Positions 1-64,000 of a DNA stretch of 64,000 nt are shown one piece after another. The stretch is taken from assembly GCA_963737655.1 (NCBI GenBank), contig CAVTTN010000002.1, forward strand, positions 4,416,001 to 4,480,000, given 5' to 3'. Origin of the DNA: an uncultured Planctomycetota bacterium. GTDB lineage: Bacteria; Planctomycetota; Planctomycetia; Isosphaerales; Isosphaeraceae. The position numbers and the translations under genes were made by a program. The notes beneath the pieces are model-generated. The model saw only the letters and a program-made list of their open reading frames with translations. It did no database searches and was not told the DNA's origin. Numbering within the stretch: the stretch's first letter is position 1; each line of letters starts with the position of its first letter.

Positions 1-232
1 CCGCGCCTCCCATCCTCCGGCGGGCCTCCAGGAGCATCGGGGTGACGATCAATTCCGATCGGGCCTTTTCCGTCCCGATCCCGACGGCCAGGGGGACGCA
101 CTCCTCCAGGAGGCTGTGAAGGGTCGGCCCGATATCAACCGGATCAAATCGTCCGAAAATGTCGATTTCATCGACGATCTTCAGGCCGAACTCCTTGCGG
201 ACCCGATCGAGGGTGAACTGGTGATAGGCCAT
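1..232 (-). CDS. Conserved hypothetical protein, N-terminal part (runs off window start)
   Basis: Manual translation from ATG at 232: MAYHQFTLDRVRKEFGLKI...LAVGIGTEKARSELIVTPMLLEARRR. Starts 15 nt after the nuoBCD stop. The 'EKARSE.I..P.LLE' motif resembles a widespread uncharacterised family. Not in the ORF track because it is truncated. Confidence 0.7.
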   Translation of the reverse strand, partial: MAYHQFTLDRVRKEFGLKIVDEIDIFGRFDPVDIGPTLHSLLEECVPLAVGIGTEKARSELIVTPMLLEARRRMGGA

Positions 233-247
233 CGCCCGGAAGTCCTC

Positions 248-2989
248 TTAACGATCCACCTCGCCCAGGACGATATCCAGGCTGCCGAGGATGCCCACCA
301 CGTCGGCGATCGTGTGGCCCAGGCACATCTGTTCGAGGGCCGTCAGGTTGATGAAACTCGGGCTGCGGACGTGGTAGCGGTACGCCGTGCCCGAGCCGTC
401 GGCCAGGACGTAGAAGCCCAGCTCGCCCTTGGGCGCCTCGCTCCTCGAATAGGCTTCCCCGGCCGGGACCTTGATCTGGTACGACTTCTTCCCCGGCAGG
501 ATCGGCCCCTCGGGCAGGTCGCGCACGGCCTGCTTGAGGATCTTCACGCTCTCGCGCATCTCCAGGAGGCGGACGACGTACCGGTCGTAGATGTCGCCGT
601 GGGTCCCGGTGACGACCTTGAAGTCGAAGCGGTCGTAGATCGAGTACGGGGCGGCCCGGCGGATGTCGTAATCGACGCCCGAGCCTCGCAGGACCGGCCC
701 GGCCGTCGAGAACGCCGTCGCCTGCTCGGCCGTGAGGACGCCGATCCCCTTGCACCGATCCAGGACGATCTCGTTGCCCGAGAGGTAGCGGTCGAGCTCG
801 TCGATCCGCCGGTCCAGGCGGTCGAAGACGATCGCCTTGCACCGCTCGGCCCAGCCCTTGGGCAGGTCGAACGCCACCCCGCCGAACCGGAAATAGTTGC
901 ACATCATCCGGCTGCCGGCCGCCCACTCGAACAGGTCGAGGATCAGCTCGCGCTCCTCGATCGCGTACAGGGCGGGGGTGAAGAACGCGCCCAGGTCGTT
1001 CAGGAGGAACCCGATCGACCACATGTGGCTGGCGATCCTCGTCAATTCGGCCATGATCACGCGAATGTATTCGGCCCGTTCGGGCACCTTCGCGTCGTCG
1101 CCCATCAGTTGCTCGACGGCCAGCGCGTAGCCGAAGTTATTGGCCATGCTCGTCAGGTAGTCGAGCCGGTCGGTGAACGGGAAGTTCATCAGGAACGTGT
1201 TGCGTTCGCCGATCTTCTCGTGATTGCGGTGCATGTAGCCCATCACGGGCTTGAGCCCGACGATCGTCTCGCCGTCCACGCGCAAATTCATGCGGAAGAC
1301 GCCGTGGGTCGAGGGGTGTTGCGGCCCCATGCTGACGATGAACTGGTCGGTGTCGAGCTCGGAGACCTCGGCCCCGCTGGGCAGGAGGTACTTGCCCTTG
1401 GTGTCGTCGCCGGGGTCGAGCTTGTTCCAGCCGTCGTAGCCCTTGGGCACCTTCATGTTGGTGCCGTGGGGGCTGAACTCCTCGGCCCGGAAGTGCTGGC
1501 CGTCCTCGACCCGGCTGTCGAAGACTTTTGTGGGGCCTTCGTAGTACGGTTCGAGGTAGTCCTTGCGAAGGGGGTAGTAGGCGAACCCCTCCCACATCAA
1601 AATTCGCTTGAGCTCGGGGTGCCCGGCGAACCGGACGCCCATCATGTCGTAGACCTCGCGCTCCTGGAAGTCGGCCCCTCGCCACACCGAGACGACCGAC
1701 GGCACCTCGCCCTCCCCTTCGGCCTCGGCGCACCTCACGCGGAGCTCGATCAGCTTGCCGGGGTTGGTGGTGCTGTCGACCTGATAATTGACCTCGATGC
1801 AATCCTCGTAGTGGACGCTCTGGAGGCTCGCCAGGTAGTCATACTTGATCGGGTTGCGGTCGCGGAGGTAGAGGCCGACCGCGACGAGCTTCGCCGGCTC
1901 GATCAGCAATCCGGCCATGACGACCTGGGCGGTCCCGGCGCCGAATTCGGCGTTGATCCGCTCCTCCAACTGCTTCAATTCGAGGTCGCCGAGCCAGACG
2001 AGGCTGGGCCGGGCCTCGGCCGTCTTGATCTTCTTGCCGGCCTTGGCGGCGGGCTTGCCGGTGTCCTTGACCGGGGTCGGGACGGCCGCGGCGTCGGCGT
2101 TCGGGCTGTTCGCCTCGGCCTTCGCGGGGTCGGCCTCGGCCACGTTCTTGGCCTTGGCCCGCAACTGGTCGAGCTTGCTCATCGGCTTCGGCGCCGAGTC
2201 GGCCGGCTCGGGCGTCGGGATCTCGACGGCCCCCGGGGCCGGAGGGGGCTGCGGCGCCGGGATCCTCGCGGGCTTCTCCAGGGTCGCCTCGCGGGCCTCG
2301 ACCAGGCCCATCGCCGTCCTCTCGGCCGTCATCTCCAGGGTCCGGAGGTCGATCAGGTCGGGCCCGAGCACCGGGATCGGCACGTCGCGCTCGACCTGGC
2401 CGTTATACCACGGGGACTGGGTGATCTTCTCGCCGTCGATCTTCTTCTGGAGCATCATCAGGCCGTTCAGGAGCGCCTGGGGCGTGGGCGGGCAGCCGGG
2501 GACGTACACATCGACCGGGAGATACTTGTCGATCCCCGAGACGACGTTGTACCCCTCCTTGAACGGGCCTCCGCCCGAGGCGCAGGCGCCCATGCTGATC
2601 ACGTACTTCGGCTCGGGCATCTGGTCGTACAGCCGGGCGATCATCGGCATCATCGTCTTGGTGACGGTGCCCGAGACGATCATCACGTCCGCCTGGCGAG
2701 GGGAGCCGCGGAAGACCTCGGCGCCGAACCGGGCGATGTCGAACCGGCTCGACGCGGTGCAGATCATCTCGATGGCGCAGCAGGCCAGGCCGAAGCCCAG
2801 GGGCCACAGGCTGGAGCGGCGGCCCCAGTTGTACACGAGGTCCACGATCCCGCCGGCGCCGACGAGCTTCTGCCACGTCGTGGTCACGACGTGCTGCTCC
2901 AGCTCCTTCTGGAGGCCGGGGTCGATGACGGTCATCCACTCCGGGCGGGTGGTGGTGAGCTCGGCGCGGGGTTCGAGGGTGGTCGCCAT
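248..2989 (-). CDS. nuoBCD: NADH-quinone oxidoreductase subunit B/C/D fusion
   Basis: NuoB motifs ([21 protein letters not shown]), NuoC motifs ([19 protein letters not shown]) and NuoD motifs ([16 protein letters not shown], terminal DIVLGEVDR) lie in one frame. Start taken at MATTLE. Confidence 0.93.
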
Positions 2990-3181
2990 GATTCGGATTC
3001 GCTCGGCTCGGCTCGGGATCGTCCGGGGCGGGGCGGACCGGGTTCGGCCTCGTCGTCGATCGCGGACGATCACCGACGGGCGCCCCGGGGCCTTGCGTAT
3101 GGTAAGCATCCGGCATGGGGCTTGCCAGGGGGTAGCGGCCGACCCCTTCCCGACCTTCCCGGCCCGGACCATAATGGCAGG

Positions 3182-3406
3182 ATGGATCACTCCCGGTTCC
3201 AGATCAGCGTGGCCGCGATGCTCGCCCTGGTGGCCTGCCTCGCCCTGAATTTCTGGCTCTTCCGCCTGGGGGTGATCTGGGGACTGCTCGGCCTGAACGT
3301 CACCAAGCACGTCGCCATCGCCTTCGTCTGCCAGGCCATCGGCCTGAACCGCAAGGTCCAGCGGCCACCGACGCCCAAGCCCCGGCCCGAGCCGTCGTCG
3401 AATTGA
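3182..3406 (+). CDS. Small membrane protein (74 aa)
   Basis: [26 protein letters not shown]...; two hydrophobic segments, GC3-biased codons; 'RFQIS...L' N-terminus typical of planctomycete small membrane proteins. Confidence 0.65.
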
Positions 3407-3441
3407 ATGGGCTCGGGTCGCGGCGATTCCCTTTGCCGGTC

Positions 3442-3488
3442 CCCTCTCCCCCGTCGCGGCGGAGAGGGTTAGGGTGAGGGTGAGGGGG
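3442..3488. repeat. CCCTCTCCC...GGAGAGGGTTAGGGTGAGGG palindromic intergenic element
   Basis: Short hairpin CCCTCTCC / GGAGAGGG followed by GGGTTA/GGGTGA units, downstream of a stop codon. Confidence 0.6.
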
Positions 3489-3569
3489 CCGCAGCCCAGG
3501 ACGCTCCGGGCAAAGTCCCGGCCCCAAGAGATCGCCCCGTGGTCACCCGATGGCGGTCCCATCTCCCCC

Positions 3570-5852
3570 ATGATCCCCCGGCCGACCCTCCCCCTGCCCT
3601 GCCTCGTCGCGATGGCCGTCGTCGGCCTGGCGCTCGGCGGATCGTGGTTCGGGTACGAGCCGGTTGGCGGAGACCCCGACAAGCTCTATCGGCCGATCAA
3701 GGCGGAGCTCGCCCGGTCGCTGGCCGAGGGCCGATTGCCGTTCTGGAGCGACCGCTTCGGCCTGGGCTGCCCTCTCGTGGCCGAGAGCCACGTGGCCGCG
3801 TTCTACCCGCCGAACTGGCTGGTTTACCGCGTGATGCCCGTCGCCCCGGCGTTCCGGCTGATGCTCTGGCTCCACTCGGTCGCCCTGGCCGGGACGATGT
3901 ACCTTTATGCCCGATCGCTCGGCCTGACGCCCTGGGGGGCGGCCCTGGCGTCGGTGGCGTTCTCGCTCTGCGGGTTCTCGGCGAGCCACTGCGTCCATGA
4001 GCCGTTCTATGGCGTGATGCCATATTTACCTCTGTGCCTGTACCTCGCCGACCGCTTCGCCGGGACCGGCCGGATCGCCTTCGCGGCGGGATTGGCGCTG
4101 GCGTGGGGCGTGCAGATCACCCTGGGACATTTTCAGATCCCGATGTGGACCGGAGGGGCTCGCGCTGGTCCTCGGCGGCTGGCGGGCGATCTGCGAGGGC
4201 CGACCGTGGCGGATCGTCGGCCTCGGGATCGCTCTCGTCGGCGGGATCGGCCTGGCGGCGGTCCAGATCGTGCCGACGTATGAACTTGTGAAGGTGGCCG
4301 GGTTCGGCCGCCCGCTGGCCCAGTTGATGAATTATCGGTCCCCTCCCGAGCACCTTTCCGGCTGGGCGGTGCCAGAATTGTTCCTGGCCCGGGATGGTCA
4401 CTCGAACGACGCCTACTGGTCGCGCCTGGCCACGACCCCGGGCGAGTCCTCGGCCTACGTCGGGACGGTCCCCCTGGTCCTCTCCTGGGTGGGGATCGTC
4501 GCGGCCCCTCGCGACCGCCGCTTCACCCCCTGGCGGCTGATCGTCCCGGCCGGTCTCGCCCTGGCGAGCATGGCGAGCTGGTGGCCCGACGGATACTGGA
4601 TCGTCTTGCAGGTCCCCGGTTTCGGGCTGTTTCGCGCCCCGGGACGATACACGTTGCTGACCAGCCTGGGACTGAGCTTGCTCGCGGGTCGGGGGCTGGA
4701 CCGGACGATCTCGGCCCGACGCTTCGGGATCGGCCTGGGCCTGGCGATCCTGGCGGGAGCGGCGAGCTTCGGATGGTCGATGCTCCTCGCCAGCCGAACC
4801 GATTATCGGGCGAGCTTCGGCGCGGACACTGTGACACTCCGAATCGCTTCGGCCGCGGGGGCCTGGGCGGTCGGCCTCGGGGCGGTCGTGGCCTGGCGGA
4901 TGCGGAGGCTCCCCGACTGGGCCCCGGTCGCCGTGGCGGCCCTGGAACTGTCGATCCTCTTTCATCTCGGCTCATCTCGATGGCAAAAATCGGTCGATCC
5001 GACGACGGACAGCCCGATCCTCGCCCGGCTCGCGACCGAGCCCGACGTGGGCCTCGTGGCGGGCCCGGTGGGGAACGTGCCGGTCCGATTGGGCCTGGCC
5101 ACGGCGTTCCCCGACTTCGGGATCACGCCACCTCCGCCGAATTACCTCCTCGAATCCGCGCGGACGCCTCCCGGGCAGAACGACCCGGCGTCCCTCCGCT
5201 GGCAGCGCCGGTTCGGCGTGACCCACGGCGTCTGGCACCTGGGAGACGAAACCCGAAATGCCGAAATCTTGATCGAAGCGCCCGACCCGGCCCTCGACCG
5301 GCTGCTGGACGAACGCGCCGGACCTCCCTCGCGGTGGAAGCTGGCGAGGATGGCCGGGGCGTTCCCCCGGGCCCGGGTCGCGACCCGGAGCGTCGAGGTG
5401 GAGGACTGGGGCGCGATGTACGTCCGTCTCACGTCGCGCGACGACCCGGAGGAAGTCGTTTATGAGACGGCCGACCGGCCGCGCGAGGCCGGCGGCCCGA
5501 GGGCGAAATCCGCCCGGCTGATCGCCTTCGACGGCCGATCGGCCGAGGTCGAGCACGACGGCGAGTGCGACCTGGTCGTCCGCCGGACGTATTACCCGGG
5601 GTGGATGTTCCGGATCGACGGCGGCCCGAGGCGCCCGTCCTCAAGGCCGACGGCGGGTTGCAGGCCGTCCGGTTGGCGGGGTCTGGCGTTCATAACGTCA
5701 CATTTGTGTATCGGCCGACGGGAATGGGTCGGGCGATGGGGATTTCGGGGATTTGTTTTGTGGTTATTTTGATGTTTTTCGGTTTGACAATTTTTGGTTT
5801 CAGATCTCGGGTCGGCGGGGGCGTGATCGGCGGGCCGCCGAGAGGGTCGTGA
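3570..5852 (+). CDS. YfhO-like polytopic membrane protein (GT-C-type glycosyltransferase-like), interrupted by two frameshifts
   Basis: N-terminal '[19 protein letters not shown]...FYPPNWL', central 'FRAPGRY' and C-terminal 'YYPGW...[22 protein letters not shown]' plus a TM segment lie in three frames. They join if one G is removed at 4155-4158 and one C is added at 5625-5627. Confidence 0.75.
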
Positions 5853-5890
5853 CGACGGGGCGGAGGGCGGGTTTCACCCGCCGGGTTGTT

Positions 5891-5911
5891 GGTGCATTTC
5901 ATGCACCCTAC
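5891..5911 (-). repeat. GTAG-type REP (GTAGGGTGCATGAAATGCACC)
   Basis: Exact reverse complement of the copy at 17583-17603. Confidence 0.8.
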
Positions 5912-6307
5912 GTCATTGCATAAAACATGACGGTTCTTCGATCCTTGGGAAAGTTGACTGCGCTCTTCGCGTGAAATCGTCGGAAAGGGCGGTTTTTGCA
6001 GGGGATTCGCGGTGGCAACGACTCGTGCGCGCGGATTTTGCTTCACGTTTGCATGATTTTTAAAATTGGACGCAAATGCCGTCTGAAAATGGGTTTGGGG
6101 CGATCGGCCCTCCCGTCACTTTGCATCGCAAAGTGCCAGCGAGGGCAGCCTCGCCCGCCGCTCGACGATGCCTCGCGAGCGAGGTTCCCGGGTGGCGACA
6201 ATCGTCCGATTTCGCGGATTGGGTGATCGCGCCCGGGGACGGTCGCGATGGTTTCCGGGAGGGCGTTGATCGATTCGCGGGGAACGGGGGTGGGTCGTGG
6301 GATCGTC

Positions 6308-7045
6308 TCAGAAGAATTCGTCGATATTTGGGGTGATGACCAGCTCGGGCACGTTCGCGCGGGGCGGGAGCTTGACGAGGAACTCGACGGCGGCGGCCAC
6401 GTCCTCGGGCTGCAAGATCGCGTCGAGCCGCTCCTGGGGGACTGCCACCGGCCGATTCTTGAGGATCGGCGTGTTCACCTCTCCCGGGTAAATCACCGTC
6501 GATCGAATCCCCCGCGAGTGCTCCTCCCGTCCCAGGCCGATCCCCAGGGCGCTCTGGCCGAACTTCGAGGCCGAGTAGCCCACCCCTCCGAGCAGGCTGG
6601 CGCGGACACCGGCGATCGAAGTCACCTGGATCACCAACCCCTTGCGACGTTCTCGCATCGAAGGCAGCGCAAAATGAACGACGTTGAACGCGCCGGTCAG
6701 GTTGGTGGCGATCATCCGGTCCCAGTCGGCGGGGTCGAGCACGTCGAGCTTGCGGTTGCGGACGTTGATCCCGGCGTTGCAGACGAGGACGTCGATCGAG
6801 CCGAAGTCGTCGAGGGTCCGCTTGACGATCCCTTCGACGGCCGGGCGGTCGGCGACGTCCCCGGCCTCGATCCGAAGTCGCGACGCCGCCTCGGGTTCGA
6901 GCCCGGCCTTCACGGCGTCGAGCTTGGCCGGATCGCGGCCGACGATGGCCACGCGGAGGCCCATCCGGGCCAGGGATTCGGCGATCGCGCGGCCCATCCC
7001 GCTGCCGGCCCCGGTCACGAGGGCCGTTTCATAAGTGGTGGTCAC
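6308..7045 (-). CDS. SDR family oxidoreductase
   Basis: TGAGSGMG, NAG and YSASK motifs; GTG start with AGGA upstream. Confidence 0.92.
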   Translation of the reverse strand: MTTTYETALVTGAGSGMGRAIAESLARMGLRVAIVGRDPAKLDAVKAGLEPEAASRLRIEAGDVADRPAVEGIVKRTLDDFGSIDVLVCNAGINVRNRKLDVLDPADWDRMIATNLTGAFNVVHFALPSMRERRKGLVIQVTSIAGVRASLLGGVGYSASKFGQSALGIGLGREEHSRGIRSTVIYPGEVNTPILKNRPVAVPQERLDAILQPEDVAAAVEFLVKLPPRANVPELVITPNIDEFF

Positions 7046-7152
7046 GGTGGGGCGTTCCTGGGTGTCGCTCGGGAGGTGGGGTCGGACCAGATCCGCTCCA
7101 GAAAACACGAAGACCGCCCCGAAGGGAAGGGCCCAGGAGTCCCAGGCCCCTC

Positions 7153-7190
7153 CGGGTGGCCTGCTTACGTCTTCGTAAGCAGGCCACCCG
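7153..7190. repeat. Palindromic REP-like hairpin (GGGTGGC.TGCTTACG family), single unit
   Basis: 17-bp perfect stem with TCTT loop; same family as 22278, 28168 and 53895. Confidence 0.8.
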
Positions 7191-7208
7191 AGGGGGCGCC
7201 ATCACTTC

Positions 7209-7345
7209 CTCTGTAGAAAACCCGCTTGAAGAAGTCGATCGAGTAGGTCCGACTTCAGTCGGGCCTGCAGAAACGCCTTATTTTGTGGGCCCGACTGAAG
7301 TCGGACCTACTCGATTCCTCTTCATCACCGGGTTCTTCTACGGAG
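7209..7345. repeat. REPIN/MITE-like element with inverted GTAGGTCCGACTTCAGTCGGGCC pair
   Basis: Inner inverted REP pair plus imperfect outer inverted ends CTCTGTAGAAAACCC / GGGTTCTTCTACGGAG; second copy at 28328-28463. Confidence 0.8.
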
Positions 7346-7358
7346 CAGCCCTCACTCC

Positions 7359-8835
7359 TCACTTACCGGGCTTCGTCGAGAAGCTCGGGTAGAACTTGGC
7401 GAGGTAGGCCGAGACCAGGCTGGCGAAGCTGGGCGAGGAGGTCGTCGGCGGCGTGACCACGACGGAGGCCGGCGGTGAGGCGGAGGTCGAGGCTCGTCGT
7501 CGTGGTGGTGGTCGAGCCGGTCGTCTTGGGAGGCGTGGGGGTCTGCGGAGGAGGCAGGGGCGCGATCGTGCTCGTCGGGTGGGGCGTGGTGAAGAGTTCG
7601 ACGTTGTCGTAGTGGAACGTCGTCGGGTCGGTGACCTTGGCGGCCTGGTAGACCGAGGAGTTCCCCGAGTTCGAATAGACCTGGACGAGGTTGAAGTTGA
7701 TCGTCCCGCCCGCGCCGTTGGAGAACCCGGCCATCGGGTCCTGGATCGCGGTCGAGGGCACGGTGGCGGTCAACTGGCCGTTCAGGTACACGTTCGTCTG
7801 GGGGGTGGCCTTGGCGGGGATCAGCGACGCGGCCTTGAGGATGTCGATGCGATCGTAGCTGGCGTGGGTGGCGGGGTCATACACCTTCACCGAGCCGTTC
7901 TGGAGCCAGGATTCGACGCTGGCCACGCTGGGCAGGGTGCCGAATCGCTGCTGGTAGATCTGCTGGAGGAGGATGATCCCGCCGGTGACCTCGGGGGCGG
8001 CGTAGCTGGTGCCCTCGACGGTCTGATAGCCGTTGAAGCTGGTCACGACGATCCCCTGGCCGGGGGCGGCCAGGTCGGTGGCGGCGCCTCCGCCGTCGGC
8101 CGGGTCGAGCCTCTGGGCGTTGGGCACGATCTGGTCGCCCAGGGTGGTGCCGGTCACGCTGATGGTCTCGGACAGGATCGCCGGGAAGCCCACGCCGGGG
8201 CTGCCGTTGAAGCTGTTGCCCGTGGCCACGACCACAGGCACGTTCACCTGGTCGAGCTCGTGGATCAGGGTCGCGAGCTGCTGGCCGAGCGAGTTGTCGT
8301 TGCTGAAGAAGTCATACGAATAGTTGCCGCCGTCGGAGATCGAGAGGTTCACGACGGAGATATGGTCCTGGACGCGGTGGTCCAGGGCATACTGGAGGGC
8401 CCGGAGGACGTTGGAGAAGTCGCCGGAGCCGTCGTCGGCGAACACGCGGAGGGCCACGATGTTCGCGCCCGGGGCGACCCCGGGGTGGTTCGGGTCGACC
8501 CCGGCGACGATCCCGGCGGTGCTGGTGCCGTGGTCGGAGACCGGATACGGATTGGAGACGTTCTTGGTGAAGTCGTAGCCGTCGGAGACCTTGTGGCCGG
8601 GCCCATAGGTGGGATCGGAGCCGAGGTCGGGGTTGGTGTAGGCCACTCCGGTGTCGATCATGGCGGCGGCCAGGCCGGTGCCGTCCACCCCGTAGGCGGT
8701 TCGCGTGGCGGTCGCCTCGATCAGGGCGTCGGCGGCGCTCACGCCCCCGGAGAGGACCAGGCGGGCTTCGAGCGGTTCAAGGCGGGGGCGGCATCCGGTC
8801 CGTCCTGTCCGTCGCTGGGCTCGATTCGAAATCAT
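7359..8835 (-). CDS. S8 subtilisin-like serine peptidase with planctomycete LEPR-XLL-type N-terminal motif; probable frameshift in the Thr/Ser/Pro tail
   Basis: RPRLEPLEARLVLS leader; catalytic IDTG, HGT and GTSYAAP. The GC3-biased frame switches near 7491 and then ends at the TGA at 7359-7361 (uncorrected stop at 7363). Confidence 0.88.
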
Positions 8836-9409
8836 GGTCGGCTGCTCCCCGGACGGCCGCCTAACCCTCGGCGCTGGCCGCCCCGCGATCCGGTGGTGAA
8901 CGCCCCCCCTCCGTGGCGCGGCCCGGGGCGATCGCAGGGTTGCCATCGTCTCGGGTCGCGGTGCCGAGGGCCCATGCCGGACCCTGGCTGTCGGGGCGCA
9001 ATCGAGTGGGAAGAACGGTGGCGTTTCCCGGGCGAAGGCGCCCGGTCCGGCCCCGAAAGGCGGGGAACTCCCCGGGAGGGCGGCCCCGGTGCGGGTCGCC
9101 CCGGCCCATCATGAGCCGAGCGCCCGGGGACGGGGTCGTCCCGGGAAGCTCCGGTCGGTCGCATCCTGCGGAGGATTCGGGCCGGGGATGGCCCGAGGGG
9201 GAAGGGACGCGCCCTTCCAGGTCGCGCCCTCGGGCGGGGTGGCGCCCCGCCCTCTCCGTTCCGATCGCCGAGGCCGCCCGAACCGCGTTGCCGGGCCCGG
9301 GGCTTTCGGCTATATCCGTCGCCTGTCCCGCGGTCGGCCCCTCGCCGATCGGAGGGGCTGTCTCGCGGTGTTCCCAGTATCGGATCTGACCTCGGAGGAG
9401 ATCTGGCCA

Positions 9410-10156
9410 ATGAGCGAAATTCTCGCCGTGATCCCGGCCCGATTCGCTTCGACCCGCCTGCCCGGCAAACCCCTCCTGTCCGCCACCGGAAAGCCCCTGA
9501 TTCGCCACGTCGTCGAGGCCGCCCGGCGCGCCAGATGCCTGGATCGGGTGATCGTCGCCACCGACGACCCCCGAATCTATCAGGTGGTGACCGGCTTCGG
9601 CGGAGAGGCCGCGATGACCCGGGCCGACCACCCCAGCGGGACCGACCGCGTGGCCGAGGTCGCCTCCGCCATCCCCTCCGCCTCGATCGTCGTGAACGTC
9701 CAGGGAGACGAGCCCGAGATCGCCCCCGAGGCCATCCAGGCCGTGGTGGAAATGCTCCAAAACCACCCCGAGCTGAACATGGCCACCATCGCCACCCCGA
9801 TCCGCGACGAAACCGTTTACCGAGACCCGGGTTGCGTCAAGGTCGTCCTCGACGGCAACGGCCGGGCCCTGTATTTTTCCCGGAGCCCGATCCCCATGCA
9901 CCGCGACGGCCCCCCCGATTCGGGCGTCTGGGGCCTCCTCCACCTCGGCCTGTACGCCTACCGTCGCGAGTTCTTACTCAACCTCGCCCAATTGCCCGTC
10001 TCCCCACTCGAACGGGCGGAGAAGCTGGAACAATTGCGGGTCCTGGGCGCCGGCGCCGCCATCGGCGTAGCCACGATCGACGAGCCGAGCGTGGGCATCG
10101 ACACCCCCGAGGATTACGAGCGGTTCGTCCGCCGATGGAACGCCTCGGCCGCCTGA
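9410..10156 (+). CDS. kdsB: 3-deoxy-manno-octulosonate cytidylyltransferase
   Basis: IPARFASTRLPGKPL, SGTDR, VNVQGDEP, ALYFSRSPIP, EKLEQLR; GGAGG RBS. Confidence 0.96.
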   Translation: MSEILAVIPARFASTRLPGKPLLSATGKPLIRHVVEAARRARCLDRVIVATDDPRIYQVVTGFGGEAAMTRADHPSGTDRVAEVASAIPSASIVVNVQGDEPEIAPEAIQAVVEMLQNHPELNMATIATPIRDETVYRDPGCVKVVLDGNGRALYFSRSPIPMHRDGPPDSGVWGLLHLGLYAYRREFLLNLAQLPVSPLERAEKLEQLRVLGAGAAIGVATIDEPSVGIDTPEDYERFVRRWNASAA

Positions 10157-10188
10157 AATCCCCGTTGATACAGTACTTGCGAGCGATC

Positions 10189-11073
10189 TTAACGACTCCA
10201 CGGCGGGACCGGCGGCAACCGCGCCTCGAACCGGCGGATTCGATCGGCCAGGAACGGCCCGGCGAGGGTGCCGGCGAAGAATCGGGGCAAGCCCTCGTCG
10301 AGGAAGACCTTCCAGGACTCCTCCTCCTCGCCCGGGAGGATCGGGAAGAACAGGGCGCCGACGGCGTCGGCCGCCTTGCGGTCGCCGGGGGCGTCTCCGA
10401 CCATCACGGTTCGCTCCGGTTCATATCGGCCCGCCGTACATCGGGCCAGGATCTCTCGCTTCGATCCCATCTCCTGGCCTCCGATCCACGCAACCCGTTC
10501 GGCCAGGCCATGTTCGGCCCATTCTCGCCGGAGCGCCTCGGTCGGAGTGGCCGAGACGACCACCGCATCGGCGCGGCCGACCAGGAAATCCAGGCAATCC
10601 CGAACGAATGGGAAAGGCGGGACGTTGCGGACCAGGGCGCCAATGGCCCGGTTCACGTCCTCCGACCAGGCCAGGGCGGTCCGGAGGTCGGGATCGCCGG
10701 TCCCCTCGAACGCCTCCCGCAGAGCCGGGTTGGCCAGCCGGGTTTCGCGGGCGACCCAGGCCCGGAGCCCCTCGGCCCGGGGGACTCGGACCCCTCGCCG
10801 GACGATTTCGGGACGAGTGGCCAGGAGGTCCAGGACCTTCAGGTAACCCGGGAAGCGATTCACGCCGCGATCGACCGAGGCGAGGTTGACGAACTCGGCC
10901 GTCTCGCGGGCGAATCGGCCCACGGAGGCCAGCCCGAAGTGCTGGATGAACAAGGGGATGAAGCATTCCTTGTGCTTCAGGTCCATCGTGTCGAAGGCGC
11001 AGCCGTCGCTATCGAGGCCCACGAAGAACTCGGCCGTCTTCGGGAACGGCGGCGGGGGATCGGTCGAGGTCAT
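10189..11073 (-). CDS. HAD family hydrolase
   Basis: DSDGCAFDTM motif I; MVGDAPGD motif IV. Confidence 0.88.
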   Translation of the reverse strand: MTSTDPPPPFPKTAEFFVGLDSDGCAFDTMDLKHKECFIPLFIQHFGLASVGRFARETAEFVNLASVDRGVNRFPGYLKVLDLLATRPEIVRRGVRVPRAEGLRAWVARETRLANPALREAFEGTGDPDLRTALAWSEDVNRAIGALVRNVPPFPFVRDCLDFLVGRADAVVVSATPTEALRREWAEHGLAERVAWIGGQEMGSKREILARCTAGRYEPERTVMVGDAPGDRKAADAVGALFFPILPGEEEESWKVFLDEGLPRFFAGTLAGPFLADRIRRFEARLPPVPPWSR

Positions 11074-11198
11074 GTCCGGATAGGTCTCGCGGGGTGGTCC
11101 GATCGGTCGTCATCCTGGCAAGACGGGGAAGGCTTGCCAAGGGGGGCGGCCCGTCCCGGAGGCCATCTCCCTTCAAGTTGTCCGATCTGCTATCATGA

Positions 11199-13073
11199 AT
11201 GAAGGAAAACGATCGTCCCGCGACCGAGACGCCCGCCGCCTCTCCCCTTCCGATGCCGGGACCTCCCATGCTCGTTGACCCGAAATATATTCGCAACTTC
11301 TCGATCGTGGCCCACATCGACCACGGCAAGAGCACCCTCGCCGACCAGCTTTTGTTGCAGTCCGGGGCGATCACCCAGCGGGAGTTCCGCGAGCAGCTCC
11401 TCGACGACATGGATTTGGAGCGCGAGCGGGGGATCACCATCAAGGCCCGGGCCGTGGCGATCAACTACACGCTCGACGGCCAGGATTATGAATTGAACCT
11501 GATCGACACCCCCGGCCACGTCGATTTTCACTATGAGGTGTCGCGGAGCCTCGCCGCGTGCGAGGGGGCGATCCTGCTCGTCGATGCGTCCCAGGGGGTC
11601 CAGGCCCAGACGGTCGCCAACGCCTACGCGGCGATCAACGCGAACCTCACCATCGTCCCGGCCCTGAACAAGATCGACATGCAGGCCGCCCGGCCCGACG
11701 AGGTCAAGGAGGAGATCGAGCAGACCCTGGGGATCGACCGCTCCGAGGTCCTCGCCGTCAGCGGCAAGACCGGCCAGGGCGTCCCCGAATTGTTCCGGGA
11801 GTTGATCGAGCGAATCCCGGCGCCGTCGGGGAAGGTCCATGCCCCGCTTCGGGCCCTGATTTTCGACTCGAAGTTCGACGATTATCAGGGCGTGATCACC
11901 TATGTCCGCGTGGTGGACGGCGCGATCAAGGTCGGGCAAAAAGTCCGCCTGATGGCCGGGGAGACCGAGCACGAGGTCACGGGTCTGGGCCGGTTCCGCC
12001 CCCATTCGGTGCCGTGCGACGAGCTCGGGGTCGGCCAGGTCGGCTACGTGACGGCGAACATCAAGAGGCTCTCCGACGTCCGCATCGGCGACACGATCAC
12101 CGACGCCCGAACCTCCGCCTTGCAGCCTCTGCCCGGCTACCAGGAGCCGAAGCGGGTGGTCTATTGCGGGCTCTTCCCGGCGACCCACAACGAGTTCGAG
12201 GACTTGCGCAACGCCTTGCAGAAGCTGTCCTTGAACGACGCCAGCTTCACGTTCGAGCCCGAGACCTCCGACGCCCTGGGGTTCGGCTTCCGCTGCGGGT
12301 TCCTCGGGATGCTCCACATGGAGATCATCCAGCAGAGGCTGGAGCGCGAGAGCAACCTCTCGCTGGTCCAGACCGCGCCCAACGTCACCTACGAGATCCT
12401 CACCAGGAAGGGCGAGACGCTCTACATCGCCAATCCCACGCGAATTCCCGAGCCCGGAGACATCGAGGAATTCCGAGAGCCGGTCGCCCGGGTCAGCTTC
12501 ATCCTGCCGAGCGAGAACATCGGCGCGATCATGCAGCTCTGCTCCGAGCGTCGCGGGACGTATCTCAAGACCGAATACATCACGCCGACCCGGGCGATCC
12601 TCGGCTACGAGCTGCCCCTGGCGGAGATGATCTACGACCTCTACGACAAGCTCAAGAGCGCCACCAAGGGCTACGGGACCATGGACTACGAGGTCATCGG
12701 CTATCGGCCGAGCGACCTGGTGAGGCTCGACGTGCTGGTGGCCGGCGAAAAAGTGGACGCGCTGTCGATCGTCGTCCATCGCGATCATGCCTATCGCCGG
12801 GGCTTGCGGCTCACCAAGAAGCTCAAGGGCGAGATCGACCGCCACCAGTTCGAGGTGGCGATCCAGGCGGCCATCGGCACGAAGGTGATCGCCCGGGAGA
12901 CGATCTCGGCGCTGCGGAAGAACGTCACGGCCAAGTGCTACGGGGGCGACATCACCCGGAAACGCAAGCTCCTGGAGAAACAAAAGGAAGGCAAGAAGCG
13001 TATGAAGCAGGTGGGGAACGTGGAGATCTCCCAGGAGGCGTTCCTCTCGGTCCTGGACGACAGCGACGGTTGA
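11199..13073 (+). CDS. lepA: Elongation factor 4 (start may be at 11268)
   Basis: IRNFSIVAHIDHGKSTLAD, DTPGHVDF, KCYGGDITRKRKLLEKQKEGKKRMK. Confidence 0.98.
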   Translation: MKENDRPATETPAASPLPMPGPPMLVDPKYIRNFSIVAHIDHGKSTLADQLLLQSGAITQREFREQLLDDMDLERERGITIKARAVAINYTLDGQDYELNLIDTPGHVDFHYEVSRSLAACEGAILLVDASQGVQAQTVANAYAAINANLTIVPALNKIDMQAARPDEVKEEIEQTLGIDRSEVLAVSGKTGQGVPELFRELIERIPAPSGKVHAPLRALIFDSKFDDYQGVITYVRVVDGAIKVGQKVRLMAGETEHEVTGLGRFRPHSVPCDELGVGQVGYVTANIKRLSDVRIGDTITDARTSALQPLPGYQEPKRVVYCGLFPATHNEFEDLRNALQKLSLNDASFTFEPETSDALGFGFRCGFLGMLHMEIIQQRLERESNLSLVQTAPNVTYEILTRKGETLYIANPTRIPEPGDIEEFREPVARVSFILPSENIGAIMQLCSERRGTYLKTEYITPTRAILGYELPLAEMIYDLYDKLKSATKGYGTMDYEVIGYRPSDLVRLDVLVAGEKVDALSIVVHRDHAYRRGLRLTKKLKGEIDRHQFEVAIQAAIGTKVIARETISALRKNVTAKCYGGDITRKRKLLEKQKEGKKRMKQVGNVEISQEAFLSVLDDSDG

Positions 13074-13175
13074 TCGCCGCCCGATCCTCCGACAGGGGGA
13101 GCCCTCCGGCGCGCGGTTGACGCTTCTTCCTAGAGAGATGCCGGGCTCGTCGATCACGGCGGAGAGGGCGATTCG

Positions 13176-14678
13176 GTGGAGCTTGGCCAGACGATCACTC
13201 CCGAGGCCCCCCCGGCGGCGCCCGAGCCCGCCGGGCCGGTCGCGCCTCCCCGGCCATCGGTCGCCCCCTCGGTCCGGGTCGGCCTGTCGGCCCGCTCGAC
13301 GGTCGAATTCCTGATCATCCTGTTCATGGGCATCCTGTTCGCCCGGGCGTTTGCGGCCGAGGCGTACATCGTGCCCACCGGGTCGATGGCGCCGACCCTC
13401 CTGGGGATGCACCGCGACTTCGTCTGCCCGAACTGCGGCAAGCGGTTCTCGCTGGGGATGGACGAGGACGGCCGGCTCGGCCGCCCGGTCTGCCCCAACT
13501 GCGGGCAGACCGAGCTCGCCGAGGCCCCGGCCTCCGACGGCCTGGGGGACCGCCTCCTGGTCCAGAAGTTCGTGTACGACCTCCGCCCTCCTCGCCGCTG
13601 GGAGGTCGCCGTCTTCCAGAACCCGGCCGACCCGAGCCAGGCCTACGTGAAGCGCGTGGTGGCCCTGCCCGGCGAGGCGATCCAGCTCGCCGGGGGCGAC
13701 GTCTACATCGACGGCCGGATCGCCCGCAAGACGCTGGCCGAGGCCCGGGCCATGAGCGTCCCGGTCTACGACCACGACTTCACCCCGAAAGACCTCGGCC
13801 GCTTCCCCCGCTTCAGCTTCCGTCGAGGCGAGTTCCGCCGGATCATCCCGTCGGGCTGGAAGGCCGAGGGCAGCCGGTTCGTCCGCGAGCCGACCGGCCA
13901 GGTCAGCGACCTCCCCGACTGGATCTCGTATCGCCACTGGCAGGCCGACCGCGCCAATTACGGCCCGATCCGCGACTTCATCGCCTACAACGGATCGGAC
14001 ATCGCCGGGGAGAACCGGGTCCGCGACCTGATCCTGACCACGCGATTGGTCCTCGGCGAGGGCTGTTCGGCCGTCACGGTGAGGATCGACAGCGGGGCCG
14101 ACCGCTTCCTGATCACCCTGCCGATCACCGGCCCGGCGCCGATCGAGGTCCGCCGCAACGGCCGGTTCGTGCCCACCGAGCCGCTCGGCCCGAGCCTGGG
14201 GAAGCCGGCCAAGGGCCCCCGGACGCTGGAAGTGGCCGTGGTGGACCACCGCCTGACCGTGGCGATCGACGGCTCGCCCGCGTTCGAGCCGGTCGATTAC
14301 GACGACCCTCACGACGGCCCCCCCGGAGGCCCCGGGCCGGTCGCCCTCGGGGTGATCGGCGACGGCCGGGCCGAGGTCCTGTCCTGGAAGCTCGACCGCG
14401 ACGTTTATTACACCGCCGCGCTCGCCCAGTCTCCCCGGAGGCCGTTCGCCGTCGAGGAGCCGTACGTCCTGGGTCGCGACCAGTATTTCGTGCTGGGCGA
14501 CAACAGCCCGGTGTCCAATGACTCGCGGTTCTGGCCCGATTCGCCGGTCGTCACGCTCGACCGCTTCCTCGGCAAGCCGTTCCTGGTCCACCTGCCGAGC
14601 CAGGCGGTGCCGCTCCAGGTCTTCGGCCGGTCGCTTTACTGGATTCCCGATCCCCGGGAGATTCGGTACATTCGTTAG
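13176..14678 (+). CDS. lepB: Signal peptidase I with CxxC/CxxC insertion and large central domain
   Basis: VPTGSMAPTL (Ser), AYVKRVV (Lys), GDNSPVSNDSR; CPNC...CPNC. Confidence 0.9.
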   Translation: MELGQTITPEAPPAAPEPAGPVAPPRPSVAPSVRVGLSARSTVEFLIILFMGILFARAFAAEAYIVPTGSMAPTLLGMHRDFVCPNCGKRFSLGMDEDGRLGRPVCPNCGQTELAEAPASDGLGDRLLVQKFVYDLRPPRRWEVAVFQNPADPSQAYVKRVVALPGEAIQLAGGDVYIDGRIARKTLAEARAMSVPVYDHDFTPKDLGRFPRFSFRRGEFRRIIPSGWKAEGSRFVREPTGQVSDLPDWISYRHWQADRANYGPIRDFIAYNGSDIAGENRVRDLILTTRLVLGEGCSAVTVRIDSGADRFLITLPITGPAPIEVRRNGRFVPTEPLGPSLGKPAKGPRTLEVAVVDHRLTVAIDGSPAFEPVDYDDPHDGPPGGPGPVALGVIGDGRAEVLSWKLDRDVYYTAALAQSPRRPFAVEEPYVLGRDQYFVLGDNSPVSNDSRFWPDSPVVTLDRFLGKPFLVHLPSQAVPLQVFGRSLYWIPDPREIRYIR

Positions 14679-14762
14679 GGCGGCCCTCGGCCTCCGCGGG
14701 GCCCGCGCCCCTGCGGACCCGCGATCGCCCAGGACGACGCCGAACCCTCTCCCCGGGACGAC

Positions 14763-16577
14763 ATGCCGATGAGCCTCAAGAGCGACCCGACGAAGGCGAA
14801 GGCCCAGGCCCTCCCGGCCCCGGAGAAGGAAAAGGAGAAGGACAGGAAGAAGGAGAGCTGGCGCGACCTGATCGAGCAGCTCGTCGTGGCCTTCATCCTG
14901 GCCGTCCTGATCAAGGGATTCGAGGCCGAGGCGTTCGTGATCCCCACCGGGTCGATGGCGCCGACCCTCTACGGCCAGCACAAGGAGGTCACCTGCCCGG
15001 AGTGCGGCGAGCTGTTCGCCGTGAACGCCTCGGAGGAGGCCGACGACAGCCGGGGGCTGTTCGCCCAACCCGGCCCGTTCCACCAGATGCAGCAGGTCGT
15101 CGCCGCGAGCTGCCTGAACTGCCGGTACAAGGTCACGAAGCTCGACGAGACGCCGAGCTTCAAGGGGGACCGCATCCTCGTGATGAAGTTCCTCTACAGC
15201 CTGCCGGGCTGGCTCGGCGGGGTCGGCCCGCAACGCTGGGACGTGGTCGTCTTCCACTACCCCGAGCAGCCTCAGGTCAACTACATCAAGAGGCTGGTGG
15301 GCCTGCCCGGCGAGGTCCTGCGGGTCTATTTCGGCGACCTCCTGACCCGCCCGCCCGGCCCCGAGGGCCGGTTCCAGATCCAGAGGAAGCCGCTGGTCCA
15401 TCAGGAGGCGATGCAGCAGCTCGTCTGGGACGACTCCCACCGCCCGAAGGCGTTCGCCGACCTGCCCGAATGGCGGCGATGGGCCGGCCTGGGCGAGACC
15501 GGGGCGAAGACCTGGACCGAGCCGGCTCGCGGGACGTTCCACGCCGAGGGGCCCGCCTCGGACTGGGCCGAGCTCCGCTATCGCAACCTGATCCCCGACC
15601 CCAAGCAGTGGAACCGCGCCCTGAGCGGCCAGCCCACCGGCCCCCCCCGGGCCTCGCTGATCACCGATTTCTATGCGTATAACTCGGGGATCAACGGCGA
15701 CCGCAAGACCAGCGACCCCGAGGGCTGGTTCCAGCCCCACTGGGTCGGCGACCTGACCGTCAAGGCCCGGATCAAGGCGAACCCGGCGAAGGCCGGCACC
15801 CTCCGGCTCGAATTGATCGAGGCGGGCGTGCCCAACCGCTGCGAGATCGACCTGACCACCGGATCGGCCACGATCACCCGCTCCGGCTCGCCGATCGCCG
15901 AGCCCGTCGCCACCGCGATGAGGGCCGACGGCCGGTTCCACGACGTCGCATTCGCCAACGTCGACGACCGGTTGACGCTCTGGGTCGATGGCGGCCTGCC
16001 GTTCGGCGACGGGATCACCTACGACGACAAGCTCCCCAAGCACCCGACGCCCACCGGCGCGGACCTCGCCCCGGCGGGGATCTCCGTGAAGGGCGGGGAC
16101 GTCGAGGTGACCGGCCTTGTCCTGAAGAGGGATATCTACTATACCCAGGACCCCGGCTATGCCGACTACTCGAGCCTGGGGATCTCCTGGCCGGTCTCCT
16201 CGGGCGACCCCGACCGGAGGATCGCCGACTTCCTGGAGATCTTCTCCGACCCCGCCAAGTTCTCGGCCTTCGCCGAGCTGAAGTGGACGGACTACGAGAT
16301 CGCCCCGGGTCGGTACATGATGATGGGCGACAACAGCCCCCGGAGCAAGGACGGCCGAGGCTGGAAACACGAGGACCGCTACGACCCCGACCGCCCCGAT
16401 CAGGGTTGGGACACCAGCGGGCGGAACTCGTGGGAAGTGCCCGAATCGCTCCTGATCGGCAAGGCGTTCTTCGTCTACTGGCCCCACGGCGTCCCGATCT
16501 GGCCGAACAAGGGGATCACCCGAGACTTCCGCGTCCCGTTCCGGCCGTATGTCGAACGCATGAAATTCATCCGCTAG
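14763..16577 (+). CDS. lepB: Second signal peptidase I with CxxC/CxxC insertion
   Basis: IPTGSMAPTL, NYIKRLVG, GDNSPRSKDGR; CPEC...CLNC. Confidence 0.9.
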   Translation: MPMSLKSDPTKAKAQALPAPEKEKEKDRKKESWRDLIEQLVVAFILAVLIKGFEAEAFVIPTGSMAPTLYGQHKEVTCPECGELFAVNASEEADDSRGLFAQPGPFHQMQQVVAASCLNCRYKVTKLDETPSFKGDRILVMKFLYSLPGWLGGVGPQRWDVVVFHYPEQPQVNYIKRLVGLPGEVLRVYFGDLLTRPPGPEGRFQIQRKPLVHQEAMQQLVWDDSHRPKAFADLPEWRRWAGLGETGAKTWTEPARGTFHAEGPASDWAELRYRNLIPDPKQWNRALSGQPTGPPRASLITDFYAYNSGINGDRKTSDPEGWFQPHWVGDLTVKARIKANPAKAGTLRLELIEAGVPNRCEIDLTTGSATITRSGSPIAEPVATAMRADGRFHDVAFANVDDRLTLWVDGGLPFGDGITYDDKLPKHPTPTGADLAPAGISVKGGDVEVTGLVLKRDIYYTQDPGYADYSSLGISWPVSSGDPDRRIADFLEIFSDPAKFSAFAELKWTDYEIAPGRYMMMGDNSPRSKDGRGWKHEDRYDPDRPDQGWDTSGRNSWEVPESLLIGKAFFVYWPHGVPIWPNKGITRDFRVPFRPYVERMKFIR

Positions 16578-16608
16578 CGCCGGGTCCTTGATGTGTCGGA
16601 AGTTTTTT

Positions 16609-16674
16609 CGTAGGGCGGGCCTCGGCCTGCCGTCCCGGCCCGGATCGGATCGGCAGGCCGAGGCCTGCCTTACG
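16609..16674. repeat. Inverted GTAG-type REP pair (REPIN-like)
   Basis: CGTAGGGCGGGCCTCGGCCTGCC ... GGCAGGCCGAGGCCTGCCTTACG, imperfect inverted repeat. Confidence 0.65.
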
Positions 16675-16752
16675 ATGTGCGGAAACACCGAGTCCCGAGG
16701 CTGAGGGCGGGCGAACCCCACCCGACGGCCCTCGTCACGGAGGACGAGCCCC

Positions 16753-17586
16753 ATGCCCCTGCTCCAGGTCCGCAACCTTCAGAAGTGGTACGGCCGCCGG
16801 CAGGTGGTCTGCGGGGTCGATTACGAGGTCGAGGCCGGCGAGGTCGTCGGCCTCCTCGGCCCGAACGGCGCGGGCAAGACCACCAGCTTCCGGATGACCA
16901 TCGGCCTGATCACGGCCGACGACGGCCAGGTCACCTTCGACGGCCGGGACATCACCGGCCTGCCCATGTTCAAGAGGGCCCGGGCCGGGATGGGCTTCCT
17001 CGCCCAGGATTCCAGCGTCTTCAAGCAGCTTTCGGTCGAAGACAACCTGATGGCGATCCTGGAGACCCGCCCCGGCCTCAATCGCAAGGAACGCAGGAGG
17101 CGGCAGGACGAGCTCTTGAGCCAGTTCGGCCTCACGCACATCCGCAAGACCAAGGCCAACCGCGTCTCCGGCGGGGAGCGCCGCCGGTTGGAGATCGCCC
17201 GGAGCCTGATCACCGAGCCCAAGCTCATCATGCTCGACGAGCCGTTCGCCGGCATCGACCCGAAGACCGTCGGCGAGATCCAGGACGCCGTCCGGGCCCT
17301 GGCCGAGGTCCACGGCCTGGGCATCCTCATGACCGACCACCAGTTCCGCGAGACCCTGGAAGTCACCGACCGCTGCTACCTGATCCGAGAAGGCCGGGTC
17401 TTCGCCCGGGGCAACCGCCAGGAGATCCTCAACAACCCGGACGTCCGCCGCTACTACATCGGCGAGAGGTTCGACGTCGGCCACCTCCTCGACGGCCCCA
17501 AGCGCCCCGGCCACAAGCCCCTGCCCCCCGCCGGACCCGACGAGATCGTGCTCGACCAGGACGGCGAGGAGCCCCAAACCCCGTAG
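16753..17586 (+). CDS. lptB: LPS export ABC transporter ATP-binding protein
   Basis: GLLGPNGAGKTT, SGGERRRLEIAR, LDEPFAGIDP, TDH, VRRYYIGE. Confidence 0.93.
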   Translation: MPLLQVRNLQKWYGRRQVVCGVDYEVEAGEVVGLLGPNGAGKTTSFRMTIGLITADDGQVTFDGRDITGLPMFKRARAGMGFLAQDSSVFKQLSVEDNLMAILETRPGLNRKERRRRQDELLSQFGLTHIRKTKANRVSGGERRRLEIARSLITEPKLIMLDEPFAGIDPKTVGEIQDAVRALAEVHGLGILMTDHQFRETLEVTDRCYLIREGRVFARGNRQEILNNPDVRRYYIGERFDVGHLLDGPKRPGHKPLPPAGPDEIVLDQDGEEPQTP

Positions 17587-17629
17587 GGTGCATGAAATGC
17601 ACCGTCATGTGGGGTGCATGAAATGCACC
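17583..17629 (+). repeat. Tandem GTAG-type REP pair GT(A/G)GGGTGCATGAAATGCACC
   Basis: Direct copies at 17583-17603 (overlapping the lptB TAG) and 17609-17629, between convergent genes. Confidence 0.8.
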
Positions 17630-17701
17630 AACCACGCGGCGGCCCTCGGCCGCCCACCCTTCTCTCACGCTCCCCCGTTCCCTCACGCTTCCCCCGTTCC
17701 C

Positions 17702-18754
17702 TCACGCCGACCGCCGGGCCCCAATCGCCGCCGCGATCTGATCCCGAACGACCTTCCAGACCCGCCCCGAATCCAGCTCATCCAGGCATTCCATCCGGTC
17801 ACATTTCTTCAAGCAGCTCGCGGCGCACCAGATCTCCGTCGAAACCGACCGGGCCATCGGCCCGAACGGGCCGGTCAACCTCGGGCTCGTGCACAAATAA
17901 ACGCCCACCACGCGCGTACCGGTGGCGGCGGCGAGATGCAACGGCCCGGTGTCGTTCGAGACGACGCAATCGGCGTCGGCCATCACGGCGGCGAGGCCCG
18001 GGAGCGTGGTCTTGCCCGAGAGGTCGAGGATCGGCACGTCTCCCAGCCCCTCTTTCAGGGAATCGACGAGCGGGCGGTCCTCCGGCGCCCCGACGGCGAT
18101 CAGGCCCGCGCCGAACTCCTTCGCCGCACGTCGCCCGATCTCGGCGAACTGGCCCGGCGGCCATCGCTTCGTGAGCCACCGGGCGCCGACGTTCAGGACC
18201 ACTCGCGGCCGAGGGACGCCGAAAAGGGCCGCTTCCGCCCCGAGCCGATCGGCCTCGGACATCGCCACGACGAACCTCGGCGCAACGTCCGCCCCGAATG
18301 CCCCGGCCACCCTCATCAGCCTCTCGACGGCATGCGTGGGGCCTTCGGGCATCGGGATGCGGTGCGAATAGAACCGGGGGGCGCCCTCGCGAGCGTCGGC
18401 CAACCCCACGCGGACCGGCGCGCCGGTGGCGGCCGTCATCAGGCCCGATCGCAGGAGGCCCTGGAGGTCGATCGTCAGGTCAAATCTCCGGCGACGCAGC
18501 CCCATCAGGAACCGGCCGAACTCGGCGAGGCCCGAGGGGTTCAGACCGACCTTCCCGCGATCGAACGGGATGACCTCATCGAGGTCCGGATGGCCGTCCA
18601 CCAGGCCGCGAAGCCCGCGATTGACGACCCAGGCGAGATGGGCCTCCGGCCACAACGCGCGGAGGGCCGAGAGGACGGGCAGGGCGTGGACGACGTCGCC
18701 GAGCGAGCTGGGCTTGATCAGGCAGACCCTCGCGGGCCGGAGGCGGTCGAGCAT
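17702..18754 (-). CDS. Glycosyltransferase family 9 (LPS heptosyltransferase, WaaC/WaaF-like)
   Basis: IKPSSLGDVVH, IDLQGLLRS, KRWP, SNDTGPLHLAAA. Confidence 0.92.
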   Translation of the reverse strand: MLDRLRPARVCLIKPSSLGDVVHALPVLSALRALWPEAHLAWVVNRGLRGLVDGHPDLDEVIPFDRGKVGLNPSGLAEFGRFLMGLRRRRFDLTIDLQGLLRSGLMTAATGAPVRVGLADAREGAPRFYSHRIPMPEGPTHAVERLMRVAGAFGADVAPRFVVAMSEADRLGAEAALFGVPRPRVVLNVGARWLTKRWPPGQFAEIGRRAAKEFGAGLIAVGAPEDRPLVDSLKEGLGDVPILDLSGKTTLPGLAAVMADADCVVSNDTGPLHLAAATGTRVVGVYLCTSPRLTGPFGPMARSVSTEIWCAASCLKKCDRMECLDELDSGRVWKVVRDQIAAAIGARRSA

Positions 18755-18859
18755 GTCGGGAACTCCCTTCCCCTCGGCTCCAATCCGGCGGTATCGTAGC
18801 GGTTCCGGCCGGACCGGGCAATTCCATGTCCCGATCGCGGACCCCGCCCGTCGCGAGGC

Positions 18860-19813
18860 ATGCTCATGGTCCTCGTCCTGCTCGCCGCGTTCCTGGTCGT
18901 GGAGAAGGGGGAGGCGGCGTTCGTGCCGACGGCCTCCGAGGCGACGGTCCCCGAGACCTTCCGCCTGCCGGCGGCCCGGTTCGGCTACGAGGTCGAGCTC
19001 CTGAGGACCGACCCCGGGTTCACCGTCTCGGCCGTGAGGTTCCCCTCGCCCATCACGTCGCCCGACCCGGAGAACGACACGGTCCACGCCGAGCTCTTCC
19101 TGCCCTCCGCCAAGGGGCCGAAGCGGCCGGCGGTGATCGTCTTGCACATCCTGGGCGCGGATTTCGCCCTGTCGCGGTATCTGGCGGCGCGATTGGCCGA
19201 GGAGGGCGTGGTCGCCCTGTTCGTGAAGCTGCCCTATTACGGGGAGCGCCGGCCGAAGGGGAGCGGCCAGAAATTCCTCTCGACCGACATCGGCCGATCG
19301 GTCGGGGCGATGAGGCAGGGCGTGTGCGACGTCCGCCGGGCCGCCGCGTTCCTGGCCGGTCGGCCCGAGGTCGATCCCGAGAAGCTGGGCGTGACCGGCA
19401 TCAGCCTCGGCGGGATCGTCTCGGCCACGGCGGCGGCCGTCGATCCGAAGCTGAACAAGGCCGCGCTGCTCCTGGCCGGCGGCGGCCTGGCGGAGATCCT
19501 CTGGACCATGCCCGAGGCCGCGAAGTATCGGACGCTCTGGCTCGCCTCGGGCCGGAGCAAGGCGGACCTCGCCGCCCTGACCGCCCCGCTCGACCCGCTC
19601 ACCTATGCCGAGGGGTTGCGGGGCAAGACCGTCCTCATGATGGCCGGGACGGTGGACGAGGTCATCCCGCCCTCGGCGGCGAGGGCGCTCTGGGAGAAGG
19701 CCGGCAAGCCGCCGATCGTCTGGCTCGACTGCGGCCACTATTCCGCCGCCGGATTCCTGCTGCCGGCCGTCCGCCAGACGGTCCACTTCTTCGCCGAGGA
19801 CGTTCCGAGGTAG
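18860..19813 (+). CDS. Alpha/beta hydrolase, probably exported
   Basis: GISLGG nucleophile elbow, D.VIP, CGHY; hydrophobic N-terminus. Confidence 0.85.
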   Translation: MLMVLVLLAAFLVVEKGEAAFVPTASEATVPETFRLPAARFGYEVELLRTDPGFTVSAVRFPSPITSPDPENDTVHAELFLPSAKGPKRPAVIVLHILGADFALSRYLAARLAEEGVVALFVKLPYYGERRPKGSGQKFLSTDIGRSVGAMRQGVCDVRRAAAFLAGRPEVDPEKLGVTGISLGGIVSATAAAVDPKLNKAALLLAGGGLAEILWTMPEAAKYRTLWLASGRSKADLAALTAPLDPLTYAEGLRGKTVLMMAGTVDEVIPPSAARALWEKAGKPPIVWLDCGHYSAAGFLLPAVRQTVHFFAEDVPR

Positions 19814-19881
19814 GGCCGGGCCCGGGAATTGCGGTCGAATCCCGCACATTCGATCGCGTTTCCCCTCCCCAGGACCGAGCC

Positions 19882-20106
19882 ATGACCGCCACGAGCCAGG
19901 ACGCGGTGATTTCCCGGAGCCAGCCCTCGAGTTCGGCCTCCCCGGCGTTCGAGAAGGGGCAGAGGCTGGTTTGCGCCTCGTGCCAGTCGGAGATCGAGAT
20001 CCTGAACCCCTGCACGTGCCGGCCGCCCGCCCAGGAATTGCTCTGCTGCGGGCAGCCGATGATGCCCTCGACCGGAGTGGCCGTGAACCTGAACGTGGAC
20101 GGCTGA
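19882..20106 (+). CDS. Small Cys-rich metal-binding protein, desulforedoxin-like (74 aa)
   Basis: LVCASCQSEIEILNPCTC...LLCCGQPM; AGGA upstream of the ATG. Confidence 0.7.
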   Translation: MTATSQDAVISRSQPSSSASPAFEKGQRLVCASCQSEIEILNPCTCRPPAQELLCCGQPMMPSTGVAVNLNVDG

Positions 20107-20404
20107 TCGGACCGGCCGAATCCGAATCCGATGGCCCCTTCCCCCGCCCGAGGGGTCCCGGGAAGGAAACGACCCGGGGCGATCCCCGCTTGCTTGACGC
20201 TTCGGGAGGGGGCCGCTAGGATGGCGGCGGTCCGGCGGCGGGGTGGGGCTGTCGCCGTCCGGCCGCCGCGAGTGCGGACGGTTCACGGATGAAGGGAAGT
20301 CCGGTTCGAAGTCGGTCCGATCGTTCGGGTTGCGGTTCGGCGAACGCGATCGCGGGATGATTCGGGGCCGCTCCGGTCCGGCGGGATGGCGGGGATGGTC
20401 GGCG

Positions 20405-21286
20405 ATGCACCCACTCGACGAGTTCCGCGGGTTCGTCACGGAGGGGGAAGAGCTCGCCCCCCTGACCTGGTTCCGCCTCGGCGGGCCGGCCCAGTTCCTC
20501 GCCCGGCCCCGAGGGGTTGAGGACCTCGCCGCCCTCCTGGCCCGATGCCGGGAGGCCGGCCTGCCCTGGCGATTGCTCGGCGGAGGCTCCAACGTCCTGG
20601 TCCGAGACGAGGGCGTGGCCGGCGTCGTGATCCACTTCGAGAGCCCGGCGTTCTCCGACGTGAAGGTCGAGGGCCGGACCGTCGAGGCCGGCGCCGCGGT
20701 CCCCCTGACGGCCCTGATCTCCCAGACCGCCCGCGCCGGCCTCGGCGGCCTGGAAGCCCTCACCGGCATCCCCGGGACCGTCGGGGGCGCCCTGCGAGGC
20801 AACGCCGGAGGCCGCGGCGGCTCGATCGGCCGATTCGTCCGAAGGACCACCGTGCTCGACCCTTCGGGCGAGGTCCGCATCCTCGACCGCGACGACGGCA
20901 GCTTCGGAGACCGCCTCTCCGGCCCCGAGGAGCCGGTGATCCTCTCGACCGAGCTGGAGCTGGAACGCGACGACCCCGAGTCCGTCGTCCGGCGGATGAG
21001 GCGGATCTGGATCGTCAAGAAAGAAAATCAACCGTATGGACATCAATCCTCGGGGATGATCTTTCGCGACCCCTCGCCCGACCTCTCGGCCCGCGTCCTG
21101 ATCGAGCAGTCCGGCATGAAGGGGGCGAAGCACGGAGGGGCCGAGGTCTCGGAGCGGCACGCCAACTTCATCGTCGCCCAGCCCGGGGCGACGGCGGCCG
21201 ACGTCCTGGCCCTGATCGACCTGATCCGCCGCCAGGTCCGGCTCCAGCTCGGGCACGACCTGGAATTGCAAATCCAGGTCTGGTAA
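20405..21286 (+). CDS. murB: UDP-N-acetylmuramate dehydrogenase
   Basis: LAPLTWFRLGGPA, LGGGSNVLV, GIPGTVGGALRGNAG, SERHANFIV. Confidence 0.95.
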   Translation: MHPLDEFRGFVTEGEELAPLTWFRLGGPAQFLARPRGVEDLAALLARCREAGLPWRLLGGGSNVLVRDEGVAGVVIHFESPAFSDVKVEGRTVEAGAAVPLTALISQTARAGLGGLEALTGIPGTVGGALRGNAGGRGGSIGRFVRRTTVLDPSGEVRILDRDDGSFGDRLSGPEEPVILSTELELERDDPESVVRRMRRIWIVKKENQPYGHQSSGMIFRDPSPDLSARVLIEQSGMKGAKHGGAEVSERHANFIVAQPGATAADVLALIDLIRRQVRLQLGHDLELQIQVW

Positions 21287-21332
21287 GAGTTTGGCCCGAG
21301 GAGGGCAAGCCAGCGCGCGAAGGAGGCCGACG

Positions 21333-22265
21333 GTGACGGATCGCCTCGAATCGTCGGCGACCGGACCGCCGCCCGACCGCCCTCGGCCATTCGGCCGGTT
21401 CGTCCCGCCGTTGCCTCCGCCTCGACGGCTGGCGCCGCGCGCCCTGATCGCCGCCGCCGGGCTGGTCCTCCTCGCCTGGCTCGGCCAGAAGGCCGCGCGA
21501 TGGGTCGGCGACTACCTCGCGGCCCAGCCGGCCTATCAACTCCCGTTCGCCGACATCGAGCTGGAGCCGCCCCCTCCGCCGTTCCTGAGGGACGGCAAGG
21601 CGACGATCCTCGACCGCGTGGCCAGGCAATCGAAGCTGCCCGACCCGATCCCGGTCCTCAACGTCGACCTCGGCGAGATCACCCGGGCGTTCGCCCTGAA
21701 TTCGCCCTGGATCAGCCGGGTCGAGCCGGTGATCCGCGAGCATCCGAACCGTTTGATCGTCCACGCCGTCTATCGCGAGCCGATCGCCCGGCTCGACGCC
21801 CGATCCTCGCTGGCGATCGACGCCGAGGGCGTGGTCCTGCCCGGCAACGAACTCGTGCCGGGCTTCGCCGAGTCGCTCGTGCTCCTCGGGGACCTCAAGA
21901 CCCCGATCGACGCCTCCCCCGGCCTGATCCTGGGAGGCAAGACCGGCGAGCCCGACCCCGAGATCGCCTCCGCGCTCCGGCTCGCCCGGTTCTTCCGAGA
22001 AAAGGCCGGAGCCGGCCCGAAAATCGACCTGATCTCGCTCGGCCTCGGCCCCGGACGAGTCTATGTAAGGACATCCGACGGCCTCAAAGTCTTCTGGGGA
22101 GACGCCTCCCGCGACGACCCCAACGCCCGGGAATCGGCCCACCGGCGATGGGAGCTCCTCACACGATGGGTCCAGGAGCACCCGGGCGAAGGCTCGAAGG
22201 ACGGCAAGGTCCTCCTGTTCACCCGCGACGGCGTGAAAAAAGTCCGGCCGGACGACGGTTCCTGA
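21333..22265 (+). CDS. FtsQ/DivIB-like protein (TM plus POTRA-like domain)
   Basis: AGGAGG RBS with GTG start; single TM; 'SPWISRV.....HPNRLIVHAVYREPIA...IDAEGVVLP' matches the FtsQ pattern; follows murB. Confidence 0.7.
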   Translation: MTDRLESSATGPPPDRPRPFGRFVPPLPPPRRLAPRALIAAAGLVLLAWLGQKAARWVGDYLAAQPAYQLPFADIELEPPPPPFLRDGKATILDRVARQSKLPDPIPVLNVDLGEITRAFALNSPWISRVEPVIREHPNRLIVHAVYREPIARLDARSSLAIDAEGVVLPGNELVPGFAESLVLLGDLKTPIDASPGLILGGKTGEPDPEIASALRLARFFREKAGAGPKIDLISLGLGPGRVYVRTSDGLKVFWGDASRDDPNARESAHRRWELLTRWVQEHPGEGSKDGKVLLFTRDGVKKVRPDDGS

Positions 22266-22277
22266 CCAGGATCGATC

Positions 22278-22368
22278 GCCGGGTGGCATGCTTACGTCCG
22301 CATAAGCATGTCTTCGGTCAAGCCCCAATCGAAGACATGCTTATGCGGACGTAAGCATGCCACCCGGC
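22278..22368. repeat. Long inverted repeat (39-bp perfect arms), REPIN-like
   Basis: GCCGGGTGGCATGCTTACGTCCGCATAAGCATGTCTTCG, 13-nt loop, exact reverse complement. Confidence 0.9.
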
Positions 22369-22519
22369 CAAATTACGGTTCTGATCCGACCGCCGGGAAG
22401 ATCGGCCCGGGGGATGTCCCGTTGGGGTGATCGATGGGCCCTCGCGCGCCGGTCGATCGCTTGATGAGCTCCCTGTGTGGCGACCGGGTCGGATGGATGG
22501 ATGGATGGAGGCTGGGGTC

Positions 22520-24475
22520 ATGGCGAGCCGATTGGGGTCGAGCTGGTTGAATCGGGTCCGTCAGGTCGCCGCGCCCACTCATGGCGGCCGGTTCAGCAAG
22601 TTCGCGCTCCTGGCCGAGAAGGCCAACGCGATGGAGCCGATCCTCGAAAAGGAGACCGACGCCCAGCTCCAGGAACGGGCCCGGCAGCTTCGCCTGAAGG
22701 CCCGCCAGGGGGATTCGCTCAATACGCTGCTCTCCGAGTCGTTCGCGCTGACCCGCGAGGCCGCCAAGAGGACGATCAAGCAGAGGCATTACGACGTCCA
22801 GTTCGTCGGCGGGGCGGCGATCCATTATCGGTCGATCGCCGAGATGGAGACCGGCGAGGGCAAGACCCTGGTGGCCACGCTGCCGGCCGTCCTGAACGCC
22901 CTGCCCGGCAAGGGCGTCCACGTCGTGACGGTCAATGACTACCTCGCCCAGCGAGACGCCGAGTGGATGACCCCGGTCTACAAGCTCCTGGGGATGAGCG
23001 TCGGCTGCATCCAGACGGGCCAGCAAGACCCCGTCCGCCGCGCGGCGTATGCGTGCGACATCACCTACGGGACGAGCAAGGAGTTCGGCTTCGACTTCCT
23101 CCGAGACGAGCTCAAGCGGTATCAGGCCGGCGGGCAGAAGCATCGGAAGTCGTTCGAGGAAGCGTTTTTGGGGCGAGTCACGGCCGATGGCGGAGGCGGC
23201 CAGCCGGTCCAGCGAGGCCACTTCTTCGCGATGGTGGACGAGGCCGACTCGATCCTGATCGACGAGGCGAGGACCCCCCTGATCATCGGGGCCAACAACC
23301 AGCCGACCCAGGAAGAGGCCGCCGCTTATTATGGGGCCGACGAGCTCGCCGCGACCCTGGTCCGCGTGAAGGACTTCAAGTACGACCCGGCCGAGCGCAA
23401 GGCCGAGCTCAACGCCGCCGGGCGCCGGAAGGTCCAGGCCAAGGCCGGCCATTCGGCGTTCGTCACCCTGACCGTCGATCAGCTCTACGAGTACGTCGAG
23501 CGTGCCCTGAGGGCCCAGATCGCCTATCTCCTGGACCGGGATTACGTGGTCCAGGAGGGGGAGGTGGTGATCGTCGACGAGTTCACGGGCCGGATGATGC
23601 CGGGTCGTCAGTGGCAGGACGGCCTCCACCAGGCGATCCAGGCCAAGGAGAGGCTGGAAGTCACGCTGGAGACGATCACCGCGGCGCGAGTGACGGTCCA
23701 GGACTTCTTCCTCCGATACAAGAAGCTCGCCGGGATGACCGGCACGGCCCATTCCGACGCGAGCGAGCTTCGCCGGGTCTACAAGGTCCACGTCTTCCCC
23801 GTCCCCACCAACCGGCCCGGCCGCCGGATCTGGGAGCCGGACCGGATCTTCTCGAACGAGGCCGAGAAGTTCCAGGCGGTGGCCGACCGGATCGTCGAGA
23901 TGAACAAGTCGCAGGTGCCCGTGCTGGTGGGGACGCGGTCGATCGAGAAGTCGGAGAAGCTCTCGGCCCTGCTGACCAAGGCGGGGATCGAGCACCAGAT
24001 CCTCAACGCCAAGAACCACGCGATCGAGGCCCAGATCGTGGCCCAGGCCGGGCAGGCCGGGCGGGTGACGGTCGCCACCAACATGGCCGGCCGAGGGACC
24101 GACATCAAGCTCACGCCGGAGGTCACGGCCAAGGGCGGCCTGCACGTGATCGGCACCGAGAGGCACGAATCGCTGCGGATCGACCGCCAGCTCGCCGGCC
24201 GTTGCGCCCGCCAGGGCGACCCGGGGCACGCCCAGTTCTTCGTGTCCCTGGAAGACGAGCTGTTCGAGGCGTTCGGCGAGAAGCCGGCGGCCCGGCTCCG
24301 CAAGAGGTACAAGGAGCGGGGCGAGCTCACGACCCCGGCCTGGAGGCGGGTCGTCTTCGCCGCCCAGGCGAAGAAGGAGCGGCAGCACCGCCGGGACCGC
24401 AAGCTCCTGATGGTCTACGAGAAGCAACGGGCCGAGATGAGGAAGAACATGGGCCTCAACCCCGTCCTCGGCTGA
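22520..24475 (+). CDS. Short SecA paralog (651 aa)
   Basis: EMETGEGKT, VTVNDYLAQRD, VDEADSILIDEARTPLII, VATNMAGRGTDI, RIDRQLAGRCARQGDPG; ends shortly after the motor domain. Confidence 0.9.
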   Translation: MASRLGSSWLNRVRQVAAPTHGGRFSKFALLAEKANAMEPILEKETDAQLQERARQLRLKARQGDSLNTLLSESFALTREAAKRTIKQRHYDVQFVGGAAIHYRSIAEMETGEGKTLVATLPAVLNALPGKGVHVVTVNDYLAQRDAEWMTPVYKLLGMSVGCIQTGQQDPVRRAAYACDITYGTSKEFGFDFLRDELKRYQAGGQKHRKSFEEAFLGRVTADGGGGQPVQRGHFFAMVDEADSILIDEARTPLIIGANNQPTQEEAAAYYGADELAATLVRVKDFKYDPAERKAELNAAGRRKVQAKAGHSAFVTLTVDQLYEYVERALRAQIAYLLDRDYVVQEGEVVIVDEFTGRMMPGRQWQDGLHQAIQAKERLEVTLETITAARVTVQDFFLRYKKLAGMTGTAHSDASELRRVYKVHVFPVPTNRPGRRIWEPDRIFSNEAEKFQAVADRIVEMNKSQVPVLVGTRSIEKSEKLSALLTKAGIEHQILNAKNHAIEAQIVAQAGQAGRVTVATNMAGRGTDIKLTPEVTAKGGLHVIGTERHESLRIDRQLAGRCARQGDPGHAQFFVSLEDELFEAFGEKPAARLRKRYKERGELTTPAWRRVVFAAQAKKERQHRRDRKLLMVYEKQRAEMRKNMGLNPVLG

Positions 24476-24495
24476 TCGCCGAGCCGCTCGCTCGG

Positions 24496-25143
24496 TTACA
24501 GGAAGTCTTCCGGGCGGCTCAGGTAGCGCTCCGGCAGGGGGTCCACGATCGGCGGGGGGACGTGGACGAAGACGCGGGACGGGAGGTTGTGGGCGACGAG
24601 CGTCAGGGCGCCGACCATCACGTTGTCCCCCACGACGATCGGCCCCACGAGCACGGCGCCGGTGTAGATCCGCGCCGCCCGGCCCACGCGGGGCAGGCCG
24701 ATCTTGCCCGGCGACCCGCCCAGCGTCACGTTGTGGAAGACGAACGAGGCCGGGCCGACGACCGCGCCGTGGCCGATGACGATCCCCTGGGGATGCGGCA
24801 GGATCAGCCCCCCGTAGAGCCGGGACGTCGCCGCGATCGAACACGTGTACACATGGCGGAGCCACCAGAAGATGCAGCCGGCCAGGATGCGGCCGGGCAG
24901 GCCGAGCCGGTAGTAGCACTGGTGGGCGACGCGATGCAGGAACATCACGTGGAACCCGGCCGAGCGCACGGCCGTCTTCAGCCACCGGCCCAGGGGGCGG
25001 CCGACCCGGGCCTCGGGCGCCACGTGGGCGTCCAGGTCCTGGCGGACGCACGACCAGAACGGCAGGGGGCCGCTGGAACACGGCTCCGACCAATCCGGCG
25101 GCGGCGTCATCGTCGTCGGCGTCGGCGGATGGTCGAGCATCAC
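24496..25143 (-). CDS. Serine O-acetyltransferase-like hexapeptide acyltransferase
   Basis: LPHPQGIVIG...NVTLGG...IYTGAVLVGPIVVGDNVMVGA hexapeptide repeats. Confidence 0.8.
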   Translation of the reverse strand: MMLDHPPTPTTMTPPPDWSEPCSSGPLPFWSCVRQDLDAHVAPEARVGRPLGRWLKTAVRSAGFHVMFLHRVAHQCYYRLGLPGRILAGCIFWWLRHVYTCSIAATSRLYGGLILPHPQGIVIGHGAVVGPASFVFHNVTLGGSPGKIGLPRVGRAARIYTGAVLVGPIVVGDNVMVGALTLVAHNLPSRVFVHVPPPIVDPLPERYLSRPEDFL

Positions 25144-25170
25144 GAGAGGGGCGCTCCCCGGGACCGGCGG

Positions 25171-25362
25171 TCAGATCCGGCTGTGAATCAGGAGCAGGAC
25201 GGCCGTCGTGACGACCATCAGCGCGACGATCGTGCCGAACAGCCGGGCGGCGTGGAGGCCGATCTTCCGCCACGACTCGTGTCGAGAGGCCGAGTAAACC
25301 AGGCTGATGGCCAGGGCCAGGGGCAAGACGTACCAGTAAATGTTGATCGCATCGAGCCTCAC
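25171..25362 (-). CDS. Small membrane protein
   Basis: Two TM segments around SLVYSASRHE; GTGA overlap with the upstream gene. Confidence 0.75.
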   Translation of the reverse strand: MRLDAINIYWYVLPLALAISLVYSASRHESWRKIGLHAARLFGTIVALMVVTTAVLLLIHSRI

Positions 25363-25934
25363 GACCCCACCTCCGCCGCCAGGTCGGCCTTGGGCTTGGA
25401 CGAGGCGACCGGCGCGGCCGCCTCCGCCTGGGCCTGGATCGGAGAGGCGGCCGGCTCGTCCTCGTCGACCTGGGCCGGGCCTTCCAGCGCGTCGTAGATG
25501 GCCAGGATATTCAGGAACCCGGCGATCTCGGTATACACCGTGCCGACGTCCGTCAGCTTCCCGAGCCGGGGGAACAGCCCGTTCAGGACGTTCCCGGGTG
25601 GCTCCGCCAGGAACCCTCCGAGGATCGGCTCGTAACCGTAATGCGCCAGGGTGGCCTGAACCAGCCCGGGGAACGCGGCCAGGCCGACCCAGAACTGGGC
25701 GAGGTACGCCCAGCGGAAGTCCTCGGTATTACGCAAGGGGTTCAGCCACCGCCAGAAGACGATCTTGCCGTCTCCCATCGCGAACCCGAGCAGGTACAGG
25801 CCGAGGATGCACACGGCATAGAGGATGCCCTTGCCTCGCCGTCCCTGGTAAAAGTGCCCGAGACCCGGCACCAGCCACGCCAGGAACCCAGCCAGGTAAC
25901 GATTCTTCAACGGCACGGGCGACGGACGGTCCAT
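25359..25934 (-). CDS. Membrane protein (TM2/DUF6677-like)
   Basis: LAWLVPGLGHFYQGRRGKG; IAGFLNILAIYDA. Confidence 0.75.
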   Translation of the reverse strand: MDRPSPVPLKNRYLAGFLAWLVPGLGHFYQGRRGKGILYAVCILGLYLLGFAMGDGKIVFWRWLNPLRNTEDFRWAYLAQFWVGLAAFPGLVQATLAHYGYEPILGGFLAEPPGNVLNGLFPRLGKLTDVGTVYTEIAGFLNILAIYDALEGPAQVDEDEPAASPIQAQAEAAAPVASSKPKADLAAEVGS

Positions 25935-26061
25935 CGGATGGAAGTCTCGGAGTCCAGGGAGGTTCGGCGTGGGGAGAGCTTCGCCGCATGCCCATCATAT
26001 CATGACGCGGGGCCGTTCGGCCAGATCGAAGGCGGTCTTTGCCGGGAGCCGGCCGGGCCCC

Positions 26062-26847
26062 CTAATCCGGTGGGAGGCATTCCCCCGCGATCCCGTCCAC
26101 GACCTCGGGCCCGACGATCTCCAGGCCCCGGGCGGCCCCGGCCATCAGGGAGAGCGACCCGAGCCGGTTGATCGCCGCCGGGACGCCCTCGGCCAGGGCG
26201 TGGAGCCGGCTCAGGGCCCGGGGGGTGAACGCGGGGTCGTCCCGACCCGAGCGCGCGAGCCGGGCCCGGACGTAAACTTCCGCCTCGCCCCGGGTTAAAG
26301 GGCCGAGCCGGACCGCCAGCTCCCCCGGGTCGTGGGCCCCCCGCGCCGGCCCTCGGCCGATTTCCAGGATCGTCAGCCGCGACGACGGGTGAGGATCGAC
26401 GTGCGCCAGGCGGTCCAGGAGCGCGCGGCCCTCGGGTTCGGAGCCGTCCACGTCGTCGATCGCCAGGACGACCGAAAGCCCCTGGATCCTCGCCAGCCGG
26501 ACGGCCGTCCGGACCGCCTTCCACGCCGCCGAGGGGCCGTCGGCCGGGCCGATCGGCCGGTGTCCCAGGCCCGAGGCGAGGTCCAGGAGGACGGCCTCCG
26601 GGCCCGAAGCGGCCGAGGCCGTCGCGATCCTCCGGGAGGGCCGGCGGACCTCGGCCAGCGCCGTTCGCAGGACGGTGGTCTTGCCCAGACCGGCCGGGGC
26701 GACCAGGCGGAGCCGCCTCTCGCCCGATTCGACCGCGTGAGCGGCCCTCGCCACCGCCTCCGACGCCCCGGGCAAGGGCACGAACGGCCCGACGACCGGC
26801 TCGAACGGATCGGTCCGAAGCTGCCAGTGGGACAGGACTCGCACCAC
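26062..26847 (-). CDS. ExeA/GspA-like P-loop ATPase
   Basis: HWQLRTDPF N-terminus, APAGLGKTT Walker A, LAIDD Walker B, GVPAAINRL. Confidence 0.75.
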   Translation of the reverse strand: MVRVLSHWQLRTDPFEPVVGPFVPLPGASEAVARAAHAVESGERRLRLVAPAGLGKTTVLRTALAEVRRPSRRIATASAASGPEAVLLDLASGLGHRPIGPADGPSAAWKAVRTAVRLARIQGLSVVLAIDDVDGSEPEGRALLDRLAHVDPHPSSRLTILEIGRGPARGAHDPGELAVRLGPLTRGEAEVYVRARLARSGRDDPAFTPRALSRLHALAEGVPAAINRLGSLSLMAGAARGLEIVGPEVVDGIAGECLPPD

Positions 26848-26949
26848 GGAGGATTCGCTCCCGGAGGGGGTTCGTGTCGTACCGATCCGTCATTGCATCG
26901 GGTAGGATGGGCCGGGAGCTTTCGTCTTTGACGATTTGGAGGGGCGGAC

Positions 26950-27666
26950 TTGGCGGATCGGTATTTCGGACCCGCGCCGGACGGCCTGGGCCGGGTGGTC
27001 CTCGACCCGGACGAGGCCCGGCACCTCGCCCGATCGGCCCGCCGGACGGTCGGCGACGAGGTGGAGGTCTTCGACGGCCGAGGAGGAGGCTGGAGGGCCC
27101 GGGTCGAGGCGATCGACCGCGACCGGGTCACGCTCCTCGCCCTCGAACCGATCGACGATCGGGCGGTCCCGTCCCCGATCGCCCTGGCCGTGGCCGCGCC
27201 GAAGGGGGACCGGCTGGATTGGCTGGTCGAGAAATGCACCGAGATCGGCGTGGGCCGGCTGACGATCGTCCTCAGCGAGCGTTCGGTCGTCGATCCCCGG
27301 GGCTCGAAGCTCGACCGCCTCCGCCGGACGATCCTTGAGGCGAGCAAGCAATCCGGCCGAAACCGATTGATGACGCTGGACGGCCCGACCCCCCTGGCGA
27401 CGGTCCTTTCTCGAGACCCCGAGGCCACCCGGCTGATCGCCCATTCGGGGGGAGTCCCGGCCTCGCGATGGCCCGGGCCAGCCCCGGGCGTCCCGGCGGT
27501 CCTGGCGATCGGCCCGGAGGGGGGATGGACCGAGGCGGAGCGGGACCTGGCCGATCGGCTCGGCTGGGTCCGGGTCGGGCTCGGCCCGACGAGGCTCCGG
27601 GTGGAGACGGCGGCCCTGGTCGGGGCCGCGGCGTGGATGGCTCGAACTGGAGGGCGAACGACGTGA
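26950..27666 (+). CDS. rsmE: 16S rRNA (uracil-1498-N3)-methyltransferase
   Basis: PKGDRLDWLVEKCTEIGV, EASKQSGR, IGPEGG, RLRVETAA. Confidence 0.93.
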   Translation: MADRYFGPAPDGLGRVVLDPDEARHLARSARRTVGDEVEVFDGRGGGWRARVEAIDRDRVTLLALEPIDDRAVPSPIALAVAAPKGDRLDWLVEKCTEIGVGRLTIVLSERSVVDPRGSKLDRLRRTILEASKQSGRNRLMTLDGPTPLATVLSRDPEATRLIAHSGGVPASRWPGPAPGVPAVLAIGPEGGWTEAERDLADRLGWVRVGLGPTRLRVETAALVGAAAWMARTGGRTT

Positions 27667-28136
27667 CGACCAGCCTCGGGGTGATCGCGACCTTGCTCGG
27701 CCTGGGCCTCTTCGCCGGGGTCCTCAGCGGGATGTTCGGCATCGGCGGGGGGCTGGTGATCGTCCCGGTCCTGGTGATCTTCCTCGGCCTCTCGCAGAAA
27801 GAGGCCACCGGCACGTCGTTGTTCGCCCTGCTCCTGCCCGTCGGGTTGCTCGGCGTGCTCGAATACTGGAGGAGGGACGAGGCGAAGCTCCAGTACGGCC
27901 TGTTGATCGCCGCCGGCCTGTTCATCGGGGCCTACTTCGGCGCGAGGATCACCCACGGCGTCTCCGACCTGACCCTCAAGCGCATCTACGCCGCATTCCT
28001 GATCGTCGTCGCGGGCTGGTACCTCTTCCTGACCACCGAGAGCGGCCAGAAGATCATCCCGCCCAAGGTGCCCCCGGCCCGCAAGGCGGGGCCGGCTCCG
28101 GAGGGCGTCGGGCCGGGGGAAGCGATCCGCCAATGA
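27663..28136 (+). CDS. Sulfite exporter TauE/SafE family protein (half-size)
   Basis: AGVLSGMFGIGGGLVIVP...A.GTSL; GTGA overlap with rsmE. Confidence 0.85.
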   Translation: MTTSLGVIATLLGLGLFAGVLSGMFGIGGGLVIVPVLVIFLGLSQKEATGTSLFALLLPVGLLGVLEYWRRDEAKLQYGLLIAAGLFIGAYFGARITHGVSDLTLKRIYAAFLIVVAGWYLFLTTESGQKIIPPKVPPARKAGPAPEGVGPGEAIRQ

Positions 28137-28167
28137 CGGCCCGGAGGACTCCCCGACTACCAGGGCG

Positions 28168-28252
28168 GGGTGGCCTGCTTACGTCCTCGTAAGCATGTCT
28201 TCGGTCAGGCCCGAATCGAAGACATGCTTACGAGGACGTAAGCATGCCACCC
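28168..28252. repeat. Long inverted repeat, GGGTGGCATGCTTACG family
   Basis: Same nested palindrome and similar 13-nt loop as 22278-22368. Confidence 0.88.
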
Positions 28253-28327
28253 GACCCCTCAAGACCCGTCGCCCGTGATCCGCTCCAGCCAGGGCAGACC
28301 CGTCGTCGCGAGGGCCTCTCGGAGCTA

Positions 28328-28463
28328 CTCTGTAGAAAACCCATTGAGAATGAGGAAACGAGTAGGTCCGACTTCAGTCGGGCCGACGAAAATCCCTTGT
28401 TTCGTCGGCCCGACTGAAGTCGGACCTACTCGTTTCGATGCTTCGAAGGGTCTTCTTCAAGAG
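28328..28463. repeat. REPIN/MITE-like element, second copy
   Basis: CTCTGTAGAAAACCC...GAGTAGGTCCGACTTCAGTCGGGCC...GGCCCGACTGAAGTCGGACCTACTCG, as at 7209-7345. Confidence 0.82.
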
Positions 28464-28467
28464 CCTC

Positions 28468-28878
28468 TCAGAGCCACTTGCCGCCGCTCTTGTCCTGATA
28501 GATCGACCAGACGTAGCCGTCGGGGTCTTTCAGGGCGAATTCCCGCCATTCCCAGGACTGATCGACGGGGTCGCCCGAGACGGCGAGATACGCGCCTTCG
28601 TCGATGCAGTGCTGATGGAACGCGTCGACGTCCTCCACCCGGAGCTGCAAGTGGAGGCCGACGCCGACCCGCGTATCCTGGAACTCGTCCTCGTGCCCCT
28701 CCTGGGGGTGGAGCATCAGGCTGAAGTCGCCGATGCGGAGGACGGCCAGGGTGATCGGCCCGCCTTCCTCCTCGGCGTGGACCTGGGCGATCTCGGCGCC
28801 GACGACCTCATTATAGAATTCGATCGATTTCTCGATGTTATCGACGTAGAGGAACGCGCTGGTGACCCGGGCCGTCAT
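28468..28878 (-). CDS. VOC/glyoxalase family protein
   Basis: LYVDNIEKSIEFYNEVVG...QSWEWREFALKDPDGY. Confidence 0.88.
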   Translation of the reverse strand: MTARVTSAFLYVDNIEKSIEFYNEVVGAEIAQVHAEEEGGPITLAVLRIGDFSLMLHPQEGHEDEFQDTRVGVGLHLQLRVEDVDAFHQHCIDEGAYLAVSGDPVDQSWEWREFALKDPDGYVWSIYQDKSGGKWL

Positions 28879-29250
28879 GCCTTGGCTCTCCGTCGAATCG
28901 CCGTCGAGGGCCGAACTTCGGCGGAAGATACCCCGGACCGCCTCGTCATGCAATGCGGACCGGATCGGGGGGCCGGGTCCGGTTCCTTCTCGGAGGAGGA
29001 TTCCTCGGGAGCGTCCCGGGTGGCGGGGATTCCCCCGGAGTCACGCCCCTCTCGGCCGCGCGACATCCGCCGGACCCGCGAGGGGCGGACCACCGGCCCC
29101 GAAGGCCGAACCCGTTCCACCGAGCACGCTTCCGAGGAATCCTCCGTCGAGAAGGAACCGGCCTCGCCCCGCCCGGACCGGGGACTTCCCTTCGGCCCAT
29201 CTGGTGCTTATGCTTGGCCCCGCGACACCCCTCTCGTGCGAGGAACCGTC

Positions 29251-30204
29251 ATGACCGCCGTCGGACAGACCTATCGGGCCTCCGGGCCGATCGATGTTCG
29301 CTCGATCCTGACCACCACGATTCTCGGCGCGGTCGTCGCCGTGGTGGGCGCGGGGGTGGTCTGGCTCTGGGAGATCAGCCCGATCCCCACCCTCGTCCTG
29401 CTCACGCCGATCCTCCAGGGGGCGGTCGTCGGCGGGGCCCTGGGCTTCATGATCGGCCGGCTCCACCTGAGGAACCCCCGGCTCGTCGGGTTCGTCGGCT
29501 TTCTCTGCGGGCTGTTGAGCATCACGCTCGTCCACTACGGCCACCACCTCCACCTCGTCGGCCAGATCGCCGAGAACCTCCGCGAGCAGGCGGCCGGCGC
29601 CCCTCCCGAGGAGCGCGACGCCATCCTCAAGGAACTCGACGCCCATCCCACCGAGGTCGTCGATCAGGTCCTTCTGAGGGCAACCGGGCACTCCGGGTTC
29701 CTCGGGACCATGATGCTCCGCAACGAACAGGGCGTGATGATCAAGAACAGCACGGTCAACGGCGGAGGGCTGTGGGCCCTCTGGGGATTCGAGGCGCTTC
29801 TCGTGGCCGGTGCCGCCGGAGCGATCGCCGGAAGTCGCGCCGGCCAGCCCTATTGCGAAGATTGCCACGCCTGGCACGTCAAGAGCGCCGAGGTCCTGAC
29901 CGTGGGCGGAGGCCACGCCGAGGGGCTCGTCCAGGCGCTCCGAGACGACGCCCCGGACCGCCTGGACGGGTTCCGGGCCCAGGCCCACGAGGTCGATCCG
30001 ACGACCCAGGCCGTCGTCGATCTCCACTCCTGCCCCGGCTGCGACACGACCTTCGCCGACGTCCGCCATCGGTCCCGCAAGGGCAAGGAGACCAAGGAGA
30101 AACAACTCCTGGGCGCCCTCGCCATCTCGCCCGAGATGCTCCAGGCCATCCGCGCCGAGCCGACCCCTCCGCTGGCCCAGCCCGCCCCCGAGACCCCGGC
30201 GTGA
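29251..30204 (+). CDS. Membrane protein with C-terminal CxxC...CxxC domain
   Basis: GAGGA RBS; about four TM segments; YCEDC and SCPGC. Confidence 0.75.
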   Translation: MTAVGQTYRASGPIDVRSILTTTILGAVVAVVGAGVVWLWEISPIPTLVLLTPILQGAVVGGALGFMIGRLHLRNPRLVGFVGFLCGLLSITLVHYGHHLHLVGQIAENLREQAAGAPPEERDAILKELDAHPTEVVDQVLLRATGHSGFLGTMMLRNEQGVMIKNSTVNGGGLWALWGFEALLVAGAAGAIAGSRAGQPYCEDCHAWHVKSAEVLTVGGGHAEGLVQALRDDAPDRLDGFRAQAHEVDPTTQAVVDLHSCPGCDTTFADVRHRSRKGKETKEKQLLGALAISPEMLQAIRAEPTPPLAQPAPETPA

Positions 30205-30294
30205 CGAGATCCTCCCCAGGCGTCCCGGCGGCCGGACCGCCGCCATCTGAGCGGCCCTTTCCCGAAGGGTCGAGCAAGTCAGGAGATACCGGTG

Positions 30295-31014
30295 TCACCA
30301 TCCTCGATTCCGAATCCGCCGCCCGGGGTGAGCTTTCCGGACCTCGGCATCCGTCGGATCGATTCGTGGAGGTACTCCGCCTCTCGGCGGATCTCGGCCA
30401 ACGGGCGGGAGGACGGCACGCGTCCGAGCTCGCCACGCAATCCCGCAGACGACCAGCGCCAGGACGCAGGCAGCGATCCCCGGTCGGGGCGGGTTGAGGC
30501 CGTCAAAAGCCCGCGATGGGATCAGCGCCTTGCCCGTCCACTCCGGTGATGAGGCCAGGATCTCGAAATCCTTGACCTCGACCTCTCCGGAGGCGTCGAT
30601 GATCTGGACGAGCTTGCCCGAGTGACCGACGGGGCGAATCGCGACGAAGTGGCCACTCGGACCCATTTGAAGATGGACGATCGCCGGTCTGTCGATGGGC
30701 CAGACCCTCTCGTCGAGTCGGACGCCGCGGAGGCAAAGGCCGAGGGAGGACGCAGCCGTGACGATCTCAGAAAGCGAACGGTTGTCTGACGGCTTATCGC
30801 CCATCGCACGAGCCACGGAAGACAGAGGAGCCGGAATCTCCTCCAATTGGCATAAGACGTACAGCGAGGCGACACTACAAGGCGGAGTGTCCGTGTTCGT
30901 AACGACCTCCGCGCTCGATGCCTGCGGCCCTCCACCCAGGAAGCAGAGGACGAGAAGGGAGGGTCGAGAGATCGCCTTCGAGATCCTGCCCAAAGGGCAT
31001 GTGATGGCTGGCAT
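30295..31014 (-). CDS. Stand-alone C39-family cysteine peptidase with N-terminal hydrophobic signal and C-terminal TM
   Basis: PPCSVASLYVL (Cys), SLSEIVTAASSLG, PAIVHL...GHFVAI (His), VQIID (Asp), WTGKAL; TGATG overlap with the upstream gene. Confidence 0.8.
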   Translation of the reverse strand: MPAITCPLGRISKAISRPSLLVLCFLGGGPQASSAEVVTNTDTPPCSVASLYVLCQLEEIPAPLSSVARAMGDKPSDNRSLSEIVTAASSLGLCLRGVRLDERVWPIDRPAIVHLQMGPSGHFVAIRPVGHSGKLVQIIDASGEVEVKDFEILASSPEWTGKALIPSRAFDGLNPPRPGIAACVLALVVCGIAWRARTRAVLPPVGRDPPRGGVPPRIDPTDAEVRKAHPGRRIRNRGW

Positions 31015-32135
31015 CACTCCCTCCACTTTCGGAAACCGGCGACGATGAGGCAGGCCGACCCGATGGTGAGCAAGCCCAGCCGGGCCGCCCCGGCCCAAGT
31101 CCACGATTCGCGCGAAGGGGCCGAGGCTTCGAGCGCCTTCGCCTGGCCATCGGCTTCCGCGATCACGCGGCGGATCCGATCTTCCACGCCTCTTGGGCCG
31201 GATCGTCGAGGCCCCTGGGCCTCGAATCGCTCCTTCGATTTCCGGAGTCCGTCCGAAGCCGGGGTCGCCTCCCAATCCAGCGAGAAGCGGCGGTCCGGGA
31301 GATCCTGATTGACGCGGACGCTCCCGTCCACGACCTCGAACGTCTCCTCGAAGACGGGCGTCTTGAGGAACCTGATCCCCGTGGGCTCAATCGTCAGGAA
31401 AGAGAGCCGCCGGCCGCGAACCGGTAGCCAGAAGACCTTATCACCGACCTCGAATCTCCCCAGACCGATCTCGTCGGCCTGCATCCGAAGGTTGTCGGTA
31501 TCAAAATAGTCGTATCGCAGGGGGTTCGCCCCTCGCTGCATGTCCAACCAAAACTTATGCGTATAAGCATCTTTCTGAAACCCGGGCGGCCGGTACACGA
31601 TTTCGACCTTGAGGCACATCCGCTCCGAGCAGCGTTCCCATCCGGCCACCCGTACGTGATAGAGGCTCGGGTCCTGTCTCAGGAGCAGGAGGAAGTGAGG
31701 GAGCAGGAAGATCCGAAGCGGCGAGCGCTGCTCGTCCAAGGAGCCGATGTACCCAGAGACCGCCTCGCGCCGGGACAACTGGAGCCTGCCGTCGGGCCTG
31801 CGATTCTGCCCCCGGACCGAGCCGTTCAGCAGGCATTTCGTCGCGTGCGTCAGGGGAGCGGTCGGGTTGGAAGGCTGGACGTAGACATCGATGTGGGCGG
31901 CGTCGTCCCGACGATAGGCGAACGCCCCCTGATACGACTCCTCGAAGGGATCATGAGCGCCGGGAGGCACCTTGGTTTTTCGGTAGCGGTGATACATGCT
32001 CCCTTCGTATATGAACTCGACGTCGTCCAGTTCCTGCCACTGGTCCCGGACGAGCACCGCCAGGCGTTCGGGAGTGATGTCCGTCGCATCCAGGGAGCCG
32101 AGGAGGCATGAGACAACTGCCACACCGATTCGCAT
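31014..32135 (-). CDS. Exported LolA-fold-like protein with C-terminal TM anchor
   Basis: Signal-like N-terminus; 'GWE......CLKVE...KFWLDMQRG.NPLRY' resembles LolA-superfamily beta-sheet motifs; ends LGLLTIGSACLIVAGFRKWRE; GGAG RBS. Fold is inferred. Confidence 0.6.
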   Translation of the reverse strand: MRIGVAVVSCLLGSLDATDITPERLAVLVRDQWQELDDVEFIYEGSMYHRYRKTKVPPGAHDPFEESYQGAFAYRRDDAAHIDVYVQPSNPTAPLTHATKCLLNGSVRGQNRRPDGRLQLSRREAVSGYIGSLDEQRSPLRIFLLPHFLLLLRQDPSLYHVRVAGWERCSERMCLKVEIVYRPPGFQKDAYTHKFWLDMQRGANPLRYDYFDTDNLRMQADEIGLGRFEVGDKVFWLPVRGRRLSFLTIEPTGIRFLKTPVFEETFEVVDGSVRVNQDLPDRRFSLDWEATPASDGLRKSKERFEAQGPRRSGPRGVEDRIRRVIAEADGQAKALEASAPSRESWTWAGAARLGLLTIGSACLIVAGFRKWRE

Positions 32136-32231
32136 GGGGATGCTCCTGGGGGTCAGAGGAGTCCGGAAAGAGGAGAGGGGCCGCGTTCGACGCGCTCCCG
32201 GTCTCTCCGAGGACAGGTATCCGCCAGAAGA

Positions 32232-32723
32232 TCAATCGCCTCCGCCGCCGGGGGCGGCCTGATTCCAATATTGCGTGACGTTGTCACAGAACGTATCTCC
32301 CGGGGTATATTGGGCACACTTGGGCTGATTATTGACGATCGTGCAGGCACCGACCGCGTTCTTGCCGCATGGCACCGTCTCGCCGAACTGGATGCCGGGC
32401 GTCGCGACGTTGTCGGGATCGGTGTAGACCTTCATGTCCGTCGGATCGGCGGCGTTGGTGCATGCGATACAGTTCGTGTTGCCCGAATTCTGAACGGTGC
32501 AGCCATAGGTCCCGACGAGCGGAGGCGTCGGGGTGAGGTTTTCGTCGCAGGACGACAGGGAGTTGAGGAATGTGTGCCGGTCGGCGCCCGAGGTGGTGTC
32601 GAGGTCCGCAAGGCTCAGCGAGCCGAGGCGATCGGTCGGCTTGGCGGCGGACATCCACCCTGCCACGGCGAGCGCCGTGAAACCGATGATGGAAAGCCGC
32701 GAGACGGCGGAGTTGCGGGTCAT
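32232..32723 (-). CDS. Secreted Cys-rich precursor with double-glycine-type leader (163 aa, 8 Cys)
   Basis: Hydrophobic residues ~10-27; LSLADLDTTSGA at 36-47; 116-aa Cys/Thr/Asn/Pro-rich remainder; GGAG RBS. Confidence 0.75.
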   Translation of the reverse strand: MTRNSAVSRLSIIGFTALAVAGWMSAAKPTDRLGSLSLADLDTTSGADRHTFLNSLSSCDENLTPTPPLVGTYGCTVQNSGNTNCIACTNAADPTDMKVYTDPDNVATPGIQFGETVPCGKNAVGACTIVNNQPKCAQYTPGDTFCDNVTQYWNQAAPGGGGD

Positions 32724-32848
32724 CGTTGATGCTCCGTGGTTCTGAAGGATAGGGATGCGGAAGGGCCGCGGGAGGACTCAGGCGGATCTTCGATCCCCGT
32801 GTTCGGAGGGGACCACCAATGGCCTCCCGTCCGGGGGATGACGAGGGA

Positions 32849-33865
32849 TCAATCGACGAGTTCCGAGCCATTGCGGCTGCCCAGGCCGCGCCAGACGGGC
32901 TGAGAAATCGATTCCGGGACGAACCGGACCGAGCCGTCCGCCATCAAAACGTTCACGCCGCCGGGGTGCAGGCTCCGGGCCGTGGCCATGCCGAGCGCGG
33001 CATACATCGAAGGGGCGAGGCAATCGGGCACCGAGCCGTTGGGGGCCTGGGCATGGTTGTAGAGGGTCCGCTCGCGGCCCGACCAGAACCAGCCACTCCC
33101 ACCGCCCACGTAGGCCCCGACTCCGGGCCGGGCGAACGCCTGACATCCGTGGACGAGCTGATCCGCCGTGAACAGGGCGGTCCGCCACGGATAGTAGTCC
33201 CGAGCCGGGATCGGGTCGTCATCCCGGCCCGAGCCGCGGAGCCGTTCGCTGAACGCGGCGGTGTGGGAGAACCCGTCGGGGACGGAGGCGGCCAGGACGT
33301 AGGCGGCCTCGGGGAAGAGCCCGTTGCCGCTGTCCGAGAATTCTGCGGAAGTATGGGCGCCGGGGCCGATGCCCACGTTCCCTCGATAATTGTTCCCCGC
33401 CCACCCCGGCAATCCGCCGTCGCTCGGGCAGAGGAAGAGATCGACGACCGTGGCGGCGACCGTCGCGTTGGCGGCGTTCCGCGACTCCTCGGAGGCGCCG
33501 AGGCTCGCGATCCCCAGGGCGTTCGGGGGCAAGGTCCCGATGGCGAAATTCGCGGAATCAAACAGGGTGGTCTGGTCGAGATAGGGCAGGAGCCGGGAAT
33601 GGACGGAATAGAATCCCATGTAACCGACCCGACCGTTGGTCATGTTCGACGGCGGGAACCAATCGTTGTCCCGGATGTATCCGTGGAGCGCCAATCCGAT
33701 CTGCCGGAGATTGTTGCTGCATCGGGCCCGCCTCGCCGCCTCGCGGGCCGCCTGGACGGCCGGCAAGAGCAGCGCGGTCAGGATCGCCGTCAAGCCGAGG
33801 ACGACGAGGGCCTCGATCAGCGTGAAGCCGGCGCGTCGGCTCGCCGGGCCCAAGGAATGGGTCAT
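32849..33865 (-). CDS. DUF1559 prepilin-type N-terminal cleavage/methylation protein
   Basis: [11 protein letters not shown]...[39 protein letters not shown]-terminal [16 protein letters not shown] (H-X9-DG). Confidence 0.93.
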
Positions 33866-34922
33866 CGACGGGCCTCCCCGGAGTTGGGGACCTTGAGCAG
33901 GTGGACGACGACTCGGGCCTGCTCCGGGTCGTCGGTCTCGATCACGACATCGCCCGCCTCCGCATCGCGGGGCGGGCCGATGGACAAGCCGATCCGATGG
34001 AGACCCGCGGCCCCGGAGGTGCCTCTCGTGACCTCGACGAATCGAGGGCTCGTGATCCGCACGACGCGGAACGGTATGCCGTCCGACCTCAAGAGGATCG
34101 ACCGCTTGACCTGGTCCCCGGATTCCCCGAAGACGAGGGAGGGAGGGAAGGCCCGGATCTTGGGAAGCACTTCCCAATTCAGAACGTGTCGGTATGGTGC
34201 GTCCGAGGACCAGGTGACCGTGATCTCGCCCGTTCGCTGTCCCGGCATTTCTCCGGGCGGTATCTCCACTTCGATGTCACGGATCGTCTCCACCAACCCC
34301 TCGGGCAGCGAGCGGGATGTTTCGGGCCCGGCGAAACGGGCGGATAGGGGACTCGCGGCGAGGACGGCCCGAGGGCCACTTCGTCCGAGCTGGCCCAGCC
34401 GACGGCTCGTGATCCGGAGCCGCCGTCGGCCACTCCTGTTCACGACGACCACGCTCGACGTCCCCTCGGAATCGATTTCCGACGCCTCGAAATCGGAGAA
34501 GAGATTCGCGCTGAGGGTGTACAGGAAGACCGGACGATCGGCCGAGGCCGTCTCGACCGCGAAGGCGAACCTCCTGGGACCCGTCTGTCGTCCGGCGTTG
34601 AACCGGACTGGCACCCGGATGCTCGCCCCGGCCGGGACGACGTCCGGCAGCGGACCGATCGACGAGCAGCACGGTATCCTGGCAGCCACCTTGGTCAACT
34701 TTAGCGGGGACGACGAAGCGTTTTCCAGCAAGAAATCGTGAGTGATAGTCTGATCATGGCCTAGCACGAGCCCGAAATCAAAATGCTGAATCGAATCCCC
34801 CGCGACCTTCTCGGGGGCCGCCAGCTCGACCCCAGGAGAGACATCGATCCGGTCCGTCGCGGGCCGAGAACAGCCGGCGATCATATATATATATATATGA
34901 TCGAAAAATATTTCCTTTGCAT
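33862..34922 (-). CDS. DUF1573 Ig-like domain lipoprotein, out of frame at an (AT)8 tract in the signal-peptide region
   Basis: FDFGLV...F.LEN....PLKL......PCC...PG; lipobox IAG|C. The ATG at 34922 with GAGGA RBS reads [13 protein letters not shown] as assembled. ATGA overlap with the DUF1559 gene. Confidence 0.75.
34878..34903. repeat. (AT)8 microsatellite inside a perfect 26-bp palindrome CGATC(AT)8GATCG
   Basis: Read directly; AT tract at 34883-34898. Confidence 0.95.
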
Positions 34923-35189
34923 CGGAATCCTCACCATCCGGTTTGCTCCGCGTTGAAGGATAGGTGACTGACTGATTCCTCTTGGGCAACTTAAATGGGG
35001 TGCATTCCGCTTTGCAACAACAAAATCGCAATTTGGGTAAAAAATGAAATGGAAACGGCCATCCATGGCGAGGGGATGCGGCGATCGCGGCGCGATCCTC
35101 CGACCGCCACCCGTTAGGGATCTTCGCGCCGGACGAGTTCCCCTTTACAATACGAGAGGCTCTCTCCGTCCCCTCGGGACCACTCGTCC

Positions 35190-36680
35190 ATGTTTGATGA
35201 TATCCAGAAACGCCTCTCCGGCGCCTTCGGCCGGTTCCGGGCCCGAGGGGTCTTGACCGAGGCGAACATCCAGGACGGCCTGCGAGAGGTCCGCACGGCC
35301 CTTTTGGAAGCGGACGTCCATTACAACGTCGTCCAGGCGTTCATGGCCCGGGTGGGCGAGCAGGCCGTCGGCGCCAACCTGATCAAGAGCGTCCGTCCCG
35401 AGCAGCAGATCGTCAAGATCGTCCACGACGAGCTCGTGGCCCTGATGGGCCCGGCCGACGCCTCGATCCGCATCGAGAAGAACGGCCCGACGGTGCTGAT
35501 GCTCTGCGGCCTCCAGGGTTCCGGCAAGACGACGACCTGCGGCAAGCTCGCGAAGATGCTGAGCGCCCAGGGCCGCAAGCCCCTGCTCGTCGCCGCCGAC
35601 CTCCAGCGCCCCGCCGCCATCGAGCAGTTGAAGGTGATCGGCCAGCAGCTGCAAATCCCCGTCTACAGCGAGGCCACCGCCAACCCGGTGAAGGTCTGCC
35701 AGGATGCCCTGGTCGAGGCCAACCGCCAGGGCCGCGACACGATCATCCTCGACACCGCCGGGCGCCTCCACGTCGACGACGCCCTGATGGCCGAGCTCCA
35801 GCAGATCGAGAAGAAAGTCAAGCCGCATCAGGTGTTCTTCGTCTGCGACGCCCTGACCGGCCAGGACGCCGTGGCCTCCGCCGGGGCGTTCAACAAGGCC
35901 CTCGAGCTCGACGGCGTGATCCTCACGAAGCTCGACGGCGACGCCCGGGGCGGCGCCGCGCTGTCGGTCCGCCAGGTCACCGGCGTCCCGATCAAGTTCG
36001 TGGGCATGGGCGAGAAGCTCGACAAGCTCCAGCCCTTCGACCCCGAGCGCCTGGTCGGCCAGATGCTGGGCATGGGGGACATCGTCGGGCTGGTCGAGGC
36101 CGCGCAATCGGCCGTGGACGAGGAAGAGGCCCTCCGGCAACAGGAGAAGCTCGCCAAGGGCAAGTTCGACCTCAACGACTTCCGCCAGCAGATCATCCAG
36201 ATGAAGAAGATGGGGTCCGTCAAGGACCTCATGAGCAAGATCCCCGGGATGAGCCAGATGACCGGCCAGCTCGACGGCGTGGACGCCGACGGCGAGGTCA
36301 AGCGCATCCAGGGGATCATCGACAGCATGACCCCCGAGGAGAGGAAGAACCCCCACCTGATCAACATCTCCCGACGGCGACGGATCGCCGCCGGGGCGGG
36401 CGTGGACCCGTCGGACATCTCCGGGCTCGTCGATCAGTTCGACGCCATGGCCGCCGTCGTCAAGCAGATGGCCTCGATGTCCATGCTCGACAAGATCCGG
36501 ATGATGACCGGCCTGGGCCGCGCCGGCGCCTTCAACCCCGGCGCCAAGCTCGTGGCCCCCAAGCAGGGCACCGGCAAGAGGCTGAGCCCCAAGGAACGCG
36601 AGAAGCTGAAGAAGCAGAGAGAGAAGGAAGAGCGAAAGAAACGGCGGGAGGAGCGCGGCCAGAGGCCCCCGGGCCCCTGA
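35190..36680 (+). CDS. ffh: Signal recognition particle protein
   Basis: GLQGSGKTT, DTAGR, TKLDGDARGG, SMTPEER...SRRRRIAAGAG. Confidence 0.98.
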   Translation: MFDDIQKRLSGAFGRFRARGVLTEANIQDGLREVRTALLEADVHYNVVQAFMARVGEQAVGANLIKSVRPEQQIVKIVHDELVALMGPADASIRIEKNGPTVLMLCGLQGSGKTTTCGKLAKMLSAQGRKPLLVAADLQRPAAIEQLKVIGQQLQIPVYSEATANPVKVCQDALVEANRQGRDTIILDTAGRLHVDDALMAELQQIEKKVKPHQVFFVCDALTGQDAVASAGAFNKALELDGVILTKLDGDARGGAALSVRQVTGVPIKFVGMGEKLDKLQPFDPERLVGQMLGMGDIVGLVEAAQSAVDEEEALRQQEKLAKGKFDLNDFRQQIIQMKKMGSVKDLMSKIPGMSQMTGQLDGVDADGEVKRIQGIIDSMTPEERKNPHLINISRRRRIAAGAGVDPSDISGLVDQFDAMAAVVKQMASMSMLDKIRMMTGLGRAGAFNPGAKLVAPKQGTGKRLSPKEREKLKKQREKEERKKRREERGQRPPGP

Positions 36681-36743
36681 TCCGGGCCCGCCTCCTCCGC
36701 CGCCTCACTCACCGATGCTTCCGCATCTGAAAGGGGCCCGCCG

Positions 36744-37100
36744 ATGAGCCTCTCGGAAAGGCCCGACGAATCCACCCTCGAGGAATTCCTCCGGCAGGTC
36801 CGGCGGGCGGACCCCGGGCGGCGCGACGACGAGATCGCGAGGGCGTTCCCCGGCCTGGCCTCCCGGCTCCGAAGGATTCGACGGCCCGGCCCGCACAGGG
36901 ACACGGTCGCGATCGAACGCATCGTCGAGGCGATGACCGCCGCCGAGAGGGCCGAACCGCGGGAGATCGGGCCGGAAAGGATCGCCGAAGTCGCCGCGGC
37001 GGCCGGCGTCGGCCGCCCCACGATCGAAGACATCCTCAGCCAGTTCCAAGCCATGAAGGCCATCGTCTCCGCGATGAAGCATCGCCCAAGGAACCCATGA
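36744..37100 (+). CDS. Stand-alone SRP54/Ffh M-domain-like protein (118 aa)
   Basis: Aligns by eye with the C-terminal M-domain of the adjacent Ffh (TLEEFLRQ / DLNDFRQQ; IVEAMTAAERAEP / IIDSMTPEERKNP; LSQFQAM / VDQFDAM). Confidence 0.8.
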   Translation: MSLSERPDESTLEEFLRQVRRADPGRRDDEIARAFPGLASRLRRIRRPGPHRDTVAIERIVEAMTAAERAEPREIGPERIAEVAAAAGVGRPTIEDILSQFQAMKAIVSAMKHRPRNP

Positions 37101-37792
37101 TGAGCACCGCCGCCGATCCGTCCGAGGGGCATAACCCCTACGTCGCCCCCCAGGCCCTCGCCACCGACCCGACCATCCCCGTCGATGACGCCCGGGCCTT
37201 CCGCCTGGCCTGCCTGCCGGCCGAGGGCACCGTCAAGCTCATCGGCCTGTTCTACCTGATCAATATCCTCCTGATCGTGATCCATACGGGCCTGACGCTG
37301 TCCTCCGGCCGGCTGGTCGAGGAGGTCCAGTCCCAGGCCAAGAGCCCGCTGATCACGGCCGACCTGATCCGCGGCTTCATCATCGGCACGGCCGTGGTGG
37401 GGATCATCCTGGACGTCCTGTTCGGCCTGGGGCTGAGGATGCTCTGGAACGTGATCCGCTGGGTGGTGGTCGTCCTGATCGCCCTCCAGTTCCTCGGGGG
37501 GATCTTCAGCCTGCTGACCGTCCCCGCCTCGCTGGGAGTCGGCCGAGGGTTCGGGGACGCGATCGCCGCGTTCCTGCCGTTCGTCTCCGGGACGGTCTAC
37601 CTGGTGTTCGCCGTGTTCCTCGGCGGGTCTTCGGCCTCGCCGGTCTTCACCCGCGAGTACAAGGAGGTCATCGCCGCCTCGCCCGACCTCCACCCCTCGC
37701 TCGGCGGCCGGGACCGCCTGTTCATCGGCCTGTACGCGACGGCCGCCCTGCTGAACCTCGCCAACCTCGCGAGGGTCGCGTTTCTCGGCTAG
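37097..37792 (+). CDS. Polytopic membrane protein with N-terminal NPYxAP motif
   Basis: HNPYVAP followed by about five TM segments; ATGA overlap with the M-domain gene. Confidence 0.75.
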   Translation: MMSTAADPSEGHNPYVAPQALATDPTIPVDDARAFRLACLPAEGTVKLIGLFYLINILLIVIHTGLTLSSGRLVEEVQSQAKSPLITADLIRGFIIGTAVVGIILDVLFGLGLRMLWNVIRWVVVVLIALQFLGGIFSLLTVPASLGVGRGFGDAIAAFLPFVSGTVYLVFAVFLGGSSASPVFTREYKEVIAASPDLHPSLGGRDRLFIGLYATAALLNLANLARVAFLG

Positions 37793-38047
37793 AGTCTCGA
37801 CGCGGGAGGCCCCTCGGGGTAAGATATCCGGCTCGCGACGGCCGACCCGGCCCTCCGGGCCCGTCGTCGCGCGATCGCGTCCGTCGAGAATCAGGGTGAT
37901 CCCGAAGGAAAGGCCCGGCCGATCAGGCGGGGCGGCCTTCGGGGCGGGGCCGCCGCAGGCTCGGGACCGGCCCCGTCTGGATCGCGAAAGGCACCCGCCG
38001 ACTCGCCATGCGTCCGAGCCGCGCCTTCTCGTTCCCAGGAGCCTTTC

Positions 38048-38407
38048 GTGGTCCGCATCCGCATGAAATCGATGGGCCGTCGCCATCGGCCGTTCTTCCG
38101 CATCTGCGCCATGGACACCCGGACCCCCCGGGACGGCCGAGCCATCGAGGAACTCGGGCACTACGACCCGATGGTCCGCAACACCGAGGCCCGGACGGTC
38201 CTGAACGTCGATCGCATCCGCTACTGGCTCTCCGTCGGCGCCCAGCCCAGCGACAAGGTCGCGGCGATCCTCAAGAGGCTCGGCGTGAACAAGCCCGCCC
38301 CCGGCGAGCCCTGGGCCCTGCCCAAGGCCGAGACCCCCGCCGCCCCGACCCCGGCCCCCGCCGCCTCGACCCCGGCCCCGGCCCCGTCGGCGCCGGCCCC
38401 GAAGTAA
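38048..38407 (+). CDS. rpsP: 30S ribosomal protein S16
   Basis: VRIRMKSMGRRHRPFFRI...RDGRAIEELGHYDP...WLSVGAQPSDKV. Confidence 0.96.
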   Translation: MVRIRMKSMGRRHRPFFRICAMDTRTPRDGRAIEELGHYDPMVRNTEARTVLNVDRIRYWLSVGAQPSDKVAAILKRLGVNKPAPGEPWALPKAETPAAPTPAPAASTPAPAPSAPAPK

Positions 38408-38455
38408 GTTCGGCCCCGCAACGCCAGAGGCGACGGCCTCGGGACGGTCCCGCCC

Positions 38456-39106
38456 ATGCCCCTGCGGTTCGACGTGCTCACCCTGTTTCCCGGCCTCTTC
38501 GACGGCTTCCTCGGCGAGAGCATCCTCAAACGCGCCATCGCCGCCGGGATCGTCGAGGTCCACCGCCATGACATCCGCGACTGGGCGGCCGGGAAGCATC
38601 AGCAAGTCGACGACCGCCCCTTCGGCGGAGGCCCCGGGATGGTCCTGATGGCCCCCCCGGTCGTCTCGGCCGTCGAGGCCGTCCGGGCCATGGCCGAGCC
38701 CGCCGGTCGATCCATCGCCCTGACCCCCCGAGGACGACGGCTCGACCAGGACCTCGTCCGAGAGCTGTCCCAGGAACCGAGAATCCTCCTGATCTGCGGC
38801 CGATACGAGGGCTTCGACGAGCGGATCTTTGACATCCTCCAACCCGAATCGCTCTCGATCGGCGATTACGTCCTCTCCGGGGGCGAGGTCGCGGCCATGG
38901 TCGTCATCGACGCCGTGATGAGGCTCCTGCCCGGGGCCCTCGGCGACTCCGAAAGCGCCCTGGACGAGTCCTTCGGCCCCGACGGCGGCCTCGAATATCC
39001 CCATTACACCCGCCCCCGAGACTTCCGGGGGCTCCCCGTCCCCGACGTCCTCCTCAACGGCGACCACGCCGCCATCGCCCGATGGAGGGCCTCGCGACGG
39101 ACGTAG
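38456..39106 (+). CDS. trmD: tRNA (guanine-37-N1)-methyltransferase
   Basis: VDDRPFGGGPGM, CGRYEGFDER, SIGDYVLSGGE, LEYPHYTRP. Confidence 0.97.
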   Translation: MPLRFDVLTLFPGLFDGFLGESILKRAIAAGIVEVHRHDIRDWAAGKHQQVDDRPFGGGPGMVLMAPPVVSAVEAVRAMAEPAGRSIALTPRGRRLDQDLVRELSQEPRILLICGRYEGFDERIFDILQPESLSIGDYVLSGGEVAAMVVIDAVMRLLPGALGDSESALDESFGPDGGLEYPHYTRPRDFRGLPVPDVLLNGDHAAIARWRASRRT

Positions 39107-39194
39107 CGGTCCGTGGTCCGTGAACCGACGTCCGGGCAACCGGCCCCCCCGAGCGATCCCACGGAAGCCGGACCCTGCCCAACGCCTCGGCCAA

Positions 39195-39231
39195 TGACCA
39201 CCGACCATCGACCACCGACCACTGACCACCC
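39195..39231 (+). repeat. Degenerate heptamer tandem repeat (TGACCAC/CGACCAC)
   Basis: TGACCAC CGACCAT CGACCAC CGACCAC TGACCAC just upstream of the rplS RBS. Confidence 0.7.
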
Positions 39232-39248
39232 CCACCGAGGGCCGACCC

Positions 39249-39725
39249 ATGCAGAACAAGTTCATGGAGCTGGTCGAACGCTCCAGCATGAAAGAGACGA
39301 TCCCGCATTTCGAGATCGGCGACACGGTGGATGTTCACGTGCGCATTCTTGAAGGCGAGAAGGAACGCATCCAGATCTTCAACGGCGTGGTGATCGCCCG
39401 CTCCGGCAGCCACACCCGCGAGATGTTCGTCGTCCGGCGGATCGTCCAGGGCGAGGGCGTGGAGCGGAAGTTCCCGGTCCACTCCCCCCGGATCGCCGAC
39501 ATCGTGGTGAAGCGGTCGGGCAAGGTCCGCCGCGCCAAGCTCTACTACCTCCGCGACCGCAGCGGCAAGGCCGTCCGCCTCAAGGAGCGGTTCCCGGGCG
39601 GGAAGGCCACCGCCGCCGAGGCCAAGGCCACCAAGGACGCCAAGCGCGCCACCCGGCTCGCCGCCAAGAAGGCCAAGGCCGACGCCAAGGCCGCCGCCTC
39701 CGCCGAGAAGGCCGCGCAGTCCTGA
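39249..39725 (+). CDS. rplS: 50S ribosomal protein L19 with Ala/Lys-rich tail
   Basis: GDTVDVHVRILEGEKERIQIFNGVVI...GVERKFP...GKVRRAKLYYLR. Confidence 0.97.
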   Translation: MQNKFMELVERSSMKETIPHFEIGDTVDVHVRILEGEKERIQIFNGVVIARSGSHTREMFVVRRIVQGEGVERKFPVHSPRIADIVVKRSGKVRRAKLYYLRDRSGKAVRLKERFPGGKATAAEAKATKDAKRATRLAAKKAKADAKAAASAEKAAQS

Positions 39726-40306
39726 CCCCCCGTCAAGGAACGCCCGCCCAAGGTCGCATGCCCACATCCATGTCGAGTCCGCGATTGCGGACCTCTTCGC
39801 GACCGCGCGAAACCGAAGAGGTCCGCAATACGACATGCACCCACGTCCTCGTGGACATGCCTTCACGGAGACCGGGACGCACGGTCCCATTAACGCACTG
39901 GCACACCCAAAGGTGCAGATGTCCGAATTTCCGGCAAACCGAATCGGCCCGATCGGCCGAAGTTGACTACACATTTCGCGCCAGAATCGCGTTTGGGCCG
40001 GGAAAACAAGGGGTTTTGCGCGCAACGACTCGTGCACGCAGATCCTCCCACATACGTTCATTCGATGTCGCGAAAGACGCAACCCCTTGGGGGATCTTGA
40101 GATCCGCCGACGCTCCGGATCGCCGCCCGGGCGTCCCGATCGCCCGGGAGCCGAACACTGCGCAGGTCCGCGGAAGCCCATGAAGGCTTTCATGCGAACA
40201 AGCGTTTGCAAGAGAATCCCGCCGGGCGATGCGGCCCCTCGAACGGAATTCCCGATCGCCGGGGCCCTCGGCCCGCGATGATGTCTCACGAGCGGCCGTC
40301 GGACGA

Positions 40307-42289
40307 TCAGCGGGTTTCGGCCGTCCATCCCTGCTTGAACAGGCGGACGACCCGACCCGGGCGCGCGTCGGCGGGCAGGTCCGACGCCTCCAGGACCCAG
40401 CGCATCCCGCTGTCGCCCAGGGTGCCGCGCGCCTCGGGGTCGATGTTCGGCGGGTAGCCGGCGAAGCCGAAATTCCAGGGCGGCCCGGGGGCCGGGCGGA
40501 GCGAGTCGTCGGCCGGCCGGGCGAAGACCCGCTGGCCCCACGGGTCGCCCCCGAGGATCGCCTCCAGCTCCCGACGTCTCGCCGCAAAGAGCGCCACCGT
40601 GACTTTTTTGCCCTCAATCCGCTCGATCCAACCCGGAACGCCACGTTCCCGCCACTGATCGCGATGGCGATTGCGCCGGTCCTCCATGGCCATCTTCTGC
40701 GAATCCGATCCGGACCAGATCTCGGAGCAGACCCCCCGGCTCGTGGCAGTCCGCCCCCGAAGATTCACGAGCAATTCGTCCCCCTTCGCCAGATCCCCCA
40801 GGCTCGCCGACTTACCTCCTTTGAAGACCCGGGTCCGCTCGTCCACCGAGAGGATTTCCCGGCCGAAGTCCGGCGGCCGGACCATCGCCTCTTTCTCGTC
40901 CTTCACCAAACCATGCTGAACGGCCACGAACAAAACCCCCTCGTCGAGCCGCAGCTCCTCCACCCGGAGGGTCACCCGCTCGTCCACCAGGTGCGTGAAA
41001 TCGTCGGAGATCACGGACGCCTTCGTGAAGGCACCCGACCCGTCCGGGTGGAGGAAAAAGCGGCAGCGGTTGCCGATCGGCACGTCCCGGAGCTGGGCTT
41101 CCGCGTCGAGAGACAGGACCTGACCATACGGAAGCAACCCAAACGCGACGATTTCGCCGGTCCGATCGGTTCGGAACGTCCCGGATCGCCCGTCGTCACC
41201 GATCGTGAGGAGCTCGCCGAGAATCCCGTGATGCGAGTGATACGGCGGGAACTGGTCGGGCCGAGGGCGGAACCAGGGGAGATGGGCGTTGCCCGAATCG
41301 GTCCGATAGGGGTAGAGGTTCGGGTCGATCCGGTCGGGCCGGGCGTCGGGGGCCTCGCTGTAAACGCATTCTCCATAAGGCATATCGCGAACCGGCCACG
41401 ACGGATGGGCGAACAAACGGACGATCTCCCCCTTGCGGAACCCTTCAAGGAGCAAGTCGGGCTCGATCGTCCATCGAACACCAGCGATCCCGGGTTGATC
41501 CGGTTTGAACGCTTCGAAAGCGAGGATTTTCGACCGTTTGCGATCGACGGGCGGGTTATACGTGCGCAACTCGTCATTCGCGACCACCGTATCGACGTGG
41601 CGATGCTCGCTTGCCCATTTCGCCGGGTCGATTCCCTCGTCGTTCATCAACGATCGCAGGCCCTCCGGATCGCCCAGGAGCGAGACCGTCATGACCTTGC
41701 CCGCGACCCGCTCGACCCTCGCCGCGATCCCCCGTTCCCGGATGAACTGGCGATGCCTCGCCTTCTGCCCCTCGATCGCGATCGTCCGGGCCTCCGAGCC
41801 TGCCCAGAACTCCGAAACCACGCCATTTCCCGAAAAATTGAGGAGGAGGTCGTCTCCCGGGACGAGTTCCCGGGCCTCCGAGGCGGCCTTCCCTCGCCAG
41901 AATCGCGAATGCCGGTCGATCCGGAGTTCGCGACGGGCCGCGCCCTGGGGGGTGACGACGAGCTTCCCTTGCTCCAACCGGACCTCGTCGAGCCGGGACG
42001 AGGCCCCGGCCCGGGTCATCGCGGTGAAATCGTCGCAAAGCGTGGTGACGACTCCGGTTTCCGCATCGGTCGAGGCGTGGAGGAGCGTCCCGAGCGGCAC
42101 GTCCCGCAAGTCCCCCTCGGCGCCGACGTAGAAAACGGTCCCGTTCGGGGGCAGGCGGAAATCGACGATCGTGCCATCGTCGACCCGCCGGATCTGCCCC
42201 GATCGATGGAGGAAATCGGCCTGGACGAGCGTGCCCTCGAAGCCCGTTTCGGCCCCGATCAACGCCAAACAAAGCAAACAGACCGTCAT
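40307..42289 (-). CDS. Exported hypothetical protein with internal duplication
   Basis: Two homologous halves (LRDVPLGT / LRDVPIGN; GDDLLLN / GDELLVN; RERGIAARVERV / RERGVPGWIERI); ATGA overlap with the DUF1552 gene. Confidence 0.75.
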   Translation of the reverse strand: MTVCLLCLALIGAETGFEGTLVQADFLHRSGQIRRVDDGTIVDFRLPPNGTVFYVGAEGDLRDVPLGTLLHASTDAETGVVTTLCDDFTAMTRAGASSRLDEVRLEQGKLVVTPQGAARRELRIDRHSRFWRGKAASEARELVPGDDLLLNFSGNGVVSEFWAGSEARTIAIEGQKARHRQFIRERGIAARVERVAGKVMTVSLLGDPEGLRSLMNDEGIDPAKWASEHRHVDTVVANDELRTYNPPVDRKRSKILAFEAFKPDQPGIAGVRWTIEPDLLLEGFRKGEIVRLFAHPSWPVRDMPYGECVYSEAPDARPDRIDPNLYPYRTDSGNAHLPWFRPRPDQFPPYHSHHGILGELLTIGDDGRSGTFRTDRTGEIVAFGLLPYGQVLSLDAEAQLRDVPIGNRCRFFLHPDGSGAFTKASVISDDFTHLVDERVTLRVEELRLDEGVLFVAVQHGLVKDEKEAMVRPPDFGREILSVDERTRVFKGGKSASLGDLAKGDELLVNLRGRTATSRGVCSEIWSGSDSQKMAMEDRRNRHRDQWRERGVPGWIERIEGKKVTVALFAARRRELEAILGGDPWGQRVFARPADDSLRPAPGPPWNFGFAGYPPNIDPEARGTLGDSGMRWVLEASDLPADARPGRVVRLFKQGWTAETR

Positions 42290-43677
42290 GCCGAGACCTC
42301 CGAGACCGGCCCCACGCTGTCCACGAATGTCTCGGTCTCGACGCCCATCTTGTGGAGCATGGTGAGCATCAGGTTGCTCAGGCGGGCCTTGTCGTCCTTG
42401 GGACGGCCGCAGAGGTCCAGCCATTCGTCGTAATCGAGCTTGTAAGGGCCACCCTGCGGCTTGTTGTAATCGATGTGATGGCCATGCTTTAGGCCAAGAC
42501 CGCGACCCCCCGCCAGGAGGATGGGCAGGTTGCTGTTGGAGTGGCTGTGGCCGTAGCTCATCCCGCTGCCGAAGAGGACCATCGTCCGGTCGAGCAGCGG
42601 TTCGCCGCCGTCATTCACGGTTCGGAGCCGGTCCAGGAAATAGCCGAATTGCTGCATGAGAAAGGCGTCGCTCTTGGCCAATCGGCCGAGCATCTCGGCG
42701 TCTCCGCCGTGGTGGGAGAGCTGGTGGCGGGACTGGGTGATGCCGATCTCGGGGATCGCCAGGCCGTTCCCCTCGCTGCCGCTCATGTAGCTGACCACCC
42801 GGGTCATGTCGGTGCGGAGGGCCAGGACGATCAGGTCATACATCGTTCGGTAATATTCGCCGGCGCGGTCCTTGGTCACGTTTCGTTGGAATGGGGCGCC
42901 GTCCACCTTCGGTTTGGGTCGGTCGAGCCAGGCGTCAAGCCGAGCGGCTCGTTGCTCGACATCCCGGACCGAGTGGAGGTACTCGTCGAGCTTGGTCCGG
43001 TCGTCGGTTCCGAGCCCCCGGCGGAGTGATTTCGCATCATCGAGCACGGAATCCAGGACGCTCCGGCGGCGGACCAGCTCGCGGCGGCGGGCCGCCACGC
43101 CCCCGGGCTCCTCGCCGAAGAGGCGGTCGAACACGGTCCGGGGGTTGTCCTCGGCCGGCAGGGGGACGCCGTCTCGCGAGAAGGCCAGCGTGGTCGAGTT
43201 GTTCGGCTGCCCGGTCCCCGAGCTGATCGAGAGCTCCAGGGAGGCGAACCGGGTGTGGGGCGAGGTCACCTCGGCCATCATCTGATCGCACGAAATCGTG
43301 TTGTGGTATTGCCTTGCGCCCTGGGCGTCGATGCTCGCGCCGGTCAGCCACGTATCGGCGCAGACGTGCGCCTGGCCCAATCCGTTGGGGTGATGCAGGC
43401 CGCTGAAGACGGTGAACTCGTCGCGGAGCTTCTCCAGGGGCCGCAGAGACGGCGAAAGCTCGTATCCCGCCCCGGGCTTCGTCACCTGCCAGGTCATCCC
43501 GTTCACACCGTTGGGGATGTAAACGAAAACGCTCCGTCGCGGACGATCGGCGGCCTGGGCGGCCGACGCGCGGAGCGGGGTCATCGCGTCCAGCAGCGGG
43601 AGGGCCACCGAGGCGCCGACCCCCCGGAGGAACAGGCGGCGGGACAGGAGCCAGCGTTGCGCCAGGACGTTGCTCAT
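42286..43677 (-). CDS. DUF1552 domain protein (Tat-type signal)
   Basis: LSRRLFLRGVGASVALPLLDAM; SVLDSV; KLDEYLHSVRDVE; LALRTDMTRV. Confidence 0.9.
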   Translation of the reverse strand: MSNVLAQRWLLSRRLFLRGVGASVALPLLDAMTPLRASAAQAADRPRRSVFVYIPNGVNGMTWQVTKPGAGYELSPSLRPLEKLRDEFTVFSGLHHPNGLGQAHVCADTWLTGASIDAQGARQYHNTISCDQMMAEVTSPHTRFASLELSISSGTGQPNNSTTLAFSRDGVPLPAEDNPRTVFDRLFGEEPGGVAARRRELVRRRSVLDSVLDDAKSLRRGLGTDDRTKLDEYLHSVRDVEQRAARLDAWLDRPKPKVDGAPFQRNVTKDRAGEYYRTMYDLIVLALRTDMTRVVSYMSGSEGNGLAIPEIGITQSRHQLSHHGGDAEMLGRLAKSDAFLMQQFGYFLDRLRTVNDGGEPLLDRTMVLFGSGMSYGHSHSNSNLPILLAGGRGLGLKHGHHIDYNKPQGGPYKLDYDEWLDLCGRPKDDKARLSNLMLTMLHKMGVETETFVDSVGPVSEVSA

Positions 43678-43768
43678 GGGCCTCGGGCCTTTCCCGACGG
43701 TCGGGGGCGGGGGATGGGGTGCGGTGGGGTTCTGGGGGGATGAGGGCGGCGGGTGCCTAGGCTGCACC

Positions 43769-46258
43769 CTACTTCTTCCCGAAGAGGTCGCTTTCGACCA
43801 GGGTTTCGATCAGCGAGGCCAGGCCGTAACCCTGGGCTTTGGAACGGGATGCGATCTCGGCGAGGGCCCTGCGGTCGTCGATCGTGGTGCCTCGACGCAG
43901 GGCATAGGTGGCCAGCTTGCCGGCCAGGGCGACCGCGAAACGGTCGAGGTCGTCCTTCATCAACGATTTCAAGCCGTTGGCGTCGCTGAACTTGCGGCCG
44001 TCGGGCAACTCGCCCGAGGGATCGACGTCCGGGTTCGTCCCGGAGCCGTCGCGAACGTCCTCGCGGGTCCTCCATCGGCCGATCGCGTCGTACTGCTCGA
44101 ACGCCAGCCCGAGAGGGTCGATCTTGCGATGGCAGCCGGCGCAGCTGGCCTCGTTGCGATGGGCTTCAATCTTGGCCCGAAGCGAGGTTTTGGGTTGATT
44201 GGGTGGAGTGGGCTTGATCGCCGTCACGTTGGCCGGCGGAGGCGGGGGCGGTGAGCCGTAAATCGATTCCAGGAGCCACTTTCCGCGATGGACCGGCCGA
44301 TGCCTGGTGCCGTCGGACGTCAGGCCCAGGATCGACGCCTGGGTGAGCAGGCCGCCCCGGTGGGCCTCGGGGCGGAGGGGCACCCGACGCATGACCTCGC
44401 CGTCCACCCCGTCGATCCCGTAGTGGTTCGCGAGGATGCCGTTGAGCATGGTCCAGTCGGAGTCGAGGAACTCGCGGATCGAGAGGTTTCTGGACAAAAC
44501 TTCCCGAAAAAACGCGGTCGTCTCGGCAACCATGCTCGTTTCGAGGTATTCGTCGTAATCCGGGTAGAGTTTGCGATCGGGAGCGAACATTCCAACACGG
44601 CGAAGCTGGAGCCACTGGCGGGGAAAGGACCCGGCGAAGGCCGAGGCGCGGGGGTCCTGGAGCATCCGGCGGACCTCATCCCGACGCACTTCGGGCCGTT
44701 TCAGCTCGCCCCGACGGGCCAGGTCGATCAGGCGGTCGTCGGGCATCGTGCTCCAGAGGAAGTACGACAGCCGCGAGGCCAGCTCCCAGTCGGTCAGACG
44801 CTCGGAGGGGTCGGAGGCGGAACCCTCGACGAGGTAGAGGAATGCGTTCGAGCAGAGGACGGCCGTGAGGGCCGTCTTGACCGACGCCTCGAAGGAGTCG
44901 CCGAGCCCCCGGGATGCCTCGAACAGTTTCACGAGGCGGTCGAGCTCGTCGGGGCGGACCGGGCGGCGATAGGCGCGGGTCGCGAACCGGGAAAGGATGT
45001 CTCGGGCGTAGGCGGCATCCCTGGTCACGCCTTCCCCGGCGAAGAAGATGCGATCGTGGGCGGGGGTCGGCCACGATTCTTGCAAGGGGCCTTCCCACTC
45101 GATCCAGTCGAGGAGGATGGTGGGCCAGATGGGCTTGCCGTCGTCGTCGGTGAGCTTGATTTGCCAGGGTTGGCGGGCGGACATCTTGAAGAACGGGCGG
45201 GTGTTGAGCGGTCGGGAGGCTCGCTCCTCCGGGTTGGGTCCGGGGACGGCGTTGACGATGCGGATCAGGTGGGTCCCGGCTGGCAGGTGGGTTCGGAATT
45301 CCAGGGTGGTGGGGCGGTCTTCGGGGGCGTCCACGTCGCCTTCGAAGATCGCACGGCCGAGATCGGTCGCGTAGAGCCGAAGTCGTGCGGCCCGGCCACC
45401 TTCGGGACGAAGGCCGCTGAGCTTGACCCTCACGGCGTACTCGCCGGGCGAGGGGATCACCAGGTCCCGGCCGTCCAGAGCGCCGTTGTTGGGGACGATG
45501 TCGGCGCGGACCTGGTCGAGCATCCCCCGGGCGGCGAGTTCTCGGGCGATGTCGCCCCGGACCCGCATCTGGGCGGCCGTCCAGCGGATGGTTTCGGTCG
45601 GGGGTCGGGGACCGAGGGCGAGGGCCTCGTTCAGGACGGAATCGGCGGCGGCGAGGTACTTCTCGACGTGGGTCGCCGACAGCGAGAGGACCGGCCCGAG
45701 CCTCTCAAAGCCTTGCCAATCCGGGTCTTCGGGCAAGCCTGCGGGGTCGGAGGCGTCGAACGTGACGCCGAGGAGGTCGCGGATCGTGTTGCGGTATTCC
45801 TCGCGAGAGAGCCGGCGGAAGGCGATCCGCTCGCCCAGGTTCGCGCGGCGGGCGGCCTCGGCCTCTTCCATCCGGGAGCCGATCCACTCGGAGATCCGGG
45901 CGGATTCCTCGGCCGTCGGGCGGGGTTCCCTGGGCGGGGGCATCTCGCCCGAGCCGATCCGGTCGAGGATCTCGGCCCATCGGGTGGCGGTGCGGGTCTC
46001 GGCGAAGTCGGTGCCGAGCTGGTCGACGCGGAGGTCGCCCTTGGCCTTCGCCTCGCCGTGGCAGCGGACGCAGTGGCTGGCGAGGAACGGCCGGACGTCG
46101 GCCGAGAAGTCGGGAGGGTCGGCGGCCTCGGCGACGGCGGGCGCCTGGATCAGCAGGAGGATTCCGATCGCGGCTCGGAGGGAGGGGCTCAAGGCGGTGG
46201 TCCCCGAGGGGCCGGCGGGGCCGGACGGGTGATCGTCCGGGTTCCTGCGATCGATCAT
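43769..46258 (-). CDS. DUF1592/DUF1588-family planctomycete cytochrome c-type protein
   Basis: CVRCH and CAGCH heme motifs; RRLSREEYRNTIRDLLG; ELASRLSYFLWSTMPD; IDPLGLAFEQYDAIGRWR. Confidence 0.9.
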   Translation of the reverse strand: MIDRRNPDDHPSGPAGPSGTTALSPSLRAAIGILLLIQAPAVAEAADPPDFSADVRPFLASHCVRCHGEAKAKGDLRVDQLGTDFAETRTATRWAEILDRIGSGEMPPPREPRPTAEESARISEWIGSRMEEAEAARRANLGERIAFRRLSREEYRNTIRDLLGVTFDASDPAGLPEDPDWQGFERLGPVLSLSATHVEKYLAAADSVLNEALALGPRPPTETIRWTAAQMRVRGDIARELAARGMLDQVRADIVPNNGALDGRDLVIPSPGEYAVRVKLSGLRPEGGRAARLRLYATDLGRAIFEGDVDAPEDRPTTLEFRTHLPAGTHLIRIVNAVPGPNPEERASRPLNTRPFFKMSARQPWQIKLTDDDGKPIWPTILLDWIEWEGPLQESWPTPAHDRIFFAGEGVTRDAAYARDILSRFATRAYRRPVRPDELDRLVKLFEASRGLGDSFEASVKTALTAVLCSNAFLYLVEGSASDPSERLTDWELASRLSYFLWSTMPDDRLIDLARRGELKRPEVRRDEVRRMLQDPRASAFAGSFPRQWLQLRRVGMFAPDRKLYPDYDEYLETSMVAETTAFFREVLSRNLSIREFLDSDWTMLNGILANHYGIDGVDGEVMRRVPLRPEAHRGGLLTQASILGLTSDGTRHRPVHRGKWLLESIYGSPPPPPPANVTAIKPTPPNQPKTSLRAKIEAHRNEASCAGCHRKIDPLGLAFEQYDAIGRWRTREDVRDGSGTNPDVDPSGELPDGRKFSDANGLKSLMKDDLDRFAVALAGKLATYALRRGTTIDDRRALAEIASRSKAQGYGLASLIETLVESDLFGKK

Positions 46259-46297
46259 ACCAGAGATCCCCGGCGATGCGAGGCTCCGGGCGAGCGA

Positions 46298-46978
46298 TCA
46301 TCCATTCTCCAGGACCCACTGCGCGGCGGACCGGGCGAGCTCGGCGGACGTCTTGAGCCCGAGCTTGGCCTTGATTCGTTGGCGATAGGTCTCGATGGTA
46401 TGGATGCTCAGCTTCATGGAATCGGCGGTCTCGGCGGTGGTCTTGCCCAGGCCGATGGCCCGGAAGACCTCGAGCTCGCGGCTGGAGAGCGATTCCAGGG
46501 GCGTGACCACCCCGGCGGCGGCGGTCCCGGAGACCGCTCTCAGGACGAGGCGGGCCGACATCTCGGGGCTGAGGAAGGGTCGGCCGCGGAGGATACATCG
46601 GATTGCCTCGATGATCCGCCCGGCGACCTCGTGCTTGCTGATGTAGCCCATGGCGCCGGCGTTGAGGGCCCTCTCGGCGTAGAGTTCCTCGGGATACATC
46701 GAGCAGACGAGGATGAGGATGCCGGAGGCCCGGGCGCGGATGCGGCGGATCAGGTCGATCCCGTCCCCGTCGCCCAGGGAGATGTCGATGAGGGCCAGGT
46801 CGGGGCGGGTGGCGTCGATCCGGGCGAGGGCCTCGGGGATACTGGCGGCTTCTCCGCAAACTTCCAGGTCGGGCTGGCGGCCGATCCGGATGGCCAGCCC
46901 TTCCCGGACGATCGGGTGATCATCGACGATCAGCACCCGGGCCGGATTCCGGGCCGAGGTCTCCCCGCGATCGAGCAT
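46298..46978 (-). CDS. NarL/LuxR-family response regulator
   Basis: IVDDHPIVREGL, DISL, LSSRELEVF...TIETYRQRIKAKL. Confidence 0.93.
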   Translation of the reverse strand: MLDRGETSARNPARVLIVDDHPIVREGLAIRIGRQPDLEVCGEAASIPEALARIDATRPDLALIDISLGDGDGIDLIRRIRARASGILILVCSMYPEELYAERALNAGAMGYISKHEVAGRIIEAIRCILRGRPFLSPEMSARLVLRAVSGTAAAGVVTPLESLSSRELEVFRAIGLGKTTAETADSMKLSIHTIETYRQRIKAKLGLKTSAELARSAAQWVLENG

Positions 46979-49090
46979 CCCGCCGCCCTCCGCCGACGAG
47001 GCAAGCCACTCGGGTGCCTCGGCCCTCCGCCGGGCCGATTTCGAGCGATGCGCCGAGCAGGTCCGCGCGATACCTCATGATCTTGAGGCCGAGGCCGAGG
47101 CCCCGCACCTCGGGGATGCCGACGCCGTCGTCCCGGACCTCCAGGGAGGTTCGTCCGTCGGCCTGGGCGAGCCGGATCCGAATCCGGCGGGGCTTGCCGT
47201 GCTTGATGGCATTGGCGATCGCCTCCTGGGCGATCCGGAAGAGCTGGGTGGCGACCGGGACCTCGGCGACGAGGACGTGGGCCTCACACTCCACGGAGGC
47301 TTCGATCCCGTGGAGATCGGTGACCCGGAAGGCCAGCTCCTGGAGGGCCTGTCGGAGGCCGAGGGCCTCGACTTCCATCGGGACCAGTCCGCGGGCCAGG
47401 GCCTGAACCCTCGCCCGGGCCCGCTCCAGGCGGTTGCCGATCCTCGCGGCCAGGCCCGCCTCGGCCGATCCGGCCTCGACCAGGGCGTCGGCCAGGGCGC
47501 CGACCATCAGGCCCACTCCGGTGAGCTCCTGGCCCACGTCGTCGTGGAGGTCCTGGCCGATCCGCCTCTGTTCCTGCTCGGCGATCGAGAGCACCTCCCT
47601 CTGGAGCGACTTCAGCCCGGTCAGGTCGCTGGCGACGCCCAGGATCGAGACCACCGAGCCGTCGGGGCCGAACTCGGGGACCAGTCGGGAATAGTAGTGC
47701 CGGGAGCCGGAGGGGCCCTCTAAGGAGAATTCCAGCTCGGTCGGGCGGCGGGTGCGGATGGTCTCCGCGATCCGCCCTTCCCAGAGCGCGTTGAGGTCCG
47801 GCGGCATCCCCAGCTCGCGGTTGGTCCGGCCCAGGAACTGCTCTCGGGGCCTCCCGGTCGCCTCCTCGACGGCCCGGTTCACGTAGACGTGGCGGAGGCC
47901 CAGGTCGAATCGGGCGATGATCAGAGGGCTGTTCTCGGCCAGGGCCTCGAAGGCGATCTCCCGTCGTCGGAGGTCCTCCTCGGCCTCCCTGCGGGCGGAG
48001 ATGTCGCGGACGATCCCGGTGAACAGGCGTCGGCCTCCCTCCCGGAACTCGCCGACGGCCAGCTCCATCGGGAAGGTCGAGCCGTCTCGCCGCAGGCCCC
48101 GGACCTCCCGGCCGATGCCGATGACCCGGGCCAGCCCGGTCTGGGCGTAGGCGGCGAGGTATCCGTCGTGCTCGGAGCGGTAGGGCTCGGGCATCAGCCC
48201 GGAGACCTTGCGGCCGATCATCTCCCGGGACGAGTAGCCGAAGATCCGCTCGGCGGCGGGGTTGGCCGTCTGGACGATGCCGGCTTCGTCGATCGTCAGG
48301 ACGCCATCGACGAGGTTCTCGACGATCGTCCTCATGCGATCGTCGCCGGCCCGGACGGCTTCCTCCAGCCGCTTCCATCCGGCGATGTCCTTGACGACGG
48401 CCAGGGAGTCCCCGGGCCCGTCGGCCCCGTCCGGGCCCGTGAGACCTTCAGGCGGACCCAGGCCTCCGAGCCGTCGGCCCGGACGTGGCAGATTTCCCGG
48501 GCCGTCCAGCCCTCCGGGTCGGCGGCGGGCATCAGGCCGCTCAGGGCGCCGTCGAGGAGCTCCTCGCGAGACGAGCCCACCATCTCGCAGAGGGTCCGGT
48601 TGACCCAGAGCCATCGGCCGAGGCCGTCGATGTGGGCGAGCCCGATCGGGGCGGTCTCCAGGGCCTGGCGGAGCCGGTCCGCCTCGCAGCCCTCCGGGCC
48701 CTGGTGCCGCCGGAGGATCGCCGACCAGCCGAGGATCCGGCCTTCTTCGTCCCGGATCGGCGAGACCTCGGGCTGGAGGAGGATCTCCCGGTTCTCCTTG
48801 GTCATCCAGGCGACAGGACCGGCCCCGGGGGCGGGCCCGAGGGTCGCGATCGGACGGCCGATCACCTCGTCCGGCCGATGGCCGAGCAGCCGCTCGGCGG
48901 CCGAGTTCCAGGTCATGATCCGGCCGTCGCGATCGACGGAAACGATGGCCAGGTCGAGGGATTCCACGACCGCGTCGAGCCATCGGGCCCGCTCCCGGGC
49001 CTTATGGGGGAGGCCGCCGATCGGGACGAAGGCCGCTCCCGGCCCGGAGTCCGACGCAGGCTGGTCCCCCGCTCGCCCGGGCGATCTCAT
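46920..49090 (-). CDS. Multi-PAS HisKA_3-type sensor kinase containing a FixL-like PAS; frameshift near 48431
   Basis: PAS repeats in two frames that join if one G is added (…VSRAR-DGADG…); LMPEPYRSEHDGYL; EQRRIGQDLHDDVGQEL; QEAIANAIKHG; DDGVG; GLGL. Confidence 0.85.
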
Positions 49091-49406
49091 GGCGTTCTCC
49101 AGCGTGGCACTCGTTCCGCCAATCCCCAGCGTCGGGGGTACACGCCGTGTGGATGGTACCACAGCGGTCGGAATCCTGGCCATCTCTGGCCAAAAATTCC
49201 CGAAGACCCGCCCCGTGGTGGATTCCACCACCCCAGGATCAAGGATCCCGCGATTGTGTCTGGGCTTAAATCGGATTAACCTCTTCGAGTCCTGGAGAGT
49301 TCCTCACTCCGGACGGAATCTGGGTCAAACCAGGGGCGGGCACCTCGCGGAACAGAAGCCTGTCCTCATTTCGTCCGGGACTCTCAAGGCCCTGGAGATC
49401 AAGACG

Positions 49407-49685
49407 ATGGTTGTCTCGAACGCACCGATCCCGACCAAGACGATCAAAGATGGGCTGGCCGACCGGCTCCGCCTGGTCTCGATGGACTTCGCCCGCCAGA
49501 AGCCTGGGCAACGCCTGTGCGATGTCCTGGGCCTGCCGCCCCGGACCCTCCAGAACTACGAGTCCGGCTGCACGATCCCGGCCGAGGTGATCCTGGCGAT
49601 CATCCACACTCTCGGGATCCATCCGAACTGGCTGATGACCGGCCAGGGGGCCCGGTATCGCCCCGCGAGCGTCAACCTCGATTGA
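49407..49685 (+). CDS. XRE-type helix-turn-helix protein
   Basis: LGLPPRTLQNYESGCTIPAEVIL...IHPNWLMTGQG. Confidence 0.8.
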   Translation: MVVSNAPIPTKTIKDGLADRLRLVSMDFARQKPGQRLCDVLGLPPRTLQNYESGCTIPAEVILAIIHTLGIHPNWLMTGQGARYRPASVNLD

Positions 49686-49760
49686 TGGCTCCGGTCCGGT
49701 GCGGGCCGGCTCCCGGGACCGACGCCTTTCGCCGCCGAGTGCCGGAGGATCGGGACGACG

Positions 49761-50033
49761 ATGTCCGAATCGAACGCCGAGCCGCCGCTGACCCTGCAAG
49801 TCGTCCGGCTCGATCCGACTTCGAGCTGGGACGACTCGATCCATTGCCTGGCTTGCGGGGAAGGCCTGGACGTCAATCAGCCGGACCTGGCCGACCCCGA
49901 CCATCTGCTCGGGACGTGCCCGGCCTGCGGCTCGTGGCACCTCCTGGCTTGGGGCGAGGGGGAGGAGGCCGGCCTGATCTGCCGGCTGCCGGACTGGTCG
50001 GCGCTGAGGAAGGCCGCGGCCCCTCGGTCCTGA
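49761..50033 (+). CDS. Small zinc-ribbon protein
   Basis: CLAC...QPD...LLGTCPACGSW; GGAGG upstream. Confidence 0.7.
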   Translation: MSESNAEPPLTLQVVRLDPTSSWDDSIHCLACGEGLDVNQPDLADPDHLLGTCPACGSWHLLAWGEGEEAGLICRLPDWSALRKAAAPRS

Positions 50034-50245
50034 TCGGGCGAGGCGACGCGCGGCTCTCGGCGGCGCCGAACGGCCGGGCCGGAAGATTTCCGCTGGCGGT
50101 CCGGGGCCCGGGCCTGGTAGGATCACACGGAATGACCGAGAGGCCCATGACGCGGCCCCTCGGCGAGGGTCCGGAGAGCCCGTGAGTCGCCCGATCGGCG
50201 GCCCTCGGGCTCGTTTCGTTTCAGGACCGAAGGGTGGTTCGCCCG

Positions 50246-51427
50246 ATGGACGCCCAGTTGCGATTGCGTCGCTACCGAGAGCTCCAGGCGTATGTCGGCT
50301 GGTCCGACGCCGACGCCTCCCGGGTCGCCTCGCTGGCGACGGCCGTCGAGCCGAGGCTGCCGGCCCTGATCGACGACTTCTACGAGGCGATCCTTCGCCA
50401 CGAAGGTGCCCGAAAAGTCCTCACCGGAGGCGCCCCCCAGGTCGAGAGGCTCAAGGGGACGCTCCGGAGGTGGGTCCGCGAGCTCCTGGCCGGTCGGTAC
50501 GATTCGGAGTACGTCGAGGGGCGATGGCGGGTCGGCTGGCGTCACGTGGAGATCGGCCTCGATCAGGTCTATACCAACGTGGCCCTGTCGCGACTCCGGG
50601 CCGGCCTGGCGAGGGCCGCCGAGGAAGGCTGGACCGGCCCGCGAGAGGCCCTCCCGGACGCCCTCCTCTCGCTCGACACCCTGCTGGACCTGGACCTCGC
50701 CATCGTCGAGGACGCCTACCAGGCCGAGTATTCCGCCCGGCTCCAGAGGACCGAGAGGCTCGCCACGCTCGGCCAGGTCGCCGGGGGCGTCGCCCACGAA
50801 TTGCGCAATCCCTTGAATGTGATCAAGACATCCGCGTATTTCCTGCTGAATGCGCGAGCCGCCTCGGCCGAGAAGTCGGCCGAGCACCTCCGGCGGATCG
50901 AGAGGAACGTGGACCTGGCCGACGGCGTGATCCAGTCGCTGTCCAGCTTCGCCAGGATGCCCGCGCCGGGCCTGGGCCGCGTCCCCCTGGATGCCTGCCT
51001 GCGAGAGGCTTTGGAGCTGAACCCCCCGGGCGATTCGGTCGCCGTGGCCCTGGACTGCCCGGAGTCCTTGCCGGCGGCCGTGGGCGACGTGGACGGCCTC
51101 CGGATCGTCTTCGGCAACCTGATCCGCAACGCCGGGGACGCCATGCCCGGAGGCGGCCGCCTGGCGATCTCCGCCTCGGCCGGCGACGGGCGGATCGAGG
51201 TCCGGGTCGTCGATTCGGGCGTGGGCATCCCGCCCGAGGCGCTGGCCCGGGTCACCGAACCCCTGTTCTCGACCAAGGCCCGCGGGCTCGGCCTGGGCCT
51301 GGCGATCGTCCGGTCGATCCTGGAGCGGATCGGCGGCCGGCTGGACGTCCGGAGCCGGCCGGGCGAGGGAAGCACGTTCACCGTGAGCCTCGTGTCCGCA
51401 CCGATCGATCGGGAGATCGGTCCATGA
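50246..51427 (+). CDS. Globin-coupled (protoglobin-domain) sensor histidine kinase
   Basis: YVGWSDAD...IDDFYEAI...RVGWRHVEIGL sensor-globin pattern; AHELRNPL; NLIRNA; DSGVG; FSTK; GLGLGL. Confidence 0.88.
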   Translation: MDAQLRLRRYRELQAYVGWSDADASRVASLATAVEPRLPALIDDFYEAILRHEGARKVLTGGAPQVERLKGTLRRWVRELLAGRYDSEYVEGRWRVGWRHVEIGLDQVYTNVALSRLRAGLARAAEEGWTGPREALPDALLSLDTLLDLDLAIVEDAYQAEYSARLQRTERLATLGQVAGGVAHELRNPLNVIKTSAYFLLNARAASAEKSAEHLRRIERNVDLADGVIQSLSSFARMPAPGLGRVPLDACLREALELNPPGDSVAVALDCPESLPAAVGDVDGLRIVFGNLIRNAGDAMPGGGRLAISASAGDGRIEVRVVDSGVGIPPEALARVTEPLFSTKARGLGLGLAIVRSILERIGGRLDVRSRPGEGSTFTVSLVSAPIDREIGP

Positions 51428-53262
51428 GCGCGCCGGCACCCCTGGAAATCCTGGTCGTCGAGGACGACGCCGACGCCTCGGCCAACGTCCGCGACATCCT
51501 CGAGCTCGACGGCCACCGGGTCCGATCGGCCGCGACGGCCGCCGAGGCGCTGTCGCATCCGGCGCTCGCCGAATTCGCCGCGATCGTGCTCGACCGCAAG
51601 CTGCCCGACGCCACGGCCGAGACGCTCCTGCCCGCGCTCCGGTCCGCGGCGCCGGGGGCGGCGATCGTCGTGGTGACCGGCTTCGCGGACCTCCACGGGG
51701 CCATCGCCGCGCTCCGCCAGGGGGCGGCCGACTACATCCTCAAGCCGATCGACGCGGGGGAGCTGCGGGCCCGGATCGGCCGGGTCGCGGAGGTCCGCCG
51801 GGCCGAGGAGGCGAGGCGGGCCGCCGAGCGCCGCTATCGGATCCTCGTCCAGAATTCGGCCGATATCATCACCGCCTTCGACGTCCACGGCACGGTCTTA
51901 TATCAGGGCCCGTCGGTCGAGCGCGTCCTGGGCCGGGGCGTGGAGGCCCGCGTCGGCGAGAACATCCTCGACGACCCGATCGTCCACCCCGACGACCTGC
52001 CCGCCAAGCGCGCCTTCCTCGACGACGCCCGGAATCGCCCCGGAGAGACCGTCACCGCCACGTTCCGCCTGCGACACGCCGACGGCTCGTATCGCGAGAT
52101 CGAGGCCTCGGGCACCAACCTCCTGGATGACCCGGAGGTCGGCGCGATCACCGCCAGCTACCGGGACATCACGGCGAGGAAACGGGCCGAGGACGCGCTC
52201 AGGCAGTCCGAGGAGCGGTTCCGAGGGCTGGTCGAGGCGGCCGAGTGCCTGATCGTGATGCTCCGGCCCGACCGTTCGATCGCCTACCTGAGCCCGTTCG
52301 CCGAGAGGCTGACGGGCCGGCCGGCGTCGGAGGCCCTGGGGCGGGACTTCCTCGGCCTGTTCGTGCCCGAGGCGGACCGCCCGGCGGCCTCCCTCGAGCT
52401 GGGCCGGGCCCTGGAGGGCAAGCCGACTCCCGGGTTCCAGAACGCCATCCTCTGCCGGGACGGGACCCGCCGATGGGTGGCCTGGAACAGCCGGGCCCTG
52501 CCCGATTTCGAGGGCGGGCCGGCCCTCCTGCAGGTCGGCCAGGACATCACCCACCTCAAGACGGCCCAGGACCGCGCGTTGCAGGCCGAGAGGCTCGCCG
52601 CCATCGGCCAGATGGTCGCCGGGCTCGCCCACGAGAGCCGCAACGCCCTGCAACGGGCCCAGGCCTGCCTGGAGATGCTCGCCCGGCACGCCCGCGGCCG
52701 CGCCGAGGAACTCGACCTGATCGACCGCATCCAGAAGGCCCAGGACCACCTCCACCACCTCTTCGAGGACGTCCGCGGCTACGCCGCCCCGATCCTCCTG
52801 GACCGCCGGGTTTGCGACCCGGCCGACTCCTGGAGGGAAGCCTGGGCCGACCTGGAAGGGCCGAGGCGAGGCCGGGACGCCCGGCTCGTCGAGCACCTCG
52901 GCGAGGCCGACCGGCGATGCCTGGCCGACGCCTTCCGGCTCAAGCTGGTCTTCGCCAACATCCTGGACAACGCCCTGGCCTCGCGACCCGGGGCCGTCGA
53001 GGTCCTCGTCTCGTCCGAGGCCGACGAGGTCGACGGCCGGCCCGCCCTCCGCCTCTCGTTTCGCGACGACGGACCCGGGCTCGATCCCGAGGCCCGCCGG
53101 CGCATCTTCGACCCGTTCTTCACCACCAAGACCAAGGGGACCGGCCTGGGCATGGCCATCGCCCGGAGGATCGTCGAGGCCCACGGCGGCCGGATCTCCG
53201 TCGGCGAGGGCGACGCCCCGGGCGCCGAGGTCCTCGTCACCCTGCCGCGAGGCGGACCATGA
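51424..53262 (+). CDS. Hybrid REC-PAS-PAS histidine kinase
   Basis: N-terminal receiver (VVEDD, LDRKLPD, YILKP), two PAS/PAC domains, LAHESRNALQ, FDPFFTTK, GTGLG; ATGA overlap. Confidence 0.9.
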   Translation: MSAPAPLEILVVEDDADASANVRDILELDGHRVRSAATAAEALSHPALAEFAAIVLDRKLPDATAETLLPALRSAAPGAAIVVVTGFADLHGAIAALRQGAADYILKPIDAGELRARIGRVAEVRRAEEARRAAERRYRILVQNSADIITAFDVHGTVLYQGPSVERVLGRGVEARVGENILDDPIVHPDDLPAKRAFLDDARNRPGETVTATFRLRHADGSYREIEASGTNLLDDPEVGAITASYRDITARKRAEDALRQSEERFRGLVEAAECLIVMLRPDRSIAYLSPFAERLTGRPASEALGRDFLGLFVPEADRPAASLELGRALEGKPTPGFQNAILCRDGTRRWVAWNSRALPDFEGGPALLQVGQDITHLKTAQDRALQAERLAAIGQMVAGLAHESRNALQRAQACLEMLARHARGRAEELDLIDRIQKAQDHLHHLFEDVRGYAAPILLDRRVCDPADSWREAWADLEGPRRGRDARLVEHLGEADRRCLADAFRLKLVFANILDNALASRPGAVEVLVSSEADEVDGRPALRLSFRDDGPGLDPEARRRIFDPFFTTKTKGTGLGMAIARRIVEAHGGRISVGEGDAPGAEVLVTLPRGGP

Positions 53263-53858
53263 GCCGATCCCTGCGAATCGCCGTCGCCGACGACGAGCCC
53301 GACATGAGGGACTATTTCCGCACCATCCTGCCCGAGCTCGGGCACCTGGTCGTCGCCTCCGCTGCTACCGGCCGGGAGCTCGTCGCGGCCTGCCTCGCCG
53401 AGAAGCCCGACCTGGTCATCACCGACATCAAGATGCCCGACATGGACGGCATCGACGCCGCCTCGCGGATCGGCCGGGACAACCCCGTCCCCGTGATCCT
53501 CGTCTCCGCCTACCACGACGCCGAGTTCATCCGCCGGGCCGAGGCCGACCACGTCCTGGCCTATCTCGTCAAGCCGATCAAGGGCGCCGACCTCGAACCG
53601 GCCATCGCCATCGCCATGAGGCGGTTCGAGCAGTTCCAGGAGATGAGGCGCGAGGCCCACGACCTCAAGCAGGCCCTGGAAGACCGCAAGACGATCGAGA
53701 AGGCCAAGGGCCTGCTCATGAAGAAGGCCGGCCTGGACGAGGCCGACGCCTTCCGCCGGCTCCAGAGGCTCGCCAGCGACAAGAACCTCAAGCTCGTCGC
53801 CGTCGCCCAGATGATCCTGACCGCCGAGGAAGCCTTCGGCCCCTCCGGCCGGCCCTGA
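53259..53858 (+). CDS. ANTAR-domain response regulator
   Basis: Receiver (TDIKMP, YLVKP) plus LEDRKTIEKAKGLLM...EADAFRRLQRLA ANTAR motif; ATGA overlap. Confidence 0.92.
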   Translation: MSRSLRIAVADDEPDMRDYFRTILPELGHLVVASAATGRELVAACLAEKPDLVITDIKMPDMDGIDAASRIGRDNPVPVILVSAYHDAEFIRRAEADHVLAYLVKPIKGADLEPAIAIAMRRFEQFQEMRREAHDLKQALEDRKTIEKAKGLLMKKAGLDEADAFRRLQRLASDKNLKLVAVAQMILTAEEAFGPSGRP

Positions 53859-53894
53859 TCCCGGCGCAAGCCGATCGGCCCCTCCGGCAAACAG

Positions 53895-53981
53895 CGGGTG
53901 GCATGCCTGCGTCTTCGTAGGCATGTCTTCGTCTCATGTTCGATCGAAGACATGCCTACGAAGACGCAGGCATGCCACCCG
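53895..53981. repeat. Long inverted repeat, GGGTGGCATGC family
   Basis: CGGGTGGCATGCCTGCGTCTTCGTAGGCATGTCTTCG, loop, exact reverse complement; between convergent genes. Confidence 0.88.
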
Positions 53982-54002
53982 AATTTACATGCGCAATCGT
54001 GG

Positions 54003-57000
54003 TCACTTCGGTGTGTCCTTGCGGAGATCGAGCATCGCGCGGCCCAGGGCGTCGCCGACGAGGAGGTAGGTCTCGGCGTTGCCGAACTCGTGGTGGCCGT
54101 GGCCCGGATTGGGCGAGTCCTCCGGCTTGCGGACGAAGTCGCGGGTCTCCACGAACGCCACGTTCCCCCGGAATTCCGGGCGTTTGGCCGCGGCGGCCTG
54201 CGCCTTTCGGAGCGCCGCCCACTCGCCGGGCGCCTCGACCCACGGGCCCGTCAATTCGCCGATCACCACCGGGAGGCCCGGGGCCTTCAGGTCTCGGCGG
54301 ACGTCGCGGATCAGGTTCGCGAGGTTCTGCTCGTATTCCGGGATCGCGTGCTTCGGATCGACCCCGTCGTTCCAGCCCTGATACCAGACGAACCCCGCGA
54401 GCTCGTACCCTTGCCCTTGATAGGCGGGGAAATCCTCCTTCAGATGGGCGAGGGCCTCTCGCACGTCCGCGAGCATTTTTTCATAGTACGGCCCCACCGT
54501 CCCGCCCGAGCTCGGCGGGCGGAAGTCGGCGAAGAGGCTCTTGCCGCCCCAGGCGGCCTTGATCAGCAGGACCGGCCCGGGGATCGCGTCCCCGACGACC
54601 CGGCCGAACCCGAGCTCGGGGCCGAAGTGGTGGGGGTCGCCATAGACGCTGAAGCCCATCCCCAGGGGGCCGGCGAGCAACGGGCCGTGCTCCCGTCGGT
54701 AGCGAACCCAGACGTCGTCGCGGGTCTTCCAGCCGCCCTGGCCGTCCTTCAGGGGGGCGACCAGGGCGGCCGTCCTCGGGTCGCGACTCAGGGCGAGGAG
54801 CGTCCCCTTGCCGTCGTTGTAGTCCTTGCCGGCCAGGTCCACCACGGCCTGCCCCTCCATGTTCGATTGCCCGGCGAGGACGAACACCTTCACGGGCTTC
54901 GCCGGGGCCTGGTCGGCGAACGCGTGGATCGTGTTGTTCAGAGTCCCGACGATCGCCCGGCCGTCGGCCCCCTTCAGGCGATAGGCGATCTCCATCCCCC
55001 GGGTCGGCGCCAGGTCGTGGAAATCGAGGCGGACGGTCTTGCCGTCGTCCTGGAGGGTGGCTTTCGAGACCGGGACGGCCCTCTCGTTCAGGTGGGGCGA
55101 GCCGTAATCGCGGCTCCTCCGCAGGCCCCAGACCTTCACGGCGAAATGGCCGGGATCGGCCGCGCTGGATGGGTCGATCGCGTCGGTGAAGCGGATCTCG
55201 ACGCCTCCGGCCCGGGCCTTCAGGCCGATCGGCAGGTCGGCCGGCTTGCCGGTGTATCGGACCCGGTACAGCCCGCCGGGCTTGGTCTGATTGCCCGCCC
55301 AGGCGAACATCCCGCAGGCGTAAAGCTGGCCGTCGGTCGGGTGGAACCGGCCCCTCATCACGCCCGTCGGGAACTCGGGGATCGGCAGCGGGCAGACTCC
55401 GCCCTGCGCCTGCCCATCAACCTTCTCGTAAGGCACCACATAGATCTTGCCCTGACCATAAGAAAGGTTGAGCAGCGACCCCTTCAGCGGCCCCCACGCC
55501 TCGCTCGTGACCCACACGAGCTCGGCCGGAGACCGATCGACGGCGTTGGTGATCCAGCACAGCGGCTGTTTCATGGCCGAATCGGACGGGTCGGTGATCT
55601 CGGTGAAGCCCCAGAGGTTGCCGTAAAACCCGCCCTTCTCGACCAGGTTGATCCGGTTCTTCGGGGTCCAGAAGCCTTCCTGATCGGTGACGAAGAACGT
55701 GCCGTCGGGGTTCAGGCACACGCCGTTGGCCGCGCGGAAGCCGGTGGCGAGGATCTCGGTCGATCCGCCGTCGCGGCCTACCTTCAGCAACGTCCCGTGA
55801 TGGGGGACGACGGCGGGCAACCCGTGCCGGCCGCTCTTGGCGTAGTAGAAATTCCCGTCGGGGTCGGCCTGCAACCCCATCGCGAACTCGTGGAAGTGCT
55901 CGGTGACCTGATGGTCGTTGTTCACGCAATCATAGAAGTCGGTCTCGCCGTCGCCGTTGAGGTCGCGGAGCCGGACGATCTGGTCCCGGCAGCAGACGAA
56001 GATCTCGCCGTCGCGGAGCTTCAGGCCCAGGGGCTGGAAGAGTCCGGCGGCGATCCGCGACCAGGACAGCCCGAGCTCGGGCCGATCGAACCCGGAGACC
56101 TTCCAGACGTCGCCGTCCCACGAGCAAATCGCGGCGGACTTGCCGTCGGGGAAGAAGTCGAACCCGGTCAGGCGGACCTGAGCGTTCCATGGGTTCGGCT
56201 CGGGCAGGGCGAACGTGTCGACGGCGAACGGGCCGTCGTCCTTGCCGAGGGAGACGGCCGTTTTCAGGGATTGCGGCCATCGCCTCGGGCCTCCGAGGGT
56301 CAAGGGGGCCAGGGGCTTCGGCGGAGGAGAGGTCCGGGCCAGGGCGTCGAGCGACCCGGTTTCCCCCTCGGCCATCAACAGCTTCACGAGAGTCGGCGAG
56401 GTGCTGGCGGGGACCTTCAACACCGTGAAATCGGCCCGATGGACGAGCTCCGCCCCGCGACCGACCAGCGCGACGGCCTCTCCCGGAGGCGCGATCCGGG
56501 CCAGGAGCTCCCGGGGCGTCGGGCCGATTTCCAGGGTCCGCGAGAAGACCACGCGATCGGCCGGGCCCGCCTCGGCCCCGAACGATTCGAGGACCTCGGC
56601 CGATCCGACGGTGGACGAGACGATCGTCTGATCGCCGAAGTGGTACAGCCCTCGATAGCGGGCCCACGGCCGGGGCAACGGGCCGTAGCGGCGGCCGTCC
56701 CGGCCGATCAGGCGAGGGTCGTCGAACCGGCCGGTCTCGGGATCGGCCCAGCCCGGCCCCGGGGGATTGGCGAGATCGACCCGCCCGACGAGCGTCGGGT
56801 GGGCCTGGTGCTGGCCGTTGAAGTGGATGCCGTGCCAGTCGATGAACCCCCGCCCGGACCACGCCGCCGCGAGCCTCATCGTGTCGTGGTCGAACAGGGC
56901 CCAGCGGTCGCCTCTTGAGACGCCGCCCGGACCGGCGTCGAGCCGGATCGCGATCCCCTTGTACGCGAAGTTCGGCCCGGGGCCGCCCACCTCATAGGTG

Positions 57001-58063
57001 TTCATGAGGCTCGGGCCATAGTCCATCGCCACCCACGGCTCCTGATTCACCGGGGCCGGCCCGAGGCTCGTCCCCCGGGGCAGCCCGTCGAGATAGGCGC
57101 GATCGACCTTCGCGTATTGCGACGGATTCTCCGCCTTCAAATAGGTTTCGCGGAGATAATGGATCACGTCGTACTTCTGCCGGGGGACCATCCACGTCTG
57201 CGGGGCCATCTGGCCGTAGCCTCGCGTCAGGGTCTGATAGAGGCTGAACGGGTCGGAGCCGTTCTTGAACCGGTCGGTCGCGAACCTCAGGGAGCTGGGC
57301 ATCGAGCCCGGCCCGGCCTTCGTCCCGTGGCAGTTGGCGCAACTCGGGTGAAGATCGCCTCCCCTCGGCGGAGCGCGGAGTCGTCCAGGGAGCCGATCAG
57401 GCGGGCGTGGTCGATGGTCGCCTCGTACTCGGCGATCGTCGGCAGGGCCCGCGAGGGGCGGAGCTCGGCCTCTCGCGTCGGGCCGTGCTCGGCGATCTCG
57501 ATCAGGTATTTCGCCAGGTCGAGGAACTGCTGACGGTCCGAGAGGAGGTTGGCGAGGCCGTCGGGCATCGCCGATCGTTCGGCGGTCGCTCGCGTCTCGA
57601 TCTCGTCGGCGGCGAAGACGACCCTGCGCCCGCCGGCCGAGGGGTCGAGCAGGGTGATCCGGCCGTCCTTCTCCTCGATCGATCGACCCGAGAACGTCCG
57701 GCCGTCTTTCAGGGCGATCACGACGGTCTCGTACCCCTTGCGGATCACCTTCGAGGGCATGAGGACCGCCTCGATCCGCGATTCGGCCGTCGCCTCCGGG
57801 CCGGGGCGTGCCAGGTCGGGGCCGAGCGAGTCGCCGGAGGGGCCGTCGTGGCACCGGGAGCACTGGAGGAACGGCTGGAAGAACAGGACCGCCCCCCGGG
57901 CGGCGTCGCCGGCCTCCCGCGCCGATTTCGCGAGGTTGGCGACGCCCTCGCCCTGGAGCGATTCGGCCAGGGAGGGCGCCGGGTCCGCCGCGACGGCCGG
58001 GCTGGCGGCGAAGGCCCAGAGGACGAGGCCGATCGCGATCCGTGGAGGTCCGAGGAAGATCAT
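54003..58063 (-). CDS. Multidomain exported protein: two cytochrome c domains, DUF6797-like region, beta-propeller and C-terminal SASA (sialate O-acetylesterase-type) domain; frameshift at ~57341
   Basis: GDAARGAVLF...CSRCH; S.MPDGL; RV-CANCH restored by adding one T; DLNGDGETDFY, GFRAANG; LAGQSNMEG, WYQGWND, GHHEFGN. Confidence 0.8.
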
Positions 58064-60339
58064 CGGGGAGCGGTCCCTGGGAGGTCCGGCCGGGCGGCGG
58101 CGGGGAGGTTTTCTTCGAAGTATCGCGTGATCAGGTTGTAGAGATGCCTGGACGTGTTCTCGCCCTCGAAGATCCCGTGCGAGCGGTTGGGATAGGCCAT
58201 CAGGCGGAAGTCCTTGTCCGCTGCGACGAGCCGATCGACGAGCCTCTCGCAGCTCTGGTAATGGCAATTGTCGTCGCCCGTGCCGTGGATCAGGAGGAGC
58301 TTGCCTTGGAGCCGGCCGGCGAACGTGATCGGCGAGCCGTCCCGGTAGCCGTCCGGGTTGTCGGCCGGCAGGCCCATGTACCGCTCCTGATAGATCGTGT
58401 CGTAGAGCCTCTGATCGCTGATGAAGGCGATGGCGACGGCCGTCCGGTACAGCTCGGGGTAGCGGAAGATGGCGTTGAGGCTCATCGACCCCCCGCCGCT
58501 CCAGCCCCAGATCCCCACGCGGCCGGGATCGACGAACGGCCAGCGTTTCTCCAGGGCCTTCAGGGCATCGGCCTGGTCCTTCGAGGCGAGGATGCCGATC
58601 TGTCGATAGATGCTCTTCCGCCACGCCCGGCCCCGAGGGGCGGGCGTCCCCCGGTTGTCGATGCTGACGACCACGTACCCCTTCTGGGCCATCATCCGGT
58701 GCCACAGGGCGTTCCGGCCTCCCCAGCGGTCCAAAACGGTCTGCCCGGCGGGCTCTCCGTAGACGTGGATCAGCAACGGATACTTCTTCGAGGGGTCGAA
58801 ATCGGGAGGGCGGATCGCCCAGGCGTCGAGCTCGACGCCCTCGCCGATGTCGATCCGAAAGAACTCGGTCGGGGTCGCCCGGAGCGAGGCGAGCCGGTCC
58901 TTTGCCTTCGCGTTGTCGGCGAACGTCCGGGAGACCCGGTGGTCGGGCAGCGAGACCAGGTCGATGATCGGCGGAGAATCGAAGGTGGAAAACGTGTGGA
59001 TCGCCCAGAGGCCATCGGGCGAGACCTGGTACTCGTGGGTGCCCGGCTGGTCGGCCGGGGTCAGCCGGACGGCCGGCTTCGAGCCGTCCAGGGCGCCTCG
59101 AAACAGGTAGCGGCGAGTGGGGTCGTCGGGCGAGGCCACGAAGTCGATCTCGTTGCGACGATCGTCCACGCGGAGGACGTCCACCACGTCATACTCGCCG
59201 GGCGTGACGAGCTTCGGCTCGCCTCCGTCGCGAGGGATCGTGAACACATGACGCCAGCCGTCCCGCTCGCTGACCCAGGTGAACGCCTTGCCGCCGTCGA
59301 GCCAGTGGAGGTCCTCGACGACGTCGAGCCAGGCGGCGTCGCGATCGGTGAAAACGACCCGGGCCCGGCCGGTTTCAGCCTCGGCCAGGGTCACCTCGTT
59401 GGTGTTCTGGAGCCGGTTGAGCCTCTGGAGGACGAGTTCCTTCGAGCTCGCCGCCCAGTCCATCCGGGGAACGTAAAAGTCGCGAGAATCGCCGGGCAGA
59501 TCGACCCATCGGGTCGGCCCTCCGGTCGCCGACACCACCCCGACCCGGCACGACGGGTTCGTCTGACCGACCTTGGGATAGGGGATCGAGGTCGCTTTCG
59601 GGTAAAGGTCGGCGGTCGTGTTCACCAGCACATAATCCTTCACCCCGTCGTCGTCGACCTGCCAGAAGGCGATCCGGAGGCCGTCGGGGCTCCAGCGGAA
59701 GCCGTCTCGGAGCGAGAATTCCTCCTCGTAGACCCAATCGGTCGTGCCGTTGAACCGTCGGGCGGAGCCGTCGGCGGTCAATCGCGTGATCTTGTGATCG
59801 GCGAGGTCCTCGACGTAGAGGTCATTGGCGAGGACGTAGGCGACGCGCCGGGCGTCGGGCGAGAGCTTGGCGAACATCAGGGACGATTCGGGCGCGTCGC
59901 CCCCGAGGCGGGTCAGGGCATGAGACGGGCGGTCGAGCACCCAGTAATCGCCCCGGGTGTCCTGCCTCCAGACGCGCCTGGTGCTGGTGAAGATCAGCAG
60001 GGTCCGGCCATCGGGGGTCAGCGAATACTCGGCGATCCCCAGGGGCCCCGAGGCTCCGGTCGGGGTCAGCTCCGGCGCGGAGGCGAGGATCTCGCGGGCC
60101 CCGGTCGCGGGATTGTACAGGACCAGGTCCCGGCCCTTGCCGGAGGCCGAGGGTTCGAGGGTGGTATAGCCCGAGCCATCCTCCCGCCATCGGGCGGGCC
60201 CGAACCCCTCGGTGTGGAAGTCGTCGCCGAGGATGATCCGATCCACCGTCAGGATCGAGGGATCGGCGTCCTGAGCCAGGCCGATCGCGACGGTGCCCAG
60301 GATCAGGAACGCAGCCAGGCCGATCTGTCGATGCCTCAT
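58060..60339 (-). CDS. S9B dipeptidyl peptidase IV-like peptidase
   Basis: DWVYEEE, GWSGGG, HGTGDDNCH, RSHG; signal peptide. Confidence 0.93.
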   Translation of the reverse strand: MRHRQIGLAAFLILGTVAIGLAQDADPSILTVDRIILGDDFHTEGFGPARWREDGSGYTTLEPSASGKGRDLVLYNPATGAREILASAPELTPTGASGPLGIAEYSLTPDGRTLLIFTSTRRVWRQDTRGDYWVLDRPSHALTRLGGDAPESSLMFAKLSPDARRVAYVLANDLYVEDLADHKITRLTADGSARRFNGTTDWVYEEEFSLRDGFRWSPDGLRIAFWQVDDDGVKDYVLVNTTADLYPKATSIPYPKVGQTNPSCRVGVVSATGGPTRWVDLPGDSRDFYVPRMDWAASSKELVLQRLNRLQNTNEVTLAEAETGRARVVFTDRDAAWLDVVEDLHWLDGGKAFTWVSERDGWRHVFTIPRDGGEPKLVTPGEYDVVDVLRVDDRRNEIDFVASPDDPTRRYLFRGALDGSKPAVRLTPADQPGTHEYQVSPDGLWAIHTFSTFDSPPIIDLVSLPDHRVSRTFADNAKAKDRLASLRATPTEFFRIDIGEGVELDAWAIRPPDFDPSKKYPLLIHVYGEPAGQTVLDRWGGRNALWHRMMAQKGYVVVSIDNRGTPAPRGRAWRKSIYRQIGILASKDQADALKALEKRWPFVDPGRVGIWGWSGGGSMSLNAIFRYPELYRTAVAIAFISDQRLYDTIYQERYMGLPADNPDGYRDGSPITFAGRLQGKLLLIHGTGDDNCHYQSCERLVDRLVAADKDFRLMAYPNRSHGIFEGENTSRHLYNLITRYFEENLPAAARPDLPGTAPR

Positions 60340-60458
60340 CCAAGCCCTCCCGTCAAGCGTCTCGCCCCAACCGCCCGATTCGAACCGAACCGGGCCTCGG
60401 CGGCAAGGCCGTGACGGGGGGAAGGGAGGGCCGGGCCGAGAGGGGCGGGGCCGCGGCC

Positions 60459-60977
60459 TCAGGAGCGGTACTGTTCGTCGCTGACGGGCTCCAGCCAATC
60501 GACCACCTTGCCCTCAAGCTGCTCCTGGATGGCGATGTGGGTCATGGCGGCGGTGGGCGAGGCGCCGTGCCAGTGCTTCTCGCCCGGGGAGAACCAGACG
60601 ACGTCTCCGGGACGGACCTCCTCGACCGGGCCGCCCTCCTTCTGGACCCGTCCGCAGCCGGAGGTGATGATCAGGGTCTGGCCCAGGGGGTGGGTATGCC
60701 AGGCCGTCCTCGCCCCCGGCTCGAACGTGACGCTCGCGCCGGCCGCCCGGGCCGGGGCGTGGGGCGAAAACAGGCGGTCGATCCGCACCGTGCCGGTGAA
60801 CCACTCGGCCGGACCTCGGGCGGAGGCGACCGAGCCAACTCGCGTGATCTCCATGACCGTCTCCTCGATCGGGGTGAACGGGGCGAGAGCGTCCGAGGGG
60901 GCATCGCGGGCCGTCGTCGCGACGATCGCGGCGCCGGCGGTGTTCAGGAAAACGCGGCGGGAGACGGGCATGGGCAT
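60459..60977 (-). CDS. Cupin domain protein with putative Tat signal (alternative start 60854)
   Basis: [19 protein letters not shown]...GEKHWHGA...MTHIAIQE; upstream in-frame SRRVFL. Confidence 0.85.
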
Positions 60978-61009
60978 CCTCGACTCGGGAAAACCGGCGA
61001 TCCGCCGTC

Positions 61010-61273
61010 CTACGCGCATCCACACAGAATCCGGCGAGGCCGGGCCGGGCGAGGGGCCGACGACCCGACCTCTCGGCCGAGGTTGTCGAGCCAGGCCCCG
61101 ATCGGGCCCTCGCCCCGGTCGCCGAGGGCCGAGGCGAGGAGCCCGATCCGTCGGGAAATCCGCCGCCGGGCCGTCGCCGAGGGCGGGAGCGACCTCGCCT
61201 GATGGGCATCCCGGGCGAGGCGGCGGAGGGCCCGGGCGAACCGGGCCGGGTCGGTCAGGGTGGCGATTCCCAT
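61010..61273 (-). CDS. Small hypothetical protein (87 aa)
   Basis: GGAGG RBS, fits between the AKR and cupin genes in the same orientation; no family recognised. Confidence 0.55.
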
Positions 61274-61291
61274 GATGTCCTCCTTCGAGGC

Positions 61292-63366
<2,075 letters not shown>

Positions 63367-63604
63367 GTTTCGATTCCTTCGCGACGGCGATTTCACCGGC
63401 CCCGACGCACGCTCTCGGCCCGTCGCCGAGGCCCCGAGGGCCGTCTTACCGAGGACCATTAGAGGCCCGCGAGCCGCCGACGGAAAGGAACGATCCTCCA
63501 GAAGACTTGCCTGATCCTCCACGGACGCGGGGAAGCTTCGCACGGAACCGGGTTTTCGCTAGTATGATCCTCTGGACGCCCCGACGAGGACGAAGGAAGG
63601 CCCC

Positions 63605-64000
63605 ATGACCGGACAGACCGACACGGCCCGGAAGCTCGCCGATCTCCTCGACGAGGTGGCGGTCCTCGAAGGCCCCAATCCCACGGCCGTGGAGGGGGTC
63701 CAGGTCCTGCGGACCTCCTCGCCCTCGATGCACCGCGTCCCGGTGATCTATCAGCCCAAGATCCTGATCGTGGGCCGAGGGCGGAAGCGGGTCTATCTCG
63801 GCGAGAAGGTCTACCAGTACGACCCGTTCAATTACCTCGTGATGTCCGTCCCCCTGCCGGCGGAATGCGAGTGGGAGGCGAGCCGGGAGGAACCCGTCCT
63901 GCTGGTCTCCATCGACGTCGAGCCGACCCTCCTGGGCGAGCTCCTCCTGGAGCTGGACGAGCCCCTGCCCCCGGTCGAGGCCACCCCGGTCGGCATGGGC
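63605..64000 (+). CDS. AraC family regulator, N-terminal domain (runs off window end)
   Basis: Manual translation MTGQTD...VIYQPKILIVGRGRKRVYLGEKVYQYDPFNYLVMSVPLP; divergent from the ADH/AKR genes. Confidence 0.85.
   Translation, partial: MTGQTDTARKLADLLDEVAVLEGPNPTAVEGVQVLRTSSPSMHRVPVIYQPKILIVGRGRKRVYLGEKVYQYDPFNYLVMSVPLPAECEWEASREEPVLLVSIDVEPTLLGELLLELDEPLPPVEATPVGMG

Follow-up and report, generated by a model that had tools for sequence, protein, structure and literature searches.

A conserved five-gene cassette of the Isosphaeraceae for the probable periplasmic maturation of a disulfide-rich protein by cleavage of the double-glycine type

C39 cysteine peptidases cleave "at a GG motif (and sometimes GA)" (PMC5557850), and a stand-alone enzyme of this type, FapD, has been described in the Fap amyloid system of Pseudomonas. 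FapD has a Sec signal, is active in the periplasm and is required for secretion of a linked product, and the part of the source that deals with it describes the Fap proteins as having no canonical C39 sites and the FapD target as not established (PMC5557850). The locus analyzed here lies on the minus strand of a window of 64,000 nt (the whole stretch of DNA that was analyzed) and consists, as the preliminary description had claimed, of five co-oriented ORFs (g1 to g5, 30295-34884) encoding a DUF1573 Ig-like lipoprotein, a DUF1559 prepilin, a 163-aa protein with 8 Cys, a LolA-fold protein and a C39 peptidase. The features are the following:

34885..34922, minus strand: short upstream ORF of 13 codons, from ATG 34922 (three-frame translation)
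34883..34898, minus strand: (AT)8 simple repeat abutting the in-frame ATG of g1 (TRF, 8.0 perfect copies; direct reading)
33862..34884, minus strand: g1, DUF1573 Ig-like protein, 340 aa (Pfam DUF1573, 28.9 bits, cut-off 26.1)
32849..33865, minus strand: g2, DUF1559 prepilin-type protein, 338 aa (SBP_bac_10/DUF1559, E=1.8e-42, plus N_methyl)
32232..32723, minus strand: g3, putative pre-pro-protein, 163 aa, with export segment, double-glycine-type leader and 8-Cys core
32655..32696, minus strand: g3 hydrophobic export segment, residues 10-23 (hydropathy analysis)
32583..32618, minus strand: g3 leader motif, residues 36-47, LSLADLDTTSGA (alignment column counts)
32235..32582, minus strand: g3 predicted mature core, residues 48-163, 8 conserved Cys (Cys columns)
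31014..32135, minus strand: g4, LolA-fold protein, 373 aa, with N-terminal signal, long helix and C-terminal anchor at residues 350-366 (model, hydropathy)
30295..31014, minus strand: g5, C39 cysteine peptidase, 239 aa (Peptidase_C39, 29.5 bits, cut-off 22)

Compared by the description of FapD in that part of the source, g5 is likewise a stand-alone C39 protein with an export signal and a predicted periplasmic location. The cassette differs from Fap in having a linked putative substrate with a near-canonical site, and in having a pseudopilin, a LolA-fold protein and an Ig-like lipoprotein instead of the Fap partners; no FapF-type barrel or amyloid-repeat protein was detected by Pfam in the five products. 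The domain calls made earlier were confirmed by Pfam for C39, DUF1559 and DUF1573, and by structural matches of the g4 model for the LolA fold; NCBIfam calls add to the identification of the parts. Translational coupling, proposed for two junctions, was read as ATGA at 33865..33862 between g1 and g2 and as TGATG at 31016..31012 between g4 and g5, with GGAGGGAG standing just ahead of the latter. The surroundings are also as first described: ffh is located at 35190-36680, the membrane-protein ORF on the other side has its end at 30204, the cassette flanks contain neither an ABC transporter nor a modifying enzyme, and the GC bias of the five genes (GC3 0.71-0.86) is weaker than that of six flanking genes (0.86-0.96). 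An export signal, which had been attributed to every product, is intact in 4 of the 5 products but not in g1 of this assembly. Literature searches found no published description of the cassette.

The cassette gene order was found at 40 C39 sites in 38 loci, and again in 20 further metagenome loci. Carriers make up 21 of the 61 genomes of the family Isosphaeraceae, and all named records with the cassette belong to the Isosphaeraceae or the Planctomycetales. Directly upstream of the C39 gene, the LolA-like gene is present at 37 of the 40 sites, DUF1559 at 36 and DUF1573 at 27, most sites without an expected upstream partner being at contig ends, and 6 of the 7 metagenome loci with enough upstream DNA are ordered DUF1573, DUF1559, LolA-like, C39. 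Co-occurrence across genomes, on which the proposed system had been said to stand or fall, was thus found, with the genes recurring together in the same order. A 4-nt overlap of the LolA-like stop with the C39 start occurs at 9 of the 20 LolA-linked sites listed. The DUF1559 and DUF1573 proteins of the cassette are nearer to the cassette copies of other genomes than to the paralogues of their own genome, and no flanking gene family beyond the cassette genes was found to recur across loci. The cassette is a conserved, patchily inherited and probably dedicated five-gene unit of the Isosphaeraceae.

The g5 protein is composed of an N-terminal signal, a C39 domain (residues 36-168, with Cys46, His122 and Asp140), a membrane anchor (residues 178-194) and a basic tail. 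Absence of a C39 fold in this product had been named as a possible refutation; the predicted model has a pLDDT >90 over residues 40-170, and its best structural matches are the peptidase domains of PCAT1, ComA and LahT150 (E 3.5e-7 to 8.4e-6), with which its Cys, His and Asp/Asn positions align. The C39 profile could be aligned to the peptidase domain of ComA (E=1.2e-6), the alignment spanning the DCG, GH(F/Y) and (I/L)D(P) motifs. Cys46 and His122 are found in every one of the 21 homologues, with Asp at position 140 in 18 of them and Asn in the other 3. In C39 enzymes, the oxyanion-hole residue is a Gln six residues before the catalytic Cys. Because no conserved Gln was found at this position in the 21-sequence C39 alignment, the oxyanion-hole residue is not evident in the cassette C39. 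An N-terminal hydrophobic stretch is common to the 21 C39 proteins; a C-terminal 17-mer with a KD of 1.6 or more is present in 19 of them, and 3-6 basic residues come after it in 20. Unlike peptidase-containing ABC transporters, g5 is neither fused nor linked to transporter domains, and its own signal and C-terminal anchor predict that the peptidase faces the periplasm.

The putative substrate belongs to a family without annotation (450 clusters), and a Cys-rich ORF is located between the DUF1559 and LolA-like genes at 34 of the 40 sites. Its hydrophobic segment may act as a signal peptide or, alternatively, as a signal anchor. The canonical double-glycine consensus served as the basis for comparing the leader, which in the g3 family reads [LIV]-12, L-7, [VIS]-4, R-3, G-2, [ASG]-1, then [ND]-P. 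It is near-canonical in that positions -12, -7 and -4 are hydrophobic, -2 is Gly and -1 is small, whereas Arg at -3 and the [ND]-P past the cut are specific to the g3 family. Leader residues were counted in the 30 sequences (of 34) with an intact leader block, in a MAFFT alignment that had been made without selection on the motif. G-2 and L/M at -7 are present in 30 of 30, L/I/V at -12 in 27, V/I/L/A at -4 and R-3 in 21 each, A/S/G/T at -1 in 24, and N/D at +1 in 19, so that the conserved leader whose absence from homologous loci would have counted against the system is there. Among 149 library representatives G-2 occurs in 149, L/M-7 in 143 and L/I/V-12 in 144, in a profile alignment that includes the motif columns and is therefore biased towards the motif. 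The residue at -1 sometimes departs from the usual G/A/S, with R and L each found in 2 of the 30 and in 15 of the 149 sequences. Spacing is constant, with 20-28 residues from the end of the hydrophobic segment to G-2 and 9-13 from G-2 to the first Cys, and the eight Cys columns are filled in 33-34 of the 34 sequences. Describing the core as hypervariable proved an overstatement, since its median pairwise identity is 20.9% versus 23.5% for the LolA-like protein. Compared with the leaders and cargo of C39 transporters, the g3 leader is not N-terminal and is placed after a hydrophobic export segment, and the core, with its 8 Cys and a length of about 100 aa, is no short peptide. Cleavage by the C39 is predicted to follow Ala47, which on the DNA falls between 32583 and 32582.

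Altogether, the cassette probably serves to process a secreted, disulfide-rich protein by cleavage of the double-glycine type, in the periplasm and with no ABC transporter. The 163-aa g3 product would enter Sec via its N-terminal hydrophobic segment, which would then be cleaved or retained as a membrane anchor. With its catalytic domain in the periplasm and its C-terminal anchor in the inner membrane, g5 would cut g3 after G-2/X-1 (Gly46-Ala47), a step suggested by motif conservation, the intact catalytic set, topology and linkage. This would free the core, presumably with 4 disulfides, and g4, g2 and g1 are candidates for then holding, presenting or exporting it. The preliminary description had proposed such periplasmic maturation, and the findings on fold, leader and co-occurrence support it. 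When the complex of the C39 domain and leader residues 26-70 was predicted, the score was 0.41 (runs 0.41, 0.43 and 0.41) against 0.00 for the best of 3 controls, with an agreement between runs of at least 82% of contacts and a partner pLDDT of at least 53. Of the solved complexes, 116 of 157 reach this mark, as do 2 of 215 mismatched pairs; with scores no higher than 0.60, only 18 of the 157 solved complexes do so, and both mismatches. The support from this prediction is weak, and because similar complexes have been solved (6mpz, 6v9z), passing it may reflect likeness only.

It is unlikely that the C39 instead cuts another target, either a cassette partner or an unlinked protein, and that the g3 block serves, for example, in docking to the LolA fold. 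The g3 block has the double-glycine spacing at -12, -7, -4 and -2 with an invariant G-2, and among the five cassette proteins such a leader is confined to g3, the one regex match in g2 lying inside the DUF1559 domain; the complex prediction weakly points the same way. For another target speak the 4 of 30 g3 sequences with R or L at -1, and 3 cassettes (L043, L046 and L069) whose gaps of 121-302 nt are too short to hold a precursor gene. FapD, the only periplasmic C39 enzyme to have been studied, also fits this alternative, in that the relevant part of the source leaves its substrate unsettled among candidates without the canonical motif (PMC5557850).

The g4 model (pLDDT 83) has the half-barrel fold of the LolA/LolB/RseB superfamily, from whose members the protein differs in its weak sequence signal (Pfam gave only a MucB_RseB match, E=0.05) and in being tethered by a C-terminal anchor behind a long helix. 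Its Foldseek matches are LolA3, DUF1329, 3bk5 and RseB (E 1.2e-9 to 1e-6). The LolA-like proteins have an N-terminal hydrophobic stretch in 18 of 18 and a C-terminal anchor in 17 of 18, each with a basic tail of 2-4 residues. RseB guards RseA, and the match of g4 to RseB and MucB besides LolA could indicate a regulated-proteolysis or signalling module, in which g4 guards a tethered g3 from a protease until a cue arrives. We consider this improbable: many g3 copies have no obvious signal-peptidase site and may stay membrane-anchored, but the approximately 9 residues before the hydrophobic segment leave g3 without an output domain in the cytoplasm, neither a sigma factor nor a regulator recurs next to the cassette across loci, and LolA3, DUF1329 and 3bk5 rank above RseB among the g4 matches. 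Another putative partner, g2, resembles the prepilin-like DUF1559/HX9DG proteins known from Planctomycetes, which are like type II secretion pseudopilins, in its N-terminal methylation motif (residues 9-34), SBP_bac_10 domain and HX9DG C-terminus. It is one of 51 matches of this kind in the genome and differs from other DUF1559 proteins in belonging to a cassette-specific subfamily (median 302.5 bits across loci versus 178 bits for the best unlinked same-genome paralogue).

To our knowledge, substrates of C39-ABC transporters have no hydrophobic export segment before the leader, as g3 has. It is very improbable that g3 is an ordinary double-glycine bacteriocin-type precursor of an unlinked C39-ABC transporter and that the cassette C39 is inactive and chaperone-like. 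The genome does contain another and stronger C39 match, in an open frame of 822 aa (C2:6007459), and catalytically dead C39-like domains exist (3zua; also described in part of PMC5557850), but the cassette enzyme keeps its Cys, His and Asp/Asn, has its own signal and anchor, and is co-inherited with the precursor.

The g1 homologues are lipoproteins, with lipobox signals. In the window, the ATG at 34922, which had been taken as the g1 start, is in another frame than the DUF1573 body. The upstream ORF beginning there encodes a basic and then a hydrophobic stretch, which would supply a lipoprotein signal with its n- and h-regions; three-frame translation places it in frame 0, ending at (AT)8, and the lipobox and g1 body in frame 2. 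Because this ORF is out of frame, g1 keeps in frame only the lipobox remnant MIAGC, and (AT)8 puts g1 out of frame with its own signal. A perfect short repeat is present in the g1 signal-peptide region of 11 of 34 cassettes, mostly with 5-base units and with at least seven kinds of unit across loci. In 559,070 nt there are 17 such repeats, 11 of which lie at most 160 nt upstream of a DUF1573 match (binomial p about 9e-19). Contingency loci of this kind are the Neisseria opa genes, which carry a pentanucleotide coding repeat in the signal-peptide region. Like these, the cassette repeats are perfect, lie within or directly behind the stretch that encodes the signal peptide of an exported protein, and have units whose length is not divisible by three, which makes the g1 frame depend on the number of copies. 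They differ from opa in the variety of units, in belonging to a gene that heads an operon with overlapping stop and start codons, and in being known here from sequence alone. The tract is thus a candidate Opa-like slipped-strand phase switch, to judge from repeats and frames. In a further difference from opa, all 10 clear repeat-bearing g1 copies are out of frame (1.7% chance under random phase), so a cause other than simple switching may operate. That the cassette is a decaying remnant, functionless now in this genome, is nevertheless highly improbable, for although g1 is out of frame with its signal, GC3 is below that of the flanks, the second cassette copy of the same genome has a frameshifted precursor and the decayed copies include frameshifted precursors (L032, L049), in-frame stops within the C39 (L035) and a truncated LolA-like gene (L082), 4 of the 5 window genes are intact with coupled junctions, the catalytic residues and eight Cys are kept across loci of only 20-35% identity, which implies selection, and the out-of-frame state lies exactly at the perfect repeat, as in reversible switches.

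In approximately one third of the cassettes, then, repeat number would set the export of g1. Because g1 heads the operon and stop and start codons overlap, the switch might act on the whole cassette, with translational coupling possibly carrying the effect of the g1 repeat to the genes behind it.

The cassette consists of 5 minus-strand genes that lie, as the preliminary description had placed them, between ffh and a membrane-protein ORF ending at 30204. The genes and the 2 flanking ORFs are as follows.

Cassette genes and flanking ORFs in the window
33862-34884, minus strand: g1, ORF for a DUF1573 Ig-like protein
32849-33865, minus strand: g2, ORF for a DUF1559 prepilin
32232-32723, minus strand: g3, ORF for an 8-Cys protein
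31014-32135, minus strand: g4, ORF for a LolA-fold protein
30295-31014, minus strand: g5, ORF for a C39 peptidase
35190-36680, plus strand: ffh, flank
28438-30204, plus strand: membrane-protein ORF, flank

The overlaps that had been described for 2 of the junctions were read again in the sequence: ATGA at 33865..33862 joins g2 and g1, and TGATG at 31016..31012, with GGAGGGAG immediately upstream, joins g5 and g4. The weaker GC bias ascribed to the cassette was likewise found, with GC3 values of 0.71-0.86 in the 5 genes versus 0.86-0.96 in 6 flanking genes; the overall GC of the genome is 0.687. Promoter and terminator scans gave no signal above the shuffled expectation, and none of the 5 cassette proteins matched a defence system in PADLOC. 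Directly 3' of ffh, a plus-strand ORF of 118 amino acids (36744-37100) matches PF02978 (E=4.5e-9), and its product looks like a stand-alone SRP54 M-domain-like protein, that is, the signal-peptide-binding domain alone, adjoining ffh. On the other side, a glyoxalase/VOC-family ORF (28468-28953, minus strand, E=3.7e-13) overlaps the 5' part of the plus-strand ORF at 28438-30204, and because of this overlap the true start of the membrane-protein gene is probably far downstream of 28438.

Homologues of g5 were found in 21 of 61 sampled genomes of the same family, often in 2 to 3 copies. To compare their surroundings we assembled 20 neighbourhoods, 17 further non-duplicate loci from species-representative genomes and the window, giving 38 loci with 40 C39 sites. 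At 37 of these 40 sites the gene directly upstream of C39 is LolA-like; DUF1559 is found upstream at 36 (all 4 misses are at contig ends) and DUF1573 at 27, with 9 of the 13 misses too close to a contig end. The arrangement recurs in metagenome loci, where a LolA-like gene precedes C39 in 16 of 20 cases (the 4 misses begin at the contig edge) and the order DUF1573, DUF1559, LolA-like, C39 is seen in 6 of the 7 loci whose contigs reach far enough upstream. No other gene family, ABC genes included, recurs in the cassette flanks (7 kb upstream and 6 kb downstream). Among 27 genome loci all named records are Isosphaeraceae, Planctomycetales, Planctomycetaceae or Planctomycetota, one of them (L057) being the cultured strain Tautonia sociabilis GM2012. 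Of 300 genomes drawn from the rest of the phylum, only 3 had a match to the LolA-like profile, and C39 adjoins in only one of these. The cassette thus behaves as an accessory island of the Isosphaeraceae, given its distribution across genomes. A genome of the same genus as the source genome (G049) has no C39 match; there an unrelated gene adjoins ffh and the contig stops 1.6 kb past ffh, so that absence of the cassette beside ffh is only suggested.

Several loci depart from the standard arrangement. The source genome carries a second, partly decayed cassette (L032, G000:C2:1434000-1452000) with DUF1559, a Cys-rich ORF frameshifted into 2 overlapping frames, a LolA-like gene and C39; its DUF1573 (C2:1438938-1439183) is recognisable only below the Pfam threshold. 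Locus L045 (G032:C1:439000-458999) has 2 tandem cassettes, the second of which (DUF1559, precursor, LolA-like, C39) directly follows the first without a DUF1573 gene of its own. About 1.5 kb of extra DNA separates a frameshifted precursor from the LolA-like gene in L049 (G048:C1; gap of 2421 nt), and in L033 and L051 the LolA-like gene appears as 2 overlapping tblastn pieces or a shortened ORF, which suggests frameshifts or assembly errors.

The g5 product (239 amino acids, with no second domain by Pfam) is a true member of MEROPS family C39. It scores 29.5 bits against Peptidase_C39 (PF03412; Pfam cut-off 22) and 31.1 bits, also above the cut-off, in the genome scan, versus 10.3 bits against a cut-off of 853 for the NHLM ABC model of NCBIfam. 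A single-sequence PDB search with g5 gave a chance match only, and relatives emerged when the profile of the g5 family was used: the peptidase domains of ComA, PCAT1 and LahT150 (E 1.2e-6 to 1e-5). In this profile DCG, H and DP line up with the corresponding positions of ComA, whose residues there we take to be the catalytic ones. In an alignment of 21 g5 homologues, Cys46 and His122 are invariant (21/21) and position 140 is Asp in 18 sequences and Asn in 3. C39 enzymes have an oxyanion-hole Gln upstream of the catalytic Cys; the region before Cys46 is variable and poorly aligned in this family and shows no conserved Gln column. AlphaFold modelled residues 40-170 of g5 with pLDDT above 90 and gave the papain-like fold of C39 peptidases; the best Foldseek matches of this model (7n87, 5xe9, 3k8u and 6mpz; target-normalised TM-scores 0.66-0.74) are the same double-glycine peptidase domains as those found by profile.

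Hydropathy analysis detected an N-terminal hydrophobic stretch in all 21 C39 proteins and a C-terminal hydrophobic 17-mer in 19 of them, with 3 to 6 Arg/Lys residues after it in 20 of 21. The LolA-like proteins are built in a similar way: an N-terminal hydrophobic stretch followed by a long helix is present in 18/18, a C-terminal hydrophobic segment with KD of at least 1.6 in 17/18, and a basic end of 2 to 4 residues follows. By the positive-inside rule, the bodies of g5 and g4 would both be periplasmic and tethered C-terminally to the inner membrane.

Between the DUF1559 and LolA-like genes a Cys-rich ORF is present at 34 of the 40 sites; these ORFs were picked by position, length and Cys count rather than by motif and then aligned with MAFFT. 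Among the remaining sites, the gap between the 2 genes is only 121-302 nt in L043, L046 and L069, L047 and L059 lie at contig ends, and L035 has a short 4-Cys version of the precursor beside a C39 gene with in-frame stops. Eight Cys columns are filled in 33-34 of the 34 aligned sequences. A hydrophobic 14-mer (KD 1.5-3.4) stands ahead of the leader in 15/15 sequences of the g3 family and the spacing is constant, with 20-28 residues from the end of the hydrophobic segment to G-2 (the Gly at position -2 relative to the predicted cut, which in g3 falls after Gly46-Ala47) and 9-13 residues from G-2 to the first Cys. The leader itself was counted on the 30 of 34 sequences with an intact block, the other 4 being fragments through frameshifts or a contig end.

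Residues of the g3-family leader relative to the predicted cut
Position -12: L, I or V in 27/30
Position -7: L or M in 30/30
Position -4: V, I, L or A in 21/30 (S or T in 9)
Position -3: R in 21/30
Position -2: G in 30/30
Position -1: A, S, G or T in 24/30 (R 2, L 2, Q 1, C 1)
Position +1: N or D in 19/30
Position +2: P in 12/30

Double-glycine leaders have hydrophobic residues at -12, -7 and -4 followed by Gly and then Gly, Ala or Ser. The predicted g3 leader matches this consensus. C39 enzymes are reported to cleave 'at a GG motif (and sometimes GA)' (Rouse et al., PMC5557850). When 1.84 billion representatives were searched exhaustively by profile, 450 relatives of g3 emerged at E <= 1e-3 and 84 at E <= 1e-10, nearly all of 130-200 amino acids, versus only 5 by a word-indexed protein search. 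Among the matches listed, 149 relatives shorter than 260 amino acids have G-2 in 149, L/M-7 in 143, L/I/V-12 in 144 and R-3 in 114, in a profile alignment that includes the motif columns and hence leans towards the motif. Pfam, NCBIfam and PDB profile searches assigned g3 to no known family and the ESM Atlas held no usable match. A hit to the methylamine dehydrogenase small subunit (E=0.025, 14.5 bits versus a cut-off of 197) was dismissed as Cys-rich composition. The g3 core is the most divergent part of the cassette, with a median pairwise identity of 20.9% (LolA-like 23.5%, C39 33.5%). One protein of 2588 amino acids (P0129) has 24 separate stretches that match the CxxC region of the precursor profile (positions 74-122). 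Such a giant protein may be made up of many copies of a similar Cys-rich unit, but the similarity could also be compositional.

To analyze a possible interaction between the peptidase and the leader, we predicted the complex of the C39 domain (residues 36-172) with residues 26-70 of g3, using the g5 alignment and the alignment made for g3, respectively. The complex scored 0.41 (0.41, 0.43 and 0.41 in the individual runs) and the best of 3 controls 0.00; the runs share at least 82% of contacts and the pLDDT of the partner is at least 53. Of 157 solved complexes, 116 reach the mark applied to this score, as do 2 of 215 mismatched pairs, and at that mark scores of 0.60 or below come from only 18 of the 157 solved complexes and from both mismatches. 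That the prediction passes may reflect likeness only, because leader-bound C39 structures have already been solved (6mpz, 6v9z). The model weakly supports binding of the g3 leader by the C39 domain.

For the remaining 3 products the evidence is of differing kinds. The preliminary description had called g4 'LolA-like', and this is right at the level of the fold because the g4 model (mean pLDDT 83) matches LolA-type half-barrels in Foldseek: LolA3 (9tp6, E=1.2e-9), 4z48, 3bk5, 3buu and RseB (E 1.2e-9 to 1e-6), a set that includes a DUF1329 protein and NE2245. By sequence, g4 scores 13.6 bits against MucB_RseB, below the Pfam cut-off of 22.3, and single members only of the 18 LolA-like proteins match LolA_like or DUF2092 (E ~0.01-0.03). 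In g2, Pfam detects N_methyl (25.5 bits) and SBP_bac_10/DUF1559 (146.7 bits, E=1.8e-42), and NCBIfam the HX9DG C-terminal domain TIGR04294 (45 bits versus a cut-off of 19). The source genome has 51 DUF1559 matches; against g2, the median score of cassette copies from elsewhere is 302.5 bits (53.7% identity), and the best of 47 unlinked paralogues in the same genome reaches 178 bits. By these comparisons the cassette DUF1559 proteins form a subfamily of their own. Finally, g1 matches DUF1573 over residues 34-121 (28.9 bits, Pfam cut-off 26.1) and has no further match in its own genome at E < 1e-5.

The start of g1 revealed a second feature of the cassette. The preliminary description had extended the region to an ATG at 34922, which does not hold for the gene: this ATG is out of frame with the DUF1573 body, and the ORF that it opens runs for 13 codons to a stop where an (AT)8 tract ends. 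For the body, the in-frame start is at 34884 (first residues MIAGC). The window ATG at 34922 and the basic-hydrophobic stretch after it are in frame 0, and the lipobox and body in frame 2; one AT unit changed in the right direction would unite the frames. A search with TRF for perfect repeats of period 9 or less and at least 4 copies found 12 in the 38 loci (459,823 nt), 8 of them 14-152 nt upstream of the DUF1573 match, and in an independent metagenome set (99,247 nt) 3 of 5 repeats are at the same place.

Short repeats upstream of the DUF1573 match
Window: (AT)8
L035: (GCTGT)9.4
L036: (GCATT)7.6
L037: (CTTGC)7.6
L044: (CCTTG)6.4
L049: (GCTCT)7.8
L051: (GCTCT)7.8, the L049 unit in another register
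L050: poly-G(23), doubtful
L092 (metagenome): (GCTCT)4.2
L097 (metagenome): (GTCGA)5.8
L103 (metagenome): (AGCCG)5.2

The units are of 5 nt in 9 loci besides the window; the poly-G(23) of L050 was put aside as a switch tract because it may be an assembly artefact. Over both sets, about 1% of the sequence holds 11 of the 17 repeats, which belong to 11 of the 34 cassettes that bear gene 1 (binomial p ~9e-19). Translation in 3 frames showed that a start codon and basic residues read into the repeat, all frames of which encode hydrophobic peptides, and that in repeat-bearing copies the lipobox and mature domain are in a different frame from the start. In L097 and L103 the repeat comes after a complete lipoprotein signal, with the body out of frame behind it. 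Where a cassette lacks the repeat, its lipoprotein signal is ordinary. None of the 10 clear repeat-bearing cases is in frame (in L092 another ATG might give an in-frame start), and the chance of 0/10 in frame under random phase is 1.7%. In contingency loci of this type off-states dominate, and the same could be true here, or something else could be at work. A pattern made from the flanks of the (AT)n tract of the window was not found in the metagenome contigs.

FapD, to our knowledge the only studied periplasmic C39 protein, is the nearest functional precedent for g5. The account of it in PMC5557850 describes a periplasmic C39 that is catalytically required for Fap secretion and has an unknown target, and places it in a periplasmic C39 class yet to be characterised. 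The Fap amyloid system has the FapF barrel and the FapB/C/E repeat subunits beside its C39, whereas Pfam finds no such family among the 5 cassette products, and nothing beyond the cassette genes recurs in the flanks. What a periplasmic C39 cuts is now directly testable, because the enzyme and a near-canonical putative substrate adjoin in dozens of loci. Double-glycine processing is textbook chemistry tied to the cytoplasmic peptidase domains of ABC exporters, and the leader is normally the N-terminus of a cytoplasmic precursor that has no Sec signal; g3 has the spacing of such leaders, but a hydrophobic segment precedes its leader. Systems of the peptidase-containing ABC transporter type (PCAT/AMS) carry ABC transmembrane and ATPase domains, either in the C39 protein itself or in a companion gene product; the cassette has none of these and is not such a system. 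Elsewhere in the source genome and unlinked to the cassette, a conventional C39 domain (G000:C2:6007459-6007839, 103.6 bits) stands at the start of an 822-amino-acid open frame, presumably a peptidase-containing ABC transporter. The repeats have their counterpart in the Neisseria opa genes, which share the layout of a repeat in the signal-peptide coding region: in Opa-type contingency loci, as here, a perfect repeat with a unit that is not a multiple of 3 lies in or abuts this region. In loci of the Opa type the number of copies also differs within a clone or among near-identical strains and thereby switches expression, a behaviour for which the g1 tract is a candidate. A literature search, largely by title and abstract in full-text papers, found nothing on the cassette, and for phase variation or simple sequence repeats only general surveys and no report for Planctomycetes.

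The identity of the parts, their linkage, the catalytic residues, the leader and Cys pattern and the repeats with their frames are observed, and the following working would most probably connect them. The g3 product would be exported through Sec and cut after G-2/X-1, at a distance of about 20-28 residues from the membrane, by the membrane-held periplasmic C39, which would free its disulfide-bonded core. The products of g4, g2 and g1 would then act on this core or on each other: g4 possibly as a chaperone of a hydrophobic leader or of the g1 acyl chains, g2 as a pseudopilin that serves as adaptor when a folded protein is exported, and g1 as an Ig-like holder. Slippage in the repeat would switch export of g1 and perhaps affect the whole operon through the overlapping stop and start codons. 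A further-reaching reading would make the cassette a new, self-contained envelope pathway in which a periplasmic C39 frees a Sec-inserted, tethered pro-protein that passes to a likewise tethered LolA-fold chaperone and an Ig-like lipoprotein, and a dedicated DUF1559 pseudopilus displays or secretes the diversifying disulfide-rich core, with on/off control of all these steps by slippage of the repeat in the g1 signal peptide. We propose this pathway tentatively, as possible rather than probable.

The DUF1559 family is greatly expanded in planctomycetes and we know of no function for it; the cassette gives one of its pseudopilins a defined functional setting. The repeat tracts of the cassette point to phase variation in Planctomycetes. 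If the envelope pathway proves true, it would provide the first function for a DUF1559 member, the first defined substrate for the periplasmic C39 class and the first contingency locus known to us in Planctomycetes.

Follow-up and report, generated by a model that had tools for sequence, protein, structure and literature searches.

A conserved double-glycine-type leader behind a Sec-like segment in a Cys-rich protein of a planctomycete C39 peptidase cassette

The window, the whole 64,000-nucleotide stretch of Isosphaeraceae DNA analysed here, encodes a 163-residue protein that carries a motif of the double-glycine leader type behind a hydrophobic N-terminal segment. The observation is real and conserved. 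Our analysis supports the double-leader reading first proposed for this protein, with cleavage predicted at the end of the motif. The explanation that we favour, with moderate confidence, is a prepro-protein that would be matured outside the cytoplasm by a periplasmic C39 peptidase and whose core would be displayed at the surface. The gene is the third in a co-oriented five-gene cassette (DUF1573, DUF1559, precursor, LolA-fold, C39), flanked by an unrelated plus-strand gene and ffh. The features are listed below in window coordinates.

33862..34922, minus strand: DUF1573 Ig-like lipoprotein, first gene of the cassette, with a lipobox; the ATG at 34922, which has a ribosome-binding site, is out of frame
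34883..34898, no strand assigned: (AT)8 run in the lipoprotein signal, candidate phase-variation switch
32849..33865, minus strand: DUF1559 prepilin-like protein of a cassette-specific subfamily, with an N-methylation motif and an H-X9-DG C-terminus
32232..32723, minus strand: precursor gene, 163 aa, with signal, linker, double-glycine-type propeptide and Cys-rich core
32643..32723, minus strand: precursor residues 1-27, a basic n-region followed by a hydrophobic segment, read as a Sec signal or a signal-anchor
32583..32618, minus strand: precursor residues 36-47, carrying the leader motif (L(-12), L(-7), T(-4), G(-2), A(-1)), with cleavage predicted behind A47
32235..32582, minus strand: precursor residues 48-163, predicted mature core, beta-rich, 8 conserved Cys, net charge -7
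31014..32135, minus strand: LolA/DUF1329-fold periplasmic protein, 373 aa (model pLDDT 90.5), with a C-terminal membrane helix
30295..31014, minus strand: stand-alone C39 peptidase, 239 aa (PF03412, E 1.6e-6), with an N-terminal signal and a C-terminal hydrophobic anchor
Cys 30879-30877, His 30651-30649, Asp 30597-30595, minus strand: C39 catalytic residues

This is apparently an undescribed planctomycete envelope cassette: literature searches, with subscription journals and supplements largely outside their coverage, returned no description of it, and the available portions of PMC5352709, PMC10632474 and PMC3482391 mention DUF1559 or C39 and not this cassette.

The precursor ATG is preceded at about 10 nt by GGAG. 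Re-read on the minus strand, residues 10-27 (LSIIGFTALAVAGWMSAA) are hydrophobic and residues 48-163 comprise 116 aa with 8 Cys and the C-terminal end APGGGGD, all as claimed at the outset. Between them, residues 36-47 (LSLADLDTTSGA) close in GA, one of the two endings, GG or GA, by which double-glycine leaders are recognised. The structural model (pLDDT 78) predicts a beta-rich core, a helix at residues 7-25 and a short leader helix at residues 38-43, the last at low confidence (pLDDT about 57). Comparison with Pfam and NCBIfam yielded no fitting family (no Fap match in any of 82 family members), and a match to the methylamine dehydrogenase small subunit (E 0.025, 1/82 precursors) was treated as chance. 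Neither Foldseek against the PDB nor a search of viral models gave a fold match for the whole-precursor model, and a wide structural aligner reached a best Z of 3.1; as these searches used the whole precursor and not the core alone, the absent match does not show a new fold. Atlas searches were likewise without usable match. The cores make up a family of small scaffolds, rich in disulfides, that has yet to be classified.

A full HMMER scan over 1.84 billion representatives with the precursor as query gave 16 matches including the query, and of the 15 others 14 share the precursor build; the 742-aa P0017 among the matches was dropped as unrelated. Word-index searches were nearly empty (the query itself as the one match, and 4 matches in another run). 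Alignment of the HMMER relatives shows no variation at G46 or at any of the 8 Cys, and very little at L41. To avoid selection by the motif, loci were fetched mainly through the neighbouring DUF1559 subfamily: 79 metagenome loci, and 60 regions hand-picked for flanking DNA from 95 matches to the subfamily. Eight further loci were fetched via the peptidase and are biased towards its presence. Whatever Cys-rich gene occupied the slot was taken, giving 81 distinct proteins with a hydrophobic N-terminus, or 78 after merging above 60% identity; 6 more slot proteins, frameshifted or truncated and with no in-frame hydrophobic segment, were set aside.

Of the 78 slot proteins, 65 have the pattern hydrophobic(-12)-L(-7)-G(-2) downstream of the hydrophobic segment, against a mean of 9.2 and a maximum of 17 in 500 shuffles. 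The pattern occurs in 4/66 N-termini of the LolA-fold proteins and in 18/61 of the peptidases, just 1/61 when G/A/S is required at -1. An alignment of 82 precursors, which omits eight degenerate or doubtful sequences (L049, L063, L138, L144, L153, L163, L194, L196), shows where the constraint lies. G46 is invariant, and this G(-2) is the most conserved non-Cys position of the family. Position -12 is L in 62, V in 7 and I in 7; position -7 is L in 71 and M in 7; position -4 is occupied by V/I/S/T/A, and R stands at -3 in 48. Position -1 is more relaxed (A 24, L 15, S 13, G 12, T 6, R 6), being G/A/S in 49/82 and L, T or R in 27/82. After the predicted cut, +1 is D in 35 and N in 24. The motif noted originally is present, with L(-12), L(-7) and G(-2) conserved, while S(-11), found in 24/82, and D(-8), at a variable position, belong to this protein and are not family features.

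A position matrix built from 81 relatives, with this protein held out, places its best site exactly at G46 and ranks the precursor 1 of 1,209 signal-bearing ORFs in its own genome, a heuristic set that includes some non-genes. The loose pattern matches 78 of the same 1,209 ORFs and is by itself weak evidence; the support rests on conservation. Those 78 matches are what speaks for a chance resemblance in an ordinary secreted protein, a reading that we regard as negligible given conservation far above the shuffles, the top held-out rank and the linkage to C39. The original prediction turned in part on whether homologs keep the L..L....G spacing, and relatives do retain it (65/78; G46 invariant, n=82).

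The cores behave differently from the leader. Conservation is 1.93 bits in the leader against 0.9 bits at non-Cys core positions, and median identity between cores, which range from about 85 to 150 aa, is 21%. The Cys count is even in 66/74 precursors, and the first core Cys lies 12-14 residues past the Gly in 54/74. Cores are acidic, with a net charge of -3 or below in 52/82 and +3 or above in 1/82. The expectation of a conserved leader joined to hypervariable Cys-rich cores therefore holds for the leader; free hypervariability does not, as Isosphaeraceae cores share an 8-Cys skeleton.

The C39 gene lies two genes downstream of the precursor, its start overlapping the stop of the upstream gene. 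The product matches PF03412 at 28.5 bits (curated cut-off 22). Of its relatives, 65/66 match the profile at E up to 0.1, and the relatives share a median identity of about 41%. The catalytic triad is kept (Cys 64/66, His 66/66, Asp 59/66). An N-terminal hydrophobic segment is found in 57/65 relatives and a C-terminal one, followed by basic residues, also in 57/65; hydrophobic segments at both ends would place the catalytic domain outside the cytoplasm. The nearest solved relatives are ComA, PCAT1 and a double-glycine protease domain. An oxyanion Gln six residues before the Cys is described for ComA (excerpt of PMC8277102); a Gln within -8..-4 of the Cys occurs in just 2/64 of the cassette peptidases, and this one has Asn at -6. 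No ABC ATPase motifs were detected in 51 cassette loci, within the DNA fetched. Elsewhere in this genome (G000 C2, about 6006032-6009900), a separate membrane-fusion-like gene precedes a frame of 822 aa with a C39 domain, which probably encodes an ABC exporter of the conventional peptidase-containing kind. NCBIfam matches among the 66 C39 proteins are weak: NF058616 C39_FapD in 7, PA2778 (NF033920) in 4 and FilB (NF050078) in 1.

The order DUF1573-DUF1559-slot-LolA-C39 recurs throughout the loci, fetched mostly via DUF1559. The 373-aa protein resembles LolA folds (Foldseek E 2.7e-9; Z 16.5, rmsd 3.2, 211 aligned residues); against FapF, for which it was the sole cassette partner folded, Z was 6.8. 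C39 lies in cis in 63 of 67 distinct precursors with sufficient downstream DNA, counted over kin that are not independent. Two of the four exceptions have a degenerate site, and the other two (L142, L176; genomes 60-68% complete) a perfect motif. Among 10 distinct cassettes with an empty slot, C39 is kept in 4 and absent in 6. Since the genomes are related and incomplete, the linkage between precursor and C39 is suggestive only. Peptidase identity correlates with leader identity at rho 0.18 and with core identity at 0.07, over pairs that are not independent, and we give this difference no weight.

Four cassettes (L037, L143, L147 and L162, the last identical to L025) have an intact C39 and no precursor in the slot or in the fetched DNA; there the peptidase may act on a substrate in trans or on another target. 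In L044, L159, L168, L172, L173 and L195, DUF1559 is followed directly by the LolA-fold gene, with neither precursor nor C39, and such reduced cassettes suggest that DUF1559 and the LolA-fold protein form the core unit. C39 is fused to DUF1573 in six loci (L204, L210, L215, L222, L223, L078) and shares one frame with DUF1559 in L221; these fusions support a functional link among the cassette genes. Clustered or tandem cassette copies with differing cores, and two tandem precursors with near-identical leaders, occur among L180 (G071 C1 442100-453500), G053 C2 at 3.29-3.31 Mb and L210:4622-5593. This genome holds a second cassette (G000 C2, about 1.439-1.443 Mb; L001:6846-11375), whose precursor is split over two frames with the motif retained. 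It has a G12 run before the DUF1573 domain, and the frame breaks in its DUF1573 and precursor genes may reflect decay or assembly error.

The peptidase profile matches 60/121 Isosphaeraceae genomes at E 0.001, weak matches counted, and the cassette DUF1559 subfamily 47/121 at 1e-50. Neither is found in three congeners (genomes 71-96% complete), and the subfamily appears in 3/400 other genomes of the phylum at 1e-12. More distant C39 genes are common (49/121 genomes of the class). Cassette GC is 0.63-0.69, against 0.69-0.70 in the flanks. In other planctomycete families, a signal-plus-leader Cys-rich gene stands near a C39 gene in 9 of 21 hand-picked loci (7 by a matrix score of 6 or more, 2 by eye), the 9 coming from four families. 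Their cores are unrelated to those described here, several of their leaders end in true GG, and one is picked up by the CCRG-2 leader model NF033456, though under the cut-off (E 5.5e-4). Unrelated cores behind the same two-part N-terminus imply that the architecture is wider than Isosphaeraceae and that the leader is the portable part. Signal-bearing small Cys-rich proteins with no recognisable GG-type motif also lie near C39 genes, at L079:1140-1595, L210:1901-2347 and L222:4610-5266. Promoter, terminator and repeat scans at the cassette gave nothing above chance. Elsewhere in the window, a perfect 37-bp inverted repeat with an 8-nt spacer (28355-28436), possibly a terminator or REP-like element, comes right after a glyoxalase-like gene, and an imperfect 66-nt inverted repeat pair (28967-29173) lies between that gene and the next.

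The first gene of the cassette carries a simple repeat. No run of at least five AT units other than its (AT)8 was found in the 7.63-Mb genome. With this run in the signal sequence, the ATG at 34922 does not share a reading frame with the DUF1573 lipobox and body. In 33/76 loci the 250 nt that precede the DUF1573 domain contain a run of at least 8 nt. The corresponding counts at the other three cassette genes examined are 1/93, 1/68 and 1/67 (3/228 in total), and the background rate is 0.019 per 250 nt. The runs are poly-G, poly-C, poly-A or AT at varied places, and these different types and places suggest repeated origins. In a count over 71 loci (18 without a recognised lipobox, 8 with a run upstream of it), the lipobox is out of frame in 12/16 where a run separates it from the domain and in 5/29 where there is no run. 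Homopolymer sequencing slips could partly account for the out-of-frame states, not for the presence of the runs. Contingency repeats of this sort mark surface-exposed products under phage or predator pressure. We take the DUF1573 repeat as a phase-variation signature, and the cassette as probably phase-variable.

These observations can be assembled into a maturation pathway. The hydrophobic N-terminus would, very probably, route the precursor through Sec, after which the leader helix would sit at the outer face of the inner membrane. There the anchored C39 peptidase is likely to bind L(-12)/L(-7)/x(-4) and to cut after G46-A47, a step that we propose with good confidence. The cut would free a 116-aa acidic beta protein, probably with four disulfides. 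Its further handling would involve the pilin-like DUF1559 protein, the Ig-like DUF1573 lipoprotein and the LolA-fold carrier. The most likely role for the core, to which we give about even weight, would be that of a variable surface-exposed subunit or adhesin, switched by slippage of the repeat in the first gene; the surface part of this role is read from the cassette neighbours only. With a C39 predicted to face outward in the same cassette, a cleavage tag that bacteriocin exporters normally use intracellularly seems to have been repurposed for the maturation of a cell-surface protein. Several findings count against this explanation. The residues L, T or R found at -1 in 27/82 precursors are not ones that classic C39 peptidases are described to accept, and the oxyanion Gln is kept in 2/64. 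The four distinct cassettes with intact C39 and an empty slot imply that the peptidase may have other substrates, two of the four C39-less cassettes (L142, L176) keep a perfect motif, and long repeats are not evident at the cassettes of other families.

The same data can be read in other ways. The hydrophobic segment may be a cleaved signal or an uncleaved anchor, and the signal-peptidase test cannot separate the two, as sites showed no enrichment in precursors and none in controls with presumed signal peptides; a Tat-like motif occurs in 0/82. Were the segment an uncleaved signal-anchor, C39 would be a dedicated sheddase whose single cut detaches the core from the inner membrane, with one processing step in place of two stacked leaders and the C39 cut in common with our favoured explanation. 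The median uncharged run of 18 aa, the 9-residue linker to the motif, the presence of A-x-A in only 13/68 precursors and the membrane anchoring of the peptidase itself all fit such an arrangement. S-A-A at residues 25-27 of this precursor, however, fits a signal-peptidase site, and we consider an uncleaved anchor possible, if somewhat unlikely. A different departure would keep the C39 in place as a chaperone, or let it cut another cassette protein, so that the motif served docking only and signal peptidase did all the processing. The relaxed -1, the missing oxyanion Gln and the four cassettes with C39 and no precursor are in keeping with this, and C39-like domains without catalysis exist (excerpt of PMC8277102). 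Yet the peptidases retain the catalytic Cys in 64/66 and the His in 66/66 at about 41% median identity, and in the precursors G(-2), expected beside the cut, is the most conserved non-Cys position, with D/N at +1 in 59/82. We therefore hold docking without cleavage to be distinctly improbable.

A further reading leaves the periplasmic processing as we propose it and lets the core diffuse away to act as an antagonist or a signal, whether bacteriocin-like, defensin-like or as a ligand. In its favour, leaders of the GG type are the classical mark of bacteriocins and pheromones (excerpt of PMC10233263), the cores diverge fast (median 21% identity), and the cassettes are patchy (0/3 congeners) with GC below their flanks. 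The cores are acidic, however, no small immunity-like gene is visible in the five-gene order, and the partners that stay constant are one pilin-like protein and one Ig-like lipoprotein, the latter with the repeat switch; a diffusible product seems to us unlikely.

The cassette pairs a predicted periplasmic C39 with a positionally fixed candidate substrate and dozens of natural variants, enough to put the rule to the test in a single peptide-cleavage assay. A periplasmic C39 peptidase has a precedent in FapD, for which the available literature leaves substrates and recognition sequence open. The cassette also ties DUF1559 to a defined cargo. DUF1559 is a planctomycete family of undefined function, with 68 paralogs in Planctopirus (excerpt of PMC10632474). 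The repeat signature, in turn, suggests that an envelope structure of free-living planctomycetes is subject to phase variation. More tentatively, and with less than even confidence, we propose a class-wide planctomycete pathway free of ABC transporters, in which a periplasmic leader/C39 system would act on Sec-exported disulfide-rich subunits bound for a phase-variable DUF1559/DUF1573 appendage, and removal of the propeptide would trigger assembly. If true, periplasmic C39 peptidases would have their first defined substrates, and the function of the large DUF1559 family would for the first time become approachable.

Parts of the cassette resemble several known systems. As in contingency loci, an envelope gene has the runs at its 5' end and occurs in and out of frame in different genomes; known loci are, in the sources available, mostly from host-associated bacteria, whereas the planctomycetes here are free-living. 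FilB (NF050078, of a putative pilus system) and PA2778 (NF033920) are also stand-alone C39 proteins with weak profile matches to ours, but they are proteobacterial and work with other partners, on substrates not rich in Cys. The genes beside them encode FilA and PA2779, Sec-exported proteins that may share such a Leu...Gly element, and our literature searches found no paper on that motif.

The leader itself is closest to those of the PCAT/AMS systems (ComA, PCAT1, CvaB; class II bacteriocins, microcins), with hydrophobic residues at -12/-7/-4 and Gly at -2, and the cassette C39 has the Cys-His-Asp triad and is a sequence relative of the ComA and PCAT1 peptidase domains. PCAT peptides are defined by a leader that forms the N-terminal 15-18 residues and replaces a Sec signal. 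In the cassette, by contrast, the leader is internal: each of the 81 in-frame slot proteins has a hydrophobic segment ahead of it. The C39 comes from a gene of its own, carries its own signal and a C-terminal anchor, and has no ABC domain. Classic C39 peptidases act on leaders that end in GG or GA, and microcin PDI has back-to-back leaders that are both of the GG type (excerpts of PMC10233263); the cassette has a relaxed -1, no oxyanion Gln and larger, acidic, disulfide-rich cores. Judged by its sequence, the precursor works like one half of a double-glycine leader/C39 pair, yet it does not belong among PCAT-exported peptides.

The nearest precedent for the peptidase is FapD of the Pseudomonas Fap amyloid system, a stand-alone C39 that is exported by Sec and depends on its catalytic Cys in the periplasm (excerpt of PMC5557850). 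The placing of a stacked leader after a Sec signal, presented originally as a departure from the usual arrangement, is borne out family-wide; its periplasmic C39 partner is already precedented by FapD. The target of FapD is left unclear, and Fap proteins are said to be without canonical C39 sites, in the portions of PMC5557850 and PMC6173800 available; the supplement of PMC5557850 includes a figure of a FapE motif that is relevant to this precedent, and a 2026 preprint (10.64898/2026.10.01.755530, in part) describes FapD only as involved in precursor processing. The likeness lies in a stand-alone C39 that is periplasmic by its sequence (N-terminal hydrophobic segment in 57/65). In contrast to Fap, the cassette partners are pilin-like, Ig-lipoprotein and LolA-fold proteins with no FapF-type barrel recognised, and the precursors have an 8-Cys skeleton and no amyloid repeats, whereas the amyloid subunits FapB/C/E carry Asn/Gln repeats. 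The cassette differs above all in what it offers its peptidase, a candidate cut site that is conserved and fixed in position.

Follow-up and report, generated by a model that had tools for sequence, protein, structure and literature searches.

Our analysis of a 64,000-nucleotide (nt) stretch of Isosphaeraceae DNA, here referred to as the window, revealed an (AT)8 tract within the 5′ coding region of a predicted lipoprotein gene, which very probably constitutes a real and functional repeat switch, that is, a contingency locus. The tract (34883..34898, minus strand) is located within the hydrophobic segment of the signal peptide, where it reads as Ile-Tyr repeats. The lipoprotein ATG at 34922 is preceded on the minus strand by a 5-base spacer and a GAGGA motif (34932-34928) that resembles a ribosome-binding site, the whole element occupying 34920..34932, and seven codons separate this ATG from the tract (34898-34883). 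Directly past the tract follow codons for Ile-Ala-Gly-Cys, with the Cys codon at 34872-34870; together with an internal in-frame ATG they occupy 34870..34884 of the minus strand, and we take them, by the lipobox consensus, to be a lipobox. The earlier note on this DNA had described this arrangement, and re-reading of the strand gave the same layout.

AT is a non-triplet unit, and in this 5′ coding region the unit number sets the reading frame. When the number was varied computationally, 4, 7, or 10 units gave an open frame of 350 to 354 codons; 5, 8, or 11 units led to a stop after 11 to 15 codons, precisely 13 at 8 units; and 6 or 9 units gave a junk peptide of 46 to 48 residues. This arithmetic agrees with the prior claim that 8 units stop at once and that 7 or 10 stay open. 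At 8 units the body of the gene is out of frame with ATG 34922, an in-frame ATG at 34884 shares bases with the stop codon (ATGA), and the database protein P0001 begins at this internal ATG. A promoter scan of positions 34850-35250 returned no sites.

The tract stands out from its surroundings. It is the sole AT run longer than 9 nt in the assembly (7,630,435 bases in 3 contigs, about 68% GC) and, at 16 nt, the longest perfect dinucleotide run in it, the runner-up measuring 11 nt. When the 300 nt around it were shuffled 100,000 times, AT runs reached 11 nt at most, and the impression that such a run is striking in GC-rich DNA was thereby borne out. The tract also forms the center of a perfect 26-bp palindrome (34878..34903) with 5-bp arms past the tract. 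The same holds for an AT tract found in a relative (L105), where the extra arms measure 7 bp; both tracts are coding, and 12 other AT runs from relatives have palindrome arms of 0 to 2 bp. A hairpin or cruciform might seed or destabilize an AT tract.

The lipoprotein gene is the first of five tightly spaced minus-strand genes; the divergent neighbor, ffh (SRP54; 35190..36680, plus strand), lies outside the cassette. Its body, 340 amino acids (aa) from the internal ATG (33862..34884), consists of a tether and three HYDIN/CFAP65-like Ig domains. The open reading frame behind the tract had previously been named DUF1573, and the Pfam match (PF07610) indeed exceeded the gathering cutoff (28.9 versus 26.1 bits); DUF1573 was also matched at an E value of ≤0.01 by 42 of 46 homologues. 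The structure model displayed three beta-sandwich domains (pLDDT of 80), and its best structural matches were HYDIN/CFAP65-type Ig repeats. With a signal and lipobox by our own score and an Ig-like fold, the protein is predicted to reside in the envelope. The Ig-domain region contains a conserved Pro-Cys-Cys motif, and the protein shows a weak, below-cutoff match to a selenoprotein family; the Cys-Cys pair and this match hint at a thiol or chaperone role, which we treat as a lead only.

The DUF1573 stop codon overlaps the start codon of the second gene (ATGA), which encodes a pilin-like protein of 338 aa (32849..33865) in which the N-methyl motif, the DUF1559 domain (PF07596), and the H-X9-DG C-terminal domain are all present. 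The third gene (32232..32723) encodes a secreted Cys-rich protein of 163 aa and 8 Cys residues, with a signal or anchor and a variable core, which had no Pfam family match and no usable match in the Atlas. By eye, it contains a Leu-x4-5-(Arg)-Gly-small motif that, judged by the consensus, resembles a double-glycine leader. Next come a LolA/RseB-fold protein of 373 aa with a C-terminal membrane helix (31014..32135), whose Atlas matches were solely planctomycete clusters without a Pfam family, and a C39-family peptidase domain protein of 239 aa (30295..31014), whose ATG overlaps the upstream stop codon. The C39 domain (PF03412) scored above its cutoff, with candidate catalytic residues Cys46 and His122, and the Cys and His motifs were also found in homologues; with 239 aa, a single C39 domain, and a membrane helix, the protein is not fused to an ABC exporter (PCAT), and no ABC transporter was seen within the cassette. 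The gene order is kept in relatives, with the LolA-fold gene present in 23 and the C39 gene in 21 of 24 longer loci, the same 24 on which both profiles were built. A Cys-rich secreted protein follows DUF1559 in 23 of the 26 cassettes inspected, and most of these proteins, by eye, carry a Leu-rich motif ending in Arg-Gly-small.

A profile search of 121 genomes of the family yielded matches in 60 of them. The three same-genus genomes held no DUF1573 cassette gene by profile search, the best protein match to the window gene was 41%, and no orthologue with the same tract was found. The clusters of four proteins had one member each, and there was no match in plasmids. Out of 122 loci scanned, 17 were dropped (11 for an incomplete 5′ end or an N terminus without a match, 6 as duplicates), and 6 more were unclassifiable and kept outside the main count, 4 of them with a repeat. 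The others were divided into cassette and noncassette genes by the presence of a downstream DUF1559 gene, a split made blind to repeats. Using thresholds of 9 nt for mono-, 10 for di-, 16 for tetra-, 18 for penta-, 21 for hepta-, and 24 for octanucleotide repeats, we detected a repeat within the 270 nt preceding the domain in 46 of 69 cassette homologues (44/67 without the two of the genome itself) and, under the same thresholds, in 1 of 30 noncassette DUF1573 paralogues (Fisher P = 1e-9, with kin not independent). Strict thresholds gave 28/69 versus 0/30. The repeats are confined to the 5′ end: none of the 69 genes had one in any of three gene-body windows, 4 had one further upstream, and 1 had one in the next 1.9 kb downstream, the DUF1559 genes included. 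As background, 138 of 28,162 windows of the genome itself (0.5%) contained a repeat, as did 1 of its 60 in-frame lipobox-like starts, a control that is by design blind to OFF genes. The remaining 23 of the 69 cassette genes had no repeat at the chosen thresholds. The earlier proposal of phase variation is thus strongly supported by the relatives, both by the 46/69 repeats and by the frame differences in close pairs described below.

The repeats at cassette 5′ ends are of twelve motif types. Pentamers and AT concentrate in the signal peptide, poly-G/C occurs just past the start or in the tether after the Cys, and five of the pentamer motifs encode strongly hydrophobic peptides. Neither site nor motif is conserved across the homologues, whose nearest-neighbor protein identity ranges from 28 to 84%. 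On a quick tree with 46 tips, from which 23 of the 69 loci were left out as having no full protein pair, 13 labels required 23 changes. Differing motifs at differing places cannot go back to a single common origin, and the same switch appears to have arisen many times in the cassette lipoprotein family. The two AT cases may share one origin; the tract in L105 is an (AT)9 at the matching signal position and is likewise OFF. An extreme array was seen in L149 (genome G128), where about 40 units of a 5-base repeat stand right behind the ATG of the cassette lipoprotein. In L113, a repeat-free cassette gene, the frame is broken, by eye, by a 14-nt tandem duplication beside the lipobox codons. Among 401 genomes searched from the class, only those of the family itself contained the close subfamily, with a best E value outside it of 1e-36; among the best 20 outside matches, 19 had neither DUF1559 nor a 5′ repeat, and the one near DUF1559 carried a 31-nt 4-base repeat in its 5′ region.

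Frame states were called by our own simple signal-peptide score, applied before and after a one-unit change. Among the 46 repeat-bearing loci, 33 were OFF and mended by one unit, 8 were ON (one of them with a promoter run), and 5 were unclear; both out-of-frame classes occurred, and whole-unit shifts were seen for the 5-base repeats. Two of the OFF calls, L086 and L130, were weakly scored, and in four to five OFF genes the repeat itself contains a weaker start that is in frame. The 23 repeat-free loci comprised 18 ON genes and 5 without a signal, 2 of which have subthreshold runs at the break. Close pairs differ in frame at the tract. P0007, an allele for which only the protein is known, shares 97% identity with the body of L084, which is ON, and switches frame exactly at the G9 of L084; L129 (ON) and L106 differ by 2 nt at a G run; and L100 (G7, ON) and L139 (G12, OFF) are 92% identical. 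For the comparison of orthologues that the earlier note had proposed, the same-genus genomes lack the gene; homologous close pairs do show the difference. Change of tract length at the locus in the window itself we infer from these homologues.

Genomes of at least 120 contigs, which from their contig number we regard as short-read-like (18 genomes, 38 loci), had a repeat in 28 of 38 loci, 19 of which were OFF and 6 ON, and the body was intact in 18 of the 19 OFF genes. In the assembly under study, tblastn of 136 query frames from a same-genus genome against matched regions counted 12 frameshifts in 73,542 aligned coding bases of 58 genes (about one per 6 kb). They are mostly one-base losses in a G/C-rich context, and 9 of the 12 belong to the frame class that a single extra base repairs, as does the (AT)8 tract, so that the earlier caveat about indels that look like assembly errors was well placed; any single frameshift in this genome calls for caution. 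Such errors lend weight to a reading in which the gene is stable and always ON, with 7 true units or a base missing just upstream, and the tract is a mere Ile-Tyr stretch; one added base upstream of the tract likewise opens the frame, and an error could well hold for the allele state. As an explanation of the locus we nevertheless consider it very unlikely: with 7 units (14 nt) the tract would still exceed every other dinucleotide run of the genome, most upstream one-base repairs place Asp-His in the hydrophobic region, and an error would leave unexplained the confinement of the repeats in 46/69 homologues to the 5′ end, the whole-unit shifts of 5-base repeats, and the intact-body OFF alleles in fragmented assemblies.

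The state of the assembled allele is a narrower matter. The earlier note had called it OFF, which is likely, yet insecure given 12 frameshifts with 9 of the same class. In our judgment the 8-unit allele is probably truly OFF, because 19 of the 25 classified genes in short-read-like relatives are OFF, and a real majority allele in the ON state is rather unlikely. The note had further supposed that this allele could be polar on the coupled DUF1559 gene; at 8 units this is doubtful, because the stop codon overlaps the in-frame ATG, and reinitiation at 34884 could give a signal-less protein of 340 residues and keep the DUF1559 coupling. The 6- and 9-unit states are better candidates for polarity.

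With the repeat switch as the preferred reading, the excess of OFF genes deserves attention, since random tract lengths would leave two thirds of the genes OFF, and 33/40 is more than that (P = 0.02). Together with the 14 of 69 bodies flagged as broken, it fits some decay or sequencing error. One-way decay would go further and regard the repeats as hot spots for mutation in accessory cassettes undergoing loss, with the OFF genes as nonreverting young pseudogenes; besides the OFF excess and the broken bodies, the patchy presence of the cassette and a paralogue in the same genome whose body carries a second frameshift and a TAG (see below) speak for it. We hold this to be highly improbable, as the bodies of 18/19 OFF genes in short-read-like genomes are intact, hardly any long repeats occur elsewhere in the cassette, and the ON alleles at 8 loci retain their repeat. 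Moreover, decay would not create 12 repeat kinds solely where they are tolerated in frame, nor five pentamer motifs that read as strongly hydrophobic peptides.

As recoding signals, alternating AT, repeats of 5 to 8 bases, and runs in promoter spacers would, to our knowledge, be atypical, which, along with the nonconserved site and motif and the occurrence of both out-of-frame classes, makes expression tuning a very improbable reading. There, slippage of RNA polymerase or ribosomes would supply every cell with in-frame protein at a steady low level and with no heritable switching, an idea to which the out-of-frame majority of alleles and the slippage of poly-A/T and other runs in transcription or translation, as treated in the accessible part of PMC3711429, lend some appeal. 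Loss of mismatch repair as a cause was rejected upon the finding of MutS and MutL in the genome; the two proteins should damp the slippage of 1- and 2-base repeats, which speaks against the switch.

In the heritable switch that we propose, slipped-strand mispairing in replication would add or remove AT units, a mechanism established for changes in unit number (PMC3711429, in its accessible part). At 7 or 10 units, ATG 34922 would be joined to a basic-hydrophobic signal of 16 to 18 residues, the lipobox Cys, and the three Ig-like domains, and the membrane-anchored lipoprotein would be made (ON). At 8 units, translation would stop after the 13 codons and at best yield the signal-less protein from the overlapping ATG, and at 6 or 9 units it would yield only the junk peptide (both OFF). 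Elsewhere in the family, the same role would fall to signal-peptide repeats with units of AT or of 5 to 8 bases or to poly-G/C just past the start, in the tether behind the Cys, or right behind a TTGAC box. Because the switched gene leads the five-gene cassette, the switch probably gates an envelope apparatus in a fraction of cells. ON cells would make the lipoprotein needed by the cassette, which would mature and export or display the disulfide-rich peptide with the pilin-like protein, the C39 domain presumably cutting the peptide. Selection might come from phages, grazers, or competitors; selection of phase variants by phages is described in the available text of PMC6625227.

Tentatively, and as one joint reading that we would not yet bet on, environmental Isosphaeraceae may carry a repertoire of paralogous envelope cassettes, each with its own disulfide-rich peptide and pilin-like carrier and each behind an independently evolved repeat switch on the lead lipoprotein or promoter. 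With most switches OFF, single cells might express different subsets, resulting in a combinatorial variation of surface or weapons that operates without a known host immune system and is probably directed against phages, grazers, or competitors.

Among the closest known systems are Helicobacter pylori oipA and hopZ, in which, as far as the accessible text of PMC4205683 goes, 6 to 13 units of a CT dinucleotide in signal-peptide codons set the frame. Like these genes, our locus has a dinucleotide tract of comparable length within signal-peptide codons, and its product is a predicted envelope protein. The locus differs from them in its AT motif, in its target, a DUF1573 lipoprotein that leads an operon, in the presence of MutS and MutL, and in the use of 12 motifs instead of one among the homologues. 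In Neisseria, the opa repeat is located in the signal peptide. The opa pentamers and the promoter-spacer runs of porA (both covered in the accessible portion of PMC5084427) are matched here by cassettes whose 5-base repeats read as hydrophobic peptide in every frame and by homopolymer runs behind a −35 box, also in homologous cassettes. However, Opa paralogues share one inherited pentamer, whereas the cassettes, in environmental planctomycetes, use unrelated pentamers and other motifs. A frameshift switch of an operon-encoded lipoprotein is known from P78 of Mycoplasma fermentans (cited in the part of PMC3711429 available to us). It shares this layout with our locus, but there the repeat is poly-A, the operon encodes an ABC transporter, the organism is a wall-less parasite, and the genes are unrelated.

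Double-glycine leader systems combine a small precursor, bearing a Leu-rich motif that ends in Gly, with a C39 peptidase domain containing Cys and His. The cassette has a small putative precursor with, by eye, a Leu-rich, Gly-ending motif beside a C39 domain. Here, in contrast, a signal or anchor is additionally present at the N terminus of the precursor, and the C39 domain is free-standing, no ABC transporter being seen among the cassette genes. Of the accompanying proteins, one is pilin-like, one is an Ig lipoprotein, and one has a LolA fold.

In the openly accessible literature searched, we found no report on planctomycete phase variation or on the cassette and no paper containing both DUF1559 and DUF1573. 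In their accessible portions, PMC2754498, PMC10632474, PMC4807772, and PMC5352709 name DUF1559 without a tested function, and a phylum-wide repeat survey (PMC4060949) names no such locus. The mechanism is already known, mainly from pathogens as far as the accessible text of PMC3711429 tells; the setting and the convergence are new. That two thirds of the cassette members carry a frameshifting repeat, with 12 motifs among them, points to repeated selection for switchability. The system further offers a handle on DUF1559, which is among the largest planctomycete paralogue families (68 copies in Planctopirus and 74 in Rhodopirellula according to the available parts of PMC10632474 and PMC2754498, respectively) and has no known function, because natural ON and OFF clones would be ready-made mutants. 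Gene callers truncate the switched genes, which look like assembly errors, so the system is easily missed.

Further runs occur at DUF1559 loci of the same genome. Its two longest G/C runs, a C16 and a G12, both lie there. The G12 run (C2:1438785-1438796; L042:1501-1512) is located just past the start of a second DUF1573 lipoprotein gene, which heads a full paralogous cassette and is out of frame as assembled; its body contains the second frameshift and the TAG mentioned above. The C16 run (within C2:4614504-4614535), the longest homopolymer of the genome, is flanked by a TTGAC box and a −10-like site about 60 nt upstream of another DUF1559 gene and is a candidate promoter-spacer switch by its sequence context. 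The genome has 48 DUF1559 loci, and each of the three longest mono- and dinucleotide runs lies no farther than 1.5 kb upstream of such a locus, in regions that make up 1.0% of the genome, a pattern noticed after the fact; none of the 29 other listed runs lies there. In relatives, the idea that long G/C or AT runs generally mark DUF1559 loci was not supported: at the first loci listed from other genomes, DUF1559 lay within 1.5 kb of 1 of 21 G runs and 3 of 12 AT runs, and many G runs in relatives are contig-end artifacts. TTGAC followed by at least 10 G or C residues was found at 27 loci in the 121 genomes, and the pattern alone is only modestly above its reversed control, which gave 17 raw matches. 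A same-strand DUF1559 gene lay downstream within 7 kb at 13 of these 27 loci (20 of the 27 having been extended); at 2 more, situated at contig ends, the run precedes a gene for a Cys-rich secreted protein, and the other 12 are unrelated.

A second cassette order was observed behind TTGAC plus poly-G/C runs at L269, L271, L272, and L279, with the Cys-rich secreted protein first, then C39, and then DUF1559 with or without DUF1573. At C2:4641117-4641125, an in-frame G9 follows the lipobox Cys of a small lipoprotein beside another DUF1559 gene and may represent only Gly codons. The genome also contains dozens of GGGCAGT-type 7-base arrays of up to 24 units, often in inverted pairs (e.g., C2:1242672-1242838), which we set aside as unrelated to the switch. 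Finally, clusters of short single-domain DUF1573 genes adjoin DUF1559 genes, without long repeats, at C2:6314600-6318200 and 5611900-5620000, and one of the two holds a small Cys-rich secreted peptide.
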